Shown piece after piece: positions 1 through 64,000 of a stretch of 64,000 nt of DNA. The DNA comes from an archaeon (GTDB taxonomy: Archaea; Nanobdellota; Nanobdellia; SCGC-AAA011-G17; GW2011-AR17): NCBI GenBank assembly GCA_018656555.1, contig JABHZQ010000024.1, forward strand, positions 4,577-68,576, in the 5' to 3' direction. Position numbers and translations under genes: made by a program. Within the stretch, counting starts at the first letter, position 1. The number at the start of each line of letters is the position of its first letter. The notes under the pieces are model-generated. The model ran no database searches and was not told the DNA's origin. It was given only the letters and a program-made list of their open reading frames with translations.

Positions 1-3000
1 GTAGATCAATCAGGAAATGAGTTACCTTTCTATCTAGAAGGAGATACAAATTTATGGGTAAAAACAGATCTAACAGCAAATATTAACACTTCAATATTTG
101 TATACTATGGTAATCCTTCTGCAGCTCCCTCAAGTAATGGTGATGATGTATTCCTCCTCTTTGATGATTTTAACTCTGGAACACTAGATGAAACTAAATG
201 GAATGTAACAGTGAATGGTAATGGAAATGTAACAGTTAATCATCAACAAGCAGAAATTGATGATGGAAGTAATACTGGAGCAAAACTTAGATCCTATGCA
301 AATGTTTCACATGGAGTTTTGGAATCAAGATTAAAATGGACAGATAGTTATGAATTAGATTTAGATATGTCTTATGGATGGAATGGTACTATAGCTGGAA
401 GAATGGGCATGGATCTTCAAGCTTGGGAATCTCCTCATGGAGTGTATAATGGGACAACTTGGACAAATGGAACTAAATATCTTTCAAATACCTATAAAGA
501 TCTTAAATTAATAAGTGCAGTAGGAAACCAAACAAGTATTTATGATGGAGAAATTGTACAGGGATTTAATACCACAGTAAACTTAGATCCAGTTCCAATA
601 TATTTTAATATGGGCAATAATCTTCCAACATTAATCCTAGATTATGTAAGAGTAAGAGAATTTGCATCAACAGAACCTAGTTTTACATTCAATACTCAAC
701 AAAATAGTTCAACCTATCTAACAGTTAATGGAGAATATAATTACACTCTAACTGCTCCTTCAGATGGAGGATCCTACACTATTAAAGTAAATACTTCAGT
801 GAGTGGAATCTATGGACAAAATTCACAAGTATTAACAGTCTACCAAATTCCAACAGTAGACACAGTTTCTTTCTTTAATAGGGGTTGGATGAAAAACCTA
901 ACAATACAAGCAAACATAACTGATGATAATTTAGATAAGGTTAATTTCACAATCACAAGAATCTCCGATAACACTAAACTTATAGATAACCAAGCAGGAA
1001 CAAACCTAGCAAACGCATGGAACTCAACATCTACAAACATAACAGATTGTACAGAACACAATTACACAATATTTGCTTATGATACTGATAACTTCAACAC
1101 AACCTCAACTGGTAACATAACTTTTTTATGTATGACTGTTAATCTAAATCCTTCAAGTCTAAATCTTAATGATTCATTTGATATAACTGGATATACAAAC
1201 CTGACTAATGGTACTGTGGTTACTGATGCAGCTATTTTCGTACACTATGATGAAAATTCTTATGGATCAAGTGGGTGGTGGAATTCTAGTTGGGAATATA
1301 GAACAAATCTTACTGTAGACACGGGTTATGCACCAAGAGGTAATAACTCAGTTACAAAGATGATAATTAATTTCACACAGCTTATGTCTGATAATTCAAT
1401 TACTGGTAATTTTGATCCAAATTCAATAAGAGTAACAGATAGTAATGGCAATTTAGTAGACTCTGAGATTACAAGATGGTTTGGTGTAAACAGAACTGGA
1501 ATGCTAAGATGGAAGATGTCAACTAGAGATACAATTACAAAAGAAACCAATTATTCATACTATTTATACTTTGATACTTTTACAAATGGAGTAAAACAAC
1601 CAGCAAATGCAAGTCTGCCAAAAGAGTTTTTCATTTGTTCAGCAGCAGATGCTGGAAATGATCATTACTATGCCTACTCAACATACAATAGATCACTACC
1701 TAGTACTTGGACAAAATGGGATCCAGAAAGTAGTAATCAAAAAGATGAGTCTACTATTGCTGATTTTGACAATGATGGAGATTTAGATATTGTTTATACC
1801 TCCGACAATGCAAATTCAGCCTATGTCTATTCCAATGATGGAGATGCAAGTTGGAGCTTCACATTAGCCCAGACAATTACAAGTATTGATGGAGATTGGA
1901 ATGGTATTTGTGAAGGAGACTTTAATGAAGATGGTTGGTTAGATCTGGTTATCAATGAAGATGATTGTGTATTAAGATATTATGAAAATGATGGAGATGG
2001 AACTTTTACTTATGTTTCAAGTCCAGGAGATTGTGGAGGAGAAGCAAGAAAGATTGCTTGTGGAGAAATAGATGGAGATAATAATGTGGATATTGTGGCT
2101 GGAGCATATAGCAATGGTTGTTTATATTTAATTAAAGGAGATGGAGATGGAACTTTTACAGACAGTGGATGTATTTCTGATTCACAAGGAGATGGAGATG
2201 ATCAACATGGTGTATGGATTGTTGATGCAGACCTTGATGGAGATATGGATGTTTATGGACAATCAAGTAGTTCCTATTCTGATTACTTTGAAAATAAAGG
2301 AGATGGAACCTTTGAAAATGGGGTAAGACAGACAGATGGAGGAATAGTTGATTCAAGTCCTATTCAAAACCAATGGGGTTCTGGTACTGTAGGAGATTAT
2401 GATCATGATGGTTCAATGGATATAATTGAAGGGAGTTGGACTTCTGGAACTTCTTATATGGCAGTATATTGGGGGGATAATAGTTTATCTAATATATACA
2501 ATAATGGAAATCCAAGTGATAAAGATGCAGTAGCTGGTATGGTAGATTATTCCATGTTTTGTGGAGGGGCAGACTTCCTACAAGATATAAAAGTTTGGGC
2601 TGAAAACAATTCTGAAAGTCCAGCAGTAATTTTAAACTCTTCTGGTTGGTATGAAGGATCTTTTACTGCACCTTCAGCAGGTGGACCATATAATGTAAAG
2701 TTAAACACAACTTACCAAGGAATCTATGGAGAAAACTCTCAAACCCTAACAGTATATCAAGCACCAACAATAGAGACAGTAGCTTTTTTTAACAAGTTAG
2801 AGAATCAAAACCTAACAATTCAAGTAAACATAACAGATGATAATATACAAAATGTAAATTTCACAATCACAAAAATCTCAGATAATACTAAAATTATAGA
2901 TAACCAAGCAGGAACAAACATCTCAGATTCATGGAACTCCACTCGGGCAAAACTAGATGGTTGTACAGATCATAACTATACTATATTTGCCTATGATAAA

Positions 3001-6000
3001 GATAATTTTAATGCAACAGAATCAGGAAACCTAACTTTAATCTGTATGACACTTAATGTAAATCCTTCTCCAGCCCAACTTGAAAATACTATATTAATTT
3101 CAGGTTACCTTAATTATACAAACAGTTCAATGACTACCGGAGCAGGAGTAAATGTATTTGTTGATGGAACTTTACAAGCTGGTTTAGGGAATGGAAGTGA
3201 TGGAGCTTTAACAGTAACTGCAGCAGAAACAATAATCAATAATTATACTCATTTAACTGGAAATGAAACTTCTGGAAATACATCAATAGCTGTAGGAGAT
3301 TCAAGTGAATTTGCAGCAAATGATGAAGTATTAATCATCCAAATGCAAAATGCTTCTGGTGGAAATTTTGGGGTATATGAATTTGCAAGAATCTCCTCAG
3401 TAGAGGCTACTAGAGTAAATTTCACAAAACCATTGAATAACAGTTACTATTCTGGAAGATTTAACACAACTTATTCAACAGTAAGTCAAATAGTAAAGGT
3501 ACCCCAATATACTAATGTAACAATAGATGATGGGGCAACAATTACAGCAAAATTATGGGATAGGTGGAGTGGAGGGATTGTAGTTTTCAAAGCAACAGAT
3601 GGTGTGAATATAACTGGAAGTGTTGATGCAGAAGGAAAAGGATTTAGGGGAGGAGAAGCAAGACAGGCTGGAGCAGGTAATGGAACAGCAGGAGAATCTT
3701 ATTATGGTTTAGGTATTGCAACAGCAGATCCTAATGAGGCTGGTGGGGGAGGAGGAGCAGGAAGAGATGCTTGTAGTCAAAATTGTGGTGCTGGGGGAGG
3801 AGGAGGTTATGGAACAGCCGGAACAGTAGGAATTGGAAGTGGAAATTTGCAACCTGGAGATCCTGGTGCGAATTATAATATACCTAATTTAGATAGTTTA
3901 ATTTTTGGTTCTGCTGGTGGGGGGGGAGGCTCAGGATGGAGTGGAAGTGGTTGTGCAAATCATAGGGGGGGACATGGTGGAGGAATAGTATTTATTTCAG
4001 CTCAAGAGATCTTAGTTTCAGGAAACTTAACTGTTGCAGGAAAATTTTATGGAACTGGTTGGCATGGTGGATGTTGTGATTGTGCTGCATCTGGTTCTGG
4101 AGCAGGAGGAACAGTATATCTAAGATCTTCAGTAATGGATTTCTCAAATGGTATTGTCAATGCAAGTGGAGGAAATGGTGTAAACTCTACTGCTGCAGGT
4201 TATAAACATGAACAAGGAGGAAATGGAGGAGTAGGAAGAATAAGGTTAGATGTTACAACTCTATCTGGTACAACTCATCCAGGTTCTGGTTATAATGGTA
4301 CTTTTGCAACAACTGTAGTAAATGAGAGTGGATATTATGACTATAATTTAAGTGCATTTTCAGAGGGGGGAGTTTACACAATAAAAGTTAATACTACTCA
4401 TTCTGGAATATATTCAGAAAAGACTGAAGCATTAACAGTATACCAATCCCCATCAATACAAACTGTATCTTTCCTTAATAGAATCTGGGGCCAAAATATA
4501 ACAATACAAGTAAATCTAACTGATGACAATTTAGATAAATCAAATTTCACAATCACAAGAATCTCAGATAACATCAAAGTATTAGATAACCAAGCAGGAA
4601 CAAACCTATCTAACTCTTGGAACTCAACATCTACAAACATAACAGATTGTACAGAACATAATTACTCAATATATGCCTATGATAAAGACAACTTCAATGC
4701 AACTTCCTCCGGAAATATAACTTTTATGTGTATAGATATAAATTTTAATACTACCATCATAGCAATTAATGATTCATTTGAAAGTTATGGGACTGTAAAT
4801 TTAACAAATGGAACTAATGTAGCAAACACAGATGTGGATATATACATAAATCTAACAAAACAATCAACCTCAACACCTGCAAACTGGGATAATCTTAATT
4901 TTACTTACAGATTACCAATAAATCTAACTCAACCAAATACCTTTTCAAGTGGAAGAACACAAGAACACATATTACTAAATCTTACTTTAGCTGAAAGTAG
5001 GTTAAGAAATGAATCTGGTCCATCATTCTATTGTAATGGAACTCAAATGCCTTACGAAGGATACGCAATAAATATTACAGATGGATGGGTAACTCAACTA
5101 CAAGCTTTAGTAGAAATTAACTTTTCACAATATGATAACAAATCCTGTTATCTTTATTATGATACTGGATATAATGGAACAAATCCAACTATGAGAAGAA
5201 CTGGTTGGCATTATGTATCAGATGGAGATCAAGGTGGTGCTAATCCTCCTGCAGACTTGACTCCAGCAAATATTGATTGTAATAGTAATGATGCAAATGG
5301 AGAATGGACAGTCTACCCTTGTACAGGTTCAACAAGTGACACATATACTGTAAATGAATGGTGTTATTTCAAAGGTCAAGTTACTGGAACACAAACTTTC
5401 TGGAGACAGTCAGATGATGCTTCTTATTTGATAATTGATGGAACAACAGTAACTAGTGGGCCTTGTTGTGGGGCAACTACTGGAACTTATACTACTGCAA
5501 CTGGAAGATTTTATAACATGGAAACTGACTGGACAGAAGGAGGAGGAGGAGAATATGTTTACTTGGCTCATGCTGGTTCAAATTCAAATGATATAGACAC
5601 TGAATGTTATCCTTATTATGGTGATGAATGGACAATAGATATAACTAATAGTAGTGAAGAATCAAAAGGTAATCCTGCGCAAACAAATGCTACTGGCCAA
5701 TATAGTCACACCTTAACATCCCCCTCTTCAACTGGAGAGTATCCTGTTAAATTTAACACTACATATAGTGGGATTTATGGAGAGAGAACAGTAAGTAGTA
5801 CAGTAAAAGCAAGACCAAGTGTTACATTAACAAGTCCAATAAATGCAAACTACTCTGTAATATTAGAGAGTATTAAATTCAACTGTACAGTAACAGATAC
5901 AGATGGAGATTTAAGTAATATTACTCTCTATCATGATCTAAGTGGAACTTGGGCTAGTGATGGCACTGCAAGTGTTACTGGTTCCTCAAACTCAACAGTC

Positions 6001-9000
6001 TTCACAAGAGATGTAAGAGATTATATTGGATACAAGTTCACAGATTCAAGATACACTTGGAATTGTAAAGCAACCGATGAATTTAACTTAGATTCCCAGG
6101 CTTCAACAAATGTAACTTTTGGTTCTTGGAATGTAGGGAATTATTCTGATACATTACTAAATGTCTCTAGTGGGTACCTAGGACTAGATGATTCAGATTC
6201 AATACAAGAACTAAATAGTACTTGGTTTAACTTAAGTGGAAATGGTCTATTGTTGCACATGAATGAAGCTTCTGGAACAATAATTGACTCTTCTGGAAAT
6301 GGTAATGATGGTTCAGACTCAGGGGGAATAAATTATAGTGCTGAAGGTAAATTAAACACTGCTATTGGATTTGATGGAGATAATGATTATATTAATATAG
6401 GAGACATAACAGATTTTGATGATCTATCTGAACTAACTCTTAGTGCATGGTTTTATCTTGAAGGTAATTCTTCCACATCCACCCCTGGAGGGATAATTGA
6501 CAAATTTGATGTTTCCGGAGATGAAAGAAATATTTTATTCACTGAAACTGGAGGAAATCTTAGAATTAGTGTTGGTGAAACTGGAGGAGTAGGAGATTAT
6601 TGTTATGTTATCACACCACTAAAATTAAATAGGTGGTATCATGGTGCTGCGACATTTGATTCAGGAGATTGTAGTCTTTATTTAGATGGGGCTTTGACTG
6701 GATCTGCAAGTGCACCAGAAGGAGAAACTACCACTGGTTCAAATTCAGCCCCTTTAAGAATTGGTAGTTCAAATGATTTTGCAGGTTCAGGTTCAGGTTA
6801 TTTCAATGGTTCTATAGATGAAGTAGCAGTTTGGACTAGAACATTATCAGCTAATGAAATTACTGAATTGTACAATAGACAAAAAGGAACATACCTATCA
6901 AGAGGAAACTACACTTCAAGAGTCTTTGATGCAGGAAGACCGGCTATGTGGAAAAATATGACTTGGGATGAAAATGCTCCTTATTATGAAGAACTTCCAG
7001 ATAATCAAGAAGTAGAAACAGCAACTGGTGGAGTAAATATGACTGGTAATGTTCTTCTAATGCATTTTAATAATGATAGTACTTATGGAGAGAATAACAC
7101 TAATGCTTTTGATTTTAGTGGAAATAAAATTAATGGTACACTAGGAAATCTTAGTCAGAATACTATTCCCTCTTGGACTAGTTCTGGAAAGCTATTTGGT
7201 GCTTTAGATTTTGATGGAGAGGATTATGTGTCATTTGGAGATAGCTTAGATAGTACTACAACTGGAGAAGATAAGAAATTTAGTTATTCAGTATGGATAA
7301 AGCCTGAGTCTCCTCTATCTACTTGTTTTATTATTGGGAAAGTTGCAGATAGTAGTTGTAGTGAAAGCCAAAGACAGTATTTTTTGAGGCTTTCTTCATC
7401 AGGTGTACTAGACTTTTTATGGTATGGGGCCCTAGATGCATCTTCATATAGGGGAGTTAAGGGAACAACATATATAACTGATCTTTCAAAATGGCACCAT
7501 GTTGTAGTAAATTATGATGGATCTATTGATACAAATGATGGATTAGATAGAGTAGAAATTTATCTAGATGGTGTTGAAGAATCAAAGGAGCTTTGGCTTT
7601 CTTCAGGATCCTTGTTGGGAATTCAAGATAGTACAGCTCATTTAGGTATTGGTAAGGCATTAGATCCTTCAGGATCAGCTTGTGGAGGAACCAACTTTTT
7701 TAACGGAACAATAGATGAAGTAGCAATTTGGAACAGAACACTATCAGAAGAAGAAATTCTAAACATCTACAAAAGAGGAGCTCTAAGATTAAACTTCTCA
7801 GCAAGATCTTGTGATGATACAATTTGTGATACAGAACTCTTAGTTCCTTTTGGAAGCAATGTATCTTACACAAACATATCTCTACTAAACAACACACAAT
7901 ACTTCCAATATCAATTAAATTACCAAGCAGATGGCACAGATTTCAGTCCAGAAATATCAATGGATTCAGTAGTTGTGGCTTATGAACCAATAAACAATCC
8001 GCCAAATGTAACTAATGTAACTCTAACTTCAACTTCAAGCTTGAACTATTCAAATGGAACCCTAATTACTGCTTGGGCAATACAAGATCCTGAAGGTGAT
8101 ACAGAAACAGACAATGAAACAAGATGGTGGGTAGATGGAATTTTAAATACTACATTCACAAACAATTCAAGAATAGAAGCTGCAAATATAACTAAAGGAG
8201 AAGTCTGGAACTTCTCAGTAAGAATTTATGATGGAGGTTACTGGAGTGATTGGAGTGAAAACATATCCTTAACAACAGTAAACGCACCACCAAGTATTTC
8301 CTTAAATGATCCAACAGATGGAGAAAAACTATATAGGAATACCTCTCCAACATTAAACATTTCAATTTCAGATGCAGATTCAGATAGTGTAGATGTAACT
8401 TTCCTAAATTCCACACTAAACAACACCATATGTGATCTAGACAATGTAAATTCAACAGTAACTTGTACTTGGAGTGGACTAACAGCAAACCAAGTATACT
8501 CTTGGCTAGCAAATGCAACAGATGGAGAAGATACAGTAGTAAGTCCAGTATGGAACTTTACTCCCAACGATGAACCTGGAGTTAACAACATGAGAGCGGA
8601 TTTCATAAACACCTCTTCAGTATTATTCAAATGGCAAAACCAAGCAGATATGCAGTGGGTTTCATTAAGAGTTGGAAGCGAAATAATGGAAATAAGAAGT
8701 ATAACTAGTGTTGAAGATAACTGGACTGTAAATAATATCTATCCAAATCAAGACTACACTTTTGAATGGCAAGTAGGTGATAGCCTATTAGCAATGAGTG
8801 ATTACCACAATTTCACAATAAAAACAATAGGCTGGAATGCTGAACTAGCTAATTATAGTTACAGAAGACTATTTACAGTAAACTCTTCAGAAATAGCATC
8901 AGACCAAGATAATTTTGCAGTAAACATAAGTCTAACAGAAGATGGTTTCCAATATTATGATTCAGCTAATTGGGTATGGTATCCTTCATTTGGAAGATTA

Positions 9001-12000
9001 AACTACACAAATAAAAATGACATAAGATTCGTTGATTACTATGACTCAAAATATCTACAGTTTAATGTCTCATATTGGAATGTTCCAGGAGAGGGTTGTC
9101 TTTACCAACAAACAGGACCAAATGAAACAGCTTACAGTGGAGATTTCATAGAGGTTTACAAAGCTAATGATTCAGATTGGGACACACAAACAACACCTTC
9201 ACCAACAGGAACTTTCCTATACAACTATACAATACCAACAGGAGCAAAAACATCAAGTAAATATAGAATTTATGATGGGGGTTGGGGTTGGGACTTAACT
9301 CTGCCAAGTAGTTGTTATGGTGGAGATAAACTACAATTCAAATCAGTAGCAGATTACAACATACCTGCAGTAGATACTTATTGTTGGAACCAATCAAGTG
9401 ATGAATGGGCTAAATTCAGAAACAATGGAAATGTTTCAGCTTATATTTATGAAACAATGATGACTTGGCAATATGATTGTCAAGCCTATATATCTGTAAT
9501 CCCTGAACATTATGATGATGAAACTCAAACAAACATAGCCGGACTTGATGGAGATTATGATGTTAAGTTCTGGATGTATTATGGTAATACTGGAGATGTT
9601 AACAACGAAACATATTTCAACCAATCTGGAACAGAACAGGATTCATATAGTTTTGGAGCTGAAATAGAACAAGTTCTTGGGGCACCAACTATATCCAATG
9701 TTAATATCACAAAAGGAAGAACAACAACAGGAACAAACATTAGTTGGGCAATAGACCAATCAGTAGATAATAGAGTAAGATATGCAACAAACCTCTGGAT
9801 GTTGGATTCAGTTTGGACTTATAAAATAAGAAATAATAGTGAAACTTTTGAACACTTATATGGAGATCAAAATAACACCATATTATTAATACCTCATGCT
9901 AGTCAGTATGTAGAAACATTAAATGTAACTTGTAGTAATTCAACTTTTAGTCCTAATTATACAATAAACACTACTGCAAATCCTGTGTCGATTGTATTCA
10001 ATGATATAAATATAGCCGAGTATTTCAATTGGACAGTAAATTACACTTGGAATAAGTCTTGGATAAGAAATGCAAGAAATGCCGAATTCCAATTAGAAAG
10101 TTTAGCAACAAACACAACCTATTACTATGAAATAAATGCTTATGGTCAAAATGGAAACTCAACAACTACTGGAAATTTCACACTAGGAAATCTTTCCTCA
10201 ACACCAACTTTAGAAATATTAAATTACACGGAAGATCGTCCAAATAAACAATTAACTATTTGTGCAAATCTAAGCAATATGAGTGATAGCCCAAGAATTA
10301 ATAGTTCAATTCAATATTGGAATACATCCTCGACGACATTCATGGAAACAACATCCACAGAACTAAGTGCAATAGGCACATTCTGTAAAACAATAACTGT
10401 TGAGTATGATACAAATAATACCTTTAGAGCAAAAGGAGTAGGTACAACAACAGGATATAGTGATTCATACAATAATGAATATCTAGCAATACAACCTTTC
10501 TTTGCAGGAAGTTATGTTGAAGATGACAATGATGATAGAGATAGACAATTTTGCCCTAATGGACCAAATATACTTCCTTGTTATGAACAAAAAGGTTACC
10601 TAGAAGGTTCTTTACAAGAAGAGGATTGGATCTGGATAGAGTCTAATTTTACTGAATATGGAATACTGAAAGCAAATTGGTGGGATGGTTCAACTTGGAC
10701 AGAATACAATTTAACTAATGATACAGATTCAGATATGCAGTACTTAAAATTAACTGGATTAGATGGAGAGTTCCATACTTTCTACATAACTAACCAAACA
10801 GATGATTTAATCTTAAATTGGACTAAACCAGGAAGAATACATTTGAATAATCAAAATAGAACAGAAGAATACAAGTATGTAGGATTCAATGGTTCAAAAA
10901 CAGCAATCAATTACTCATTACTTTACATGGATGCTATTTATTACAATTCAAGTGCATATCAATGGTGTATGGCTTCTCCAGGTGGAAATTTATATGATTG
11001 TATGTCTGTTGAATATTTTGGGGGAGGAACTGAAAGTGGGTTAACAGAAATAAATGGTGGAACAGCATATGATAGGGGTAGATTATTCAGAGGCGGAATA
11101 ACAAATGGAGAGATGAACGATACTGGAGTATTAACACCAGAAAGAAGATCCTTTGATAATACTGGAGAGGGTTATAGATTCTGCTTTGCATACACAGCTT
11201 ATTGGTGGAACCAATCTATAGTACCTGACAATAACATAACTAATTATTATTATAGATACTGGTCTCAAGATGATTGGTGGTCAAACTACTTTGGCTATAC
11301 TCAATCTAAAAGATTTGATTATATAAATTTATTCAGCTGGGCTTACGATGAATTATCATATACAAGAGATTGGACTGAAGTAGATGACACAAGAGTCTCT
11401 ACAGAAACAGCAGTCCTAAATACATTAAATTCAACATTTAATTCACAATATAATCAAAGTTTAGTAGTTGGCTACTTAAATGATTTTGAATTTGATACTG
11501 GAGATGACAATATATACAACTTTGGATTCTACACTGATGGTAGATGGACAAATCAGCAATTTGGAAAATACCAACAAGCATTTGTAATATTCAACCTACC
11601 AGACAACACTACTTTGTTAGGGATGGACACTGATGGAGATTCATTAAATGATTATGAAGAATTATTTACTTATTATACAAATCCAATGAGTAATGATACT
11701 GATGAAGATGGAAGATTAGATGCAGATGAAATTAATTTAAGTTACGATGCAAATCTCTACACTCTATCAAACACAGCTCCAAATCTAACTGCAATGACAT
11801 TTAATGCAAGTATTTATTATTCAGCTACATCAATGGCATTTAATTCAACATACACAGATTATGATGGAGATTCAGCAACAGTATACTTAATTTGGTTTAA
11901 GAATGGTGTAAATATATACAATAGAACATATTCTAATGTTGCTAATGGCACATTAATAGAATCCACATTACAATATCCAAACTTTACTAGGGCTGATCAA

Positions 12001-13890
12001 ATAAACTTAACTCTATATGCAGTAGATACCTTAAGTGGAACTTCTCCAACAGTAAGAGCAAATATAACAATATCAAATTATCCACCTAGTTTCAATGAAA
12101 CTTTAGCAAATCAAACAGTAAATTCAGGACAAGCATTTACTTATGATATTAATTGTAGTGATTCAGATGGAGACAATATAAATTATTATGATAACACCTC
12201 ATTGTTTAATATTAATGAGACAACTGGAATAATAGCTGATACACCTTCACAAACAGAATTTGGTAATAACTCAGTAGAAATTTCCTGTGGAGATGGGACT
12301 GAAAACACAACACAAAATATTATCTATCATATAAATGATAATGAAGATCCAGTTATTACCCTAACAGGACCAGATGTTTTCACAACAGATACAACTCCAA
12401 CATTTACTCTAACAACTGATGAAGTTTCAAGTTGTAAGTATAGAAATAGAACATCAAATTTCACTTGGATGGACACATCTGGAGGTACATTACACTATAA
12501 AAATCTAAATCTAAACTATGGTCTGTATGAGTATTCAATAGAGTGTAATGATAGTTCAAGTAATACCGGAAAGAATAAATCAAGATTTTATGTAGCAAAA
12601 CTAATGCCTACCGAATATTCATTTAATACAATTGAATTTACAGCAAATGAAACAAATTATAATTATTTAGAAAATGCAAATATAACTATAAACCTTTCAA
12701 AAGCAACAAGTAGTTTCTTCCTATTAGCTGAGTTTGCTGAAACTCCTGCTGAAGACTTTGAAATAGAAGGACAAACAACAACAGAATATAAATTCTTTAG
12801 TATTAACACTGGAAATACAGTAGAAGGCAATATCAGTGAAGTAACATTAAGATTTGAGTATGATCCAGCAGCTTTAATCGCAGCTGGAATAGCAGAGTCA
12901 GAACTTACAGTATTCTATTATAACGGAACAACTTGGGCTGAAGAATCTGGAACTGTAAATGAAGCAGAAGATTACATAGAAATAACCATAGCTCACCTAA
13001 GTGACTTTGTTATGGGTAAATCAGTGCCTACAGCAGCCCCAGTAACAGAAGAAGCAGCAGCTGGTGGCGGAGGAGGAGGAGGCGGATTTAGAGCACCAGC
13101 AGAAGTAGAAGAAGAACTAGATGAAGTGGACGAAATAGAAAATATAGAAATTTCAGTAGATTCAATAACTCTAGATGCAGTAGAAGGCTTTATTTCAGGA
13201 GATTCATTTAGAATAACCAATAGAGGAAACACAGTAGTAGATCTAGAATTAACTGTAACAACAATAAGTGATATTTTACATCTCTCAGATACAGACCTAA
13301 CTCTAGAACCTGGAGAATCCCAACTAATAGAAATAGATGTTATTCCAAAACAAGCAGGTATTTACACCGGTAAAATAAATGTATTCTACAAAAATCAAGT
13401 ATTACAAATCCCAGTAACAATAAACATAAACACAGAAAGAAGTCTTTTTGATATCTCTGTAAATGTACTTGGTGCTTTCAAGAATATAAGGCCTGGTCAA
13501 AAAATAACCGCAAGTATGTTCTTATTACAAGCAGGATTAGAACAAGAAGAAGATGTAACATTAAATTATATAATTAAGGACTTTGATGGTAACATATACT
13601 TAACAGAAAGTGAAACAATAGCAGTATACCAACAAACATCATTCAATAAACAACTACCTACACAAGATCTACCTCCTGGAGAATATGTTCTTGGTGCAGA
13701 AGTCGTCTATGGTGGGGGAATAGCAACATCAAGTTCACAATTTATTGTTACTGAAACAGAATTAGATAGCTCACAAAAACTACTACTAGGAGTTTTAATT
13801 GCAGCAGCTCTTACATTTATATCCTTAGTTATAATAATAGAAAGATATAAAAAGTTGCGTAGGCCATATATTAAAAAAAGAGGAAGATGA
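1..13890 (+). CDS. Giant modular cell-surface protein, 5'-truncated: DUF2341-like, FG-GAP/VCBS Ca-binding repeats, Gly-rich domain, PA14-like, 2x LamG, Ig/cadherin-like domains, C-terminal TM anchor
   Basis: Frame is open from base 1 (VDQSGNELPFYLE..LWVK..YYGN..FLLFDDF, DUF2341-like), so 211 is not the true start. DFDNDGDLD repeats; LamG motifs FNGSIDEVAVW and FNGTIDEVAIW; DTDGDSLNDYEE; many NxS/T sequons; hydrophobic C-terminal helix followed by a basic tail. Confidence 0.9.
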   Translation, partial: VDQSGNELPFYLEGDTNLWVKTDLTANINTSIFVYYGNPSAAPSSNGDDVFLLFDDFNSGTLDETKWNVTVNGNGNVTVNHQQAEIDDGSNTGAKLRSYANVSHGVLESRLKWTDSYELDLDMSYGWNGTIAGRMGMDLQAWESPHGVYNGTTWTNGTKYLSNTYKDLKLISAVGNQTSIYDGEIVQGFNTTVNLDPVPIYFNMGNNLPTLILDYVRVREFASTEPSFTFNTQQNSSTYLTVNGEYNYTLTAPSDGGSYTIKVNTSVSGIYGQNSQVLTVYQIPTVDTVSFFNRGWMKNLTIQANITDDNLDKVNFTITRISDNTKLIDNQAGTNLANAWNSTSTNITDCTEHNYTIFAYDTDNFNTTSTGNITFLCMTVNLNPSSLNLNDSFDITGYTNLTNGTVVTDAAIFVHYDENSYGSSGWWNSSWEYRTNLTVDTGYAPRGNNSVTKMIINFTQLMSDNSITGNFDPNSIRVTDSNGNLVDSEITRWFGVNRTGMLRWKMSTRDTITKETNYSYYLYFDTFTNGVKQPANASLPKEFFICSAADAGNDHYYAYSTYNRSLPSTWTKWDPESSNQKDESTIADFDNDGDLDIVYTSDNANSAYVYSNDGDASWSFTLAQTITSIDGDWNGICEGDFNEDGWLDLVINEDDCVLRYYENDGDGTFTYVSSPGDCGGEARKIACGEIDGDNNVDIVAGAYSNGCLYLIKGDGDGTFTDSGCISDSQGDGDDQHGVWIVDADLDGDMDVYGQSSSSYSDYFENKGDGTFENGVRQTDGGIVDSSPIQNQWGSGTVGDYDHDGSMDIIEGSWTSGTSYMAVYWGDNSLSNIYNNGNPSDKDAVAGMVDYSMFCGGADFLQDIKVWAENNSESPAVILNSSGWYEGSFTAPSAGGPYNVKLNTTYQGIYGENSQTLTVYQAPTIETVAFFNKLENQNLTIQVNITDDNIQNVNFTITKISDNTKIIDNQAGTNISDSWNSTRAKLDGCTDHNYTIFAYDKDNFNATESGNLTLICMTLNVNPSPAQLENTILISGYLNYTNSSMTTGAGVNVFVDGTLQAGLGNGSDGALTVTAAETIINNYTHLTGNETSGNTSIAVGDSSEFAANDEVLIIQMQNASGGNFGVYEFARISSVEATRVNFTKPLNNSYYSGRFNTTYSTVSQIVKVPQYTNVTIDDGATITAKLWDRWSGGIVVFKATDGVNITGSVDAEGKGFRGGEARQAGAGNGTAGESYYGLGIATADPNEAGGGGGAGRDACSQNCGAGGGGGYGTAGTVGIGSGNLQPGDPGANYNIPNLDSLIFGSAGGGGGSGWSGSGCANHRGGHGGGIVFISAQEILVSGNLTVAGKFYGTGWHGGCCDCAASGSGAGGTVYLRSSVMDFSNGIVNASGGNGVNSTAAGYKHEQGGNGGVGRIRLDVTTLSGTTHPGSGYNGTFATTVVNESGYYDYNLSAFSEGGVYTIKVNTTHSGIYSEKTEALTVYQSPSIQTVSFLNRIWGQNITIQVNLTDDNLDKSNFTITRISDNIKVLDNQAGTNLSNSWNSTSTNITDCTEHNYSIYAYDKDNFNATSSGNITFMCIDINFNTTIIAINDSFESYGTVNLTNGTNVANTDVDIYINLTKQSTSTPANWDNLNFTYRLPINLTQPNTFSSGRTQEHILLNLTLAESRLRNESGPSFYCNGTQMPYEGYAINITDGWVTQLQALVEINFSQYDNKSCYLYYDTGYNGTNPTMRRTGWHYVSDGDQGGANPPADLTPANIDCNSNDANGEWTVYPCTGSTSDTYTVNEWCYFKGQVTGTQTFWRQSDDASYLIIDGTTVTSGPCCGATTGTYTTATGRFYNMETDWTEGGGGEYVYLAHAGSNSNDIDTECYPYYGDEWTIDITNSSEESKGNPAQTNATGQYSHTLTSPSSTGEYPVKFNTTYSGIYGERTVSSTVKARPSVTLTSPINANYSVILESIKFNCTVTDTDGDLSNITLYHDLSGTWASDGTASVTGSSNSTVFTRDVRDYIGYKFTDSRYTWNCKATDEFNLDSQASTNVTFGSWNVGNYSDTLLNVSSGYLGLDDSDSIQELNSTWFNLSGNGLLLHMNEASGTIIDSSGNGNDGSDSGGINYSAEGKLNTAIGFDGDNDYINIGDITDFDDLSELTLSAWFYLEGNSSTSTPGGIIDKFDVSGDERNILFTETGGNLRISVGETGGVGDYCYVITPLKLNRWYHGAATFDSGDCSLYLDGALTGSASAPEGETTTGSNSAPLRIGSSNDFAGSGSGYFNGSIDEVAVWTRTLSANEITELYNRQKGTYLSRGNYTSRVFDAGRPAMWKNMTWDENAPYYEELPDNQEVETATGGVNMTGNVLLMHFNNDSTYGENNTNAFDFSGNKINGTLGNLSQNTIPSWTSSGKLFGALDFDGEDYVSFGDSLDSTTTGEDKKFSYSVWIKPESPLSTCFIIGKVADSSCSESQRQYFLRLSSSGVLDFLWYGALDASSYRGVKGTTYITDLSKWHHVVVNYDGSIDTNDGLDRVEIYLDGVEESKELWLSSGSLLGIQDSTAHLGIGKALDPSGSACGGTNFFNGTIDEVAIWNRTLSEEEILNIYKRGALRLNFSARSCDDTICDTELLVPFGSNVSYTNISLLNNTQYFQYQLNYQADGTDFSPEISMDSVVVAYEPINNPPNVTNVTLTSTSSLNYSNGTLITAWAIQDPEGDTETDNETRWWVDGILNTTFTNNSRIEAANITKGEVWNFSVRIYDGGYWSDWSENISLTTVNAPPSISLNDPTDGEKLYRNTSPTLNISISDADSDSVDVTFLNSTLNNTICDLDNVNSTVTCTWSGLTANQVYSWLANATDGEDTVVSPVWNFTPNDEPGVNNMRADFINTSSVLFKWQNQADMQWVSLRVGSEIMEIRSITSVEDNWTVNNIYPNQDYTFEWQVGDSLLAMSDYHNFTIKTIGWNAELANYSYRRLFTVNSSEIASDQDNFAVNISLTEDGFQYYDSANWVWYPSFGRLNYTNKNDIRFVDYYDSKYLQFNVSYWNVPGEGCLYQQTGPNETAYSGDFIEVYKANDSDWDTQTTPSPTGTFLYNYTIPTGAKTSSKYRIYDGGWGWDLTLPSSCYGGDKLQFKSVADYNIPAVDTYCWNQSSDEWAKFRNNGNVSAYIYETMMTWQYDCQAYISVIPEHYDDETQTNIAGLDGDYDVKFWMYYGNTGDVNNETYFNQSGTEQDSYSFGAEIEQVLGAPTISNVNITKGRTTTGTNISWAIDQSVDNRVRYATNLWMLDSVWTYKIRNNSETFEHLYGDQNNTILLIPHASQYVETLNVTCSNSTFSPNYTINTTANPVSIVFNDINIAEYFNWTVNYTWNKSWIRNARNAEFQLESLATNTTYYYEINAYGQNGNSTTTGNFTLGNLSSTPTLEILNYTEDRPNKQLTICANLSNMSDSPRINSSIQYWNTSSTTFMETTSTELSAIGTFCKTITVEYDTNNTFRAKGVGTTTGYSDSYNNEYLAIQPFFAGSYVEDDNDDRDRQFCPNGPNILPCYEQKGYLEGSLQEEDWIWIESNFTEYGILKANWWDGSTWTEYNLTNDTDSDMQYLKLTGLDGEFHTFYITNQTDDLILNWTKPGRIHLNNQNRTEEYKYVGFNGSKTAINYSLLYMDAIYYNSSAYQWCMASPGGNLYDCMSVEYFGGGTESGLTEINGGTAYDRGRLFRGGITNGEMNDTGVLTPERRSFDNTGEGYRFCFAYTAYWWNQSIVPDNNITNYYYRYWSQDDWWSNYFGYTQSKRFDYINLFSWAYDELSYTRDWTEVDDTRVSTETAVLNTLNSTFNSQYNQSLVVGYLNDFEFDTGDDNIYNFGFYTDGRWTNQQFGKYQQAFVIFNLPDNTTLLGMDTDGDSLNDYEELFTYYTNPMSNDTDEDGRLDADEINLSYDANLYTLSNTAPNLTAMTFNASIYYSATSMAFNSTYTDYDGDSATVYLIWFKNGVNIYNRTYSNVANGTLIESTLQYPNFTRADQINLTLYAVDTLSGTSPTVRANITISNYPPSFNETLANQTVNSGQAFTYDINCSDSDGDNINYYDNTSLFNINETTGIIADTPSQTEFGNNSVEISCGDGTENTTQNIIYHINDNEDPVITLTGPDVFTTDTTPTFTLTTDEVSSCKYRNRTSNFTWMDTSGGTLHYKNLNLNYGLYEYSIECNDSSSNTGKNKSRFYVAKLMPTEYSFNTIEFTANETNYNYLENANITINLSKATSSFFLLAEFAETPAEDFEIEGQTTTEYKFFSINTGNTVEGNISEVTLRFEYDPAALIAAGIAESELTVFYYNGTTWAEESGTVNEAEDYIEITIAHLSDFVMGKSVPTAAPVTEEAAAGGGGGGGGFRAPAEVEEELDEVDEIENIEISVDSITLDAVEGFISGDSFRITNRGNTVVDLELTVTTISDILHLSDTDLTLEPGESQLIEIDVIPKQAGIYTGKINVFYKNQVLQIPVTININTERSLFDISVNVLGAFKNIRPGQKITASMFLLQAGLEQEEDVTLNYIIKDFDGNIYLTESETIAVYQQTSFNKQLPTQDLPPGEYVLGAEVVYGGGIATSSSQFIVTETELDSSQKLLLGVLIAAALTFISLVIIIERYKKLRRPYIKKRGR
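730..4740 (+). repeat. Three copies of a ~135-codon scaffold module (~730-1140, ~2640-3060, ~4330-4740); partial fourth copy ~5695-5800
   Basis: Recurring GIYG.NSQ.LTVYQ.P...NFTIT.ISDN.K..DNQAGTN...WNST...DCT.HNY; 41 bp exact DNA identity between 1018-1058 and 4618-4658. Confidence 0.9.
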
Positions 13891-15071
13891 AAAAAAGACT
13901 AATAATACCCATAATAATAGGTATAATTATTGTAGCTTTAGTAGCCTATTTTCTTTCAAATGGAGATGAAACCTTTACAGTTGATAATCTTTTAATCAAA
14001 TCTGCAATAAAAGAAAGTGAAAGAACCACACAAGTAGTAACTGTCACAAGCATAATTGGTTCAGAATACACATTAAACTTACAAGGCTTAGAGGGGGTGG
14101 CAGGACTTGATCAATACGCTTTTGCACTAAGTCAAGGAGATACAAAAGAACTAACTCTAACCTTTGATGCTTCAGCTTATGGTCCAGGAATATATATTGG
14201 GTACTTAGAAATAACAACAGAAACACAAACAGAGACAATACCTATAATCTTAGAAGTGCATTCAAGAGATGTTTTCTTTGCAACTAACCTAGAAATATCT
14301 TCACACTACAAAGAAATTGCACCTGGAGATTCATTCTCACCTTCAATAAGAGTCTATAACCTAAAAGATACAGAACAACACACACTAGAGATGAATTATA
14401 TAATTAAGGACTTAGATTCCAATTCTATCTATTCTGAAGTAGAAAACCTAATTATTGGAACAGATTCAACAGTTAGTAAAATTATATACCTTCCAGAAGA
14501 ACTTCCAGAAGAAGATTATGTTTTTATTGTAACAACAGAATCGGACACATCTTATTCCACTTCTACCTATTATTTCACCGTAACAAAAGAAGCAAAACAA
14601 TTCTTCTCAGGTATTGAATCATTTACATTTATCTTTGCAACTGCAATTGTAATCTTATTATTTGCAATAGTTGTTCTAATGTTTCACACCCTAAAAGACA
14701 GAAATGAGCTATTTAGGCAATTAGATCAATTACAAAGAGCACAATTAAGTGGAACAATCAGAAAAATAGAGAAAAAAGAAAAAACTATTTTATCAAAAGC
14801 AAAAACAAAGAAAACCAAAGAAAAAATACTAAAAGAATACAAAACCTTAATTAAAAAAGAGAAAGGTATAATCAAAAGAAAACAGAAAAAACAAAAAGAA
14901 GAGTTTAAGAAATTAGGTTCAAAAGATGATATGAAGAAAAAATTATCTCAATGGAAAAACCAAGGATTTAATCTCAATATCTTCAAAAAAGTAAAAAAGA
15001 ATAAAAATTCAAAGAAAGACAAATTAAAGAAGTGGAAAAAACAAGGGTATGATACTTCAATACTTAAATAG
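13887..15071 (+). CDS. Membrane-anchored Ig-like protein with Lys-rich cytoplasmic tail, similar to the giant protein's C-terminal domains
   Basis: ATGA overlap with the giant gene; N-terminal TM and second TM; shared motifs (GIY.G...IP; YIIKD.D.N). Confidence 0.8.
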   Translation: MKKRLIIPIIIGIIIVALVAYFLSNGDETFTVDNLLIKSAIKESERTTQVVTVTSIIGSEYTLNLQGLEGVAGLDQYAFALSQGDTKELTLTFDASAYGPGIYIGYLEITTETQTETIPIILEVHSRDVFFATNLEISSHYKEIAPGDSFSPSIRVYNLKDTEQHTLEMNYIIKDLDSNSIYSEVENLIIGTDSTVSKIIYLPEELPEEDYVFIVTTESDTSYSTSTYYFTVTKEAKQFFSGIESFTFIFATAIVILLFAIVVLMFHTLKDRNELFRQLDQLQRAQLSGTIRKIEKKEKTILSKAKTKKTKEKILKEYKTLIKKEKGIIKRKQKKQKEEFKKLGSKDDMKKKLSQWKNQGFNLNIFKKVKKNKNSKKDKLKKWKKQGYDTSILK

Positions 15072-15106
15072 AAACATTTAAAAGAATAAAAGGGGTATAT
15101 CTAAGC

Positions 15107-16774
15107 ATGGCGAAAAAGAAAAAGAGAAAAAGTGCGCCTAAAAAGAAAACTGATATTTCTAAAAAAGAATTCCAAGCTTTTGCAAGGGGAGTAGATAGAT
15201 TAAAAGAATTAGAAAAAGAATTAAAATCCCTAGATACAAGAGGTTTCTATAAAGATGAACAATACATTAGATCAAGATTAAAATCTGTTTCAGAGATTCC
15301 AAATATAGAAAAAGCAGTTAAAAAACTAAAACTAAAAATAAAACATAAGTATAAACCAAGAAGAAAGAAAACAAGTAGAACTTCAAGAGATATACACAAA
15401 CTTACCGAAGAACTACCTAAAATTAAGAGAAAAATAAGTTCTATTACAAGTATAAAAGATGATGTTCCTAAAATTGAAAAAGAATTAAAAATCCTTTCAA
15501 GAAAATTTGATGCTATTAAAGATAAAAGTAAATTAAAGATAGATTCTGGTGTTGGGATTGTAGTAGACAACGATTTTAACTATTTCCTAAATACAATAAA
15601 ATCAACGCTTTCTGAAAGAATTAATGAAAAAGAAGCTGAATTGCATGAAAGATTAGAGATTGAGCTAAATTCCAAAGAAAAGAAAAGTAAAGAGAGATAT
15701 ATGAAATTACTAGCTGAATATAATAGAAAAAGAAAGGCTTATGAATCAAAATTAAAGAGACAATATCTAGCAAAAGTTAAAAGTAGACTACAATCAGAAG
15801 TAGATGAAAGGTTTAATGATCTATTAAAAAGAAGGCTTGATGAAAAGAAAGTAGTCTTATCTAGAAGTTATAAGAAAAAATTAAAATCACAAAACAATGG
15901 GTTGTTGGATAGGCATAAATCTAAGATTACTAAATCATTAAAAAATGAATTAGCTAGTAAAATTAGAAAATTACATCTTGAAGAGCAAAAAGCTAAAGCA
16001 AAGTTAAAACAAAGGGCAGATGAGGTCACTAGAAAGAGAAAAAATCTAGCCCAAGAAAAGGAAAAGATTAGAAAAAGGTATGAAAGAGAGTTAAAATCAA
16101 AATTATCTAAACTATCAAAGAAAGAAAAAGAAATCTTCTCAAATATGACTGCTAGAACTAAAGCAAAGTTCTCAAATAAAACTACTAAATCTAAGGAAAA
16201 GTTCTCAAATATGACTGCTAGAGCTAAAGCAAAATTATCAAAGATGAATTTAAATGCTAAAATTAAGTTTGAGAAACAGAAAAAAGAATTAGAACTTTTG
16301 AAGAAAAAAACAATACAGGATATAGAGAAAAGTATTAATGCAGCATATTCTAGACTAGCAAAACATGAGAGAAAAGTTAAAGAAGATGAAATTATGATCC
16401 AAATGGAAGAAGAAACTCTGTCTGGAGAAGAAGTAAATCTAAAGAAAAAAGAGACTAATTGGTTAAAAAATGATAAGTTAAGGATGAATAAAGCCAAATC
16501 TAGGCTAACAAAAGCTCTTAATTTCAAATTACAATATGAAGTATCTAAAAAAGATAAAGAAGTTCATGATCTTAAAGAAAAAATAATCAAAGAGTACAAT
16601 AAGAGATTAGAAGATGAAATAAAGAAAAAAGAGAAAACAATTAGAGACAAACTAAAGAAAGAGTATGAGATGATACTAAAGAATAAAATATCTCAACACG
16701 AAGCAGATTTAAAACAGAAAAAACTAGCTTTAGAAGCACAAATCCAACAAAGATTAAAGAAAATTCTAAATTAA
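15107..16774 (+). CDS. Lys/Glu-rich long coiled-coil protein
   Basis: Helical K/E/R-rich sequence; 11-aa repeats FSNMTARTKAK/FSNKTTKSKEK/FSNMTARAKAK. Confidence 0.75.
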   Translation: MAKKKKRKSAPKKKTDISKKEFQAFARGVDRLKELEKELKSLDTRGFYKDEQYIRSRLKSVSEIPNIEKAVKKLKLKIKHKYKPRRKKTSRTSRDIHKLTEELPKIKRKISSITSIKDDVPKIEKELKILSRKFDAIKDKSKLKIDSGVGIVVDNDFNYFLNTIKSTLSERINEKEAELHERLEIELNSKEKKSKERYMKLLAEYNRKRKAYESKLKRQYLAKVKSRLQSEVDERFNDLLKRRLDEKKVVLSRSYKKKLKSQNNGLLDRHKSKITKSLKNELASKIRKLHLEEQKAKAKLKQRADEVTRKRKNLAQEKEKIRKRYERELKSKLSKLSKKEKEIFSNMTARTKAKFSNKTTKSKEKFSNMTARAKAKLSKMNLNAKIKFEKQKKELELLKKKTIQDIEKSINAAYSRLAKHERKVKEDEIMIQMEEETLSGEEVNLKKKETNWLKNDKLRMNKAKSRLTKALNFKLQYEVSKKDKEVHDLKEKIIKEYNKRLEDEIKKKEKTIRDKLKKEYEMILKNKISQHEADLKQKKLALEAQIQQRLKKILN

Positions 16775-17500
16775 AGGTCTTAATACTAATTTATTTCCAT
16801 AATCTCTTAAACTATCAAGAGTATCATTCACAACAATAGCAATAACATCCTCTTCTTTACCCTCTTTCAAACTAAAACCATATCTATACTTATTTAATTC
16901 ACTTATATCAACATCATTTTCTTTTATCAAGAGTAAATTACAACCTCTTTTCATTAGTTTTAAACCAGCATCAATTGAAGTTTCATCCTGTAATAAAAGC
17001 CCCACTCTTCCTTGGATTCCAACTGGTAAACCTCCCAAGCCCTTCTCTTTATTATTATACATATAAGCAGTTTTATGAAATATCTCAATAAAAATAGTAC
17101 AGTTTGGTTTTGTTAGATTAACCTTAGCTCCATTGTTATCAACAACATAAGCCCCTAATTCTCTTTCAATCTCAGGAGAGGTCATAAATATCTTTTCACC
17201 TCTCTTACAAGAAACCCTAAAACTTCCTTCAGTATACAAGTTTAAAGCAACCTCTTTCATTTTATCTAAGTTTAATTCTACTTCTTGAACATTAGAAAAA
17301 GAAACAATACCAAAAACATAAGCCAATTCCTTACATTCTTTATCACAATCAATTAAAATCCTGCCCCTATACCTAGTAACTGTTCTAAAAGGAACATTAT
17401 TCTTTTTCAAGCAATCCTTGATATTATGCTGTAATTTCTTCTCAAAGAGACCTCTATTACCTCCTTTCAAAGCAATTTCTCCATATTTGACAATTATCAT
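16766..17500 (-). CDS. ThiI-like THUMP-domain protein with degenerate, truncated PP-loop domain
   Basis: IIVKYGEIALKGGNR..FE, THUMP domain and GLGGLPVG are present; SGGIDS is replaced by QDETSID; only 244 aa. Confidence 0.8.
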   Translation of the reverse strand: MIIVKYGEIALKGGNRGLFEKKLQHNIKDCLKKNNVPFRTVTRYRGRILIDCDKECKELAYVFGIVSFSNVQEVELNLDKMKEVALNLYTEGSFRVSCKRGEKIFMTSPEIERELGAYVVDNNGAKVNLTKPNCTIFIEIFHKTAYMYNNKEKGLGGLPVGIQGRVGLLLQDETSIDAGLKLMKRGCNLLLIKENDVDISELNKYRYGFSLKEGKEEDVIAIVVNDTLDSLRDYGNKLVLRPLI

Positions 17501-17523
17501 AGTAAGAAAAAGTAAAGTTCTGT

Positions 17524-18528
17524 TTATATTATTTCTGTTTCAATCTCATCAAGCTCACAAAAATTAGTAGTAAAGTTATAAGCACCAGCATTCAGGAACA
17601 CAAGTTTGTCCCCAATTTTAGGATTCTCCAAATAAACCTTATACCTAAACAAATCCATAGAACAAGGTGTAACGCCCTTAATCACATAAGCCTCACCTTT
17701 TCCTTCCCCTTCAACTAATAATTTAACAGGAACAACCAAGGCATCTAGATCAGAATTATACACTGAAGCATTAACAATAATGTTATTCTCATGAATACCA
17801 ATTATATTGGTTTCTAATTTAATGGCTGGAGCAGAAATAAACCTTCCTGGTTCAATAATTAACTTACATTTCAATTCCTCTTTCAACTCTTTAATCTTAT
17901 TCAAAATAACATCAATAACTTTTACATTGGTATTAGCATACTCTGAAGGTAAACCCCCACCTATATTCAAATACTCAATACTATCTAACACTTCTTCTTT
18001 CAACATATACCTCATCTCATAAGCAAGATTCCACTCAGCCATATTCTGTGTTTTTCTATGGAAATGAACTCCTAATTTCAAATTGGGGTTATCTTTTAAC
18101 TCCATCACTCTTTTGTTAATCACATCAGAACCCATACCAAACACAAAATACCTCTCAGTACGCAGAGTATTCTCTTTTAATTTTAATCTTAAAAATAAAT
18201 TAATTTTTATATCCTTACCTTCTAAATAACCTAACAAAATATCTAAATCAGATTCATTATCAACAACAAAGAATTTTATTCCTAGATCTAACAATTTCTT
18301 AATCTCTTCTTCATTCCAAGCTTGAGCTAAAAATAACACTCTAGATTTATCCTTAATGTGCTTCAATTCATTAACAAAGTGGATACTAAACATAGAATTG
18401 GTATTCTCTTCTAATATCTTAGTAACTAAAGGATTAGTCTTAGAGCTGTAAGAAACAATACCTAAATCTTTTATTTTATTATACTGCTCAATTACTTTTG
18501 ATTTTGACAACAAAAACCTTGGTTTCAT
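17524..18528 (-). CDS. PLP-dependent group IV (Orn/DAP/Arg) decarboxylase
   Basis: SYSSKTN (PLP Lys), HFH, LNIGGG, IIEPGRF, GVTPCSMD, NAGAY. Confidence 0.85.
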   Translation of the reverse strand: MKPRFLLSKSKVIEQYNKIKDLGIVSYSSKTNPLVTKILEENTNSMFSIHFVNELKHIKDKSRVLFLAQAWNEEEIKKLLDLGIKFFVVDNESDLDILLGYLEGKDIKINLFLRLKLKENTLRTERYFVFGMGSDVINKRVMELKDNPNLKLGVHFHRKTQNMAEWNLAYEMRYMLKEEVLDSIEYLNIGGGLPSEYANTNVKVIDVILNKIKELKEELKCKLIIEPGRFISAPAIKLETNIIGIHENNIIVNASVYNSDLDALVVPVKLLVEGEGKGEAYVIKGVTPCSMDLFRYKVYLENPKIGDKLVFLNAGAYNFTTNFCELDEIETEII

Positions 18529-19457
18529 AATAATCCTTCCTCATCTAGTTCTTCTAAAGCATTAATCATAGCTAAAGGAAAAGTAAAAGTAACATCTCCA
18601 ATAACTGTAGCAATATCTGAGTCATCCTTAACCTTTCCCCAAGACTTTGCTTCATTTGTAGTAGCTCCACTCATACTTCCTGATGTTTTGTGGGCAGTAG
18701 TCATGTAAACGGCGTACTCTGCACCACCATTCAATAAAGTACAGAGGATTGCATGATGCTTTGAAATACTTCCACCTAAAGCAATAACTCCTTTTTTCTC
18801 ATCATGAGAAGTACATAATAATATTTTCCCAAAGTCTTGAACAACATCAACTATAAAGTCAGGATGATTCTGTTGAAATAAATACAAATGGAACCCAAAA
18901 GCACCATCTGTAATAGCTGGACAAAATATTGGCACATCCTTTCTAGCTGCTTGGTATAAAATAGAATCTTCATCTTCAAGCATTAATCCAATCTCTTTAA
19001 ACAAATCAGAACAAGTCCATCTTTTCTTCTTTAGGTACAATTTATGTAAAATCGGATTAATATAATCTTCAAAATTCATATAAGCCTCAGTATTAATATA
19101 CAAATTACCTACCCTATTAACACCTTGCTCATGTAATTCTACATCATCTGCTTCAAATTTACCAATTTCAAACTTTTCACCAATACCTTTCATTATATCC
19201 TCTTCCAAACCACCAACAGTTGTAACAATAACATCTGCCATCCCCAATTTAATAATCTGAGCAAAGAAACCTCTTAACCCAGAAGTAACCATGTTTGAGG
19301 TAAATGTAAGAAATACCTTGGCATTATTTTTCTTCATCTTCACAATAACTTCAGAAGCACGACTTAACTCAATACTTTGGAATCCTAGATGCTTAAAGCT
19401 TCCAACCATTTCCTTTACAGTTATACCTTTTTTCCATTTAAAATCTTGAACTTTCAT
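18525..19457 (-). CDS. dys: Deoxyhypusine synthase family protein
   Basis: FTSNMVTSGLR, GGLEED, NRVGN, PAITDG, SGATTNEAKSWGK. Confidence 0.9.
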   Translation of the reverse strand: MKVQDFKWKKGITVKEMVGSFKHLGFQSIELSRASEVIVKMKKNNAKVFLTFTSNMVTSGLRGFFAQIIKLGMADVIVTTVGGLEEDIMKGIGEKFEIGKFEADDVELHEQGVNRVGNLYINTEAYMNFEDYINPILHKLYLKKKRWTCSDLFKEIGLMLEDEDSILYQAARKDVPIFCPAITDGAFGFHLYLFQQNHPDFIVDVVQDFGKILLCTSHDEKKGVIALGGSISKHHAILCTLLNGGAEYAVYMTTAHKTSGSMSGATTNEAKSWGKVKDDSDIATVIGDVTFTFPLAMINALEELDEEGLL

Positions 19458-19490
19458 TTTAGTCTCCTTACTAATATAATCAAAGAAATT

Positions 19491-19520
19491 CTAACTTCCG
19501 GACTTTCTAACTGAATCCAT
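19491..19520 (-). promoter_or_regulatory. Putative leaderless uORF (MDSVRKSGS*) in frame with dys
   Basis: ATG lies 22 nt downstream of TTTTTAAA (19543-19550); TAG stop, then 11 sense codons containing an AAGGAG SD before the dys ATG. Confidence 0.5.
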
Positions 19521-19613
19521 AACAAGCAAAAACTAGACTCTCTTTAAAAATCTTGTGGTTATAATAAAAAATTATATAAACCTTCTAATCCTAGCTAACT
19601 CTGTGGGGTAAAC

Positions 19614-21659
19614 ATGTTCTCTAAAATTAAGAAAAGAAGTGGTAGAATTGTAAGATTTCAAAGAAGTAAAGTAAAAGATTCTATTCTTAAGGCTATGAAG
19701 GACATAGACCATGTTGATGCACATACAGCAGAGGAAGTAACAAAAGAGATTATAAGAAGATTAAATGCAAAATTTGAGAAGATAACACCCACTGTAGAAG
19801 ACATACAAGATATAGTGGAAGATGCACTGATTTCTTATGATTTAGCTGACCTGGCTAAGGAATATATACTTTACAGGGCCCGGCACAAGGATCTTCAAGA
19901 CATGAAGAGGTTAATTGGGATAAGAAAAGATGAGTTAGAGTTAACAGTTAATGCAATTACTGTTTTGGAAAAAAGGTATTTATTGAGAAATAAGAAAGGA
20001 GAAATAAAAGAGAGCCCGAAACAGATGTTTCAAAGGGTTGCGAAGCATGCTGCTTCTATTGAAAAAGTAAAACTAAAGAAAAAATTCGAAAGTGAATTTT
20101 ATGGAATAATGAGTAATTTGGAGTTCCTGCCGAATACCCCCTGTTTAGTAAACTCAAATACTAAATTAGGGCAATTAAGTGCTTGTTTTGTTCTGCCTAT
20201 GGATGATTCAATAGAGAGCATATATTCAACACTTAAAACATCTGCTTCAATCTTCCAATCTGGTGGGGGAGTGGGTTATTCATTCTCAAATCTTAGACCT
20301 AAAGGGAGTATTATAGAAAGTATAAACCGATTCTCTTCTGGTCCAGTATCATTTATGGAAATATTTGACAAGTCTTCAGAAGTAATAAAACAAGGTGGAA
20401 TTAGAAGAGGAGCATCTCTTGGAGTTCTAAGAGTAGACCATCCAGATATTTTAGATTTTATAAGTTCAAAACCAAAATTAAAAAATTTTAACATTTCAGT
20501 AGCAGTAACTAATGATTTTATGAATAAAGTAATAGCAAATGAATCTTACTATCTAACAGATCATAAAAATAAGAGAATTAGAAAAATAAGAGCAAGAGAT
20601 GTATTTGAAATGATCTGCTCAAATGCTTGGAGCAATGGAGATCCTGGATTAATCTTTATCGACGAAATAAACAAAAAAAATACCTTAAAAAAATTGGGTA
20701 GGATTAAAACAACAAACCCTTGTGGTGAAACCACTCTTCTAGACAATGAATCCTGTGTTCTTGGTTCTATAAACCTATCAAAAATGGTAAGAAATGGAAG
20801 AGTTGATTGGGTTAAATTAAACAAAACATCCAGGCTTGGAGTAAGATTCCTAGATAATTTAATTGATGCTAATAAATATCCTTCAAAAGAAATAGAAATA
20901 ATCACAAAGGCAAATAGAAAAATAGGTTTAGGAGTAATGGGTTGGGCAGACATGTTAATAGAACTAGGAGTAAAATATGATTCTTATAATGCTTTAGAAT
21001 TAGCAAAGAAAGTAATGAAATTTATAAAAGAAAAAGCAGAAGATGAGTCAAAGAGAATAGGAAGAGAAAAAGGGGTGTTCAAAAACTACAAAAAATCAAA
21101 CCTAAAAACTAGAAGAAGAAATGCTACATTATTTGCAATAGCACCAACAGGCAGTATAAGTTTAATTGCTAACTGTTCATCTGGTATAGAACCTTTATTC
21201 GGATTATCCTATGTAAGAAACACTTTACAAACCAAGCTCTTTGAAGTTAATGAATCATTTAAACAACAATTAAGATTCTATGGATTATATTCAAAAGATT
21301 TAATTCTAAATGTAGCAAAACAAGGGTCAATAAAGAAAATTGATCTACCAAGAGAACTAAAATCTCTATATGTTACTGCATTTGATATCAAACCCGAATG
21401 GCATGTAAAAATGCAATCAACTTTCCAAAAATATGTTGATAATTCAGTATCCAAAACAGTAAACTTACCTAAAAATGCAACTGTCGAGGATATTAAAAAA
21501 ATATTTGTTCAGGCTTATAGATTAAAATGTAAAGGGATTACTCTATACCGATATGGAAGTCAGGATAAACAAGTACTTTATTTAGGAGAAAAAAAGGAAC
21601 CCACTAAAGTTTGTAGCGAATATAGTGGGGGATGTTTAATTAGAAATTGTAATTTTTGA
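19614..21659 (+). CDS. nrdJ: Class II (adenosylcobalamin-dependent) ribonucleotide reductase with ATP-cone
   Basis: N-terminal ATP-cone (IKKRSG..VEDIQD), FLPNTP, LSACFVL, TTNPCGE, CVLGSINL, IAPTGSIS, C-terminal Cys residues; no intein seen. Confidence 0.92.
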   Translation: MFSKIKKRSGRIVRFQRSKVKDSILKAMKDIDHVDAHTAEEVTKEIIRRLNAKFEKITPTVEDIQDIVEDALISYDLADLAKEYILYRARHKDLQDMKRLIGIRKDELELTVNAITVLEKRYLLRNKKGEIKESPKQMFQRVAKHAASIEKVKLKKKFESEFYGIMSNLEFLPNTPCLVNSNTKLGQLSACFVLPMDDSIESIYSTLKTSASIFQSGGGVGYSFSNLRPKGSIIESINRFSSGPVSFMEIFDKSSEVIKQGGIRRGASLGVLRVDHPDILDFISSKPKLKNFNISVAVTNDFMNKVIANESYYLTDHKNKRIRKIRARDVFEMICSNAWSNGDPGLIFIDEINKKNTLKKLGRIKTTNPCGETTLLDNESCVLGSINLSKMVRNGRVDWVKLNKTSRLGVRFLDNLIDANKYPSKEIEIITKANRKIGLGVMGWADMLIELGVKYDSYNALELAKKVMKFIKEKAEDESKRIGREKGVFKNYKKSNLKTRRRNATLFAIAPTGSISLIANCSSGIEPLFGLSYVRNTLQTKLFEVNESFKQQLRFYGLYSKDLILNVAKQGSIKKIDLPRELKSLYVTAFDIKPEWHVKMQSTFQKYVDNSVSKTVNLPKNATVEDIKKIFVQAYRLKCKGITLYRYGSQDKQVLYLGEKKEPTKVCSEYSGGCLIRNCNF

Positions 21660-21672
21660 GGAGGTGATTCAA

Positions 21673-21738
21673 ATGCCATGTGGATGCTGTTCAACTAAAA
21701 AAACTAAAAAAAAGGTTGTAAAGAAAAAAAAGAAATAA
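21673..21738 (+). CDS. 21-aa Cys/Lys-rich microprotein MPCGCCSTKKTKKKVVKKKKK
   Basis: Strong SD GAGGAGGTGA just upstream; fills the gap after the nrdJ stop; not in the ORF track. Confidence 0.55.
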   Translation: MPCGCCSTKKTKKKVVKKKKK

Positions 21739-21739
21739 A

Positions 21740-22000
21740 CTATCTTTTTCTTTTCTTAATTTTATTCTTATAAATATTATAAAACCCATAAATTGCAATA
21801 AAAAACCATATAATATTAATAACCAAAGAAGGATAAGCTTTGTTAAAAAATAAGTTTATAGCAAGTAAAACAGCCCCTATTAAATTCATTCCCTGATATA
21901 TTCTAGATCTACTTGTTAAATCATGGTGAGTTAATAGAAAGAATGCTGCAAGAATCAAAATTGCTCCAATCCAACCAAGGATTTCTATGACGAGAACCAT
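21740..22000 (-). CDS. Small 3-TM membrane protein (CBU_0592-like)
   Basis: ILGWIGAILIL.A...YQGMNLIGA...AYPS..NIIW pattern. Confidence 0.7.
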   Translation of the reverse strand: MVLVIEILGWIGAILILAAFFLLTHHDLTSRSRIYQGMNLIGAVLLAINLFFNKAYPSLVINIIWFFIAIYGFYNIYKNKIKKRKR

Positions 22001-22028
22001 TTAAAATAATAAAAAATAAGAAAAAGAT

Positions 22029-22418
22029 TTATCTTTTCTTCTTCTTAGCAACTTTTTTCTTTTTGGCTTTTTTCTTCACTTTCTTCTTAACTGCTTTTTT
22101 CTTCACTTTCTTTTTCACTACTTTCTTTTTCACTTTTCTTTTCACTGCTTTTTTCTTCACTTTCTTCTTCTTAGCCTTTTTCTTCCGCTTTCGACCGCCT
22201 CTAGCCATCTTAGCTTCACAAACATCACCTTTTTTGTCGATGTAATATAAGCATCCTTCTTTTCTTTTAATGCCTGATTTGTATACGACTTGTTGTTTGA
22301 AAGATCCTTTCATTCCAGGTCTTTTCATTTTTACCCTAGCTACATTTCCTTTCTTATCTAGAAAGTATAAATAACCAGGCTCTCTTTTTATTCCGCATTT
22401 GCATACTACTTTTGCCAT
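22029..22418 (-). CDS. Small basic protein with duplicated KR(E/K)xG(Y/C)LY(F/Y)xDKKG motif and histone H1-like Lys tail
   Basis: Internal duplication; KKKV/KKKA tail; SD GAGGTGA. Confidence 0.75.
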   Translation of the reverse strand: MAKVVCKCGIKREPGYLYFLDKKGNVARVKMKRPGMKGSFKQQVVYKSGIKRKEGCLYYIDKKGDVCEAKMARGGRKRKKKAKKKKVKKKAVKRKVKKKVVKKKVKKKAVKKKVKKKAKKKKVAKKKKR

Positions 22419-22528
22419 CAAAATTCACCTCATAGGTTTGATATTGTTTTATGTGTCTAATAAGTTTATAAACTTTATGTTTTCTCGTCGAGATAGCTTT
22501 ATATATTCTTTAGTATTCCATAGTAGTT

Positions 22529-23293
22529 ATGTGGATTCACAATCTCAATCCAGTACTACTTGATCTGGGACCTTTGGAAATTAGGTACTATGGTTTGGTC
22601 TATGTTCTTGGATTTCTATTTGCTTTATGGTGGCTAACTAGATATAGAGATAAAATTGGATTCACAAAGGATCAAGTCTATGATCTTATTTTCTACTTAA
22701 TTGTAGGTGGGGTAGTTGGTGCAAGACTATTCCATATCATCTTCTGGGAGCCTTCTTATTACTTGGCTAACCCTCTAAAAATACTCTTCTTTTGGGAAGG
22801 GGGGATGGCTTTCCATGGAGGGATAGTTGGGGGATTAATAGCTGCCTGGTTCTATAAGAAGAAAAAGGATTTCAATTTGTGGAAAGTAGCTGATCTATTG
22901 TCAATACCTATGGCTTTGGTATTCGCTCTAGGTAGGATAGCTAATTTTATCAATGGTGAATTACCTGGAACAATAACAAATCTCTCTTGGTGTGTAGACT
23001 TTGGTGATGGTCAATGTAGACACCCAGTACAAATCTATGCTACAATTAAGAGGTTGTTGATAGCTGGAGTTTTAGTTTTACTCTCAAGAAAGAAACACAA
23101 AGATGGATTCTTATTCTTCATAATGATCACTCTTCTAGGTATTGGAAGATTCTTTATAGACTTCTTAAGAGAGGACATATTATACTTAGGATTAAGCATG
23201 GGTCAATGGACTTCTCTAGTTATGTTCTTAGTTGGATTAGGAATATTACTAAAATGGTATAGAAAAGATATTAAAAAAATAATTAAAGTTTAG
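22529..23293 (+). CDS. lgt: Prolipoprotein diacylglyceryl transferase
   Basis: LGPLEIRYYG, GARLFH, EGGMAFHGG, GRIANFINGEL, RHPVQIY, RFFIDFLR. Confidence 0.92.
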   Translation: MWIHNLNPVLLDLGPLEIRYYGLVYVLGFLFALWWLTRYRDKIGFTKDQVYDLIFYLIVGGVVGARLFHIIFWEPSYYLANPLKILFFWEGGMAFHGGIVGGLIAAWFYKKKKDFNLWKVADLLSIPMALVFALGRIANFINGELPGTITNLSWCVDFGDGQCRHPVQIYATIKRLLIAGVLVLLSRKKHKDGFLFFIMITLLGIGRFFIDFLREDILYLGLSMGQWTSLVMFLVGLGILLKWYRKDIKKIIKV

Positions 23294-23669
23294 GGTTTCT
23301 AGCTTTTGCAACTGCAAGATACCAATCTCCAATATTACCACTATAATCTTCTACTGCAAAGAATTCTTGTCTATCTCCAAATACCATATCAGTTGGTGCT
23401 TTAAATGATATACTAGATCCTCTTACATCTGCTCCATTTATCAAGAGAAGATGATCTGCAAGTGCCTCTAAATCAGTTTCAGCACGAAGTACATCAAATT
23501 TTCTATTCACTCTATCCGGTCTTCCACTTGCACAATTAGGTAATATCGCTTCTGAAACTCCTATAAGTCCATAAAGATGCTGGTCTTGTGTATGGTCACC
23601 AGCTATCAAACTCAATTCTCCATCCTGAGTATCATACATTCTTAAATCTACTAAATGATAATTTGCCAT
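23283..23669 (-). CDS. Hypothetical protein (likely start MANYHL)
   Basis: The longer ORF start overlaps the divergent YkgJ gene; ATG at 23669 follows a TATA-like element. Confidence 0.55.
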   Translation of the reverse strand: MANYHLVDLRMYDTQDGELSLIAGDHTQDQHLYGLIGVSEAILPNCASGRPDRVNRKFDVLRAETDLEALADHLLLINGADVRGSSISFKAPTDMVFGDRQEFFAVEDYSGNIGDWYLAVAKARNPKL

Positions 23670-23745
23670 CTTAAGAGAGGTATTTATATGGTAATATCTA
23701 AGAATTTGGGAAAACTTTTTAAATGAATAATTCTCAAAAACACAG

Positions 23746-24123
23746 ATGATAAATTGCGATAGTTGTAATGGAGAATGCTGTAGAGATGTTACAGTAGAGC
23801 TAGATGAGCCAGAAGACATGGAGGATTGGCAAGACATCAGATGGATGGTTGCCCATGAGAATGTTTCAGTCTATCTTGATGATGAAGGAGATTGGGTTGT
23901 TGAATTTAGAACCCCTTGTTCAAAATTAGACAAAGATAACAAATGCACAATGTATGGAGTTAGACCTACAATGTGTAGAAATCATGAATTAGATTCTTGT
24001 GTTAAAAATGGAGAAGGTGATCTTCATAAAGTTAGGTTTGATACTATAGAAGAAATAGATGAATATATAGAAAAAGTAGCAAAACCTAAAATGGATTACG
24101 AAGCTTCTAAGAAATCCCAGTAG
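23746..24123 (+). CDS. YkgJ-family CxxCxxxCC cysteine-cluster protein
   Basis: CDSCNGECC..PCSKL..CTMYGVRPTMCR. Confidence 0.85.
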   Translation: MINCDSCNGECCRDVTVELDEPEDMEDWQDIRWMVAHENVSVYLDDEGDWVVEFRTPCSKLDKDNKCTMYGVRPTMCRNHELDSCVKNGEGDLHKVRFDTIEEIDEYIEKVAKPKMDYEASKKSQ

Positions 24124-24538
24124 ACCCTAAACCATTTTCATTTCTTTTTGTTTCACCTAAATCTTCTACTGGATCCCACTCTATTGTTTCATGTTTATTA
24201 ACTAGTAATTGGGCAATTCTATCTCCTTTTTTTATTGCAAAAGATTCTTCTCCCCAATTAATTAAAATAACTTTGATCTCTCCCCTAAAATCAGAATCAA
24301 TAGTTCCAACTCCATTAACACAACCAACCCCTTTTTTAAAAGCATGTCCAGATCTAGCTCTAACTTGTGCTTCATAACCTCTAGGAATTGCAAGTTTAAT
24401 TCCAGTAGGAACTCCCTTAAACTTTCCAGGTTCTATAACACAATCCTCTCTAGATCTTAAATCCAAGGCAGCAGAACCATCTGTCTCATATCTAGGCAAA
24501 GGTAAATTCTTATCCACTTGAACAACTTTAACTATCAT
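24107..24538 (-). CDS. dut: Trimeric dUTP diphosphatase
   Basis: AALDL, RARSG, GTIDSDFRGEI, GDRIAQL, RNENGLGSTG. Confidence 0.92.
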   Translation of the reverse strand: MIVKVVQVDKNLPLPRYETDGSAALDLRSREDCVIEPGKFKGVPTGIKLAIPRGYEAQVRARSGHAFKKGVGCVNGVGTIDSDFRGEIKVILINWGEESFAIKKGDRIAQLLVNKHETIEWDPVEDLGETKRNENGLGSTGIS

Positions 24539-26297
24539 AGTAATACATCCCCTTACTTCTTTGAGTCTTATCTAATTGTGAATCTAATTTATTTATCCTT
24601 GGTCTTTGAGTTTCCTTATCCAATCTATAAGTAATATCCAACATTTTCAAAACCTCATTCATTCCTTCTTTCTTACTTAATGGACCCATAACATGACCTT
24701 CTTTTCCAGGCTCTCCTTTGAAAACAAGCATTGAATCTCCTACAAAATCAATGAACTGCACATCGTGATCTACTATAATTGCACACTTCTCTCTTTTAAT
24801 CATAAAATCCTTAATAATTTCAGCAACCTTTAGCCTATCTTCTACATCAATAAAAGCAGAAGGCTCATCAAAAGCATAAACATCTGCATCTTTAGATAAA
24901 GTTACAGCAACATACAACTTTTGCAATTCCCCTCCAGACAATTTAGATGCATCATTATCTAACAAGTTCTTCAAATTTAATTTTTCCAATATATTTTGCT
25001 TATACCATCCAGAAGAAAACAAATCTTTAGCAGCTTCCATTAAAACCTGTCTAACAGTACCATGAATAGGTTCAATATACTGGGGCTTATAAGAAATATT
25101 AACACCCTTAATCTCTCCTTTAGTGGGCTTCTCAATTCCTGCCAATAATTTCAAAAAAGTGGTCTTACCTAGACCATTAGCTCCCATTATTGCTAACAAC
25201 TCTCCCTTCCTAATCTCTCCAGCATTAATCTTCAACTTAAAAGATTCAAACTCCTTTTCCAAAGCTGGAAACTCAAATAAAATCTCTTGATCAACACTTC
25301 TCTCTACCGCCCCACTAAACTTTATTGCATAATCTCGAAACCTAATATTATCATCGGGTAAATAACCATCAAGATATTCATTAATTCCTCTTCTAACTGA
25401 TTTAGATTGAGAAATAACTCCAAAAGCAGCTGGCTTTCCATAAACAATTTGAATTTCATCAGAAATATAATCTAAAGTAGCCAAGTCGTGTTCAACAACC
25501 ATAACTGCAACCCCTTCTTTAGCTAAAGAAGCAATTAATTTAGCAACCTTAATTCTTGAAGTAATATCTAAAAAAGAAGCAGGCTCATCAAAGAATAAGA
25601 AATTAGCATCTTTTATTGCAGTAGCAATTATAGCTAACTTTTGCAACTCCCCTCCGGACAACTTAGCAATCTCCCTTTCTCTTAAAGCATACAACCCTAA
25701 CTCCTTTAACAATTCATTCCCTCTACCCTTTGTATCAATTCTATCAATCAAACCACCAACTGTTCCTTTGTAAATCTGAGGAATCAATTCAATTCTCTGA
25801 GGTTTATATGCAATTTTAACTTCTTTATTATATAATTTTTTAAAATATTCTCCTAAAGTGACTGTAGAATAATGACCAATAACTTGTTCTTTAAGCCCAT
25901 CTAATTCAGTATGTCCTAAGTTGGGAACATACGCACTAGATAAAATTTGTAAAGCAGTAGTCTTACCAATACCATTCCTTCCTAAGATTCCAACAACCTT
26001 TCCCTCTTTGGGAATTGGCAACCTAAATAACTCAAAAGCATTCTTACCATATCTATGAATAGGATCTTCTTTTAATTCTTCAGGCAAATTAATAATACCA
26101 ATACATCCAACCGGGCATCTTTTAGGACAAATACCACACCCATTACAAAGTCCTTCATCAACAATTGGCTTTTCCTTCTCATCCAAAACAATGCATTCTC
26201 CACCAGTCCGATTTACTGGACAATACTTCCCACAGATAAAATCACAACCAGTACCTTGAATACACTTTGATTTATCTAAAATAGCTAATCTTGACAT
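24528..26297 (-). CDS. rli1: Ribosome recycling ATPase ABCE1/Rli1
   Basis: N-terminal Fe-S Cys motifs, two ABC domains (GRNGIGKT, GANGLGKT, LSGGELQ), RPRINK..SQLD. Confidence 0.95.
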   Translation of the reverse strand: MSRLAILDKSKCIQGTGCDFICGKYCPVNRTGGECIVLDEKEKPIVDEGLCNGCGICPKRCPVGCIGIINLPEELKEDPIHRYGKNAFELFRLPIPKEGKVVGILGRNGIGKTTALQILSSAYVPNLGHTELDGLKEQVIGHYSTVTLGEYFKKLYNKEVKIAYKPQRIELIPQIYKGTVGGLIDRIDTKGRGNELLKELGLYALREREIAKLSGGELQKLAIIATAIKDANFLFFDEPASFLDITSRIKVAKLIASLAKEGVAVMVVEHDLATLDYISDEIQIVYGKPAAFGVISQSKSVRRGINEYLDGYLPDDNIRFRDYAIKFSGAVERSVDQEILFEFPALEKEFESFKLKINAGEIRKGELLAIMGANGLGKTTFLKLLAGIEKPTKGEIKGVNISYKPQYIEPIHGTVRQVLMEAAKDLFSSGWYKQNILEKLNLKNLLDNDASKLSGGELQKLYVAVTLSKDADVYAFDEPSAFIDVEDRLKVAEIIKDFMIKREKCAIIVDHDVQFIDFVGDSMLVFKGEPGKEGHVMGPLSKKEGMNEVLKMLDITYRLDKETQRPRINKLDSQLDKTQRSKGMYYYDS

Positions 26298-26370
26298 GGG
26301 GATTAAGGAGAAATTGGGATTTATAGGTTTTGTGGTAAATTATTTAAATCACTCTTTATTCTCTCTACTA

Positions 26371-26505
26371 ATGAAATGTGCAATCTGTAAAGAAAAAATA
26401 GAAAATACCTTCTTAGGAAAGATTAAAGGTACACATGTTGGTAAAAAGGTAGTCTGCCCAGCTTGCCAGAAAAAACATAAAAACAATTTTAAAGAATTCT
26501 TATAA
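26371..26505 (+). CDS. Small zinc-finger protein (CxxC...CxxC)
   Basis: MKCAICKEKIENTFLGKIKGT..VCPACQ; TATA box upstream; the longer ORF start collides with the ABCE1 start. Confidence 0.65.
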   Translation: MKCAICKEKIENTFLGKIKGTHVGKKVVCPACQKKHKNNFKEFL

Positions 26506-26506
26506 T

Positions 26507-26578
26507 GCCATTGTAGCTTAAAGGTAGAGCACTAGTCTCGTAAACTAGAGGTTCCAGGTTCAAGTCCTGGCAATGGCT
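26507..26578 (+). tRNA. tRNA-Thr(CGT)
   Basis: GCCATTG/CAATGGC acceptor stem, CTAGT-CT-CGT-AA-ACTAG anticodon arm, TTCAAGT T-loop; no encoded CCA. Confidence 0.95.
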
Positions 26579-26617
26579 TTAATAAATTTTATAAATAGAT
26601 AGTAAAAAACATATATT

Positions 26618-27169
26618 ATGGCTACTATATATGATCTAATTGAACCAGGAGTAGATTATCTTTCATTTACACATAATGAATTTGGAGGAATAGTTGGAAG
26701 TTGTGATATTTTAGTTGGAAAGGTGTTAAAAGCAAATGAAGCAGGGATAAGGCTTGATGCTTTTAGAGTAACTGACATATCTGGAAGAGAAGTTAATGAT
26801 CGGGATATAATTCATGCCTTGCTTTATCGTCTCTATTCAAAAGATAGTCATGAAGTTGAAGTTTTAAAATATAACCGAGATATGCATATATCTGACGATG
26901 GTAGTCATTACTGGTGTTTAAGGGCTTTTGAACATTCTGGGTTAAGGTCTGTGATATCAGAAGCAAAAGAAAGACAAGATCCTACAGAAGTATTCAGAAG
27001 ATTAGACAAATTAGAGGGAAGCTTAGAAGAAGTTCCTGGAGAATTAAGACAAGGATATTTAGATATGTTAGCTGTTATGAGATCATTCAAATTTAATTTT
27101 AGACCCGAAGGAGATCCTCTTTTATTGGCAGCAAGAGAAGAAGTGGAACAAACTCTCCAAAGACCCTAA
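26618..27169 (+). CDS. Hypothetical protein
   Basis: 183-aa ORF preceded by TTTATAAA; no family recognised. Confidence 0.7.
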   Translation: MATIYDLIEPGVDYLSFTHNEFGGIVGSCDILVGKVLKANEAGIRLDAFRVTDISGREVNDRDIIHALLYRLYSKDSHEVEVLKYNRDMHISDDGSHYWCLRAFEHSGLRSVISEAKERQDPTEVFRRLDKLEGSLEEVPGELRQGYLDMLAVMRSFKFNFRPEGDPLLLAAREEVEQTLQRP

Positions 27170-27209
27170 TATAGAAACATATAAAAACCATTATTTTTTT
27201 CTAAATATT

Positions 27210-27318
27210 AACCTTTAGGACTGAATAGTGCAATAACCTACTTGTTTATCGGAACTACATTAAATGTGTTTCCTAACTTTAAACTTCAACGGTTTGCGCT
27301 CAGAGTTCCCGAAAGGTT
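27210..27318 (+). ncRNA. Candidate ~110-nt rod-shaped structured RNA
   Basis: Nested pairings AACCTTT/AAAGGTT, GGAC/GTTC, AGTGCAA/TTGCGCT, AACC/GGTT, GTTTA/TAAAC, GGAA/TTCC, ACATT/AATGT; TATAAAAA ~23 nt upstream; G-U pairs favour the + strand. Confidence 0.5.
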
Positions 27319-27352
27319 TATATATTATTAGTACCCCTGTAGAAGTAACAAA

Positions 27353-27421
27353 ATGGTAGAAAATAGCTTAACCAATATTACGTCTTTAAATCTAGTCTTA
27401 GCTATTACAATCTACTACTAA
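27353..27421 (+). CDS. Possible 22-aa leader peptide MVENSLTNITSLNLVLAITIYY
   Basis: First ATG after BRE-TATA (GAAAGGTTTATATA); followed by hairpin TCAGGTC/GACCTGA at 27424-27453. Confidence 0.35.
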   Translation: MVENSLTNITSLNLVLAITIYY

Positions 27422-27482
27422 ACTCAGGTCAATCCCGAGGAGGAGGGACCTGAAAGAATTCTTTTAGGTTCCAAGATATGAA

Positions 27483-28463
27483 ATGCAGAGAATAATCCCC
27501 GAAACAAGATGTAACAGATTAGACATGATATTCCAAGAAACAGAGAGATATCTCTCTTTTATGGAAAGTCAAGGTTATAGTCTGTTAAAACCTGCACTAG
27601 CAATGGCTCAACTAAAAATACCTATACCCTTTCTTCAAAAAACAGAAGCAAGAGTACAAGAAGAAATAGCCAATCACCGGGAATTTGTAAGACACCAATT
27701 AGATGTAGCTCAAATAGCTCTTGATGAAACCCTTAGTTATGTTTTTGAAGAACTAAGGGTGCAACCTGAAAGAGTACAAGATTCTCTTGCTATATACGAT
27801 CCAAGAGAAAGAACAACTCCCCTTGCAAAGTTAGTTGTTGATCCAAACCAACCTTTAGATAATTTTCACTATGAACCTACAGATATAATTTATATGAAAA
27901 AAGATGAAAATATATTCTTAAGTGATGGAAGAGCTATGAGGGATGAAAGAGAAGAACTAATGGTTGCAAGAATAGGGAAAGTTTACTATCTTTCAGATGG
28001 AACTGTGGTTCTAGCAAGAACAAAAAAGAATTGGGCTGAAAAAATAATCAGAGTTATGTACGCAGATGCCTTAGGCCAAAGAAAAGGATTTAGAGATCTA
28101 GCAGCATGTATGATTTTAGATAAAGGAGATAGAAGAGTAGAAAGAGATATAGCAAGTCTTTTAGAATTAGAATTAAGAAAAGATGGAAGAGATAATGGTG
28201 GAAAACCATTAAATCAATATTATACAAGTAAACTTCCAGTCCCTCTTGAAGTTCTAACATTATCTTTTGATACCTTTGAGAGAATGGAAACAGGAGATCT
28301 CTCCCACGAAAGAGTTTTCAAACAAAGAATAGGAAAAGAAATTGAAACAGCTGCATTAACCCACCGAGAGATTGCCCTAGCTTGGATAATTTTAAACAAA
28401 ACTTGTGACATGAGACATATAGCTCCCCAAGATGTTCATATGCCGCTTTCACCAATAAACTAG
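27483..28463 (+). CDS. Hypothetical protein with divergent RelA/SpoT synthetase-like C-terminal domain
   Basis: ARTKKNWAEK..RDLAACMIL..PLEVLTL..ERMETGDLSHERVFK parallels RxKxxxS..DLxGxRII..EIQIRT..AExGxAxHxxYK. Confidence 0.5.
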   Translation: MQRIIPETRCNRLDMIFQETERYLSFMESQGYSLLKPALAMAQLKIPIPFLQKTEARVQEEIANHREFVRHQLDVAQIALDETLSYVFEELRVQPERVQDSLAIYDPRERTTPLAKLVVDPNQPLDNFHYEPTDIIYMKKDENIFLSDGRAMRDEREELMVARIGKVYYLSDGTVVLARTKKNWAEKIIRVMYADALGQRKGFRDLAACMILDKGDRRVERDIASLLELELRKDGRDNGGKPLNQYYTSKLPVPLEVLTLSFDTFERMETGDLSHERVFKQRIGKEIETAALTHREIALAWIILNKTCDMRHIAPQDVHMPLSPIN

Positions 28464-29780
28464 ATCTGCCATATGCTTAACAGCAGCTTGTTGATATTTT
28501 AAAGAATCAACATTTTCAGGAATACAATAAGCTTCAATATCATCCCAATCAGAAGGAGCAACATTTGGTTCATTTCTTGGTAACTCTTCTATTCTAACAA
28601 AAGCATCAACTTCAGTAATATATTCTGGATCAGGATTTATTTGAATCCAAGCACCATTATCATTCCATCCATCAAAGGCCTGTCTTACATGAGACTTATG
28701 TGGATTAGATTGAACATGGTCTTCAACATTAGCTAAAAACATTGCTTTTAGATCTGGCATATTATTCATAGCAGCACTATATAATTGAACAGACTCTCTA
28801 ATTTTCCAATAATCTTCAGCCTCTTCAACAGTTGCAATATTTTCTGGCCATTCCTTAAACACTCCAAAATCCAACAAAGCTTGAGTCACAGGAAGAGAAT
28901 AATATCTTTTCTCTCCATCCGGAAAATAATCAAGAGGAAAATCTTCATCCATAGAAAGCTCACCATTACCATTCAAATCAGGATTAGGTTTACCATCAAC
29001 CATTTCATAAGTATATTTACCATCCATATTCCCATCATGGAAAATCTCAAATAAAGAATTTTCATTATAAGTCAAATCAAAATAATCAACATCTATACTT
29101 TTCTTACCATAACCTAAATACCGAGGATTAAAAAATTCACCTCTTCTTGGACTATCGGTTAACTCTAAAGGTTCTAAAACAATCTCTCCTAAATCTCTTG
29201 CAGCTACCTGGCTTGAAATGGGAGTTTCCCACTGAATTATATAATCTAAATAACCATTAAGTTCATCCCCATACAAAGCAGCAGAAGCAACTGGCAAATT
29301 TCCACCATTAGAAACACCAATAGCACCAACATTTGAAGTCAAAGCATAATCCAGAACATCATTTATTTTCTTCCCATCATCATCTTCAATCTCACCAACA
29401 CTATAAAGAATAACATACTTCAAAGCTTCTATTGAGTCCTCTCCTCTATAATCATAAACCCCTTCAGATTCCCTTCCCATTTTATCATCCTCAACTCCAG
29501 GAAAGAGAAAAGTAACAACAATAGTATCATGCAATTGTAAATCATCATAAAGATCCTTCTCCTCATATCCACCCTTAATTAATACAACAATAGGAGCACC
29601 TTCCTCATACCGGGGATCATCAGTAGTATACAACCTAACAGCTATCCCATCAACAGTTACATCAACATACTGTCCTACAATCTCTTCAGAAGCAGAAAAA
29701 AATAATCCAGTAGTAATCACCCCAGCCAACAAGACTAATAGGAGAGGTAACAATAATTTCTTCTTCATAACACTATTCAA
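28449..29780 (-). CDS. Exported acidic alpha/beta-hydrolase-fold protein
   Basis: N-terminal signal/TM; GAIGVSNGG (GxSxG); DHVQ His; DxNGxG Ca-binding motifs. Confidence 0.65.
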   Translation of the reverse strand: MNSVMKKKLLLPLLLVLLAGVITTGLFFSASEEIVGQYVDVTVDGIAVRLYTTDDPRYEEGAPIVVLIKGGYEEKDLYDDLQLHDTIVVTFLFPGVEDDKMGRESEGVYDYRGEDSIEALKYVILYSVGEIEDDDGKKINDVLDYALTSNVGAIGVSNGGNLPVASAALYGDELNGYLDYIIQWETPISSQVAARDLGEIVLEPLELTDSPRRGEFFNPRYLGYGKKSIDVDYFDLTYNENSLFEIFHDGNMDGKYTYEMVDGKPNPDLNGNGELSMDEDFPLDYFPDGEKRYYSLPVTQALLDFGVFKEWPENIATVEEAEDYWKIRESVQLYSAAMNNMPDLKAMFLANVEDHVQSNPHKSHVRQAFDGWNDNGAWIQINPDPEYITEVDAFVRIEELPRNEPNVAPSDWDDIEAYCIPENVDSLKYQQAAVKHMADLVYW

Positions 29781-29801
29781 ATCTTTAAATTATTTAAACC
29801 T

Positions 29802-30074
29802 TTAGAAACCAAAACTATCTGTAAACTCTCTAATTTGTTGATATTGGGTTAAGAACTTCAAACCTCTGTCTGTAATAACATACTTCTTAGATTTTTTTTC
29901 CTCATTCTCATCAACCATCCCCTTTTCCATTAACTCAGAAACATACCTCTTCATAGAATCATGAGATAGATTAGATTTATACAATAAATGAGTCGGCTTA
30001 ATAGTCCCACCTTTAGCTCGAATAGCTTCCAAGATGTCCTTAATTATTTCAAGCCTTTCTCTTCTTTCGCCCAT
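29802..30074 (-). CDS. Archaeal winged-helix transcription regulator
   Basis: RERLEIIKDIL..PTHLLYKSNLS..YVITDRG.KFL. Confidence 0.85.
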   Translation of the reverse strand: MGERRERLEIIKDILEAIRAKGGTIKPTHLLYKSNLSHDSMKRYVSELMEKGMVDENEEKKSKKYVITDRGLKFLTQYQQIREFTDSFGF

Positions 30075-30702
30075 TGTATACCACTAACCTCATTAACATA
30101 AAAAACAATAAAATGAACCCAATCATCTGTAAAACCTCTCCAGCTACATATAGAGCAACACTAGTTTGTATTGCAGCAAAGAATATGTGTGAACAAGCTA
30201 AAAGGAAAAATGAAACATACACAAATTTAGTATTTATATTCCTCTTATTCTGATAATTCCTAAAGAACTGCCAAGTTAAAAAAACTAACAATACAAAAGA
30301 AATAATATGGAATTTGATAAAATATTGGTAAGAAAACAACACCATCAATAAGATTAAAGCAAAAATCAAAGATGTTACTTTTTTATTCTCAATCTTAAGA
30401 ATAACAATTAACAATATAGTATAAGCTAACAACATTAATAATATATGAATTAAAAATATGAAATCAAAGGGTTCAATAAGAAAACCTACATAATTTCTAA
30501 ACAAGGCAAACACAACAAATATTAGGTGGGCAATAGCAATAAGTAAGAATGCAGACCCAAAAAAAGAGTATTTTTTCTCTTTTGTCACCATTTTAGCCTT
30601 ATAGCTTAGAACAGCAATAAAAAGAGTAACAATAGCAAACACAATATTAAATAGAATATCATATCCTTGAAACCACTGTGGCCCAATATTTAGTATCGCC
30701 AT
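30049..30702 (-). CDS. ~7-TM membrane protein, overlapping the wHTH gene
   Basis: Seven hydrophobic segments. Confidence 0.75.
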   Translation of the reverse strand: MAILNIGPQWFQGYDILFNIVFAIVTLFIAVLSYKAKMVTKEKKYSFFGSAFLLIAIAHLIFVVFALFRNYVGFLIEPFDFIFLIHILLMLLAYTILLIVILKIENKKVTSLIFALILLMVLFSYQYFIKFHIISFVLLVFLTWQFFRNYQNKRNINTKFVYVSFFLLACSHIFFAAIQTSVALYVAGEVLQMIGFILLFFMLMRLVVYNGRKKRKA

Positions 30703-30802
30703 GTTGTCACTAAAAAATTATTTGCTTTATAAGTTTTGTGTAACTCTATTAACAAGTGAATTTTCTCGTCTTTTATAAACAAGTTTTACCCTCTATTTTT
30801 TA

Positions 30803-30910
30803 GGTGATGCCCATGCTATAAGCTTAGCATATTCAAGGTGAGCTTCCCTCTCTTTAGTCTCCTCTTTCTCTTTGGAGAGGCTCACCAGTTTTTTACTTGT
30901 GACAAGGCAT
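30803..30910 (+). ncRNA. Candidate structured small RNA
   Basis: TTTTATAAA at 30771; stems ATGCTA/TAGCAT and GGTGAGC/GCTCACC with a CT-rich loop and T-tract; closing ATGCC/GGCAT. Confidence 0.4.
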
Positions 30911-30953
30911 ATGTGCACGTGAGATTTATAAGTCTATTTGGTATTAAGATATT

Positions 30954-31712
30954 ATGGATATTTTAAGTGTAGAAAAATTTGTTAAGAGTTATAAATCCAA
31001 AAAATATGCTCAAAAAGCAGTTAAATATCTTATTTCAAAAGACTTATTACCTTTGGAAGCTAATGAAGATACTGCTGCTTTGGTGGGCCATTTAATGGGA
31101 GATGGAAGTCTTAGTAAGGACTGTTATGTTGGAGAATTTAGATTCTTTGGTTCAGAAACTAAACTAAAAATAATTAAATCAAAAATAACTCAAATATTTA
31201 ATGTTGAACCTAAAAGATTTTATCAAAGGAAGGGTGGTTTTGTTTTGAGGTATAATAATTGTATAATTGCAAGATTATTTAATTTAATTGGAGTTCCTAG
31301 GGGAAATAAAGTAAGAACTCCTTTTGGGGTGCCCAGATGGATTAAATCATCTAACTCTTCAGTTAAAAGATCTTTTCTTATTGCATTATGTGATGATGAA
31401 TTATCAAGCCCAAGGAAAGATAAGAGAGGATATATTGAACCTTTGAGACTTAAGTTCAACAAAACAGAGAAATTATTAGAGGAAGGAAAATCTTTTTTAC
31501 ACGAAATTAAGTATTTGTTCAATGAATTTGGAATTTTATGTAATCCCATAAAAGTTAATAATGATAAATATAAAAATAAATATGGAGAAATAACAAGGAG
31601 TATTTATTTTAATATTAGTTCTAAGAAGAATAATTTAAAAAAATTTGAGGAAAAAGTAGGGTTTGAATCAGAATTAATTAAAAAATTTAAACTCCAAAGT
31701 CTACTAAATTAA
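30954..31712 (+). CDS. Free-standing LAGLIDADG endonuclease-like protein
   Basis: LVGHLMGDGS; VPRWI..SFLIALCDDE; KFEEKVGF; no intein splice motifs. Confidence 0.85.
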   Translation: MDILSVEKFVKSYKSKKYAQKAVKYLISKDLLPLEANEDTAALVGHLMGDGSLSKDCYVGEFRFFGSETKLKIIKSKITQIFNVEPKRFYQRKGGFVLRYNNCIIARLFNLIGVPRGNKVRTPFGVPRWIKSSNSSVKRSFLIALCDDELSSPRKDKRGYIEPLRLKFNKTEKLLEEGKSFLHEIKYLFNEFGILCNPIKVNNDKYKNKYGEITRSIYFNISSKKNNLKKFEEKVGFESELIKKFKLQSLLN

Positions 31713-31753
31713 TCCAAACATTTATAAGTTAGAATTTTTTCTGTGAAGAATAT

Positions 31754-31909
31754 GTCGGGGTAGCAAAGTCTGGTCAAATGAGGTCAAGGAAACTTATCTC
31801 AGACTATATGCGCAGGACTTAAGTTACTCATGATAGACATACAAGCAAGGGTTTGTATAAGATATCCTGTCTCTTAGTGAGTTCGAGGGTTCAAATCCCT
31901 TCCCCGACA
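31754..31909 (+). tRNA. tRNA-Leu(TAA) with two introns (31778-31807 in the D-arm; 31824-31863 at 37/38)
   Basis: GTCGGGG/CCCCGAC acceptor; removing both inserts gives CAGGA-CT-TAA-GA-TCCTG, a long variable arm and a TTCAAAT T-loop; BHB-type junctions (GGTC/GACT and CTTA/TAAG central helices with 3-nt bulges). Confidence 0.9.
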
Positions 31910-31913
31910 TTTA

Positions 31914-32285
31914 TTATCTTGATTCCCAAATAGGGAGTCCTTCTAACTTTAGAATTGCCACAACTCCTCCGGCCCTATATAAATACTCATTATCGCCATG
32001 AGGTTCTATTTCAAACTTAACATCACTAACACCTTTATCATCAAAAGTAAAATGAACTCTGACTTTAATACTATTGAAATTATCTTGAAGATAACCTGTG
32101 TTAATTATCTTATTATCAATACATCTTTTTATCTCAATCTTGCCCTCACCCCAAACATCCCTAGCACCAGGAGGCAACTCTTTAGGCTTATAGAATTCTC
32201 CTTGTAAACCCCTAACTCTAAAAAAAGTAGTATAAAGTCTTGGAACAAAATTATCCCATAGGTTCATAACTTGTTGCTCTTCCAT
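31914..32285 (-). CDS. Hypothetical protein
   Basis: 123-aa ORF between two tRNA genes. Confidence 0.65.
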   Translation of the reverse strand: MEEQQVMNLWDNFVPRLYTTFFRVRGLQGEFYKPKELPPGARDVWGEGKIEIKRCIDNKIINTGYLQDNFNSIKVRVHFTFDDKGVSDVKFEIEPHGDNEYLYRAGGVVAILKLEGLPIWESR

Positions 32286-32370
32286 GCAATTACTCTTATT
32301 TTACTAATTAAAAACATTTTCTATTCTAGAGTTAATTTTATAAAGAGAAAGTGAAATTAAATCAATTACT

Positions 32371-32444
32371 GCCTCGGTGGCTTAGCCTGGTATAGCACTT
32401 GCTTGGTAAGCAAGAGGTCCCGTGTTCAAATCACGGCCGAGGCT
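32371..32444 (+). tRNA. tRNA-Thr(GGT)
   Basis: GCCTCGG/CCGAGGC acceptor; CTTGC-TT-GGT-AA-GCAAG; TTCAAAT. Confidence 0.95.
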
Positions 32445-32446
32445 TA

Positions 32447-33661
32447 TTATATTGCTGCCCAAGTGTATCTACCACCATTGTACATACACATATAAGACTC
32501 ACCATCACTAAGCTCGCCAGTTTCTACATTAGAAGAATCATCATCATCTGCCCCACATTTATCCCAATTGTTTCTATCTCCACAAATATAATACCCATTA
32601 CCTGCCCCAGTTTCATAAAAAGTATCATGATCAATACATTCTCCATCAATATTTACACATTGAGTTTCTCCACAACAAGCAATTCTTCTTTCGCCGAATT
32701 TATTAATTGGAGGAGGATATCTTTGATCATTTCCATAGATATAACTCCAAATCCAAGATCCACCTTCTGAACAAGGCATACCAAAACAATCAATATCTAA
32801 CTCATCAGTATAATCATCACCATCATTATTGAAATTATCTTCACAAAAAAGTTCTCTACTATAAGTACAAGCTGCTTCAGAATCTCCTCTTTCAGGTCCA
32901 TAAAAACCATAAACTAAATTACATTCTGGATCTTCACATCCAAACATCCAATCTCCATCCTCATCCCATTCTTCTAAACAATTTTCAATACCTTCAGTAT
33001 GAATAATAATTTCTAAAAGTCCCTCCATGATTATTGGAGAAATATCTCCTGTTTCCATATCAGCATATAATGGTTTCATCTGCAAGTCAGCTTCACCATC
33101 TCCATCAATATCATATAGATTAACTCTTCCATGCATTAAAAGTCCATCCTCATCCTCACCATATTCATGTTCTATTGTAGGAACTTCCATTCCATCATCT
33201 AATGTACCTAAACTTGATAATATTCTAACAGCACCTAATTCCCATTCTACAAATAATGTATACTCTCTACCTAGATATACAAAAGAAAGATTACCTTCAT
33301 TTTCTACAATCTCTTTGTAAGGAAATTCAGAATCTTCTAAAGGAACAATCTCTTCTATTATTTCATCTCCTTCATCTGAACCACCATCATCCCCTCCTCC
33401 AGTAGTACTTCCTCCACCCGCTCCCCCACCAACACTAGAACCTCCTCCACCAACAGTAGTAGTCTCTTCCTCTTCTTCCTCTACTTCTGGTTCCTCTTCT
33501 TCCTCTAGCTCAGCCTCTACTTCTTCTTCAACTTCTTCTTCAACTTCTTCTGGCTCAGGAACATCAACTTCTTCTTCAGTAGAAAAAGAAAAAATTACAG
33601 CAAGAATAACAACAATTAGAATAATTCCACCAATAAGAAACTTCCACCAATCTTTTTTCAT
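32447..33661 (-). CDS. Membrane-anchored acidic, Cys-rich surface protein
   Basis: N-terminal TM, Glu-rich and Gly-rich linkers, C.D..DxDGD...D.DC repeats. Confidence 0.8.
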   Translation of the reverse strand: MKKDWWKFLIGGIILIVVILAVIFSFSTEEEVDVPEPEEVEEEVEEEVEAELEEEEEPEVEEEEEETTTVGGGGSSVGGGAGGGSTTGGGDDGGSDEGDEIIEEIVPLEDSEFPYKEIVENEGNLSFVYLGREYTLFVEWELGAVRILSSLGTLDDGMEVPTIEHEYGEDEDGLLMHGRVNLYDIDGDGEADLQMKPLYADMETGDISPIIMEGLLEIIIHTEGIENCLEEWDEDGDWMFGCEDPECNLVYGFYGPERGDSEAACTYSRELFCEDNFNNDGDDYTDELDIDCFGMPCSEGGSWIWSYIYGNDQRYPPPINKFGERRIACCGETQCVNIDGECIDHDTFYETGAGNGYYICGDRNNWDKCGADDDDSSNVETGELSDGESYMCMYNGGRYTWAAI

Positions 33662-33743
33662 ACTCTATAACCTATGCTTTTTACTATTTAAATTCTTCTA
33701 ATCCCTTAAAAAAACTTATAAAGATAGATAGCAAAAAATTATT

Positions 33744-34523
33744 ATGGAAAAAATAGTTATTTTTAGATTTCATAAACATCCTTCTATTTGTTTGAATAGA
33801 TTAGAACTATTGAATAAATTAAATCCTGGTATTGAAATATATGGCATTTATGGTGGAGAGGAAAAGGATCTTTCTAAATTTGAAGAAACATTAAGGGGCC
33901 ATCTCAAACATATTTGGGTTATAAAAAATAAAACTAATGATTGGAAATGGCAAAATTTTGATTTAGCTTTGAGAGATTGGTATAAAGAAATAGGAAAAGA
34001 CATTACTTTTGATCGAGCTTATATTGTTGAATGGGATTTAATATTAACAGATAGCTTAGATAATATTTATGCACATATCCCAAAAGAGGAACTAGGTTTG
34101 ACTGGATTTAATAAATTAAGTTTAGTTGAAAAAGAGTGGGATTGGGTAGCTGAAGAACCATCTAGAAGTGACTGGTTAAAATTATTAGAGTTTGTTAAAA
34201 AGAAATATAATTATTCTCTTGAACCTAATGCTTCATTAGGCCCTGGTTTATGTTTACCTAGAGAATTTTTAGAAAAATACAGTGAAGCTGAAGTTCCAGA
34301 GTTGTGTCATGATGAATTAAGAGTTCCATTATACTCTCAAATCTTCAATTTGAAATGTAAAGATACTGGATTTTATAAGAAATGGTTTGATGATGATGAA
34401 AAAAAGTACTTTAATTGTGTGAATAGAGACATTGATATAGAAATTATTAAAACAGAAATTAAAAACAATGGAAGAAAAGCTTTTCACCCTTTTAGAAAAC
34501 TATTTCACCTTAAACTCTCATAA
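33744..34523 (+). CDS. Hypothetical protein, possibly glycosyltransferase-like
   Basis: AYIVEWDLIL (ExD motif) and C-terminal FHP; weak. Confidence 0.55.
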   Translation: MEKIVIFRFHKHPSICLNRLELLNKLNPGIEIYGIYGGEEKDLSKFEETLRGHLKHIWVIKNKTNDWKWQNFDLALRDWYKEIGKDITFDRAYIVEWDLILTDSLDNIYAHIPKEELGLTGFNKLSLVEKEWDWVAEEPSRSDWLKLLEFVKKKYNYSLEPNASLGPGLCLPREFLEKYSEAEVPELCHDELRVPLYSQIFNLKCKDTGFYKKWFDDDEKKYFNCVNRDIDIEIIKTEIKNNGRKAFHPFRKLFHLKLS

Positions 34524-35611
34524 TCCACTTGTGATCCATATTTAGAAAACACAATCTGCCAAAGTTGATTCTCATGTGCTCTAAAAGAACCTGCACAAGA
34601 TAGCAAGTAATAATTCCACATTCTTTTGAATCCTTTATCATAATTTCTTTTAATTTTATCCCAATTTTTGTTAAAGTTTTTATGCCAAGCCATTAAGGTC
34701 TTATCATAATAAGTTCCAAAATTATGCCAGTCTTCAAGTATGAATAAACCTTCATAAGCTCTTGTTACCTGTTTTGCTGAAGGAAGCAATCCATTTGGAA
34801 AAATATACTTATCAATCCAAGGTTCCACACTTGTTTGTGATCTATTCCCCCCAATTGTATGTAATAAGAACAATCCATCATTCTTTAAACAAGAATTAGC
34901 AACTTTAAAGAAAGTTTTGTAATTCTTTTGTCCCACATGCTCAAACATACCAACAGATACAATTCTGTCAAACGGTTCATCAAGATCTCTATAATCTTGT
35001 AATCTTATTTCAACATCAAGTCCTTTGCATCTTTTTTTAGCTAAATCTACCTGTTCTTGAGATACAGTAATCCCTACAACCTTTACTTTATACTTTTCAG
35101 CTGCAAACTTAGCAAAGCTTCCCCAACCACAACCAATATCTAGAACTTTTAATCCTGGTTTTAATTTTAGTTTTTTACATAGTAAGTCTAATTTTTCATC
35201 TTGTGCTTGATTTAGAGTTTTTGCTTTTTTCCAATAGCCACAGGTATAGGTTAATCTTTTATCCAGCATATGTTTGTAAAGGTCATTACCAATATCATAA
35301 TGTTTCTTCCCAATTTCATGAGCTTTTGATTTTCTTTGTTGATTTGTTAATTTTGCTTTTATTACAGAAAGAACCATCTTTCCTTTAATTTTAGTATCTA
35401 ACTTTGCTCTAAGTACTCGATCTATAAATTGATCTAAATGTTTACAATCCCACCATCCATCCATATAAGACTCTCCTAATGCCAATGTTCCTCCAGATAG
35501 AACTCTTGCATAGAATTTAGGATTTTTAACTTTAATATCCCAAGGTCTTTTCCCATTTATCTTTACATCTGCATGATTCAAGAGTTCTTGAGTAGTTTGT
35601 TTTAAATCCAT
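34505..35611 (-). CDS. cfa: Cyclopropane-fatty-acyl-phospholipid synthase
   Basis: LGESYMDGWW, HYDIGNDLY, YTCGYW, VLDIGCGWG, VSVGMFEHVG, WIDKYIFP, RMWNYYLLSCAGSFR. Confidence 0.93.
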   Translation of the reverse strand: MDLKQTTQELLNHADVKINGKRPWDIKVKNPKFYARVLSGGTLALGESYMDGWWDCKHLDQFIDRVLRAKLDTKIKGKMVLSVIKAKLTNQQRKSKAHEIGKKHYDIGNDLYKHMLDKRLTYTCGYWKKAKTLNQAQDEKLDLLCKKLKLKPGLKVLDIGCGWGSFAKFAAEKYKVKVVGITVSQEQVDLAKKRCKGLDVEIRLQDYRDLDEPFDRIVSVGMFEHVGQKNYKTFFKVANSCLKNDGLFLLHTIGGNRSQTSVEPWIDKYIFPNGLLPSAKQVTRAYEGLFILEDWHNFGTYYDKTLMAWHKNFNKNWDKIKRNYDKGFKRMWNYYLLSCAGSFRAHENQLWQIVFSKYGSQVDYESLR

Positions 35612-35697
35612 GAAATAAAGAAAAGAATATTTACATATAAATGTTACTACTTGAACTAATAGGAATATTTACATATTTTTCAATGTAGTAATTAAAT

Positions 35698-36549
35698 ATG
35701 AAACATAGGTTGGATCTCCATGAAGGAGTGATTATCTCAGTGATTGTATTCACATTAGTAGCTATATTCCTTCCTGGAAAAGGAATGGATGAATTAGTAC
35801 TTGCATTATTATCTGTATCTTCCTTCTTGTTTGGTATATTCATGGCTTTCTCAGTATCAGATAGGCACTCTAGACAGAAAGAAGTAAGGGCTACATTAAA
35901 ATATGGGGATGCTTATGTTGTTAACCTCTATAAACTGGCTGAAGCTTATAGTGGGGAAGTAGGTAAAAAAACACAAAAACTACTAGATAATTGGTTAGTT
36001 GATACATTTGATTATTTTTTACATGATTTCCATAAAACTTTACCTAAATTCTATAAATTATTTGATTATATAATTAACTTAAATCCTCAAACAAAAAAAC
36101 AACATGCACTTTATGATGAAATGATAACAAATCTACAAAATCAAGTTATATCCAATAAAAAAGTAAGATACTTAGTCCATGATAAAATATCAAGACCAGA
36201 ATGGATTAGCATTTTAACCTTGGCCGGAGTTATAATATTCTGTTTATTTTTTATCAACACAAATACATTTTTTTCAATTTTACTTGTCGTATTATTATCA
36301 ACAACTCTAGTAACTATTGTAATGGTACTTAGGGATCTTGATTCATTATTCTGGAAAGAACAAAAATGGGTATGGGACCCAGCAATAGATATGTTTAATG
36401 AAATTGGTACTCTTCCATATATCCCCCAAGTATGTATTGATATAAAAAGAGTAAAAGTTGAAAAGGGATTAAAGTACAGATCAGCAGATTATCCTCACCC
36501 TTATCCTAATATGAAAGGAAAGAAAGTAAAAATAAGAATTGCTAAATAA
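35698..36549 (+). CDS. 4-TM membrane protein (possibly DUF4239-like)
   Basis: Two TM hairpins flanking a helical soluble region; LRDLD motif. Confidence 0.65.
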   Translation: MKHRLDLHEGVIISVIVFTLVAIFLPGKGMDELVLALLSVSSFLFGIFMAFSVSDRHSRQKEVRATLKYGDAYVVNLYKLAEAYSGEVGKKTQKLLDNWLVDTFDYFLHDFHKTLPKFYKLFDYIINLNPQTKKQHALYDEMITNLQNQVISNKKVRYLVHDKISRPEWISILTLAGVIIFCLFFINTNTFFSILLVVLLSTTLVTIVMVLRDLDSLFWKEQKWVWDPAIDMFNEIGTLPYIPQVCIDIKRVKVEKGLKYRSADYPHPYPNMKGKKVKIRIAK

Positions 36550-37135
36550 GATTGGTCTGTACATCCATATCAATAATTTTTCTAGCCATATATTGGGCTT
36601 GTCTCATAGCATAATCAATTATATCTTCTTTTTTATCTGTGGGTACAGTTGGCAAAGAATAATACTTTATCTCTTTCTCTCTAAGAAACTTTAACAACAT
36701 TTTGTCAATCTTTTCTTGCCATTCATATTCAGTATTCCTAATTCCATCTTGAACTAAACCAATTCTAGTCAAAGGAGTCTTAAATATAAAATTATAAGAT
36801 TTAGCATGACTTAAGGTAAATGGCTCCATCCATTCTGGTGCAGGTATACCTGCAGACCCATATAAATCTAAAGTATAAATAAAATTATCAACAATACTTC
36901 TATCACAAACAACATATTCATTAAGATCTTGTTTCTCTCTCTCCCTTTGGACTTGAGTTAACATAATCCAGTTTTGAGCTAGAAAGTCCCCTTTTCCTTG
37001 TTTTAAGTATGGACAAGAACCAGCAACTTCACTAACCAAACCCACTGTTCTAGCCCTAGATTTCAAAACACCTGCAAGAAAATAGGTTAAAGTGGTCTTA
37101 AATGTACCATGGGAACCTATTATTGCAATCTTCAT
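36542..37135 (-). CDS. P-loop nucleotide-kinase-like protein (AAA_28/NadR-type)
   Basis: KIAIIGSHGTFKTT, VVCDRSIVD, DGIR. Confidence 0.8.
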   Translation of the reverse strand: MKIAIIGSHGTFKTTLTYFLAGVLKSRARTVGLVSEVAGSCPYLKQGKGDFLAQNWIMLTQVQREREKQDLNEYVVCDRSIVDNFIYTLDLYGSAGIPAPEWMEPFTLSHAKSYNFIFKTPLTRIGLVQDGIRNTEYEWQEKIDKMLLKFLREKEIKYYSLPTVPTDKKEDIIDYAMRQAQYMARKIIDMDVQTNLI

Positions 37136-37247
37136 GATCTTTTGGTTATCTCTTTTATTTATAATGAATTATATCTCAAAAAATAATCATTAAAGAACTA
37201 TAACAAAAATCGAAAAGATTATAAACAATATTTACTAGTAGATAATT

Positions 37248-37526
37248 ATGGCTCAACAAGTAACACCTCAAAGAAATCCTTTTTTTGCTGGTCCACAATC
37301 TGGTGCTCCAGCTCAACCTGCACCGCCAGTTCAACCAGCTAGACCTGGTATGCAACCAAAACCAGGAGTTCAACCTAAACCAACTCCAAAAGCAGGAGGA
37401 AATTTCTTTCAGAAAAACAAACCTTTGCTAATAGTTGCAGCAGCAATAGTATTCTTAGTTGTAGTCGGAGTAATTGTATTTTTATTAATTGGCATATTAG
37501 GTACAGAAGTAAGTACTAAAATATAA
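37248..37526 (+). CDS. Small Pro/Gln-rich single-TM protein
   Basis: QPKP repeats followed by one TM segment. Confidence 0.7.
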   Translation: MAQQVTPQRNPFFAGPQSGAPAQPAPPVQPARPGMQPKPGVQPKPTPKAGGNFFQKNKPLLIVAAAIVFLVVVGVIVFLLIGILGTEVSTKI

Positions 37527-37527
37527 A

Positions 37528-37974
37528 ATGAAAAAAATTATTGGTAAAGTCATCTTAACATCAATTCTATTCTTAATAGTTGCCCAAATAGTTCATAGTT
37601 TGGGTGCAATGGCAACAATGAACTACTACCTGTTAGAAGAATTCTTCCCTGTTTGGAGTTCAATAATGATGCCAACTGAAGGCCCACCTGGAACTAATTT
37701 CTTTGTTTTATCGGCAGTATTCAATTTTATAACTGGTTTAATCTTTTCATTAGTATATTTAGCTGTTAACAAGGGATTAAAACCTAAACAAGCAACAAAA
37801 AAAGGAGTGTTATATGGTGTTTTATTTTTCTGTGTTGCAGGGATTCCAACCACTCTATCTCTGATCCTATTAATTAACTTGCCTTTAACATTATTACTTG
37901 TCTGGGCATTAGAATCTTTTATCATCTACTTAATTGCGGGTGGAATAGTTAGTAAGTTCTTAACAAAGCCATAA
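37528..37974 (+). CDS. 4-TM membrane protein
   Basis: Hydrophobic helices; KGVLYG motif. Confidence 0.75.
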   Translation: MKKIIGKVILTSILFLIVAQIVHSLGAMATMNYYLLEEFFPVWSSIMMPTEGPPGTNFFVLSAVFNFITGLIFSLVYLAVNKGLKPKQATKKGVLYGVLFFCVAGIPTTLSLILLINLPLTLLLVWALESFIIYLIAGGIVSKFLTKP

Positions 37975-38373
37975 ACCCTTATCTTTGTTCTCAAGTTCTT
38001 TTAAGTCTAAATAATACTTAGTAGTAGCATTATACTTGTCATACACTTTTGCATACCCTTCTTGTACTAAATAAGCATTAATCATATTCCCATCCAAATG
38101 AATATATCTTAACAACCGACCATACTTCCCTCTATTATCAACATCTCTTTCCAAATAAACCTCTTTTCCTAGCACTAAATCACTTAAAGCTTCCTTAGCC
38201 TCAGAATAATAACATTCATCTGTCTCGGGAGTATTGATCCCTGATAGCCTAATCCTATCTCCTGTTTCAATATCTAGAGTATCACCATCTATTACATTGG
38301 TAACCAAGTAAGGCCCCTCTAAGGGAGTACAAGCACTCAAAAAAAGCAATAACAAAATTAGTATTTTTCTCAT
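37960..38373 (-). CDS. Thermonuclease (SNase) family lipoprotein
   Basis: Lipobox LSA-C; VIDGDT, RIRLSGINTPE, KYGRLLRY. Confidence 0.9.
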   Translation of the reverse strand: MRKILILLLLFLSACTPLEGPYLVTNVIDGDTLDIETGDRIRLSGINTPETDECYYSEAKEALSDLVLGKEVYLERDVDNRGKYGRLLRYIHLDGNMINAYLVQEGYAKVYDKYNATTKYYLDLKELENKDKGLWLC

Positions 38374-38447
38374 AATCTCCTAAGACTAAGAGTTTTAATA
38401 AAACTTAACAAAGAAATGTTGAAAATCTTTCAAAAAAAATAAAAAAA

Positions 38448-38639
38448 TTATTTTAGTAAATCTTGACATGATTTACAATTAGATTGAAGCAAAAAAACAA
38501 GACCGAACAACAAAAAGACAGCAGTCCACCAATTTATGCCCCAAAAAGTCCACAATCCTAAATCAGCTAAAAGAAAGGCAATACCAAAAAGAATTGCCAC
38601 TCCAGCTGTTAACATTGCACATTTTTTACATAATAACAT
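38448..38639 (-). CDS. Small 2-TM protein with terminal CxxC motifs
   Basis: CKKC...CKSC flanking two TM segments. Confidence 0.65.
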   Translation of the reverse strand: MLLCKKCAMLTAGVAILFGIAFLLADLGLWTFWGINWWTAVFLLFGLVFLLQSNCKSCQDLLK

Positions 38640-38680
38640 TTTATTATTAGAAAAACATAATCTTATTTATTTCTTTCTAT

Positions 38681-38947
38681 TCAAGGAAACTCAGTTCTTT
38701 TAACCCAAAGAGGTAATACTATAAAATGATGAATTGCATCAGAAAAAAACAAAGAAAGCCCAATTATCAGTACAATATCTAATGTAATATAAAAATAGAA
38801 AAAACAAATAAAAATTCCAACATACATATGGTGCATATGACCAACCTTTTTACCTTTATGTCTCTGCTTCCAAGAACCAAAACCAATTCTTCCAATAATT
38901 GTCCCTAACTCAATCGCAAGAGTTAGTAAAATTACAAAACCCCACAT
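38681..38947 (-). CDS. Small membrane protein with His motifs
   Basis: HMHH..G and SDAIHH. Confidence 0.65.
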   Translation of the reverse strand: MWGFVILLTLAIELGTIIGRIGFGSWKQRHKGKKVGHMHHMYVGIFICFFYFYITLDIVLIIGLSLFFSDAIHHFIVLPLWVKRTEFP

Positions 38948-39184
38948 CTAATCTTCCTCTTTTTTACCATTAACTTTTGTTTCAGCCTTACCAACATAGT
39001 AGATAACAACTACAGCTACAATAGTGACAACAATTGCATAAATAATCATCCCTATAATATTTGCAGTACTATCAAAGAAATGTGCAAAGATTGCTTTGAT
39101 TGTATCATTCCAGGCAAGAGCAGCAACAAGACCAAAAGCAGCTGTTAACAAAGCAGCTAATTTTTCAATAATTGCCTTTTTCAT
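38948..39184 (-). CDS. DUF5654-like small membrane protein
   Basis: TAAFGLVAALAWNDTIK..YAIVVT. Confidence 0.8.
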   Translation of the reverse strand: MKKAIIEKLAALLTAAFGLVAALAWNDTIKAIFAHFFDSTANIIGMIIYAIVVTIVAVVVIYYVGKAETKVNGKKEED

Positions 39185-39259
39185 AGATTAATCCAAGATT
39201 AATTACTATAAAAACCTTCTCAAAAAATTTATAAAGCTTCTAGCCTTGTATATTTTACA

Positions 39260-39862
39260 ATGGTATCATTGAACTTTACGGATGCACTGGCTGTTATCAA
39301 ACCATTATTCTTTTTTATAATCGGAATGGTAATCTATACTGTATTTGTTTTTAAGTTCTATAAGTTCATTGCAAGAAAGGATATCTTTGAATTAAATTTA
39401 AATCAATATAATTCAGCTGAACAAGGTTTGTTTAAACAAGCAATAAGTGTATTCTTTTACATCATAGAATATATATTAATATTCCCTATCTTTGTATTCT
39501 TTTGGTTTGGCATTTTAACAATCCTTTTAGCATTCCTAGCAGAAGGTCAACCACTAACTGCAATCCTTTTAGTATCCATGGCTTTGATTGGTACAGTAAG
39601 AGTAGCAGCTTACTATAGTGAAGACCTTTCAAGGGATGTGGCAAAAATGTTACCCTTTGCTCTATTGGGTGTGTTTCTAATCAACATAACCAATTTTTCA
39701 TACATAGCTGCTTTTGAATTACTTAGTGATCTTCCTTCACACTGGGAAATAATTCCTTATTATTTAATTTTCATAATACTTCTAGAATTTATTCTAAGAA
39801 TAATAACTCTTCTAGCTGGTTGGATTATTCCAAATGAAGAACCTGAACCAGAAGAAATGTAA
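39260..39862 (+). CDS. Conserved multi-TM protein
   Basis: FYKFIARKDIF; RVAAYYSEDLSRDVAKMLPF. Confidence 0.75.
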   Translation: MVSLNFTDALAVIKPLFFFIIGMVIYTVFVFKFYKFIARKDIFELNLNQYNSAEQGLFKQAISVFFYIIEYILIFPIFVFFWFGILTILLAFLAEGQPLTAILLVSMALIGTVRVAAYYSEDLSRDVAKMLPFALLGVFLINITNFSYIAAFELLSDLPSHWEIIPYYLIFIILLEFILRIITLLAGWIIPNEEPEPEEM

Positions 39863-39863
39863 A

Positions 39864-40048
39864 TGCGCGGGACAGGTCTTTCGTAAAACTTTTTGATTAA
39901 ACTTTTTAAAAAGTTTATTTCGAACCTGCGTAGGCACTAAGCCACTGGATATCTTACTTTAGATAGACAGGTTGTCATCTATGGTCTTGAGTTTAGCCAA
40001 GTATTGGTATATACTTACCAGCCCGTTTGACCACTCCGGCACCCGCGC
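39864..40048 (-). tRNA. tRNA-Leu(CAA) with three introns (39993-40017 at 30/31; 39951-39985 at 37/38; 39878-39918 at 59/60)
   Basis: GCGCGGG/CCCGCGC acceptor; removing 25+35+41 nt gives an 84-nt cloverleaf with CTGGA-CT-CAA-GA-TCCAG and a TTCGAAA T-loop; BHB-type junctions. Confidence 0.88.
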
Positions 40049-40088
40049 ATAAACTATCAAGAAAAAATATGTCTTTATAAAAGTTCCT

Positions 40089-40652
40089 CTAAGTGAATGT
40101 AGTCTTATCTGAAAGATCAATCACAACATCACACAATTGAGACAATTCATTAATAATTTTCTTATTTGTATGTTCATGTATTCCTAAAATAATCCCATTC
40201 TTACTATGATTTCTCAATTTAGTTATCAAGAAGTGTGTAAACTTAATCGCAGAGTCTAAACCATTATACAATGCAAGAGTATTCAATGAATCAAGATAAA
40301 CAAATGATAGTTCCTCCTTAGCAACTAATGAACTTAAAGCAATACCCAACCTTGTCAAACTATTTTCAGTACCAATAAAGATACAATTCCCTATATCTTC
40401 TTCCTCTCTTTTAGTAACACAATCAACAAAAAATAATCTAGAAGTATCTACATCTTTTCTTTGTAAGGTAGTTACTAAATTATTAAATGGCCTATTCAAA
40501 GAAATATATGTCCCTCTATGTCCTGGATTAATCTCCAACCAGTGCTTAACCATAAACATGTTAATCTCTTGATAATGTTCAGTTGGAATAATGGTCAAGA
40601 TAACAGAATCAGGAGGAATACCTTCTAACTTGCTTTTAATTAGCTCAATCAT
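40089..40652 (-). CDS. Inactive KaiC/RecA-fold protein (DUF835-like, no Walker A)
   Basis: YISLNRP, LFFVDC, VYLDSLNTL, LSQLCDVVI. Confidence 0.7.
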   Translation of the reverse strand: MIELIKSKLEGIPPDSVILTIIPTEHYQEINMFMVKHWLEINPGHRGTYISLNRPFNNLVTTLQRKDVDTSRLFFVDCVTKREEEDIGNCIFIGTENSLTRLGIALSSLVAKEELSFVYLDSLNTLALYNGLDSAIKFTHFLITKLRNHSKNGIILGIHEHTNKKIINELSQLCDVVIDLSDKTTFT

Positions 40653-40731
40653 ATCTAATCTAAACCATACTCTATTTAAAATCTTTTTGATTTTCGAAAG
40701 CTTTATATTTATTTAAATAGTTAGTATAAAC

Positions 40732-41883
40732 ATGAATTTTGAAAAGAGGATTGTTATAGCTTTTAGTATAATTCTTGTCTTGATAGTCGGTCTTTCATTC
40801 TTAGATGGGTTTACAGGGTTTGTGGTGAATAGTTATGGTGGGGCTGTAGAATACCAAGATGCATTACCTGGAAACACAATCAAAGGAGATTTACTAGTTA
40901 ATGTAGAAGGAGAAGGGATAATCAAAGAGGTTGTTGATGTTACTGGAGAGGTTGCAGATTGGGTAATACTTGAAGATACTAACTACATCTTTGTTCCAAA
41001 TGTAGACAATAAAATCCCTTACAAAATTGTAGTACCTGAAGACGTTGAACCTGGAACTTACAAATTAAGATTCTCTGTAAGGTCTGTTCAAGATTTTGAA
41101 AAAGAGTCTATTCTTTCCAATCAAGTTGTGTCTAGCTTAGATGTATTAATCAGTATAGGTGAAGAAGAAGAAAATAGATTTACAATTAAGGAATTTGAAG
41201 TTTATGATTTTGAAGAAACAAACCAACTTGATTTCTTGTTAGAGATAGAAAATAAAGGGAATAATGAAGAAGACTTAGAAATAAGTGTGATCCTAACAGA
41301 TTTAGAAGGAAACTACCTAACTGAAAAGAGATTTAGTGGAAAAATGTATGCTTTTGAAACTCAAGAGATAAAGTATGGATTTGCTCCAGAACTTGAAGCT
41401 GGAGATTATATCGCAGAGGCTTATGTTCAAGTAGGTGATTTAAGAAAAAAAGAAACATCATTTTTCAAAGTTTACAAAGATGGACAAATGATTAAAAAAG
41501 CATCAATCTTAGGTACTGGAATCTATGTAAAAAATGAGGAAGTGTTTGTCACAACAATTGTTAAAAATACTGGAGAGAGTGTCTTAGAACTATCTCTAAC
41601 TGGAACAATAGAAGGAAGAGAAACACAAACAAGTACAGAGAGAATACATCCTGGAGATTATGAAACATTTGAGTATCAATATGGTGCATTTGAAGCAGGA
41701 GACTACCTTCTAACAACAGAAATACTCGCTCATTCTGTGGTTTTAGGAGATCAACTAACAAATTTATATGTTTCAGATGAAGGTGTAGTAACTTTAGAAA
41801 TAGGGTTTATCGGAATATTAATATTAATTATTATCTCTCTAATCTCTTCCCATTTTTTATTAAAGAAGAGGTTAAAAAAATGA
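40732..41883 (+). CDS. Ig-like surface protein with N- and C-terminal TM segments
   Basis: Signal-anchor followed by FTGFVV; beta-rich repeats (N.GN/NTGE, AGDY); C-terminal TM plus basic tail. Confidence 0.8.
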   Translation: MNFEKRIVIAFSIILVLIVGLSFLDGFTGFVVNSYGGAVEYQDALPGNTIKGDLLVNVEGEGIIKEVVDVTGEVADWVILEDTNYIFVPNVDNKIPYKIVVPEDVEPGTYKLRFSVRSVQDFEKESILSNQVVSSLDVLISIGEEEENRFTIKEFEVYDFEETNQLDFLLEIENKGNNEEDLEISVILTDLEGNYLTEKRFSGKMYAFETQEIKYGFAPELEAGDYIAEAYVQVGDLRKKETSFFKVYKDGQMIKKASILGTGIYVKNEEVFVTTIVKNTGESVLELSLTGTIEGRETQTSTERIHPGDYETFEYQYGAFEAGDYLLTTEILAHSVVLGDQLTNLYVSDEGVVTLEIGFIGILILIIISLISSHFLLKKRLKK

Positions 41884-41999
41884 ATGACCTATTTATGTTG
41901 GGGGTTGGATTGGGAACATCAGCATTAGGAACTATTTTTCTTGTCTATGCAAGAATAATAAAGAAAAAACTAAGAAGAAGAGTTCTACGGGGTGATTAA
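41880..41999 (+). CDS. 39-aa single-TM microprotein
   Basis: MNDLFMLGVGLGTSALGTIFLVYARIIKKKLRRRVLRGD; overlaps both neighbouring genes; not in the ORF track. Confidence 0.65.
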   Translation: MNDLFMLGVGLGTSALGTIFLVYARIIKKKLRRRVLRGD

Positions 42000-42558
42000 T
42001 ATTAAAAAATTGATAGTACTCTTAATAACATTTCTTGTTACCATTGTAGCTATATTTGTAGCATTACCAAGTGCAGTCAATTTACTTGGGTTCTCAGGAG
42101 AACAATTCTTTGGTGGGGAATTATGGCGAATTCTAACTTTTCCATTAACTCACGCTACTAGTGCACATCTAATTGAAAATGTTGTGGCTTTATTCATAGT
42201 CTCTCTCTTAATGCTAGAATTTAAATTAAGTACAAAGGATACAGCATACCTCTTCATGGGCTCTTCTGTGTTAGTTGCATTTGTTGTTGGACTAATTTTA
42301 CCCTCTGTGATTATAGTTGGTGCATCATTAGGACTTTATGCTTTGTATGGGGGGTTAACAATAAGGGGGAAAGAATATGTGCCATTATACATAACTTGGG
42401 GTTTAATAGGAATAGTAATCTTTTTAAATTTCGTTTACTGCATTAAGTATGGGACTGGTTTGGAACAACCCATATTTCACACTATTGGGTTTGTAGCGGG
42501 TGTTACATTTTTAGGTGTAAAAGATAAATTAAAAAGAAAAAAGAGGATCTTTAAATGA
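41992..42558 (+). CDS. Rhomboid-family intramembrane serine protease
   Basis: GELWRILT..H..HLIEN, VGAS (catalytic Ser), FHTIGFVAG (catalytic His). Confidence 0.88.
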   Translation: MINIKKLIVLLITFLVTIVAIFVALPSAVNLLGFSGEQFFGGELWRILTFPLTHATSAHLIENVVALFIVSLLMLEFKLSTKDTAYLFMGSSVLVAFVVGLILPSVIIVGASLGLYALYGGLTIRGKEYVPLYITWGLIGIVIFLNFVYCIKYGTGLEQPIFHTIGFVAGVTFLGVKDKLKRKKRIFK

Positions 42559-43295
42559 AAAAAGTAAGTGTCGGAGTAAAGGGTGTTGATGCACTCTTAT
42601 TTGGTGGATTTCCCGAGAGAAAAAGTATTTTAGTTACTGGAAATTGTGGTACTGGAAAAACAATTTTTGCATCACATTTCATGAACTATGGTGGAGGTGT
42701 TTACATTTCTTTTGAACAAGATAAAGAAAAATTATTTGGTGATTTAAAAGAAATAGGAATAGATTTTAAAAAATTAGAAGATCAAGATAAGTTAAGGGTT
42801 TTGGGTGGAAATTTAGTTGGAATACAAAAACTAAAAGAAAAAAGAAGAGCAAGTGCTGAAGATATAATTGAAGAAATTCTAGAGGTTGTTGAAGAAATTG
42901 GTGCAAAAAGAGTGGTTATTGACTCAATCAACCTATTCCTTATGTTATTTGATACTGATAAAGAAAGAAGAAACGTACTCTATGAATTAAATTATGCTCT
43001 ACAACAGGTTGGCTGTACAATTGTAATGACTTGTGAACTTCCTGAACACAGTCAAAAATTAAGTTGGTTTGGATTTGAAGAATTTATAGCTGATGGTGTA
43101 GTTGTACTAAAAAGAGATTATAAAAAAGATTTAAATTTAAACAAAAGGTACTTAGAGATAGTAAAATTAAGAGGGAGTGATTTCAAGGAAGGAAATTTTC
43201 CATTAAGAATTACTAATGAAGGTCTTAAGGTTTATATGAATGATCCAAATGATGAATTTTTTTACAATGAGGTGAAAGAAAATGGGAAAAGTTGA
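42555..43295 (+). CDS. Single-domain KaiC-like ATPase
   Basis: GNCGTGKT, YISFEQ, RVVIDSI, EEFIADGVV, VKLRG. Confidence 0.9.
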   Translation: MKKVSVGVKGVDALLFGGFPERKSILVTGNCGTGKTIFASHFMNYGGGVYISFEQDKEKLFGDLKEIGIDFKKLEDQDKLRVLGGNLVGIQKLKEKRRASAEDIIEEILEVVEEIGAKRVVIDSINLFLMLFDTDKERRNVLYELNYALQQVGCTIVMTCELPEHSQKLSWFGFEEFIADGVVVLKRDYKKDLNLNKRYLEIVKLRGSDFKEGNFPLRITNEGLKVYMNDPNDEFFYNEVKENGKS

Positions 43296-43980
43296 AAGAG
43301 TAGCTACAAATATTCCAGGTTTCGATAAAATGATAGATGGGGGGTTTGTAAAAAACTCACTAAATCTAGTTTCTGGAGGACCAGGAACAGGAAAGACCAT
43401 ATTTGCTATGCAATTTTTATTAGAAGGTGTGAAAGTAGGACAAAAAGGCCTATTTATTTCTTTTGAAGAAGAATTTGATAATCTAATGGGGGATGCAATG
43501 GTTTTTGGTTGGGATTTTAGAAAACTAGAGAAACAAGAAAAATGTTTTTTCTTCACCTGTAAACCTATGGAAGAACCAAATCTCCAAATGAAAATATCTG
43601 AGATTATCAAAGGAAACAAAATAACCAGAGTAGTAATAGATTCTATTTCTGTATTCGCAATGATGTTTAAGGAGGATGCATATAGAATTAGAAAAGAATT
43701 CTATAAACTAGCAGATTTCTTAAAAAAAATGGGGTGTACTGTTTTATTGACATCAGAGATCCCAGGAGAAGCACCTCTGGATATTTCATCTGGTGGAGGA
43801 TCATTGAGTAGAGATGGAATTATAGAGTTCATAGCAGACAGTATAATCACTGTACACAACTCAGGTATTGGTGGAGAAGGTGATCGAGCTATAAGAGTTC
43901 TAAAAATGAGAAGAACAGATCACACTAAAGGTCCAGTACCCATGAATATAACAAAAAAAGGAATGCAAATTCTAGATTAA
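43282..43980 (+). CDS. Single-domain KaiC-like ATPase
   Basis: GGPGTGKT, FISFEE, RVVIDSI, IEFIADSII, LKMRRT. Confidence 0.9.
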   Translation: MGKVERVATNIPGFDKMIDGGFVKNSLNLVSGGPGTGKTIFAMQFLLEGVKVGQKGLFISFEEEFDNLMGDAMVFGWDFRKLEKQEKCFFFTCKPMEEPNLQMKISEIIKGNKITRVVIDSISVFAMMFKEDAYRIRKEFYKLADFLKKMGCTVLLTSEIPGEAPLDISSGGGSLSRDGIIEFIADSIITVHNSGIGGEGDRAIRVLKMRRTDHTKGPVPMNITKKGMQILD

Positions 43981-44432
43981 TTTCTTATATCTTTTATTTT
44001 ATTCCAATCATCAACACCTAGAGACTGATCTTGCTCATCATTAACTTCTAAAGAGTCTAAGAACATATCTGTTTGTGGGCCTGTAGGTAGTATCTTTTTC
44101 ATTGTTAGCTTTAGGGCTTCACAGAAATCATTTGCTCTTTTCCTCTGTGGAAAATGGGCAGTCAATGCAACCGGAGCCTCTACCATTATTTCAAAAAATC
44201 CAGACTTCTTAAACATAAACCTTTCATAAGACTTCTCCCCAATAACATCCATTCCCAAATAAGAGATATCTTCTTTAAAATTTTTCTCAAGCAAGTTAAC
44301 AAACTTTTCAAGTTCTTTTTTTGCTCTATCTTGCTCTTTAAAATTGTCTTGTAAATTCTTTGTTGTCTTTATCACAAATGGCAGTTGCTCATTTATATCT
44401 AACGCCGATATGAAAATATGTTTTGTATTCAT
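43977..44432 (-). CDS. Hypothetical protein, last gene of the V4R-FIST operon
   Basis: ATGA overlap with the upstream gene. Confidence 0.7.
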   Translation of the reverse strand: MNTKHIFISALDINEQLPFVIKTTKNLQDNFKEQDRAKKELEKFVNLLEKNFKEDISYLGMDVIGEKSYERFMFKKSGFFEIMVEAPVALTAHFPQRKRANDFCEALKLTMKKILPTGPQTDMFLDSLEVNDEQDQSLGVDDWNKIKDIRN

Positions 44433-45766
44433 GCTTCAACACCTCTTAATTCTCTTTGCATATCAATTCCTTGATGCTCATCTCCTTCTACAAACATAGG
44501 AGACCTATTAACATGTAGGTGGTAAACTAATCCACCAAATGTTTCCTCTATTCTACCACTCTCTAATTGATCCCCTCTTGCAAAAACACTTCCAGCCATA
44601 TGTCTACTATATCTACCATCAGTATCTGCCATCATTGCCATCTGGGCCTTTCCTAAACCCTTTATTGCAGCATCAACATCTTCAAAAACAGTAATAGCTG
44701 TAATATAGGCTTCTGGAACAGGTCTCCAAAAAAATGGATTTGGTTTAACATTAAAAGCACCAGTACTCAATCTTAATACTACGCCTCTTTCAAAATCTAC
44801 AAGTTTCAATCTTTGATTTTCAGGATGTAAAAGACTTGTATTACCCCACATTAAACCCATATTTACCCTATCTCTTGCATCTCTTAAAACATCTCTTGCA
44901 AATAGACTTCCTGTTGTTCCTTCTTCTAAAATATTTCCATGAACTAGTGAATCATATTCCTCAATAACTGCAGCTGCTAATTTTGCATATTCTGCTTCAC
45001 CAATAACCACATAGTTTCTTGCAGCTAAACAAGAATCTGGTGCCATTATAGAATCTCTTAAATGCGGTAGAGCTGCTTCAACATCTAAAACTAAGGCCCT
45101 AGATCTATCTGCATGGAATTCTATCTTATGTTCCAATCTTAGATCAGTAGCCCCCATTAGAATAGGGCATTGAACTCTTTCCATAGCACCTAACAACTCT
45201 GGAGATTCTCTTTCAGTATCCCCATAAATAAGATGTACAAACTTACCCAAGTCTGGAACGCTTGCCATTACTTGAGTATAAATATCATAAGTTAACAAGG
45301 GTTCTCTACCACTAACTTTAATTGTTGTAGGAGAACCAGCTAAAACAGCATGAGCTAAGAAAAATAAAGGTTCCATTGGATCATTTGGGGGTAAGGAAAC
45401 AAAAGTAGTTTTACCTTTTCCATTAAAATCATATTGTCTTTTTAATCTTTGTACCATATCTAATCCATCTTGTAGTCTACTACCAATCCATGAAACTGGT
45501 TTTCCAGTCATTGCAGCATATGCTTGTAAAACCCGTTCAGAAACTTCATAATTCCCAAGCGCATCCAAGATATCAGATCTAGTTTCATCACTTGGTATTT
45601 CAGCCCTGTCCATAACATCACCCAGTCTTTGTCTTACATTTCCAGGAAATCTTGGAAGTTCAAATCCAACATTATAACCTCTATCTCTAAATGGTCCACT
45701 AACTTCAAAACTCTCTCCATTTATTCTTTCCCCACCAATCATATGATATAATTTCATTTTAAACAC
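44429..45766 (-). CDS. Divergent ALDH-fold acyl reductase (LuxC/EhpG-like)
   Basis: SLPPND (PxN), AVLAGSPTTIKVSGREP (IKxSxxEP), candidate catalytic Cys in APDSCLAAR. Confidence 0.65.
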   Translation of the reverse strand: MFKMKLYHMIGGERINGESFEVSGPFRDRGYNVGFELPRFPGNVRQRLGDVMDRAEIPSDETRSDILDALGNYEVSERVLQAYAAMTGKPVSWIGSRLQDGLDMVQRLKRQYDFNGKGKTTFVSLPPNDPMEPLFFLAHAVLAGSPTTIKVSGREPLLTYDIYTQVMASVPDLGKFVHLIYGDTERESPELLGAMERVQCPILMGATDLRLEHKIEFHADRSRALVLDVEAALPHLRDSIMAPDSCLAARNYVVIGEAEYAKLAAAVIEEYDSLVHGNILEEGTTGSLFARDVLRDARDRVNMGLMWGNTSLLHPENQRLKLVDFERGVVLRLSTGAFNVKPNPFFWRPVPEAYITAITVFEDVDAAIKGLGKAQMAMMADTDGRYSRHMAGSVFARGDQLESGRIEETFGGLVYHLHVNRSPMFVEGDEHQGIDMQRELRGVEA

Positions 45767-47141
45767 TCAGTGCATCAGCTGCACATGAATTACCTCCCAC
45801 AATACCTTTACTACTTGGAAATCTATGGATATTTAAGTAACCACCATCAGTTCTTGTTGTTAAATCCATAGCATTACCTAAATACATTGAACCTGTACCA
45901 TGTAATCCAAAAATACTCATTATTCCCTCTTCCCCAACAGCCACTTTTTGAACACCAGGATTTAAATATTTAAACACTAATCCTGCAGTTGGATAATGTA
46001 ATGAAGTTAAGTTATTAACATTTCCAGGAAAAATATGTCCAGAAGTTGCTAGGGCCATACATTCAGTAGACCCCCAAGTTGTTGAAACCACAATACCTGC
46101 ATTCTGTAACTCTTCATAAGCAAATTCGGGAACAGTATAACCTGTCAGGAAAGCATGCTGTACTTCATTAAATCTTTCTGGATCTTCTCTAAATATTCTC
46201 ATAAAAGATAGACCCATTCCTTTAGCACCACTTGCCCCTCCCTCTTCAACTGGTTGCACTGCTTCTATTATTGCAATATTATGATATTTAATATAAGACC
46301 TAATTCCTTCTCTTAGAGTTCCAGCAAATCTATCTGCAGCCTCAAAGTCTTTTCTATCACTAGCTTTTTTAAATTCAGAAACTGCAGTAGCATATTTTCT
46401 ACCTTGACTTCTAATCCAAGTAAAAATATCTTCTTTAGAATGGAATGGCATTCCCATAAGAGAGGCTGCTCTTTGTAATTGTAATCCACCTTTGTGAGTA
46501 GGTGCATACATACAAGCAATATGTTGTCCTTCTCTAAAACCATTCATATACAAACCCCTTACTAAGGCCCAAGTTTCCATCTCTACAGTTAGGTAAGATA
46601 GTTTTGTAAATGTAGAATCACCTTCACTAGCACCAGAACCAAAGACCAACATCCTATCTGCAAGTACATCTGGGCCACCATACCAATGTAGAATTTCTTC
46701 ATGATTAGGATTAGCTCTTTCTTGTCTTGCAATTAATTCTTGAATATTGCCTGGAACTAATAAGTCTGGATTTTTCAATAATGATTTTCTAAATCCTTGT
46801 AATCCATCTGTACCATTCCCTCCTGAACCTTCAATATCATCTTTTACAATAACAGGTAATTGATCAAATTGTTCAAGAGATTCAATTGTTCCAGGTTGAA
46901 CTCTAGACCACAAAGGATGATCTCTATAGTATTCAACCTCTTTAACTGCAGTAGTAATAACATTTCTTAAGACTCCACCTAAAACTCTATCTCTTTCACT
47001 AGGATCCATAAGATCCCATTCAGGAGACCCAGCTAAATGTACTGGAATATCTCTTGGGTCAATGTTATATTTGTCAGCCTGTCGTCTAAGAAAATCTTCT
47101 AATGTTCCTTTTCCTCTTAAATAAAATGGTAATTCATTCAT
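45759..47141 (-). CDS. Adenylate-forming acyl ligase (LuxE/PaaK/EhpF-like) lacking the C-terminal lid domain
   Basis: VEYYR..IESLEQFDQLPVIVKDD, P-loop GSGASEG, TWGSTE, terminal GNSC. Confidence 0.65.
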   Translation of the reverse strand: MNELPFYLRGKGTLEDFLRRQADKYNIDPRDIPVHLAGSPEWDLMDPSERDRVLGGVLRNVITTAVKEVEYYRDHPLWSRVQPGTIESLEQFDQLPVIVKDDIEGSGGNGTDGLQGFRKSLLKNPDLLVPGNIQELIARQERANPNHEEILHWYGGPDVLADRMLVFGSGASEGDSTFTKLSYLTVEMETWALVRGLYMNGFREGQHIACMYAPTHKGGLQLQRAASLMGMPFHSKEDIFTWIRSQGRKYATAVSEFKKASDRKDFEAADRFAGTLREGIRSYIKYHNIAIIEAVQPVEEGGASGAKGMGLSFMRIFREDPERFNEVQHAFLTGYTVPEFAYEELQNAGIVVSTTWGSTECMALATSGHIFPGNVNNLTSLHYPTAGLVFKYLNPGVQKVAVGEEGIMSIFGLHGTGSMYLGNAMDLTTRTDGGYLNIHRFPSSKGIVGGNSCAADALSV

Positions 47142-48445
47142 TTAGACAACAACCTATTGTAGATGTTAAACACATTTGTACACAAATGATGGAAATGACA
47201 AGTTTCGGCTGGCTTTGAACCAATCTCTCCAAAACTACAAAAACCAAACAATGGTGCCTTGTGCAATCCACTTAACTGTTTCAATTCTTTACTGTAACTT
47301 TTCTTGTCTAATACTCTTCTTCTTGAAGAACAAGAAACAAGGAACCTAAATGCAGGTTCTTCTTTAATTTTTACATGCTTACTCAAATCACTACTTAATT
47401 CCTTATTAGCTTGCATCAATTGTTTATTATCTTCAAGATTCATAACAAAAATTGGAGTATTTCTCGTGAAAGGAGCAATATATGCAAGTCCTTCAGGATG
47501 AGGTACTCCTCCTGCTCTCATAACAATGTTTCCATAACCATCTGGGAAACCAAGAGGATACTTCTGTGTATAAAATAAAAGTTTGTCAGTAAACTCTTTT
47601 TTTGTAACTCCAATGTTTTTTGCATACCAATCAATAATTGGTGTTTCATTAATTTCTTGTACAACAAAGCCACCACCTGTAACTTTAGAGATATACCCTA
47701 AGTGATTCAATGGTTTTGCTCCGTGTGCAATAGATCCGGCATAACTTAAACCAGTACATGCAAAAGCAGTCACTAATCCATCTTTCATTATTTTTCCAGA
47801 ATGGAATGTAACAATTTCATATGGAATGTTCTTGAAAACATTATCCATGTCAGAACCAAGACTTCCACCAAACACAGGGATATAATGTCCAATTCTTTCA
47901 CCAATTCCATCAATGATCAAATCTTCATTACCCATTCTTGTTGGTTGATACCCTCTTGTCAGCGCAAAGACAAAGAAAGAAGGAGTTCTAATCAACTCAG
48001 TAACATTTCCTTTCTTAACTCTTGAAAACGCCATGTAAGAATCAATATATGTGTCTAGCTTAATCTTTTGCACAGCTTTCTCAATAGTAGCTGAAGCTAA
48101 TTTCTTTGGATTTTTTGAAATATTATCCACAGAAGATACTCCAAAGTGCAAATAGTTTGAATAAAATGAAGTTATAACAATTCCTTCAGGATACATACCA
48201 TCTTTGTAGATTACAGCGTCTGTAGATCCACCAATGAATTCAGTTCCTTTAAATTTCTCCATCAAGACTTTATTTATCTCTTTTGGATTATAGTTACCTG
48301 CATAAAAAATTAAAGTTAAATCTGGGGCTTTCCCCTTTAGTTCTTTTAGTGCTTTTTCAGCTGCTTCAGTTGTTGCTTTATATGAATCAGTATTTTTTGA
48401 GAAGCCAACTCCTGTTTGCATTAAATTTTTTACCATTTCTTTCAC
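47138..48445 (-). CDS. FIST-domain sensory protein
   Basis: GVGFS..DSY.A..AA..A, IGGST, PVFGGS, SCSSRR, GFCSFGEIG..FHH. Confidence 0.88.
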   Translation of the reverse strand: MKEMVKNLMQTGVGFSKNTDSYKATTEAAEKALKELKGKAPDLTLIFYAGNYNPKEINKVLMEKFKGTEFIGGSTDAVIYKDGMYPEGIVITSFYSNYLHFGVSSVDNISKNPKKLASATIEKAVQKIKLDTYIDSYMAFSRVKKGNVTELIRTPSFFVFALTRGYQPTRMGNEDLIIDGIGERIGHYIPVFGGSLGSDMDNVFKNIPYEIVTFHSGKIMKDGLVTAFACTGLSYAGSIAHGAKPLNHLGYISKVTGGGFVVQEINETPIIDWYAKNIGVTKKEFTDKLLFYTQKYPLGFPDGYGNIVMRAGGVPHPEGLAYIAPFTRNTPIFVMNLEDNKQLMQANKELSSDLSKHVKIKEEPAFRFLVSCSSRRRVLDKKSYSKELKQLSGLHKAPLFGFCSFGEIGSKPAETCHFHHLCTNVFNIYNRLLSK

Positions 48446-48924
48446 CTCTTGTTAATTATGAATTGTGTTGAGCCCATCCTACAAGGCTTTGTTTCAACTT
48501 TTACGTCTGCTTTGAATAAAAATGTGAACATACCATCCAATGCAGCCTCTAATAGACAAGGGTTACTTTTTTCTTTTGCACACCCATTACACATTGGCGA
48601 ATTAGAAACATTAAGAATAGCTATTTTTTTACTATTATCTAACTTTAAAATCTGAAACTGTCCTAATCCAAATGTTTCAAATATATCTTGGCTTGATTTA
48701 ACAATTCCAGAACTAGTAGAACCCATCTTTTTAGCATAGGTTTTCATAGTATCATGAATATTGGTTTTTACAATATTATAGACCTTATCATGATCAATAA
48801 GTTGGAGTTCAGCCATCAAATTAGAAGGGAGCATTATCTGTGTTTGTCCCAGAATTTCAATTTTTCCTTTATCTATTGCAAATTGTCTAACAAACAACAA
48901 TTTCTTTAAAAATGGTGATAACAT
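48442..48924 (-). CDS. V4R (4-vinyl reductase) ligand-binding domain protein
   Basis: GKIEILG..IMLP, FGLGQFQI, NSP..PC...GMF..VET..C..G..FII. Confidence 0.7.
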   Translation of the reverse strand: MLSPFLKKLLFVRQFAIDKGKIEILGQTQIMLPSNLMAELQLIDHDKVYNIVKTNIHDTMKTYAKKMGSTSSGIVKSSQDIFETFGLGQFQILKLDNSKKIAILNVSNSPMCNGCAKEKSNPCLLEAALDGMFTFLFKADVKVETKPCRMGSTQFIINKR

Positions 48925-49022
48925 AGTCCTTCTTACTATAATTGTAATTATTTATATATAAATATTTGTATAAATCCAAAATTTAGGTTCTTTATTACAA
49001 TAAACCTTATAAACCACTTAAT

Positions 49023-49070
49023 ATACGATATGTTGTGGGTCAAATAGATCCAACACACAACGGGTTGTGT
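49023..49070 (+). promoter_or_regulatory. Tandem NrdR boxes (49023-49038 and 49055-49070)
   Basis: ATACGATATGTTGTGG and ACACAACGGGTTGTGT resemble acaCwAtATaTwGtgt, 32 bp apart, between a TTATAAA box and the nrdR ATG. Confidence 0.75.
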
Positions 49071-49080
49071 TCACTGAACA

Positions 49081-49530
49081 ATGAAATGTCCATTTTGTCA
49101 TCACACAGAAAGTAAAGTTATGGATAAAAGGGAAACCGAAGCAGATATGGCTACAAGAAGACGTAGAGAGTGCTTAAATTGTGAAAAAAGATACACAACT
49201 TATGAAAGAATTGATGACATTCCTTTGGTAGTGATTAAGAAAAATGGGAGAAAGGAGTCCTACAGTAGAGAAAAGTTAAAAAAAGGAATGGTCCTAGCTT
49301 GTGAGAAAAGAGAGGTTGATTGCGAAAAAATAGACAGAGCAGTTGATCAAATCGAAGCAAAATTAAGAGACTATAAAACACCAGAAATTAAGTCTGAAGT
49401 TGTTGGAAAATATGTTCTAACAAAGTTAAAAGGTCTTGATAAAGTTGCCTACATTCGTTTTGCCTCAGTCCACAAAGAATTCAAAGATATTGAGGAAATG
49501 AGAGCAGAAGTAAAAAAATTGTCTAAATAG
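49081..49530 (+). CDS. nrdR: Transcriptional repressor NrdR
   Basis: MKCPFC..RRRRECLNC.KRYTTYER, ATP-cone, DKVAYIRFASV. Confidence 0.96.
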   Translation: MKCPFCHHTESKVMDKRETEADMATRRRRECLNCEKRYTTYERIDDIPLVVIKKNGRKESYSREKLKKGMVLACEKREVDCEKIDRAVDQIEAKLRDYKTPEIKSEVVGKYVLTKLKGLDKVAYIRFASVHKEFKDIEEMRAEVKKLSK

Positions 49531-49541
49531 GGGGGATTATT

Positions 49542-51545
49542 ATGGTTTCTCAGGTAAAAAAGAGAAATGGAACAGTAGTTTTATTTAATAAGGATAAAGT
49601 AATAAATGCAATATTCAGGGCTGCAACAGCAGTCGGTGGTAAAGACAAAGATACTGCTAGGGAACTAGCTGATGAGATTGTAAAAAAAGTTGATGAAACT
49701 TTTAATGATGAAATACCTTCTGTTGAAAATATTCAAGATATCATTGAAGATGTCCTAATTGATAATCGTCATAGTCAAACAGCAAAAGCTTACATTAGAT
49801 ATAGACAGAGAAGAAAAGAAGTAAGAGATGCTAAAAGAACAATTCTTGATGTTGATAAAACAATGCAAGAATACCTTGGAAGATTAGATTGGAGAGTAAA
49901 TGAAAATAGTAATGTTGGATTTTCTCTTGGAGGATTAATCCTTTATGTTTCTGGTAAAATTACCGCAAACTACTGGTTAAACAATATCTATCCTCCTGAA
50001 GTTAAAGAAGCACACAATAAAGGAGACTTCCATGTTCATGATCTAAGTATGTTTTGTGGTTACTGTGCAGGTTGGTCTCTAAAACAACTTTTATTCGAAG
50101 GTTTCGGAGGAGTTGCTGGACAATTAAAAACAGTTCCACCAAGGCACTTTGATACTGTTATTGGTCAAATGGTTAATTTCTTAGGGACAATGCAGAATGA
50201 ATGGGCAGGTGCTCAAGCTCTGAGTTCAGTAGATACTTACCTAGCTCCTTATGTTAGAAGGGACAACATGAGTTATACTCAAGTGAAACAACAGATGCAA
50301 AGATTATTGTTTAACATTGCAACACCTAGTAGATGGGGAACACAAACACCATTTATCAATTTTACATTTGATTGGGTAGTTCCAGAAGATATGAAAGATC
50401 AAGGTGTTTTGATTGGTAATGAAACATTAAACTCTACGTATAGCGACTATCAAAAAGAAATGGACATGATTAACAGAGCTTTCTTAGAATGTATGGTAGA
50501 AGGGGATGCAGCTGGAAGAATTTTTACATTTCCAATTCCAACCTACAATATAACTAAAGATTTTGATTGGGACTCTGAAAATACTAAGTTACTATTTGAT
50601 GTTACTGCAAAATATGGAATACCTTACTTCCAGAACTTTATCAACTCTAGTCTAAAACCAAGTGATGTTAGATCAATGTGTTGTAGACTTCAACTAGAAG
50701 TAAGCCAGTTAAGAAAGAAAACTGGTGGTCTATTTGGTTCTGGTGAATTAACAGGAAGTATTGGTGTTGTTACCATAAACATACCAAGATTAGCCTACCT
50801 ATCCAAAACAAAAGAAGAATTATTAGATAGATTAGGAAGATTAATGGACATCGCTAAGAACTCTTTAGAAATAAAAAGGAAAGTAGTTACAAAATATATG
50901 GATTCAGGTCTACTTCCTTACTCAAAAAGATATCTTGGAAATTTGGATAATCATTTTAGTACAATAGGACTTGTTGGAATGAATGATGCTTTACTAAATT
51001 TTATTGGTAAAGACATCGCAACTGATGAAGGAAGAACATTATCTTTAGAGATATTGGACTTCATGAGAGAAAAATTACAAAAATATCAGAAAGATAGTAA
51101 CAACATTTATAACTTAGAAGCCACACCTGCTGAAGGTACGTCATATAGACTGGCAAGAATTGACAAACAACTATATCCGGACATAATATCTAGTGGGCAA
51201 AAGGAACCATATTACACAAATTCCACACAATTGCCTGTAAACTATACCGACGATATTTTTGAAGCATTAGACTTACAAGACGAACTACAAGGTAAATATA
51301 CTGGGGGTACAGTCTTCCATGCATTTATTGGTGAAAAAATCAGTGATGGTGAAGCTTGTAAGGAATTAGTAAAAAAGGTAGCATACAATTATAGACTTCC
51401 TTATTTTACAATTAGTCCAACATTTAGTGTCTGTCCAACACATGGCTATTTAGCTGGAGAGCACTTTTATTGTCCAAAATGTGACGCAGAAATCGAAGCA
51501 ATAAATAATAAAGAGGTGGTACAAAATGCAACGAACCAAGTGTGA
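49542..51545 (+). CDS. nrdD: Class III anaerobic ribonucleotide reductase, large part lacking the glycyl-radical tail
   Basis: ATP-cone, FHVHDL, GYCAGW, RSMCCRL, EATPAEG, CPTHG..CPKC. Confidence 0.93.
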   Translation: MVSQVKKRNGTVVLFNKDKVINAIFRAATAVGGKDKDTARELADEIVKKVDETFNDEIPSVENIQDIIEDVLIDNRHSQTAKAYIRYRQRRKEVRDAKRTILDVDKTMQEYLGRLDWRVNENSNVGFSLGGLILYVSGKITANYWLNNIYPPEVKEAHNKGDFHVHDLSMFCGYCAGWSLKQLLFEGFGGVAGQLKTVPPRHFDTVIGQMVNFLGTMQNEWAGAQALSSVDTYLAPYVRRDNMSYTQVKQQMQRLLFNIATPSRWGTQTPFINFTFDWVVPEDMKDQGVLIGNETLNSTYSDYQKEMDMINRAFLECMVEGDAAGRIFTFPIPTYNITKDFDWDSENTKLLFDVTAKYGIPYFQNFINSSLKPSDVRSMCCRLQLEVSQLRKKTGGLFGSGELTGSIGVVTINIPRLAYLSKTKEELLDRLGRLMDIAKNSLEIKRKVVTKYMDSGLLPYSKRYLGNLDNHFSTIGLVGMNDALLNFIGKDIATDEGRTLSLEILDFMREKLQKYQKDSNNIYNLEATPAEGTSYRLARIDKQLYPDIISSGQKEPYYTNSTQLPVNYTDDIFEALDLQDELQGKYTGGTVFHAFIGEKISDGEACKELVKKVAYNYRLPYFTISPTFSVCPTHGYLAGEHFYCPKCDAEIEAINNKEVVQNATNQV

Positions 51546-51711
51546 AGTTTTTACAAGAATAGTTGGTTACATTAGACCTGTTCAAAATTGGAACAAGGGT
51601 AAAAAAGAAGAATTTGGAGATAGAGTTACTTTCAGAGAGAAAGTTAGTCTGGAAAGTGCTCAAAAAATAGAAAAATGCAAACCATTGGAGGCTTTCAACG
51701 CTCAACATTAA
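51526..51711 (+). CDS. Separately encoded NrdD glycyl-radical C-terminal domain
   Basis: CEVFTRIVGYIRPVQNWNKGKKEEF; own SD GAGGTG 7 nt upstream. Confidence 0.85.
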   Translation: MQRTKCEVFTRIVGYIRPVQNWNKGKKEEFGDRVTFREKVSLESAQKIEKCKPLEAFNAQH

Positions 51712-52364
51712 TCGACTTTCCTGGGAAAGTTGCTTGTAGTGTATTTTTTAATGGATGCAATTTTAAATGTGGTTTTTGCCACAACCCTTTTTTAATTTTT
51801 AATTGTTCTGAATTAATTAGTAAGGAAGATGTTCTTAGTTTTTTAGATAAAAGAGTTGGTTTGTTAGATGGTGTTGTGTTGAGTGGTGGGGAACCTTGTA
51901 TGAGTGAAGAGATAGTTGAGTTTGCTAGGAAAGTGAAGGAGAAGGGTTTTTTGGTAAAGCTTGACACAAATGGTGCATTTCCCGAAGTATTGGAGAAAGT
52001 ATTACCTTATGTTGATTATGTTGCTATGGATATTAAAGGTTCTAAAGAGAACTATTCAAAAGTTATTGGTGTTGAAATAGATATTAGTAAGATTGAGAAG
52101 AGTGTTGAGTTGGTTCAGGAGAGTGGTGTTGAGTTTGAGTTTAGGATGACTTGTTTACCCAAATTTCATGATAAATTAGAAATTTTTAAAATTGGGCAAT
52201 GGTTGGAGGGATCTTCTAGATTTGTAATACAACAGTTTATTTCTAAAGAAGAATTAATAGATCCTACTCTCATTTGTACAAAAGGATTTAGAGAAGAGGA
52301 ATTGAAAAATTTTCAAGAAATTCTACAAAAGGTTATTAAAAAGGTAGATATTAGATCTAATTGA
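51675..52364 (+). CDS. nrdG: Anaerobic RNR activating radical-SAM enzyme
   Basis: TLIDFPG, CNFKCGFCHN, LSGGEP, KLDTNG. Confidence 0.93.
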   Translation: MQTIGGFQRSTLIDFPGKVACSVFFNGCNFKCGFCHNPFLIFNCSELISKEDVLSFLDKRVGLLDGVVLSGGEPCMSEEIVEFARKVKEKGFLVKLDTNGAFPEVLEKVLPYVDYVAMDIKGSKENYSKVIGVEIDISKIEKSVELVQESGVEFEFRMTCLPKFHDKLEIFKIGQWLEGSSRFVIQQFISKEELIDPTLICTKGFREEELKNFQEILQKVIKKVDIRSN

Positions 52365-52370
52365 TTCTTA

Positions 52371-53204
52371 ATGTTTAAAAAACCCACAAAAAAACAACTG
52401 TATTATTATTATATAAAAAAGAAACTTTCTATAAGGCAGATTGCCAAAAAATTACAAATTGGAAGTACTTCTGTTGATAGATATCTAAAAAAATATAATA
52501 TTCAAACAAGGAAATCTATTGAAGGACAAAAATTAAGATTACTTAAAATTGGAAAATTTGGTGGATATTTAAATGAAAAACTTAGTGAAGAACAAAATCA
52601 GTTTGTGTTTGGTACTTTATTGGGTGATGGTACTTTAGGTATTGGAAAAAGAAACACTCAAGCAAGATTAAAAATTGAACATAGTTCTAAAGATTCTAGT
52701 TATGTTGAGTATAAAGCTCGACTATTAGGTAATTTTGTTACAGGAGGAATAAATACCTACTCCAAATATAATAAAAAAAATGATAAGAAATATACTTGCA
52801 CTTATTTTATTACAAAAACCCATCCTGAATTTACAAAAATTCATAAAATATTTTATAAAAGAAAAATTAAGGTTCTAAAAAAAGAAGTTCTTGATATTAT
52901 TGGTGAATTGGGGTTAGCTATATGGATTATGGATGATGGGTATTATAACAAAAAAAGTAGATTTATAGAAATTTATACTATGAATTTTGATTATCATGAA
53001 CACTTAACAATCCAAAAGTGGTTTAAGGAAAAATATAATATTTATTCCAAAATTTGTTGGCATAAACAAAGTGAAAGATTTTATTTAAGATTTAATCAGA
53101 AAGACACAGCAGTTTTAATAGAACATATTAAGCCATATATTGTGGCTGGTATGGAAAGAAAGATGGGTAAAGAAATTGCTGAAAAATTTGTGGCAGGGGA
53201 GTAG
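52371..53204 (+). CDS. Free-standing LAGLIDADG_2-type endonuclease with N-terminal HTH
   Basis: LSIRQIAKKL HTH; GTLLGDG; LAIWIMDDG; IKPYI. Confidence 0.88.
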   Translation: MFKKPTKKQLYYYYIKKKLSIRQIAKKLQIGSTSVDRYLKKYNIQTRKSIEGQKLRLLKIGKFGGYLNEKLSEEQNQFVFGTLLGDGTLGIGKRNTQARLKIEHSSKDSSYVEYKARLLGNFVTGGINTYSKYNKKNDKKYTCTYFITKTHPEFTKIHKIFYKRKIKVLKKEVLDIIGELGLAIWIMDDGYYNKKSRFIEIYTMNFDYHEHLTIQKWFKEKYNIYSKICWHKQSERFYLRFNQKDTAVLIEHIKPYIVAGMERKMGKEIAEKFVAGE

Positions 53205-53270
53205 TTTAGTTGTAAATCTTTCAACAATCTCTAATTAACACTTATAAAAAGTATTTCTTAAAATTAATTC

Positions 53271-53930
53271 ATGAAAATAAAAGAGATGCACTTTTCTTGT
53301 AAACCTTCTTACAAATTAATCAATAAAGGTTCTAAATACTTAGATACTGCTGAATTATTAGCTATTGTAATTGGAAATGGTGTGAAACATCAGAGTTCTT
53401 TGGAAATATCTCATAAACTGCTTAAAAAATATAATTTGAATGGGATTTCTCAATTGAATTTTAATGAATTAAGAAAGGAATTGGATCATGTGAAGGCTTT
53501 AAGGATATTAAGTTTGATTGAATTATGTAAAAGATATAATAAATTGATTAGTAAAGGTTATAGTAAAGAGATTAATTCTCCTGAAGATATTTTTAATATC
53601 TATAAGTATAGGTTTGTAGATGCTAAAGAAGAACATTTTATTGTTGTTTTGTTAGATACTAAGAATAGGATTATTAAGGATAAGGAGATTAGTGTGGGTA
53701 CTTTGAATGCTTGTGTTATTCATCCTAGAGAGGTGTTTAAGGAAGCTATTAAGGAAAGTGCTAATAGTATCATATTGGTGCATAATCATCCTTCTGGAGA
53801 TTGTAGTCCTAGTGATGAGGATTTGGAGATTACTGAGAAGTTGAAAGAAGCTGGTGAAGTTTTAGATATTAAGTTATTGGATCATGTTATTGTTGGGAAA
53901 GAGAAGTTTTGGAGTTGGGGGGAGAGTTAA
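53271..53930 (+). CDS. radC: RadC-family JAB domain protein
   Basis: ELLAI, VGTLN..IHPREVFKEA, LVHNHPSGD..PSDED, LLDHVI. Confidence 0.92.
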   Translation: MKIKEMHFSCKPSYKLINKGSKYLDTAELLAIVIGNGVKHQSSLEISHKLLKKYNLNGISQLNFNELRKELDHVKALRILSLIELCKRYNKLISKGYSKEINSPEDIFNIYKYRFVDAKEEHFIVVLLDTKNRIIKDKEISVGTLNACVIHPREVFKEAIKESANSIILVHNHPSGDCSPSDEDLEITEKLKEAGEVLDIKLLDHVIVGKEKFWSWGES

Positions 53931-55240
53931 TTTTTAATCTTAAATGCTTCTCTTAATACAGTGGCCATCAATGCTTCAGAAATATTTTGATTTCCTTTAA
54001 CCTTATTTTCTAATTGATCACAAAGATTCATCAATTTATCCACTTTATCAACAATTCTTTTTTGTTCGTTTAATGGAGGAAGTCCAACTACTAATTTTTT
54101 TAATTTGTTGATATTTACTCTTTGTTGACCAGCAGTACCAGTATATGTCGATAACCCAAATTGTATAAACTCCTCAGATTTTACAAGATAGAGTATTAAT
54201 TCAGGTAAAAATAATTCATTAAATGGCCTTAAAATAATTATTTCAGTAGTCCCTGCACCACAACCACCTTCAAGATCAGTTAGAATTGTAGATTTCCTAT
54301 TTTCGAAACAGGGTGTTATTTTAGCAAACGCAACATCTCTCTCTTTAAAATGAGTAAAACCTTTTTTTATATTTTTCCATTTATTTATTTCGAATGAATG
54401 TTGGTTATTATAACCGCATTTTATTAATCTCATAGGGATAAATGAAACATTTGATTCATCATCAACTTTATTTCTAGGATTAAATTTCACTATATCATTT
54501 AATCTAACCCAGACCCATCCGTTAGGTAATTTGTAGGGAACTTCATCTTCTTTAATTTTGGGCAAGAGTTTATCCTTTTTGATCTTCTTCTCTTTGATTA
54601 GTTTCTCCTTCTCTGCTTTTATCTTTTCAATAAGTACGGAAGCAGGCTCATCATTATTGTCTTGAGGAATAAGTTTTCCTCGAATTGCTTCTGATAGAAT
54701 TGCTTGTCGGAGTTTAATTAATAATTTATCATTTTCATATTGGATATTTATAGTTTCATTAATCTCATTATTTACTGCATTGAGTTTATTTCTAATTTCT
54801 ATTTGAGTATCAAGATCTGGAAGATCAATTTTTAATGGTAGAAACTTCTTTGGTTTTAACTCAGTTTTGATCCCACCTTTTATTTGACTATTGATTGCTG
54901 CTCTGAATGCCTCACTCTTCAGAAACCATTTAAAATATTCAACATCGATTTTCTTTTTATCAAAGTTATATGAGGAATAATGGATAGTAGCAAGCACATC
55001 TTCATCCCCCATGTAAACTGCAACAGCACCTTTCTCTACATTAATTCCAGAAATAACAAGGTCCCCTTTCTTTACAAAGATCATACCAGTTCTTGTTGGT
55101 TTATTGTCATTCAAATGAATCTTTCCAGAGAAGTCTATTTTTTCTAACCTTTGTAATCCAAGCTCATTTGCTTGATCTGGTTTTATCCTATCTGATCTTT
55201 CTTTCAGAAATGAACTAATTGTTACTCTATTCCAAACCAT
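53927..55240 (-). CDS. hsdS: Type I RM specificity subunit
   Basis: Two TRDs; LRQAILSEAIRGKL..EPASVL..PYKLPNGWVW; LPPLNEQKRIV. Confidence 0.92.
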   Translation of the reverse strand: MVWNRVTISSFLKERSDRIKPDQANELGLQRLEKIDFSGKIHLNDNKPTRTGMIFVKKGDLVISGINVEKGAVAVYMGDEDVLATIHYSSYNFDKKKIDVEYFKWFLKSEAFRAAINSQIKGGIKTELKPKKFLPLKIDLPDLDTQIEIRNKLNAVNNEINETINIQYENDKLLIKLRQAILSEAIRGKLIPQDNNDEPASVLIEKIKAEKEKLIKEKKIKKDKLLPKIKEDEVPYKLPNGWVWVRLNDIVKFNPRNKVDDESNVSFIPMRLIKCGYNNQHSFEINKWKNIKKGFTHFKERDVAFAKITPCFENRKSTILTDLEGGCGAGTTEIIILRPFNELFLPELILYLVKSEEFIQFGLSTYTGTAGQQRVNINKLKKLVVGLPPLNEQKRIVDKVDKLMNLCDQLENKVKGNQNISEALMATVLREAFKIKN

Positions 55241-56659
55241 TTAGAATTCCTCTTTTATTTTACCAAGCAGTTTTTTTGTTCTATCAAGATTTGATGAAAT
55301 TTTCTCCATTAATTCATCTTTAGTCATATGTTCAGTTTCATCAATATTGTTGGTGTTATTGATGTCTAGATTGTAGTTTCTTTTCTTAATTTCATCTATA
55401 GTTACTTTCCAACAATGGGGTTTAAATTCTTTTTTATTCCTATTTTCCCACCATTTTTTTTCAAGATCGAACTCTTCTATTCTAATTGGCTTTGTTTTTC
55501 CATAAGTCTTATATCCTTCTGGAAGGGGATGTTCAAAATACCAAACCTCTTTAGTTTTTTCTCCTTTATTGAAGAATAATAAATTCGTTCTAATGTTGGT
55601 ATATGGATTAAAAACTCCCTTAGGTAATCTTACAATAGTATGGAGATTAAACTCTTCTAATAATTTCTCTTTAATTCTTGTTTTTACCCCTTCCCCAAAT
55701 AAAAATCCATCGGGAAGAACTAATCCACACTTTCCATCTGATTTTAATAATTTCATAATTAAAACTAAAAATAGATCTGCAGTTTCTCTAGTACGATAAG
55801 CAGAAGGAAAATTTAATTCTATTCCTGTTTCTTCTGCTCCACCAAATGGGGGATTAGTTACTACAATATCTACTTTATCGGATGGACCATAATCTACTAT
55901 TGGCCTAGATAAAGAATTATCATGTCTAATACTTGGAATTTCGATATCGTGAAGAATTAAATTAGTAGTACAAAGAAGATGGGGAAGAGGTTTCTTTTCA
56001 ATTCCAATTATGTTTTCTTGTAATTGTTTTCTTTCATCAACTGATTTAATTTGTTTTTTAAGATTTTCTAAAGTACAAATAAGAAAACCTCCAGTTCCAC
56101 AAGCAGGGTCTAATATTTTTTTACCTAATTGGGGATTAACCATATCTACAATAAATTGTGTTACGGCCCTAGGTGTATAATATTCTCCAGCATTTCCTGC
56201 ACTTTGTAAATCTTTTAATATTTGCTCATAGATATCATTAAACAAATGTCTATCTTCAGTTTTATTAAAATCAATATCATTTAATTTGTTAACTACTTGT
56301 CTAATTAATGTTCCAGTCTTCATATAGTTATAATTATCAGAAAACAATTCTTTTACTAAAAAACTCTTAGGGTCATTATCAACAGAAAGTTCTTCAAACT
56401 TTTTAAACATTTTTCCTATAAATCCTAATAACTCCTCTCCAGTTATCCCTTCTTTATCTGCTGCCCAATTTCTCCATCTAAACTTTTCTGGAATAGGTGA
56501 TTTATAATTATTCTCTAATTCCCATTCTTTTTCTTTATCATCGAATACTTTAAGAAAAATCATCCAAGTTATTTGAGATATTCTTTGAGCATCCCCATCT
56601 ACTCCTGGATCTTTACGCATAATATCTTGAATTGATTTAATTATTGTTGAAAGAGCCAA
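55241..56659 (-). CDS. hsdM: Type I RM m6A methyltransferase (likely TTG start at 56659)
   Basis: GEYYTPR, DPACGTGGF, TNPPF; SD GGAGGTGA before the TTG. Confidence 0.93.
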   Translation of the reverse strand: MALSTIIKSIQDIMRKDPGVDGDAQRISQITWMIFLKVFDDKEKEWELENNYKSPIPEKFRWRNWAADKEGITGEELLGFIGKMFKKFEELSVDNDPKSFLVKELFSDNYNYMKTGTLIRQVVNKLNDIDFNKTEDRHLFNDIYEQILKDLQSAGNAGEYYTPRAVTQFIVDMVNPQLGKKILDPACGTGGFLICTLENLKKQIKSVDERKQLQENIIGIEKKPLPHLLCTTNLILHDIEIPSIRHDNSLSRPIVDYGPSDKVDIVVTNPPFGGAEETGIELNFPSAYRTRETADLFLVLIMKLLKSDGKCGLVLPDGFLFGEGVKTRIKEKLLEEFNLHTIVRLPKGVFNPYTNIRTNLLFFNKGEKTKEVWYFEHPLPEGYKTYGKTKPIRIEEFDLEKKWWENRNKKEFKPHCWKVTIDEIKKRNYNLDINNTNNIDETEHMTKDELMEKISSNLDRTKKLLGKIKEEF

Positions 56660-59015
56660 ATTGCTCACCTCCTGAATAAATATGATTTTCCATTTTATTA
56701 ATTGCTTCAAAATATTTTTGTCTTCCTCCAAAAGAAGTTATTATTTCTACAGGTGTTCCAAATTTACGTATAGGATTTACTTTTAAAACTTTTAAATCTT
56801 CAATATCTTCTATACCTTCATCAGAGTATTTATCAAGTAAAGCGTTTATGACTGCTTGAGCCTTTTTGTTATATTTTGTAAAATAATCTTTTTTCCTTAC
56901 ATTTTTTACTCTTTCTTTTCTGGTTAGGGGTTTTTTATCAAAAGCTACATGACAGATTAAATCAAATTCGTCAAAATCTTTACCGACTTCTTGCTTTAAT
57001 TCATCGATTAATATTCCTTGTTCTCTTAATTCATTAATAATTATGGATTTTTTATCTGTTTTCTTCCATTTTTTTAAAAAATCATTTAGACAACGATATT
57101 CTTTTTTTAGAGTTTTTTTTGTAAAATCATTTAATGTTTCAGTAATTAACTTTCCATCTTTATCATAATATTGAACTCTTTCATTCAAAACAGTTACCTT
57201 CAGATTATTAATGTAATATTTTCTAGGTTTATCTAGTGATTCCTTTACTAAATAAACTTGAGATTTTACATCATGATAATAAGATTCTAACTCTTCTACT
57301 TTTTTAGCTTCCTTTATTTTTAATTCTTTTTCTAATTTAGGTTCATAGATTTGAACTGGTTCCCCGTCAAAATCTGGATCTGCAAAAAGATCTGTAACTT
57401 GTCTAAAATCCATTATTGTGAAATAGTATTTCCCATAATCTTCCCTGATTCTTGTACCTCTTCCTATTATTTGTTTAAATTCAGTCATTGATTTAATAGA
57501 ACTGTCTAAAACAATTAGTTTACAAGTTTGGGCATCTACTCCAGTAGTCATTAGCTTTGAAGTGGTCGCAATAACTGGATATTTGCTAGCCGGATCAATA
57601 AAATTATCCAATTGGTCTTTACCAATTTTATCATCTCCTGTTATTTTGAGGATATAATTAGAATTTTTTGCCATTAAATCTGAATTTTCATTAACTAGGG
57701 CCATTCTCATTCTTTCTGCATGATCAATATCTACACAGAAGATTATAGATTTTGCAAATCTATCTCCACTATTTTTTAAAAACTCACTTACTTTTTTTGC
57801 AACTAATTGAGTTCTATCATCAATGACAATATTTCTATCATGATCAGTCATATTATAAACTCTGTCAGGTATTTTATGACCATGTTTATCTTTCATCCCT
57901 TTTGTTGGTCTCCACCCTTCAGTATCTTTATCTATTGAAATTCTTATCACTTTATAAGGAGCTAAAAAACCATCTTCAATTCCTTGTTTTAAAGAATATG
58001 TATAAATTGGATCATTGAAATAATCAATATTTGATACTTCAGAGGTTTCTTTGGGTGTGGCAGTCATTCCTATTTGAGTTGCTGTTGAAAAATATTCTAA
58101 AATTTCTCTCCATGCAGAATTTTCTTTAGCGCTTCCACGGTGACACTCATCTATTACTATCAAATCAAAAAAATCTCTAGAAAATTGTCTGAATATATTT
58201 TTCCAGTCTTCATTCCCTGTCAAACTTTGATATAGTGCAGTATATAATTCATAAGAAGTATCTATCTTTCTATGAGTTACTTTTGTACTTACTCCTTTAA
58301 ATTTTTTAAAATCATTATTCATTGCTTGATCAACAAGAATATTTCTATCTGCCAAAAACAAAATTCTCTTTTTTGATTTTGATTTCCATAATTTATAAAT
58401 AATTTGAGAAGCAACAAAAGTTTTTCCTGTCCCTGTAGCCATAACCAATAGGATCCTATCTTGCCCTTTAGCTACAGCTTCAACAGTCCTATTAATTGCT
58501 ACTTCTTGATAATATCTAGGTGTCTTACCCCTTTCTTCAAGATGATATTCTTGCGTAATGATTTCTTCTTCATCTTCATTAATTCCTTTCCATTTTTTGT
58601 AGATATCCCATAATTCTACTGGACTGGGAAAACCATCTATAGGTATTTCTCTTTCAATTTTTTTTGATTGCCCAGTTCTATCATGTAAAATAAATCCATC
58701 TCCATTAGAACTGAATATAAAAGGAATATCTAAAATTTCTCCATATTCTATACCTTGTTGTAAACCTGAACCAATTGAATGTTTATTATCTTTAGCCTCT
58801 ATAACTGCCAGAGGGATATTTGGTTTATAATAAAGAATATAATCTGCAAATTTCTTTTTACCTCTTGTAATTTTATCTCCCTTGATAATAATCTTGCCAC
58901 TAGTAAAATAAACTTCTTCTCTAATTTGTTTTTTAAGATCCCATCCTGCTGTAACTATTGCAGGAGTAATATATTTAGTACAAATATCTCTTTCAGTCAT
59001 AGTTTTTTTATTCAT
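56637..59015 (-). CDS. hsdR: Type I RM restriction subunit (EcoAI/EcoEI-like)
   Basis: ADY..EAK nuclease motif, ATGTGKT, DECHRG, QIIGRGTR, DEFDLICHVAF. Confidence 0.94.
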   Translation of the reverse strand: MNKKTMTERDICTKYITPAIVTAGWDLKKQIREEVYFTSGKIIIKGDKITRGKKKFADYILYYKPNIPLAVIEAKDNKHSIGSGLQQGIEYGEILDIPFIFSSNGDGFILHDRTGQSKKIEREIPIDGFPSPVELWDIYKKWKGINEDEEEIITQEYHLEERGKTPRYYQEVAINRTVEAVAKGQDRILLVMATGTGKTFVASQIIYKLWKSKSKKRILFLADRNILVDQAMNNDFKKFKGVSTKVTHRKIDTSYELYTALYQSLTGNEDWKNIFRQFSRDFFDLIVIDECHRGSAKENSAWREILEYFSTATQIGMTATPKETSEVSNIDYFNDPIYTYSLKQGIEDGFLAPYKVIRISIDKDTEGWRPTKGMKDKHGHKIPDRVYNMTDHDRNIVIDDRTQLVAKKVSEFLKNSGDRFAKSIIFCVDIDHAERMRMALVNENSDLMAKNSNYILKITGDDKIGKDQLDNFIDPASKYPVIATTSKLMTTGVDAQTCKLIVLDSSIKSMTEFKQIIGRGTRIREDYGKYYFTIMDFRQVTDLFADPDFDGEPVQIYEPKLEKELKIKEAKKVEELESYYHDVKSQVYLVKESLDKPRKYYINNLKVTVLNERVQYYDKDGKLITETLNDFTKKTLKKEYRCLNDFLKKWKKTDKKSIIINELREQGILIDELKQEVGKDFDEFDLICHVAFDKKPLTRKERVKNVRKKDYFTKYNKKAQAVINALLDKYSDEGIEDIEDLKVLKVNPIRKFGTPVEIITSFGGRQKYFEAINKMENHIYSGGEQFGSFNNN

Positions 59016-59071
59016 TTTTACCTTGGATTCTTAATAAAGGAAATAAACTCCCATCTTTTAACTCTTTTGCA

Positions 59072-59290
59072 TCATCTCCTTGAATGTTTTTTCTTCATGT
59101 GTTCAGATTGATTCTTAAATACAGTAAGATTACTTTTACTATTACATCCTTTTCCTTTTGAACCATGATGTACGACTTCACTTCTTTTTAATGGCCTACC
59201 AATCTTTTTCTCAGCAACCCACCTGGATACTTGTTTTCCACTATTGGAAAAACACCTATATCCATTTTCATTAACATATGTTTGTGCCAT
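59072..59290 (-). CDS. Minimal HNH-like protein
   Basis: NGY..RWVAEKKIGRPL..EVVHH....N..SNL..EH. Confidence 0.65.
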   Translation of the reverse strand: MAQTYVNENGYRCFSNSGKQVSRWVAEKKIGRPLKRSEVVHHGSKGKGCNSKSNLTVFKNQSEHMKKKHSRR

Positions 59291-59294
59291 TTTT

Positions 59295-59582
59295 TTATCT
59301 CCTATGTTTTGCAACTCTTTTTTGTCTTGTTACGTTCCCTTTTCCACCTCTGCCATGACCTCTAGACTTAGGTCTATAGTCATAAGCTATTTTTGTTATA
59401 TCTTCAGGTTTAGGTGGAACATGTCCTAATTCATCAAGAGCTTTGTCGAATATTCTTTGTATTCGAATATCATTATCTTTTATGAATTTCATTTGTGAAG
59501 GATATAGTCTTAGATTAGCTCTACAAGTTCTTCTTTCTCTTCTTGGAATGTTTTTTACATCTTCGAGTTTCATGTGTTTCAC
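59295..59582 (-). CDS. Small basic protein, possibly a ribbon-helix-helix regulator
   Basis: ANLRLYPSQMKFIKDNDI..IFDKALDEL. Confidence 0.55.
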   Translation of the reverse strand: MKHMKLEDVKNIPRRERRTCRANLRLYPSQMKFIKDNDIRIQRIFDKALDELGHVPPKPEDITKIAYDYRPKSRGHGRGGKGNVTRQKRVAKHRR

Positions 59583-59665
59583 CTTGTACGTACTATTAGT
59601 AAGTACTAAGAAGTATATAAAGATTTCGGATTACATTTATAAATGAGTATGACAAAACTAAAATT

Positions 59666-60505
59666 ATGAGAGGAAGGACTATTTCAATATATATTCCAGA
59701 TGCAAATCCTAGAAGTATTAAGGTTTGTGATACTAAAGATGGTGTGGTGAAAGCCCTATTTATTCCCCGAAATAAGATAATTGATGCAATAAAAAGAAAA
59801 GAATTGCAAGATCCAGGGATCTATTTTTTGATTGGTGAAAATAATGAAGTAGGTAAACCAAGAGTATATATTGGTGAAGCAGAAGTTTTGTTAACAAGAA
59901 TCAAACAGCATAACTCTTCCAAGGATTTTTGGAACTCTGTAATTTGTTTTGTATCTGAAAAGAAAAATATTAACAAAGCACACATCAAATATCTAGAAAA
60001 TTATGCTTGCAACCAAGCTAAAAAGATTAATAAATGTGAATTAGAAAATAATATTAATCCAACACAATCTAGCTTAACTGAACAAGATGAGGATTTTGTT
60101 TTAAGTTTTTTTGAGGATATAAAATTGTTAATTGCTACTTTGGGTTATCCAATATTTGAAGAAACAAAGAAAGATCAATCAAAAATTTTAATCTGTAAAG
60201 GAAAAGAAGCTTATGCTACTGGTGAATATAGTGAAGATGGTTTTGTTGTATTTAAGGGATCAAAATCTAATCTTGAAGAATCAAAAGGAATTGGTTCTTG
60301 GGTGAGTAATATCCGTAAAAATCTTATAGAAAAAAAGATTCTAAAACAAGAAGGCAATGTTTTTGTATTCACAGAAGATTATACTTTTAGTTCTCCAAGT
60401 GCTTCAGCAGCAGTAGTATTAGCAAGAAGTGCTAATGGGTGGACTGAATGGAAAGATAAAAAAGGCAAGAGTATTGATGAAACTATAAGGAAAAATAAAA
60501 ATTAA
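59666..60505 (+). CDS. GIY-YIG nuclease with DUF4357-like C-terminal domain
   Basis: PGIYFL..VYIGEAE..RIKQH..KDFW; FSSPSASAAVV..SANGWTEWK. Confidence 0.88.
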   Translation: MRGRTISIYIPDANPRSIKVCDTKDGVVKALFIPRNKIIDAIKRKELQDPGIYFLIGENNEVGKPRVYIGEAEVLLTRIKQHNSSKDFWNSVICFVSEKKNINKAHIKYLENYACNQAKKINKCELENNINPTQSSLTEQDEDFVLSFFEDIKLLIATLGYPIFEETKKDQSKILICKGKEAYATGEYSEDGFVVFKGSKSNLEESKGIGSWVSNIRKNLIEKKILKQEGNVFVFTEDYTFSSPSASAAVVLARSANGWTEWKDKKGKSIDETIRKNKN

Positions 60506-60530
60506 CTATTACAATCCACCTTTAGGTGGA
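60496..60530 (+). repeat. Short element TAAAAATTAAcTATTACAaTCCACC with palindrome TCCACCTTTAGGTGGA; near-identical copy at 63977-64000
   Basis: Direct comparison: one indel and one mismatch over ~24 bp; the second copy is cut by the window edge. Confidence 0.55.
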
Positions 60531-60581
60531 AGTGAAACAGTTCCTCCAAACAGAAACAAAAGCATCTCATCTTCCAGTGCT

Positions 60582-61952
60582 CTATACTAAATTCTTAAGT
60601 TTATCAACAATAACAACCCCGGCCCAAGTATCCCTCTCACAATACTTCAACAAACTCTCTCTCACTCTAACATCAGAAAAACCCCTAAAAAACTCCAAAC
60701 TAGCCAAACTACCACAACAAATGTCCAAATCTGAATAATCCAAACCAAAACAAGGCAACACAGCCTTAATACTACAACTACCCTTTTGCTTAGGATCATA
60801 AAACCAAAACCCTCTAAACACATCTAACAAATCAACTATCCTATCAACATAACCACTCACATCAACATCATACATTTTACCCAACTCCTTCAACCTACCA
60901 ATCTCAAATGATTTATTATAAACAACAATACTCCCTTTATCTCCCAACCTCTTCAAAAGAGAATTCAAAAACACCTTCCTAGGATCTCTCAACCCCTTAG
61001 CTAAATACTCATAGTGTTTATCACCAACATGAATACTATACTGGAAACAAATATACTCATAAGGTTTACATCCTTGATATCTAGGAATTGCAGTAGAAAA
61101 AGTTTCAAAATCCATGTAATACACTGGCTCAACTAATTTATCCAACCATTTCTTTATCTTCTCTTTATCAACATGTTTCTCACCTTTAACCTGAATCTTC
61201 TGCTTATCATTCAACTTAAAAGAACTAGGAATATCCTTTAACAATAATACACCTTTTTCTAACAATTCAAACTTCTTTGAAGTCCAATACAAATCACAAA
61301 CACTATTCTCAGGCAAATAAGCCCAACATTCACTTTTCAAATCACAAGGATAAGGTGAATTGCATTGTGTTCCAATATTACATTCTGGAAGTTCTCCATT
61401 AATCACTTTAAACATTGTATCTATTTGTTCTGGAATGTTTATGATAGATTTAACCTTTTCAGTAACATCTTGTATTTTGAATAATTTTCTTACAGAAAGT
61501 TTTCCTTTTAGTCTATAATCACTATTCAAATGCATTAGGAAACATTTTCTTATTTTTAGTCCTGCTTTTTCATAAACATATCTTTGAAATGCTAGATCAT
61601 CAATGTGTTGAGGTTTTACTTTAGAACTGCTTTTTACTTCTATTATATCCCATTTATTTCCTTTTGGGACTAAGATGTCTGCTCTTGCATAAAGGTCTTC
61701 TACTAAGAAGGAAGGCTCAAATAGAGGAACTTCTTTTGTTAGAAATTCTTGTGTTTTTCTTAAATTGTATTTGAAATCAGTTTCAATGTCAATTCCTTTT
61801 GGGAAAAGGGTTTTTGCCAATTCTCCAATTTCATCTCCTTGTTTGAATCTGAATTGTGCTTCTTCTGATGGTTCTGGAAGTTTTTCGTTTTTCTTTGTCC
61901 AGAGTAGACGAAGGCATTGTAGTCCTTTGAGGTAGTCTGACTTGGATAGCAT
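60582..61952 (-). CDS. DUF2779-like protein (Cas4/PD-(D/E)xK nuclease domain plus RNase H-like domain)
   Basis: LSKSDY..LQC, RADIL..IIEVKSS..DLAFQ, C..PYPC...C, MDFET, FQYSIH, YNKSFE, YCERDT. Confidence 0.85.
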   Translation of the reverse strand: MLSKSDYLKGLQCLRLLWTKKNEKLPEPSEEAQFRFKQGDEIGELAKTLFPKGIDIETDFKYNLRKTQEFLTKEVPLFEPSFLVEDLYARADILVPKGNKWDIIEVKSSSKVKPQHIDDLAFQRYVYEKAGLKIRKCFLMHLNSDYRLKGKLSVRKLFKIQDVTEKVKSIINIPEQIDTMFKVINGELPECNIGTQCNSPYPCDLKSECWAYLPENSVCDLYWTSKKFELLEKGVLLLKDIPSSFKLNDKQKIQVKGEKHVDKEKIKKWLDKLVEPVYYMDFETFSTAIPRYQGCKPYEYICFQYSIHVGDKHYEYLAKGLRDPRKVFLNSLLKRLGDKGSIVVYNKSFEIGRLKELGKMYDVDVSGYVDRIVDLLDVFRGFWFYDPKQKGSCSIKAVLPCFGLDYSDLDICCGSLASLEFFRGFSDVRVRESLLKYCERDTWAGVVIVDKLKNLV

Positions 61953-62037
61953 AGTATGGGTATATTTTGGGGTTTTATATGTGTTTTTATAGATAAATTT
62001 AAAATAGTTCAACTGTTTTCTTTAATTAAGGTATAAA

Positions 62038-62526
62038 ATGAAATTTACATGCTCAGATTGTGGAAAAAGTTTAGAACTTCATGAGATCTATTTATTGGTG
62101 GGGGAAGAGCTAGTAGAGGCAAGTGGATTAAGGTGGGCACAAGGAAAGAGATTTTGTTTAGAATGTTATAATAAAAATATCACTAATGATATAGCTGTTT
62201 CTAAAAGTCCAAAAACAAAAGAATATCTTATTAAAGAAACAAAAATTTCAAAATTAAAAATTAATTCAAATTTTAAAGAAATTAGGGTTGAAGTTGTTGA
62301 TAAAATAAGTGAAGAAAAGAGATCAAAATATGGAAAAAAGTTGATATTGGGCAAATTTCAAGTAAAAGATGATTCGGGAGAAACAATTTTAACATTATGG
62401 TCATCAGATATTAATAAAATAAAAAAAGGAGATGTATTAATAATAAAAAATGGTTATGTGCGGGAATATATGGATGAAAAATATTTAACTTTGGGAAAAG
62501 AAGGGGAATTAATTATTTTAGAGTAA
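62038..62526 (+). CDS. Zn-finger plus OB-fold (SSB/RPA-like) protein
   Basis: CSDC..CLEC; VKDDSGE..LTLW..IKKGDVL.IKNGYVREY. Confidence 0.75.
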   Translation: MKFTCSDCGKSLELHEIYLLVGEELVEASGLRWAQGKRFCLECYNKNITNDIAVSKSPKTKEYLIKETKISKLKINSNFKEIRVEVVDKISEEKRSKYGKKLILGKFQVKDDSGETILTLWSSDINKIKKGDVLIIKNGYVREYMDEKYLTLGKEGELIILE

Positions 62527-62665
62527 TCTTTTATAAAAGTTTTCCCTTTTCCAATCTTCTTTAAAAATAAATTCTAACTCATACATTCTTCAATAATTGG
62601 AAATTGTATATACTTCCCCTTCAAAATAAGGTAATTTTTTAAAAGTGGACTATTTATTATTAATA

Positions 62666-63778
62666 ATGTCAAATAAAGAATCTTTTGAAAGGATAAAAAA
62701 AGTATATGGAATTGATAAAGAAAACATTCTGACTGTTTCTAAAATAAGTGGCTATATTAAAAATAAATTGACTAATGATCCAAAACTAAATCAGATTTAT
62801 GTTCTAGGTGAGATAACTAATCTTTCTAGACCAAGTTCAGGACACATTTATTTTGATATAAAAGATGAAGAAAATTTAGTAAAATGTGCTTTTTTCAAGA
62901 GAAATAACAGTAGTCTGTCTTTTGAATTGAAAAATGGATTACAAGTTTTAATTTTAGGATCTATAACAACATATGAAAAGAGAAGTAATTATCAATTAAT
63001 TGTTACCTTAATACTCCCCTTGGGGGAAGGTGCTTTTTACTTACAATTTAAACAATTAAAAGAAAAATTATCAAAAGAAGGCCTATTTGATGATAAATAT
63101 AAAAAAGAAATTCCTCCAATCCCTAAGTGTATAGGTCTAATTACCTCAAAAAAAGGATCAGTTATTAAAGATATTTTGAATGTTCAGAAAAGTAGATTTC
63201 CTAATATTACTATAAAATTAATTGCAACACTTATGCAAGGAGAAAAAGCTTGTAATGAAGTAATAAGGGCTATTCATATTTTAAATAGGTACAAGACAGT
63301 AGATACAATTATTATTGCTAGAGGAGGAGGATCAATAGAAGATCTGATGTGTTTTAATGATGAAGAGTTGGCTAGAACTATTTTCCAATCAAAAATTCCA
63401 ATTATTACAGGTATTGGACATGAAACAGACCATACCATTGCAGATTTTGTTGCAGACCAAAGAGCACCAACTCCTTCTGTTGCTGCTAAAATTGCTGTTC
63501 CAGACAAACAAGATTTAACAGATAAAGTAGAAATGGTTAGAAATGAGCTTCAAAAAAGTTATAAAAATTATATTGCTTCAAAACACAAAGAGCTAGAAAA
63601 GTTGAGAGAAAAGATCCAATCTCTAAAAACAGAACTTCAAAAGAGCTATAATAATTTTATTAAATCTAAAGAAAAAGATGGAGAAAGCAAAAAATATAAA
63701 AGGATAATTATAACTATGGGAGTTATAATACTTATAATAATCATATATTTTATAATAAAAAGATTGATAGGTAATTAA
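62666..63778 (+). CDS. xseA: Exodeoxyribonuclease VII large subunit with C-terminal hydrophobic helix
   Basis: GEITN..SGHIYF.IKD, ARGGGSIEDL..FNDE, GIGHETD, APTPS; tail IIITMGVIILIIIIYFII. Confidence 0.92.
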   Translation: MSNKESFERIKKVYGIDKENILTVSKISGYIKNKLTNDPKLNQIYVLGEITNLSRPSSGHIYFDIKDEENLVKCAFFKRNNSSLSFELKNGLQVLILGSITTYEKRSNYQLIVTLILPLGEGAFYLQFKQLKEKLSKEGLFDDKYKKEIPPIPKCIGLITSKKGSVIKDILNVQKSRFPNITIKLIATLMQGEKACNEVIRAIHILNRYKTVDTIIIARGGGSIEDLMCFNDEELARTIFQSKIPIITGIGHETDHTIADFVADQRAPTPSVAAKIAVPDKQDLTDKVEMVRNELQKSYKNYIASKHKELEKLREKIQSLKTELQKSYNNFIKSKEKDGESKKYKRIIITMGVIILIIIIYFIIKRLIGN

Positions 63779-63779
63779 C

Positions 63780-63986
63780 ATGCAAGAAAAATTTGATAAA
63801 AATATAGAAAAAGTAAAACAGATAATTTCTGATTTTGATCATTTTAAAATTGAAGAATCTAAAGCAAATTCTAAATTTTGTGAAGGAAATAAGGTATTAG
63901 ACGATTGTTTGAACATACTTAATGAAAAAGAATTAATAATTGAGGAAATTTCTGTAGTTGATGGTAAAATTGTTTCTAAAAATTAA
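63780..63986 (+). CDS. xseB: Exodeoxyribonuclease VII small subunit (divergent)
   Basis: Directly after xseA; FDKNIEKV..II..F.EG...C..IL...E. Confidence 0.7.
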   Translation: MQEKFDKNIEKVKQIISDFDHFKIEESKANSKFCEGNKVLDDCLNILNEKELIIEEISVVDGKIVSKN

Positions 63987-64000
63987 TATTACACTCCACC

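Follow-up and report, generated by a model that had tools for sequence, protein, structure and literature searches.

A KaiC-centred gene module with a predicted LuxE/LuxC-like enzyme pair in a DPANN archaeon: a candidate make-and-sense signalling system

Results

Two converging operons

Eleven tightly packed genes at 40089-48924 of the window (the whole 64,000-nucleotide stretch of DNA that was analysed) form two converging operons in the 1.08-Mb genome of a DPANN archaeon (Woesearchaeota-type). Gene coordinates bear out the converging, overlapping arrangement given in the preliminary description: overlaps of 4 to 14 bases join neighbouring genes, and the stop codons of the plus- and minus-strand operons overlap at 43977-43980. 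The genes are as follows; related loci and genomes are referred to below by our labels (L and G numbers).

40089-40652, minus strand: degenerate KaiC-fold protein (iKaiC / DUF7504), 187 aa, divergent from the plus-strand operon
40732-41883, plus strand: surface protein, 383 aa, membrane segments at both termini
41880-41999, plus strand: single-pass membrane micro-protein, 39 aa (from sequence and conserved ORFs)
41992-42558, plus strand: rhomboid intramembrane serine protease, 188 aa (PF01694)
42555-43295, plus strand: KaiC1, single-domain KaiC-type ATPase, 246 aa (PF06745)
43282-43980, plus strand: KaiC2, single-domain KaiC-type ATPase, 232 aa (PF06745)
43977-44432, minus strand: g151, 151 aa, of no known family (from conservation)
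44429-45766, minus strand: ALDH-fold, LuxC-like thioester/acyl reductase, 445 aa (from fold and catalytic residues)
45759-47141, minus strand: PaaK-like adenylating enzyme with LuxE-type acyl-protein synthetase architecture, 460 aa (from fold and tail Cys)
47138-48445, minus strand: FIST protein (FIST_N + FIST_C), 435 aa (PF08495, PF10442)
48442-48924, minus strand: predicted V4R-like small-molecule-binding protein, 160 aa (from homologues)

A truncated adenylating enzyme and its ALDH-fold partner

The minus-strand operon had been described as encoding an adenylating ligase and an ALDH-fold reductase, and structural checks recovered both folds. The AF2 model of the ligase (pLDDT 84, below 50 in the tail) has a helical N-terminal part of ~160 residues plus a helical insertion. 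Its closest structural match is PaaK2 (2y4o_B; Z 31.2, rmsd 2.5 over 314 residues), of which only the N-domain (chain residues 6-341) is matched. EhpF (3hgv) also ranks among the best matches (TMt 0.67; Z 23.9 in a second structural comparison) and is outscored by PaaK, BT_0428 and HCL (Z 29-31). PF00501 is matched by 13/15 members of the ligase family and Pfam LuxE by 0/15. The chain stops ~20 residues past Arg440, and a tail cysteine (Cys453 in the window) is present in 15/15 members. On this model, the ligase belongs with PaaK-like adenylating enzymes but lacks the C-subdomain and ends in a flexible tail, which is the LuxE architecture. LuxE likewise has no C-subdomain and carries a short flexible C-terminal motif with an acylated Cys364, from which the acyl group passes to Cys296 of LuxC (excerpts of the cryo-EM study PMC9157457); the missing C-subdomain and invariant tail cysteine thus add support for a LuxE-like mechanism.

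The reductase (AF2 pLDDT 92) has a full ALDH fold, matching GapN (9ras_H) with Z 34.6 and rmsd 2.7 over 408 residues; its family profile matches the PDB at E 3e-11, its cysteine aligns with the catalytic Cys of 4e4g and an HQG motif lies at its C-terminal end. PF00171 is matched by 18/22 family members and LuxC, weakly, by 5/22, the window's protein having no Pfam LuxC match. Conserved residues are Cys246 (21/22), Asn128 (20/22) and Lys150 (22/22), and Glu is found at the general-base column in 0/22, a pattern that fits a non-hydrolytic acyl-enzyme. The LuxE architecture of the ligase and an ALDH fold with Cys and Asn but without Glu therefore make the pair look like a CoA-independent LuxE/LuxC-type acid-to-aldehyde reductase.

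Ligases at more distant loci carrying g151 belong to other ANL groups. L042 encodes true Pfam LuxE (E 1.8e-37) and LuxC (E 1e-35) in the equivalent slot, the other ligases have AMP-binding or weak LuxE matches only, and the more distant L052, g151-like and lacking FIST, has an adenylating enzyme from the GH3 family. A cysteine lies 4-19 residues from the end in the 6/6 separately encoded ligases first inspected, and likewise in the 369-aa ligase of L054. In L049, ligase and ALDH are fused, the N-terminus matching the short-ligase HMM (E 1.8e-14) and the C-terminal part Pfam Aldedh.

As far as the excerpted account of luminous bacteria goes, LuxC-LuxE resembles the window's pair in joining an ANL enzyme without C-subdomain, whose tail Cys we propose to carry the acyl group here too, to a partner of ALDH fold that has its own catalytic Cys, and in the adjacency and overlap of the two genes. 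The window's pair differs in lacking Pfam LuxE/LuxC matches, luciferase and LuxD, and in forming part of a V4R-FIST-g151-KaiC module. In phenazine (griseoluteic acid) clusters, EhpF/EhpG, which convert an acid to an aldehyde, also combine a short ANL enzyme with an adjoining ALDH-family protein, but in a bacterial antibiotic biosynthetic cluster rather than a signalling locus. In excerpts of PMC11278526, ehpF (1062 bp) is labelled an 'AMP-binding protein' and its neighbour ehpG (1371 bp) an 'aldehyde dehydrogenase family protein'.

The same chemistry could run in the oxidative direction. The pair would then be a catabolic, detoxifying or energy-conserving enzyme that V4R, FIST, g151 and KaiC regulate or assemble, with information flowing towards the enzyme and not from it; an aldehyde might, for example, be oxidised via acyl-Cys to an acid, yielding ATP from AMP + PPi. 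We consider this explanation unlikely but worth weighing. An ALDH without hydrolytic Glu accords with it, as the acyl-enzyme would need a thiol acceptor in either direction; against it, LuxE/LuxC, of like architecture, runs reductively (excerpts of PMC9157457).

Putative sensor proteins and the g151 family

The preliminary V4R assignment holds at the level of homologues: the 160-aa protein has no Pfam match of its own (E up to 10), but its nearest Atlas clusters are V4R (score 0.93), PF02830 occurs in 19/120 listed homologues (37-51% identical) and 6 of these 120 are named 'predicted hydrocarbon binding protein'. In PoxR and MopR, V4R is the domain that senses phenol (excerpts of PMC5847659). 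The window's protein shares a V4R-type domain with regulators of the XylR/DmpR/PoxR/MopR type but is standalone, and its cluster of three cysteines in the C-terminal half is not kept in three aligned homologues, so a classical V4R pocket cannot be taken for granted.

The FIST protein, as claimed, matches both FIST_N (PF08495, E 2e-19) and FIST_C (PF10442, E 8e-12). Its best NCBIfam match is NosP (E 3e-14; 52.7 bits versus a cut-off of 450), a FIST-family haem NO sensor with the same two-domain architecture, from which it differs in being paired with an ALDH-fold enzyme, not a histidine kinase.

No significant match to g151 was found in Pfam, NCBIfam, PDB or Atlas. Its mean column identity is 82% across 7 sequences and 65% across 17, and polar residues invariant in the 17-sequence alignment include H5, D12, D62, E70, R71, E81 and E85. 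The preliminary description recorded this gene as 'hypothetical' and overlooked that no gene of the module is better conserved or more diagnostic.

These invariant polar residues would also suit protein modification, in which the LuxE-type synthetase acylates g151, FIST or V4R, the ALDH-fold protein removes or reduces the mark and KaiC reads it, instead of a free aldehyde being made. LuxE chemistry is indeed acyl transfer to protein thiols (excerpts of PMC9157457), and the adenylating enzymes found with g151 come from several ANL groups, GH3 included. However, neither Cys nor Lys is invariant at any position in the same alignment of 17 sequences, and the ligase tail Cys, the ALDH Cys and the ligase-ALDH fusion are explained by direct transfer from ligase to reductase; we regard such a modification system as improbable.

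Two KaiC-type ATPases and a degenerate relative

In Pfam searches KaiC1 and KaiC2 match PF06745 with E 8e-56 and E 1.5e-56, respectively, and intact Walker A/B motifs and a catalytic Glu agree with the earlier identification of two KaiC-like ATPases. Invariant columns in a 16-sequence alignment comprise Walker A, E62, D120, R202, K208 and R210, and both proteins look like active ATPases on these motifs. The divergent upstream gene, claimed as an inactive KaiC fold, scores 29.7 bits against DUF7504 (cut-off 27), with E 0.0065 for KaiC and E 0.0024 for DUF835; its 187-aa sequence has no Walker A motif, in keeping with that claim. It is kept at the equivalent place in L001, L002 and L004.

The best matches of the KaiC1 type are confined to the window, L001, L002, L004 and L039, and each adjoins a rhomboid. 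KaiC2 is the core KaiC of the module: a KaiC2-type gene is also present in L003 and L009, and in 13 of the 21 genomes whose g151 neighbourhoods are described below. The module's KaiC is the sole KaiC encoded in genomes G070 and G181, and the odds of one gene landing by chance within 16 kb in a 1.2-1.3 Mb genome are ~1%.

Archaeal KaiC-like ATPases reportedly act as signal-transduction hubs, a proposal said to come from Makarova, Galperin and Koonin (mBio, 2017). Such hubs, including a degenerate 'iKaiC' partner, are cited in PMC5847659, and as they appear in excerpts of that citing paper the window's locus resembles them in its single-domain KaiC with intact Walker A/B motifs and catalytic Glu, in its iKaiC partner and in the setting of its genes among sensor-type domains. 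It differs from the hubs as excerpted there in its FIST, LuxE/LuxC-type reductase, g151 and rhomboid partners, a partner set for KaiC that was not found in our literature searches.

Linkage and rates of change across genomes

The preliminary description named two outcomes that would refute it, a ligase/reductase pair never found with V4R, FIST and KaiC elsewhere and structures unlike the ANL and ALDH folds; both were checked and neither arose. The linkage was found at all seven ligase-family loci (the window, L001-L005 and L009). FIST, ligase, ALDH, g151 and a KaiC2-type gene occur together in 7/7, and V4R is present wherever the flank extends far enough (window, L003, L004, L005 (partial) and L009). 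Other ligase and ALDH families, including true LuxE/LuxC, take the same company in related genomes. The conserved core is thus six proteins: V4R, FIST, the truncated PaaK-like enzyme, the ALDH-fold reductase, g151 and KaiC2.

The module is rare and patchy. In the phylum sample the g151 family occurs in 22/401 genomes and this ligase family in 3/401, and the module turned up neither in the genome from the same genus nor in the 13 genomes from the same family that the sample includes. Such patchiness, together with a G+C content of 0.353-0.356 over 44-48 kb versus 0.31-0.32 on both sides, might suggest that the KaiC/rhomboid and V4R-FIST-enzyme operons are unrelated, either chance neighbours or a mobile accessory island. 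We strongly disfavour this reading and think it very improbable: KaiC stays with V4R, FIST, the enzymes and g151 in three gene orders and beside differing housekeeping flanks among the seven loci, it is the only KaiC in the two genomes noted above, no PADLOC defence model was matched beyond weak P-loop matches and no transposase or integrase occurs in the flanks examined.

Neighbourhoods of g151 were examined within about 8 kb in 21 published genomes, where FIST is present in 13, KaiC in 13 and V4R in 14. An ALDH-fold gene is found at 13/13 FIST loci (12 clear, one weak at E 6.8e-4), and no ligase was seen at two of these, L037 and L046. The tie of FIST to the ALDH gene is stricter than that to KaiC, a pattern in line with FIST being an enzyme subunit or a chaperone and also with its being a sensor. 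In 8/21 genomes g151 occurs without FIST or ALDH within the stretch analysed, so the enzyme pair is not obligatory for g151.

These neighbourhoods also bear on the metabolic alternative. The FIST-ALDH coupling speaks for it, as do Pta and AckA, encoded after the module in L038, and the further metabolic enzymes of related loci, namely receiver-domain fusions of ketopantoate-reductase-like, LDH-like and KAS III proteins. On the other hand, KaiC, V4R and g151 would be a great deal of regulatory machinery for a single enzyme pair in a genome of 1.08 Mb, and g151, V4R and KaiC are found together without ALDH or ligase in L044 and L055.

The core genes change at different rates. Identity to the window in L002, L004 and L005 is 69-74% for g151 and 75-78% for KaiC2 (only 42% for KaiC2 in L003), and FIST is 74-78% identical in L002-L005. 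Corresponding values are 45% for V4R, 45-48% for the ligase (L002, L004, L005) and 27-33% for ALDH. FIST, g151 and KaiC2 are thus a slowly evolving set, and V4R evolves as fast as the enzymes.

A lineage-specific rhomboid and surface protein

The rhomboid matches PF01694 (Pfam search, E 2.3e-9), and its WR motif, HxxxxHxxxN (H54/H59/N63), G110-x-S112 and H163 are invariant in 4/4 homologues, confirming the Ser/His dyad (Ser112 and His163) described earlier; it is predicted to be active on these residues. The surface protein, for which the preliminary description proposed an Ig fold, has hydrophobic segments at residues 1-34 (N-terminal membrane/signal) and 347-380, the C-terminal membrane helix being followed by a basic tail. 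It has no match in Pfam or PDB sequence searches, and homologues 29-30% identical stand at the equivalent place in L002 and L004. It is a candidate rhomboid substrate. The 39-aa product, as the preliminary description had it, is a transmembrane peptide, with one glycine-rich transmembrane helix and a basic tail predicted from its sequence; in L002 and L004 conserved ORFs (40 and 38 aa) occupy the interval from the surface gene to the rhomboid gene, and tblastn matched the peptide in L001 and L002.

A small rhomboid adjoining a protein with a C-terminal membrane helix and basic tail recalls rhombosortase/GlyGly-CTERM systems, from which this archaeal rhomboid differs in its co-transcription with two KaiC genes. 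The rhombosortase model gives it 31 bits, under the cut-off of 84.

L003, L009 and most related loci lack the rhomboid, surface protein, peptide and KaiC1. All four lie outside the conserved core, the rhomboid and surface genes being an addition specific to this lineage, and the output proposed below is therefore possible only for the window's sub-lineage.

A proposed mechanism

We propose, with a moderate degree of confidence, that the locus encodes a KaiC-centred signalling module with its own small-molecule chemistry built in. The ligase would adenylate a small carboxylic acid, for which the enzyme's structural neighbours make an aromatic or a short, branched compound most likely, and pass the acyl group onto its own Cys453 on the flexible C-terminal tail. 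The tail would then swing into the reductase and give the acyl group to Cys246, where NAD(P)H would reduce it to an aldehyde, as in LuxE/LuxC, with no coenzyme A. The acid or aldehyde may be bound by V4R and/or FIST, and FIST, g151 and KaiC2 may relay this state by altering the ATPase activity or the assembly of KaiC. In the window's lineage, KaiC2 appears to be co-transcribed with KaiC1, the rhomboid, the 39-aa peptide and the surface protein, so that regulated intramembrane cleavage, releasing or processing the surface protein, would be the likely output.

The make-and-sense idea of the preliminary description thus gains from the ANL and ALDH folds and the conserved linkage, and its rhomboid output falls outside the conserved core. 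The preliminary description knew of no account of this gene combination, and our literature searches likewise found no published description. In this tiny symbiotic-type archaeon, the locus has the look of a make-and-sense signalling device not described before.

Organization of the convergent locus

The locus spans 40089-48924 and holds 11 ORFs, tightly packed and without real spacers, in which a plus-strand KaiC/rhomboid operon runs head-on into a minus-strand operon encoding a V4R-like protein, a FIST protein, a putative adenylating ligase, an aldehyde dehydrogenase (ALDH)-fold reductase and a 151-aa protein, g151. The genes are as follows.

40652-40089, minus strand, iKaiC gene (degenerate KaiC, 187 aa), divergent from the plus-strand operon
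40732-41883, plus strand, surface protein gene (383 aa)
41880-41999, plus strand, peptide ORF (39 aa)
41992-42558, plus strand, rhomboid gene (188 aa)
42555-43295, plus strand, KaiC1 gene (246 aa)
43282-43980, plus strand, KaiC2 gene (232 aa)
48924-48442, minus strand, V4R-like gene
48445-47138, minus strand, FIST gene
47141-45759, minus strand, ligase gene (460 aa)
45766-44429, minus strand, ALDH-fold reductase gene (445 aa)
44432-43977, minus strand, g151 gene (151 aa)

Successive genes overlap by 4-14 bases in the plus-strand operon and by 4-8 bases in the minus-strand operon, and the stop codons of the two operons overlap at 43977-43980, in agreement with the converging operons with overlapping start and stop codons of the preliminary description. 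The same stop-on-stop ending, again with a 4 bp overlap, occurs in the related locus stretch L001 (3987-3990), and convergent operons end 1-17 bp apart in L002 (4131-4133), L004 (11077-11087) and L005 (4655-4673). With no space for terminators at these ends, transcription must continue into the convergent operon, which could lead to antisense interference between the KaiC and enzyme sides. TATA-like A+T-rich stretches lie 15-45 bases upstream of the first genes of both operons, which is not evidence at 31% G+C; scans for sigma-70 promoters and terminators stayed at shuffle level (36 versus 38.8 and 4 versus 5.0, respectively) and are uninformative for an archaeon. The only RNA genes detected in the window by Rfam and tRNA scans are two tRNA-Thr genes, both outside the locus.

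Several neighbouring features were also recorded. A bacterial-type NrdR repressor (Zn-ribbon plus ATP-cone) and the anaerobic ribonucleotide reductase NrdD adjoin the locus at 49081-51545, and a second stretch resembling the first ~100 residues of NrdD (the ATP-cone region, 42% identity) lies at about 19614-19916. Just upstream of the iKaiC gene, 39260-39862 encodes a multi-pass membrane protein of 200 aa whose C-terminus is acidic; it has no Pfam match, and tblastn against the related loci gave none either. PADLOC returned weak P-loop matches to KaiC only, and the locus is therefore not read as a defence island.

A predicted CoA-independent carboxylic-acid reductase

The ligase is barely visible to sequence methods (PF00501 at E 0.066, PaaK at E 6e-4) and belongs to a tiny family of 18 proteins in a set of 5.8 billion, 13 of 15 members of which match PF00501 (best E 1.9e-8). 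An AF2 model built from 15 sequences (pLDDT 84) superposes on PaaK2 (2y4o_B; Z 31.2, rmsd 2.5 over 314 residues; Foldseek E 1e-12), with further matches to PaaK1, BT_0428 and 2-hydroxyisobutyryl-CoA ligase at Z 29-30 and to EhpF at Z 23.9. The protein therefore has the N-terminal ANL domain fold, in its PaaK-like branch, and the earlier call of an adenylating ligase, for which a structure match had been named as the test, is borne out at the level of the fold. Only the N-domain of the PaaK enzymes is matched (residues 6-341 of the 432-aa PaaK2 and 4-330 of PaaK1); by structure match, the ANL C-terminal subdomain, from which CoA ligases draw their necessary catalytic Lys, is absent. The ligase instead stops ~20 residues past Arg440, in a tail of pLDDT < 50 that carries a Cys in 15/15 family members, mostly in the context G-S-C-A-x-D-A-L. 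Residues S169, G170, G174, T177, W356-G357, E360 and D426 are invariant and R440 is near-invariant; these may correspond to ANL motifs A3, A5, A7 and A8 (P-loop-like Ser/Gly-rich loop, xGxTE, ribose-binding Asp and hinge Arg).

This architecture is shared with LuxE. As described in PMC9157457, LuxE has no C-subdomain and ends in a flexible motif of ~20 residues, TRxxKGCxLS; its Cys364, once acylated from acyl-AMP, delivers the acyl group to Cys296 of LuxC without CoA. Since both proteins lack the ANL C-subdomain and end in a short flexible tail with a conserved Cys, we read the ligase as working like LuxE, and it looks LuxE-like in its predicted action. Unlike LuxE proper, it lies outside the Pfam family (PF04443), which none of the 15 family members matches at E up to 1. 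The structural neighbours of the ligase use small aromatic or short branched acids, which, together with the citing of V4R domains as phenol sensors in PMC5847659, favours such a substrate over a long fatty acid, a preference that we hold with low confidence.

The ALDH-fold reductase itself has no Pfam match, including to LuxC (PF05893). A word-index search returned only one relative, and a full HMMER search 28 representatives at E up to 0.001; 18 of 22 family members match PF00171, five match LuxC weakly (best E 1.3e-4), and the ALDHs of related loci match both Aldedh and LuxC. Its profile matches ALDHs in the PDB (E 3e-11), and its model (pLDDT 92) superposes over its full length on ALDHs, GapN among them (Z 34.6, rmsd 2.7 over 408 of 445 residues; TM 0.7-0.79), so that structure and profile agree with the proposed reductase on the whole ALDH fold. 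Cys246, present in 21/22 members, pairs in the alignment with the catalytic Cys of 4e4g, a methylmalonate-semialdehyde dehydrogenase; Asn128 is present in 20/22, and Lys150 and Glu132 in 22/22. Cys246 and Asn128 are presumably the catalytic Cys and the oxyanion Asn. The general-base column (the Glu of ELGGK in 3ty7) is occupied by N, D, Y, H or S, never by Glu, and a near-invariant C-terminal His-Gln-Gly motif recurs in the ALDHs of related loci. Such a nucleophile without a hydrolytic base fits an acyl-enzyme that would be reduced or passed on, not hydrolysed. The pair would thus convert an acid to an aldehyde without CoA, via a predicted swinging cysteine. Were the acyl group passed on to proteins, the ligase might lay down a protein-acylation mark, which we consider improbable.

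KaiC proteins and their partners

KaiC1 and KaiC2 match Pfam KaiC (PF06745) at E 8e-56 and 1.5e-56, and across a 16-sequence alignment G35, G37 and K38 of Walker A (also found by pattern), the catalytic E62, Walker B D120 and three basic residues are invariant, confirming two KaiC-like ATPases. They are single-domain proteins of 232-246 aa, unlike circadian KaiC with its duplicated CI-CII domains, and at 151-164 bits fall far below the circadian equivalog cut-off of 408. Single-domain KaiC ATPases are viewed as central switches of archaeal signalling in PMC5847659. The product of the divergent 187-aa gene passes the DUF7504 cut-off (29.7 bits versus 27), matches KaiC and DUF835 weakly and has no G-x4-GK[ST] P-loop pattern; as had been proposed for this upstream gene, it is an inactivated KaiC, in the 'iKaiC' sense used in PMC5847659. 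KaiC copy number is low: the genome G000 has three copies, and the single KaiC of each of G070 and G181 is the module's own. Every KaiC1-type protein seen (window, L001, L002, L004 and L039) has a rhomboid as its neighbour.

The FIST protein matches FIST_N and FIST_C clearly (70.5 and 45.8 bits, both above cut-offs), as first described, and at 52.7 bits does not reach the NosP equivalog cut-off of 450. Support for the V4R assignment comes by way of relatives, a PF02830 match of the protein's own being absent: it has no Pfam match even at E 10, three homologues likewise have none at E up to 0.1, and its profile finds nothing in the PDB. Profile search recovers at least 175 relatives, and among 120 listed (37-51% identity) 19 carry PF02830 and six are named 'predicted hydrocarbon binding protein'; V4R also provides its nearest Atlas clusters (0.93). 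We accept it, on these sequence relationships, as a probable divergent V4R, the cysteines of which are not conserved in homologues.

No significant match to g151 was found in Pfam, NCBIfam or Atlas, and its best PDB match is no lower than E 0.07. Pfam matches in its family are coiled-coil ones below threshold (betaPIX_CC in 6/17 members). Kinship with V4R was ruled out (hhalign probability 0.2 against the V4R alignment). For KaiC2 and g151, a complex prediction run without controls gave scores of 0.04 and 0.00 (mark, 0.32), which speak neither for nor against binding.

The 188-aa protein matches rhomboid PF01694 (E 2.3e-9; 38 bits versus a cut-off of 22.6), with WR, HxxxxHxxxN, Gly-x-Ser112 and His163 invariant in 4/4 homologues, in agreement with the Ser/His dyad noted earlier. 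Rhombosortase (TIGR03902) is its best NCBIfam match, yet the score of 31.1 bits is well short of the equivalog cut-off of 84. The 39-aa peptide described as transmembrane consists of one glycine-rich membrane helix and a basic tail, and is kept, in the corresponding position, as a 40-aa ORF in L002 and a 38-aa ORF in L004; from this positional conservation, the ORF is judged to be real. The surface protein has a hydrophobic N-terminal segment and a C-terminal helix with a basic tail, and matches no Pfam family and no PDB sequence.

Conserved linkage across related loci

A ligase profile identified five loci in species-representative genomes and one in the phylum sample (G070), giving seven with the window. 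The convergent layout is repeated in L001, L002, L004 and L005 (the last cut in KaiC2), including the rhomboid, peptide, surface protein and divergent iKaiC where the contig allows. L003 has KaiC-V4R-g151-FIST-ligase-ALDH on one strand and L009 has KaiC-V4R-FIST-ligase-ALDH-g151; neither has a rhomboid or surface gene, and their flanks differ (EF-2 and a deaminase in one; Lrp, L11, Spt5 and FtsZ in the other). The co-occurrence of the ligase/reductase pair with V4R, FIST and KaiC thus extends beyond the window to two other gene orders. Given these different orders and different housekeeping flanks, the six-gene core moves as a unit, and chance adjacency of the two operons is very improbable.

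Identity of locus proteins to those of the window in related locus stretches
FIST, 74-78% (L002-L005)
KaiC2, 75-78% (L002, L004, L005)
g151, 69-74% (L002-L005)
KaiC1, 60-61% (L002, L004)
V4R, 45% (L003, L004)
Ligase, 45-48% (L002-L005)
Rhomboid, 44-45% (L002, L004)
ALDH, 27-33% (L002-L005)
Surface protein, 29-30% (L002, L004)

V4R evolves as fast as the enzymes, whereas FIST, g151 and KaiC2 are slow, which suggests that V4R may be the ligand-specific part and the other three proteins a conserved transducer.

In the phylum sample of 401 genomes, the ligase family occurs in three (one a partial match) and g151 in 22; neither occurs in the same-genus genome or in 13 same-family genomes. G+C is 0.353-0.356 over 44001-48000 (ALDH, ligase and FIST genes) versus 0.31-0.32 on both sides, in keeping with this patchy distribution. 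The neighbourhoods of g151, ~8 kb each side, were examined in 21 genomes including G000 and G070 (the unpublished G359 was left out). FIST lies within these stretches in 13 genomes, KaiC in 13 and V4R in 14, and an ALDH-fold gene stands beside FIST in all 13 FIST loci (12 clear, one weak at E 6.8e-4). The ligases of these related loci belong to other ANL groups. In L042, the place exactly between FIST and g151 is taken by Pfam LuxE (E 1.8e-37) and, after it, LuxC (E 1e-35); short AMP-binding proteins occur in L038 and L045, and their relatives in L039, L047 and L054. A Cys is found 4-19 residues from the end in 6/6 separate ligases first checked and also in that of L054. L049 (3692-6547) encodes a 951-aa protein whose N-terminus matches the short-ligase HMM (E 1.8e-14) and whose C-terminus is an ALDH, by sequence a natural ligase-reductase fusion. 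Long homologues in L036 (10009-13011) and L053 (4829-7513) share the C-terminal ALDH part, the trio spanning 894-1000 aa; a ligase part is shown only for L049. In the 1000-aa L036 protein, residues 1-730 match no Pfam family and no ligase HMM, and the N-terminal part of the L053 protein likewise belongs to no assigned family. The FIST loci L037 and L046 show no ligase. A regulated metabolic or energy-conserving aldehyde/acid enzyme, an alternative to signalling with which the ALDH-FIST linkage would also agree, is unlikely in our estimate.

In the g151 tree, the loci with PaaK-like ligases and L036 form one clade (support 100/99), and therefore the enzyme type is inherited with the module, not freely swapped. 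Eight g151 genomes have no FIST or ALDH within the stretch; among them, V4R and KaiC are kept in L044 and L055 and KaiC in L041. On the best-supported account, the core of the module has in g151 a new partner that is very conserved.

Other arrangements were noted around g151. In G132 (L041, 4169-7957), a type IV pilus/archaellum-type ATPase (T2SSE) and two T2SSF genes sit between g151 and a KaiC2-type gene, with no V4R, FIST or enzymes, which hints at a different surface-structure output. Beside distant g151-like genes, V4R is fused to a histidine-kinase ATPase domain (L050, 10895-12880; 661 aa) or lies inside a 381-aa protein (L043, 2931-4076). REC fusions to ketopantoate-reductase-like, KAS III and LDH/MDH-like proteins occur in L039 (3129-4823), L046 (11294-12739) and L047 (8493-9995), each with an adjacent histidine kinase. 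In G165 (L038, 8802-10957), genes for phosphate acetyltransferase and acetate kinase come after the module, on its strand.

Implications for KaiC signalling in DPANN archaea

The account best supported by these data is a KaiC-centred module with a LuxE/LuxC-type, CoA-independent carboxylic-acid reductase, in which the acid or aldehyde would probably be read by V4R and FIST and to which a rhomboid-peptide-surface protein output appears to have been added in the window's lineage. None of the domain families is new, and KaiC hubs, LuxE/LuxC chemistry and rhomboids all have precedents. As the preliminary description anticipated, neither the coupling of a LuxE/LuxC-type reductase with FIST, V4R, g151 and KaiC nor its union with a rhomboid operon was found in the literature searched; parts of the neighbourhood may have earlier mention, for example in 2017 KaiC work. 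No defined input or output for a single-domain KaiC pathway was found in that literature.

The module offers a candidate enzymatic input, candidate receptors (V4R and FIST) and a new partner, g151, in one compact conserved unit, to which the window's lineage adds a candidate membrane-protease output aimed at a surface protein. It is built of small proteins, either soluble or simple membrane ones, open to expression and assay, and would bring LuxE/LuxC-type chemistry into archaea and into a regulatory setting without luminescence. The organisms that carry it have ~1-Mb genomes and keep very little that is dispensable. A bolder and, taken as a whole, rather doubtful proposal is private chemical signalling in this DPANN class, with a lineage-specific aldehyde made by lineage-specific LuxE/LuxC-type reductases, a co-diversifying V4R receptor, a conserved FIST-g151-KaiC transducer and, in the window's lineage, rhomboid cleavage gated by KaiC, through which a surface adhesin is shed or matured. 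If true, no KaiC pathway before this one would have joined a defined chemical input to a proteolytic output, and it would provide a cell-density or host-contact switch for the attachment and detachment of an episymbiont.
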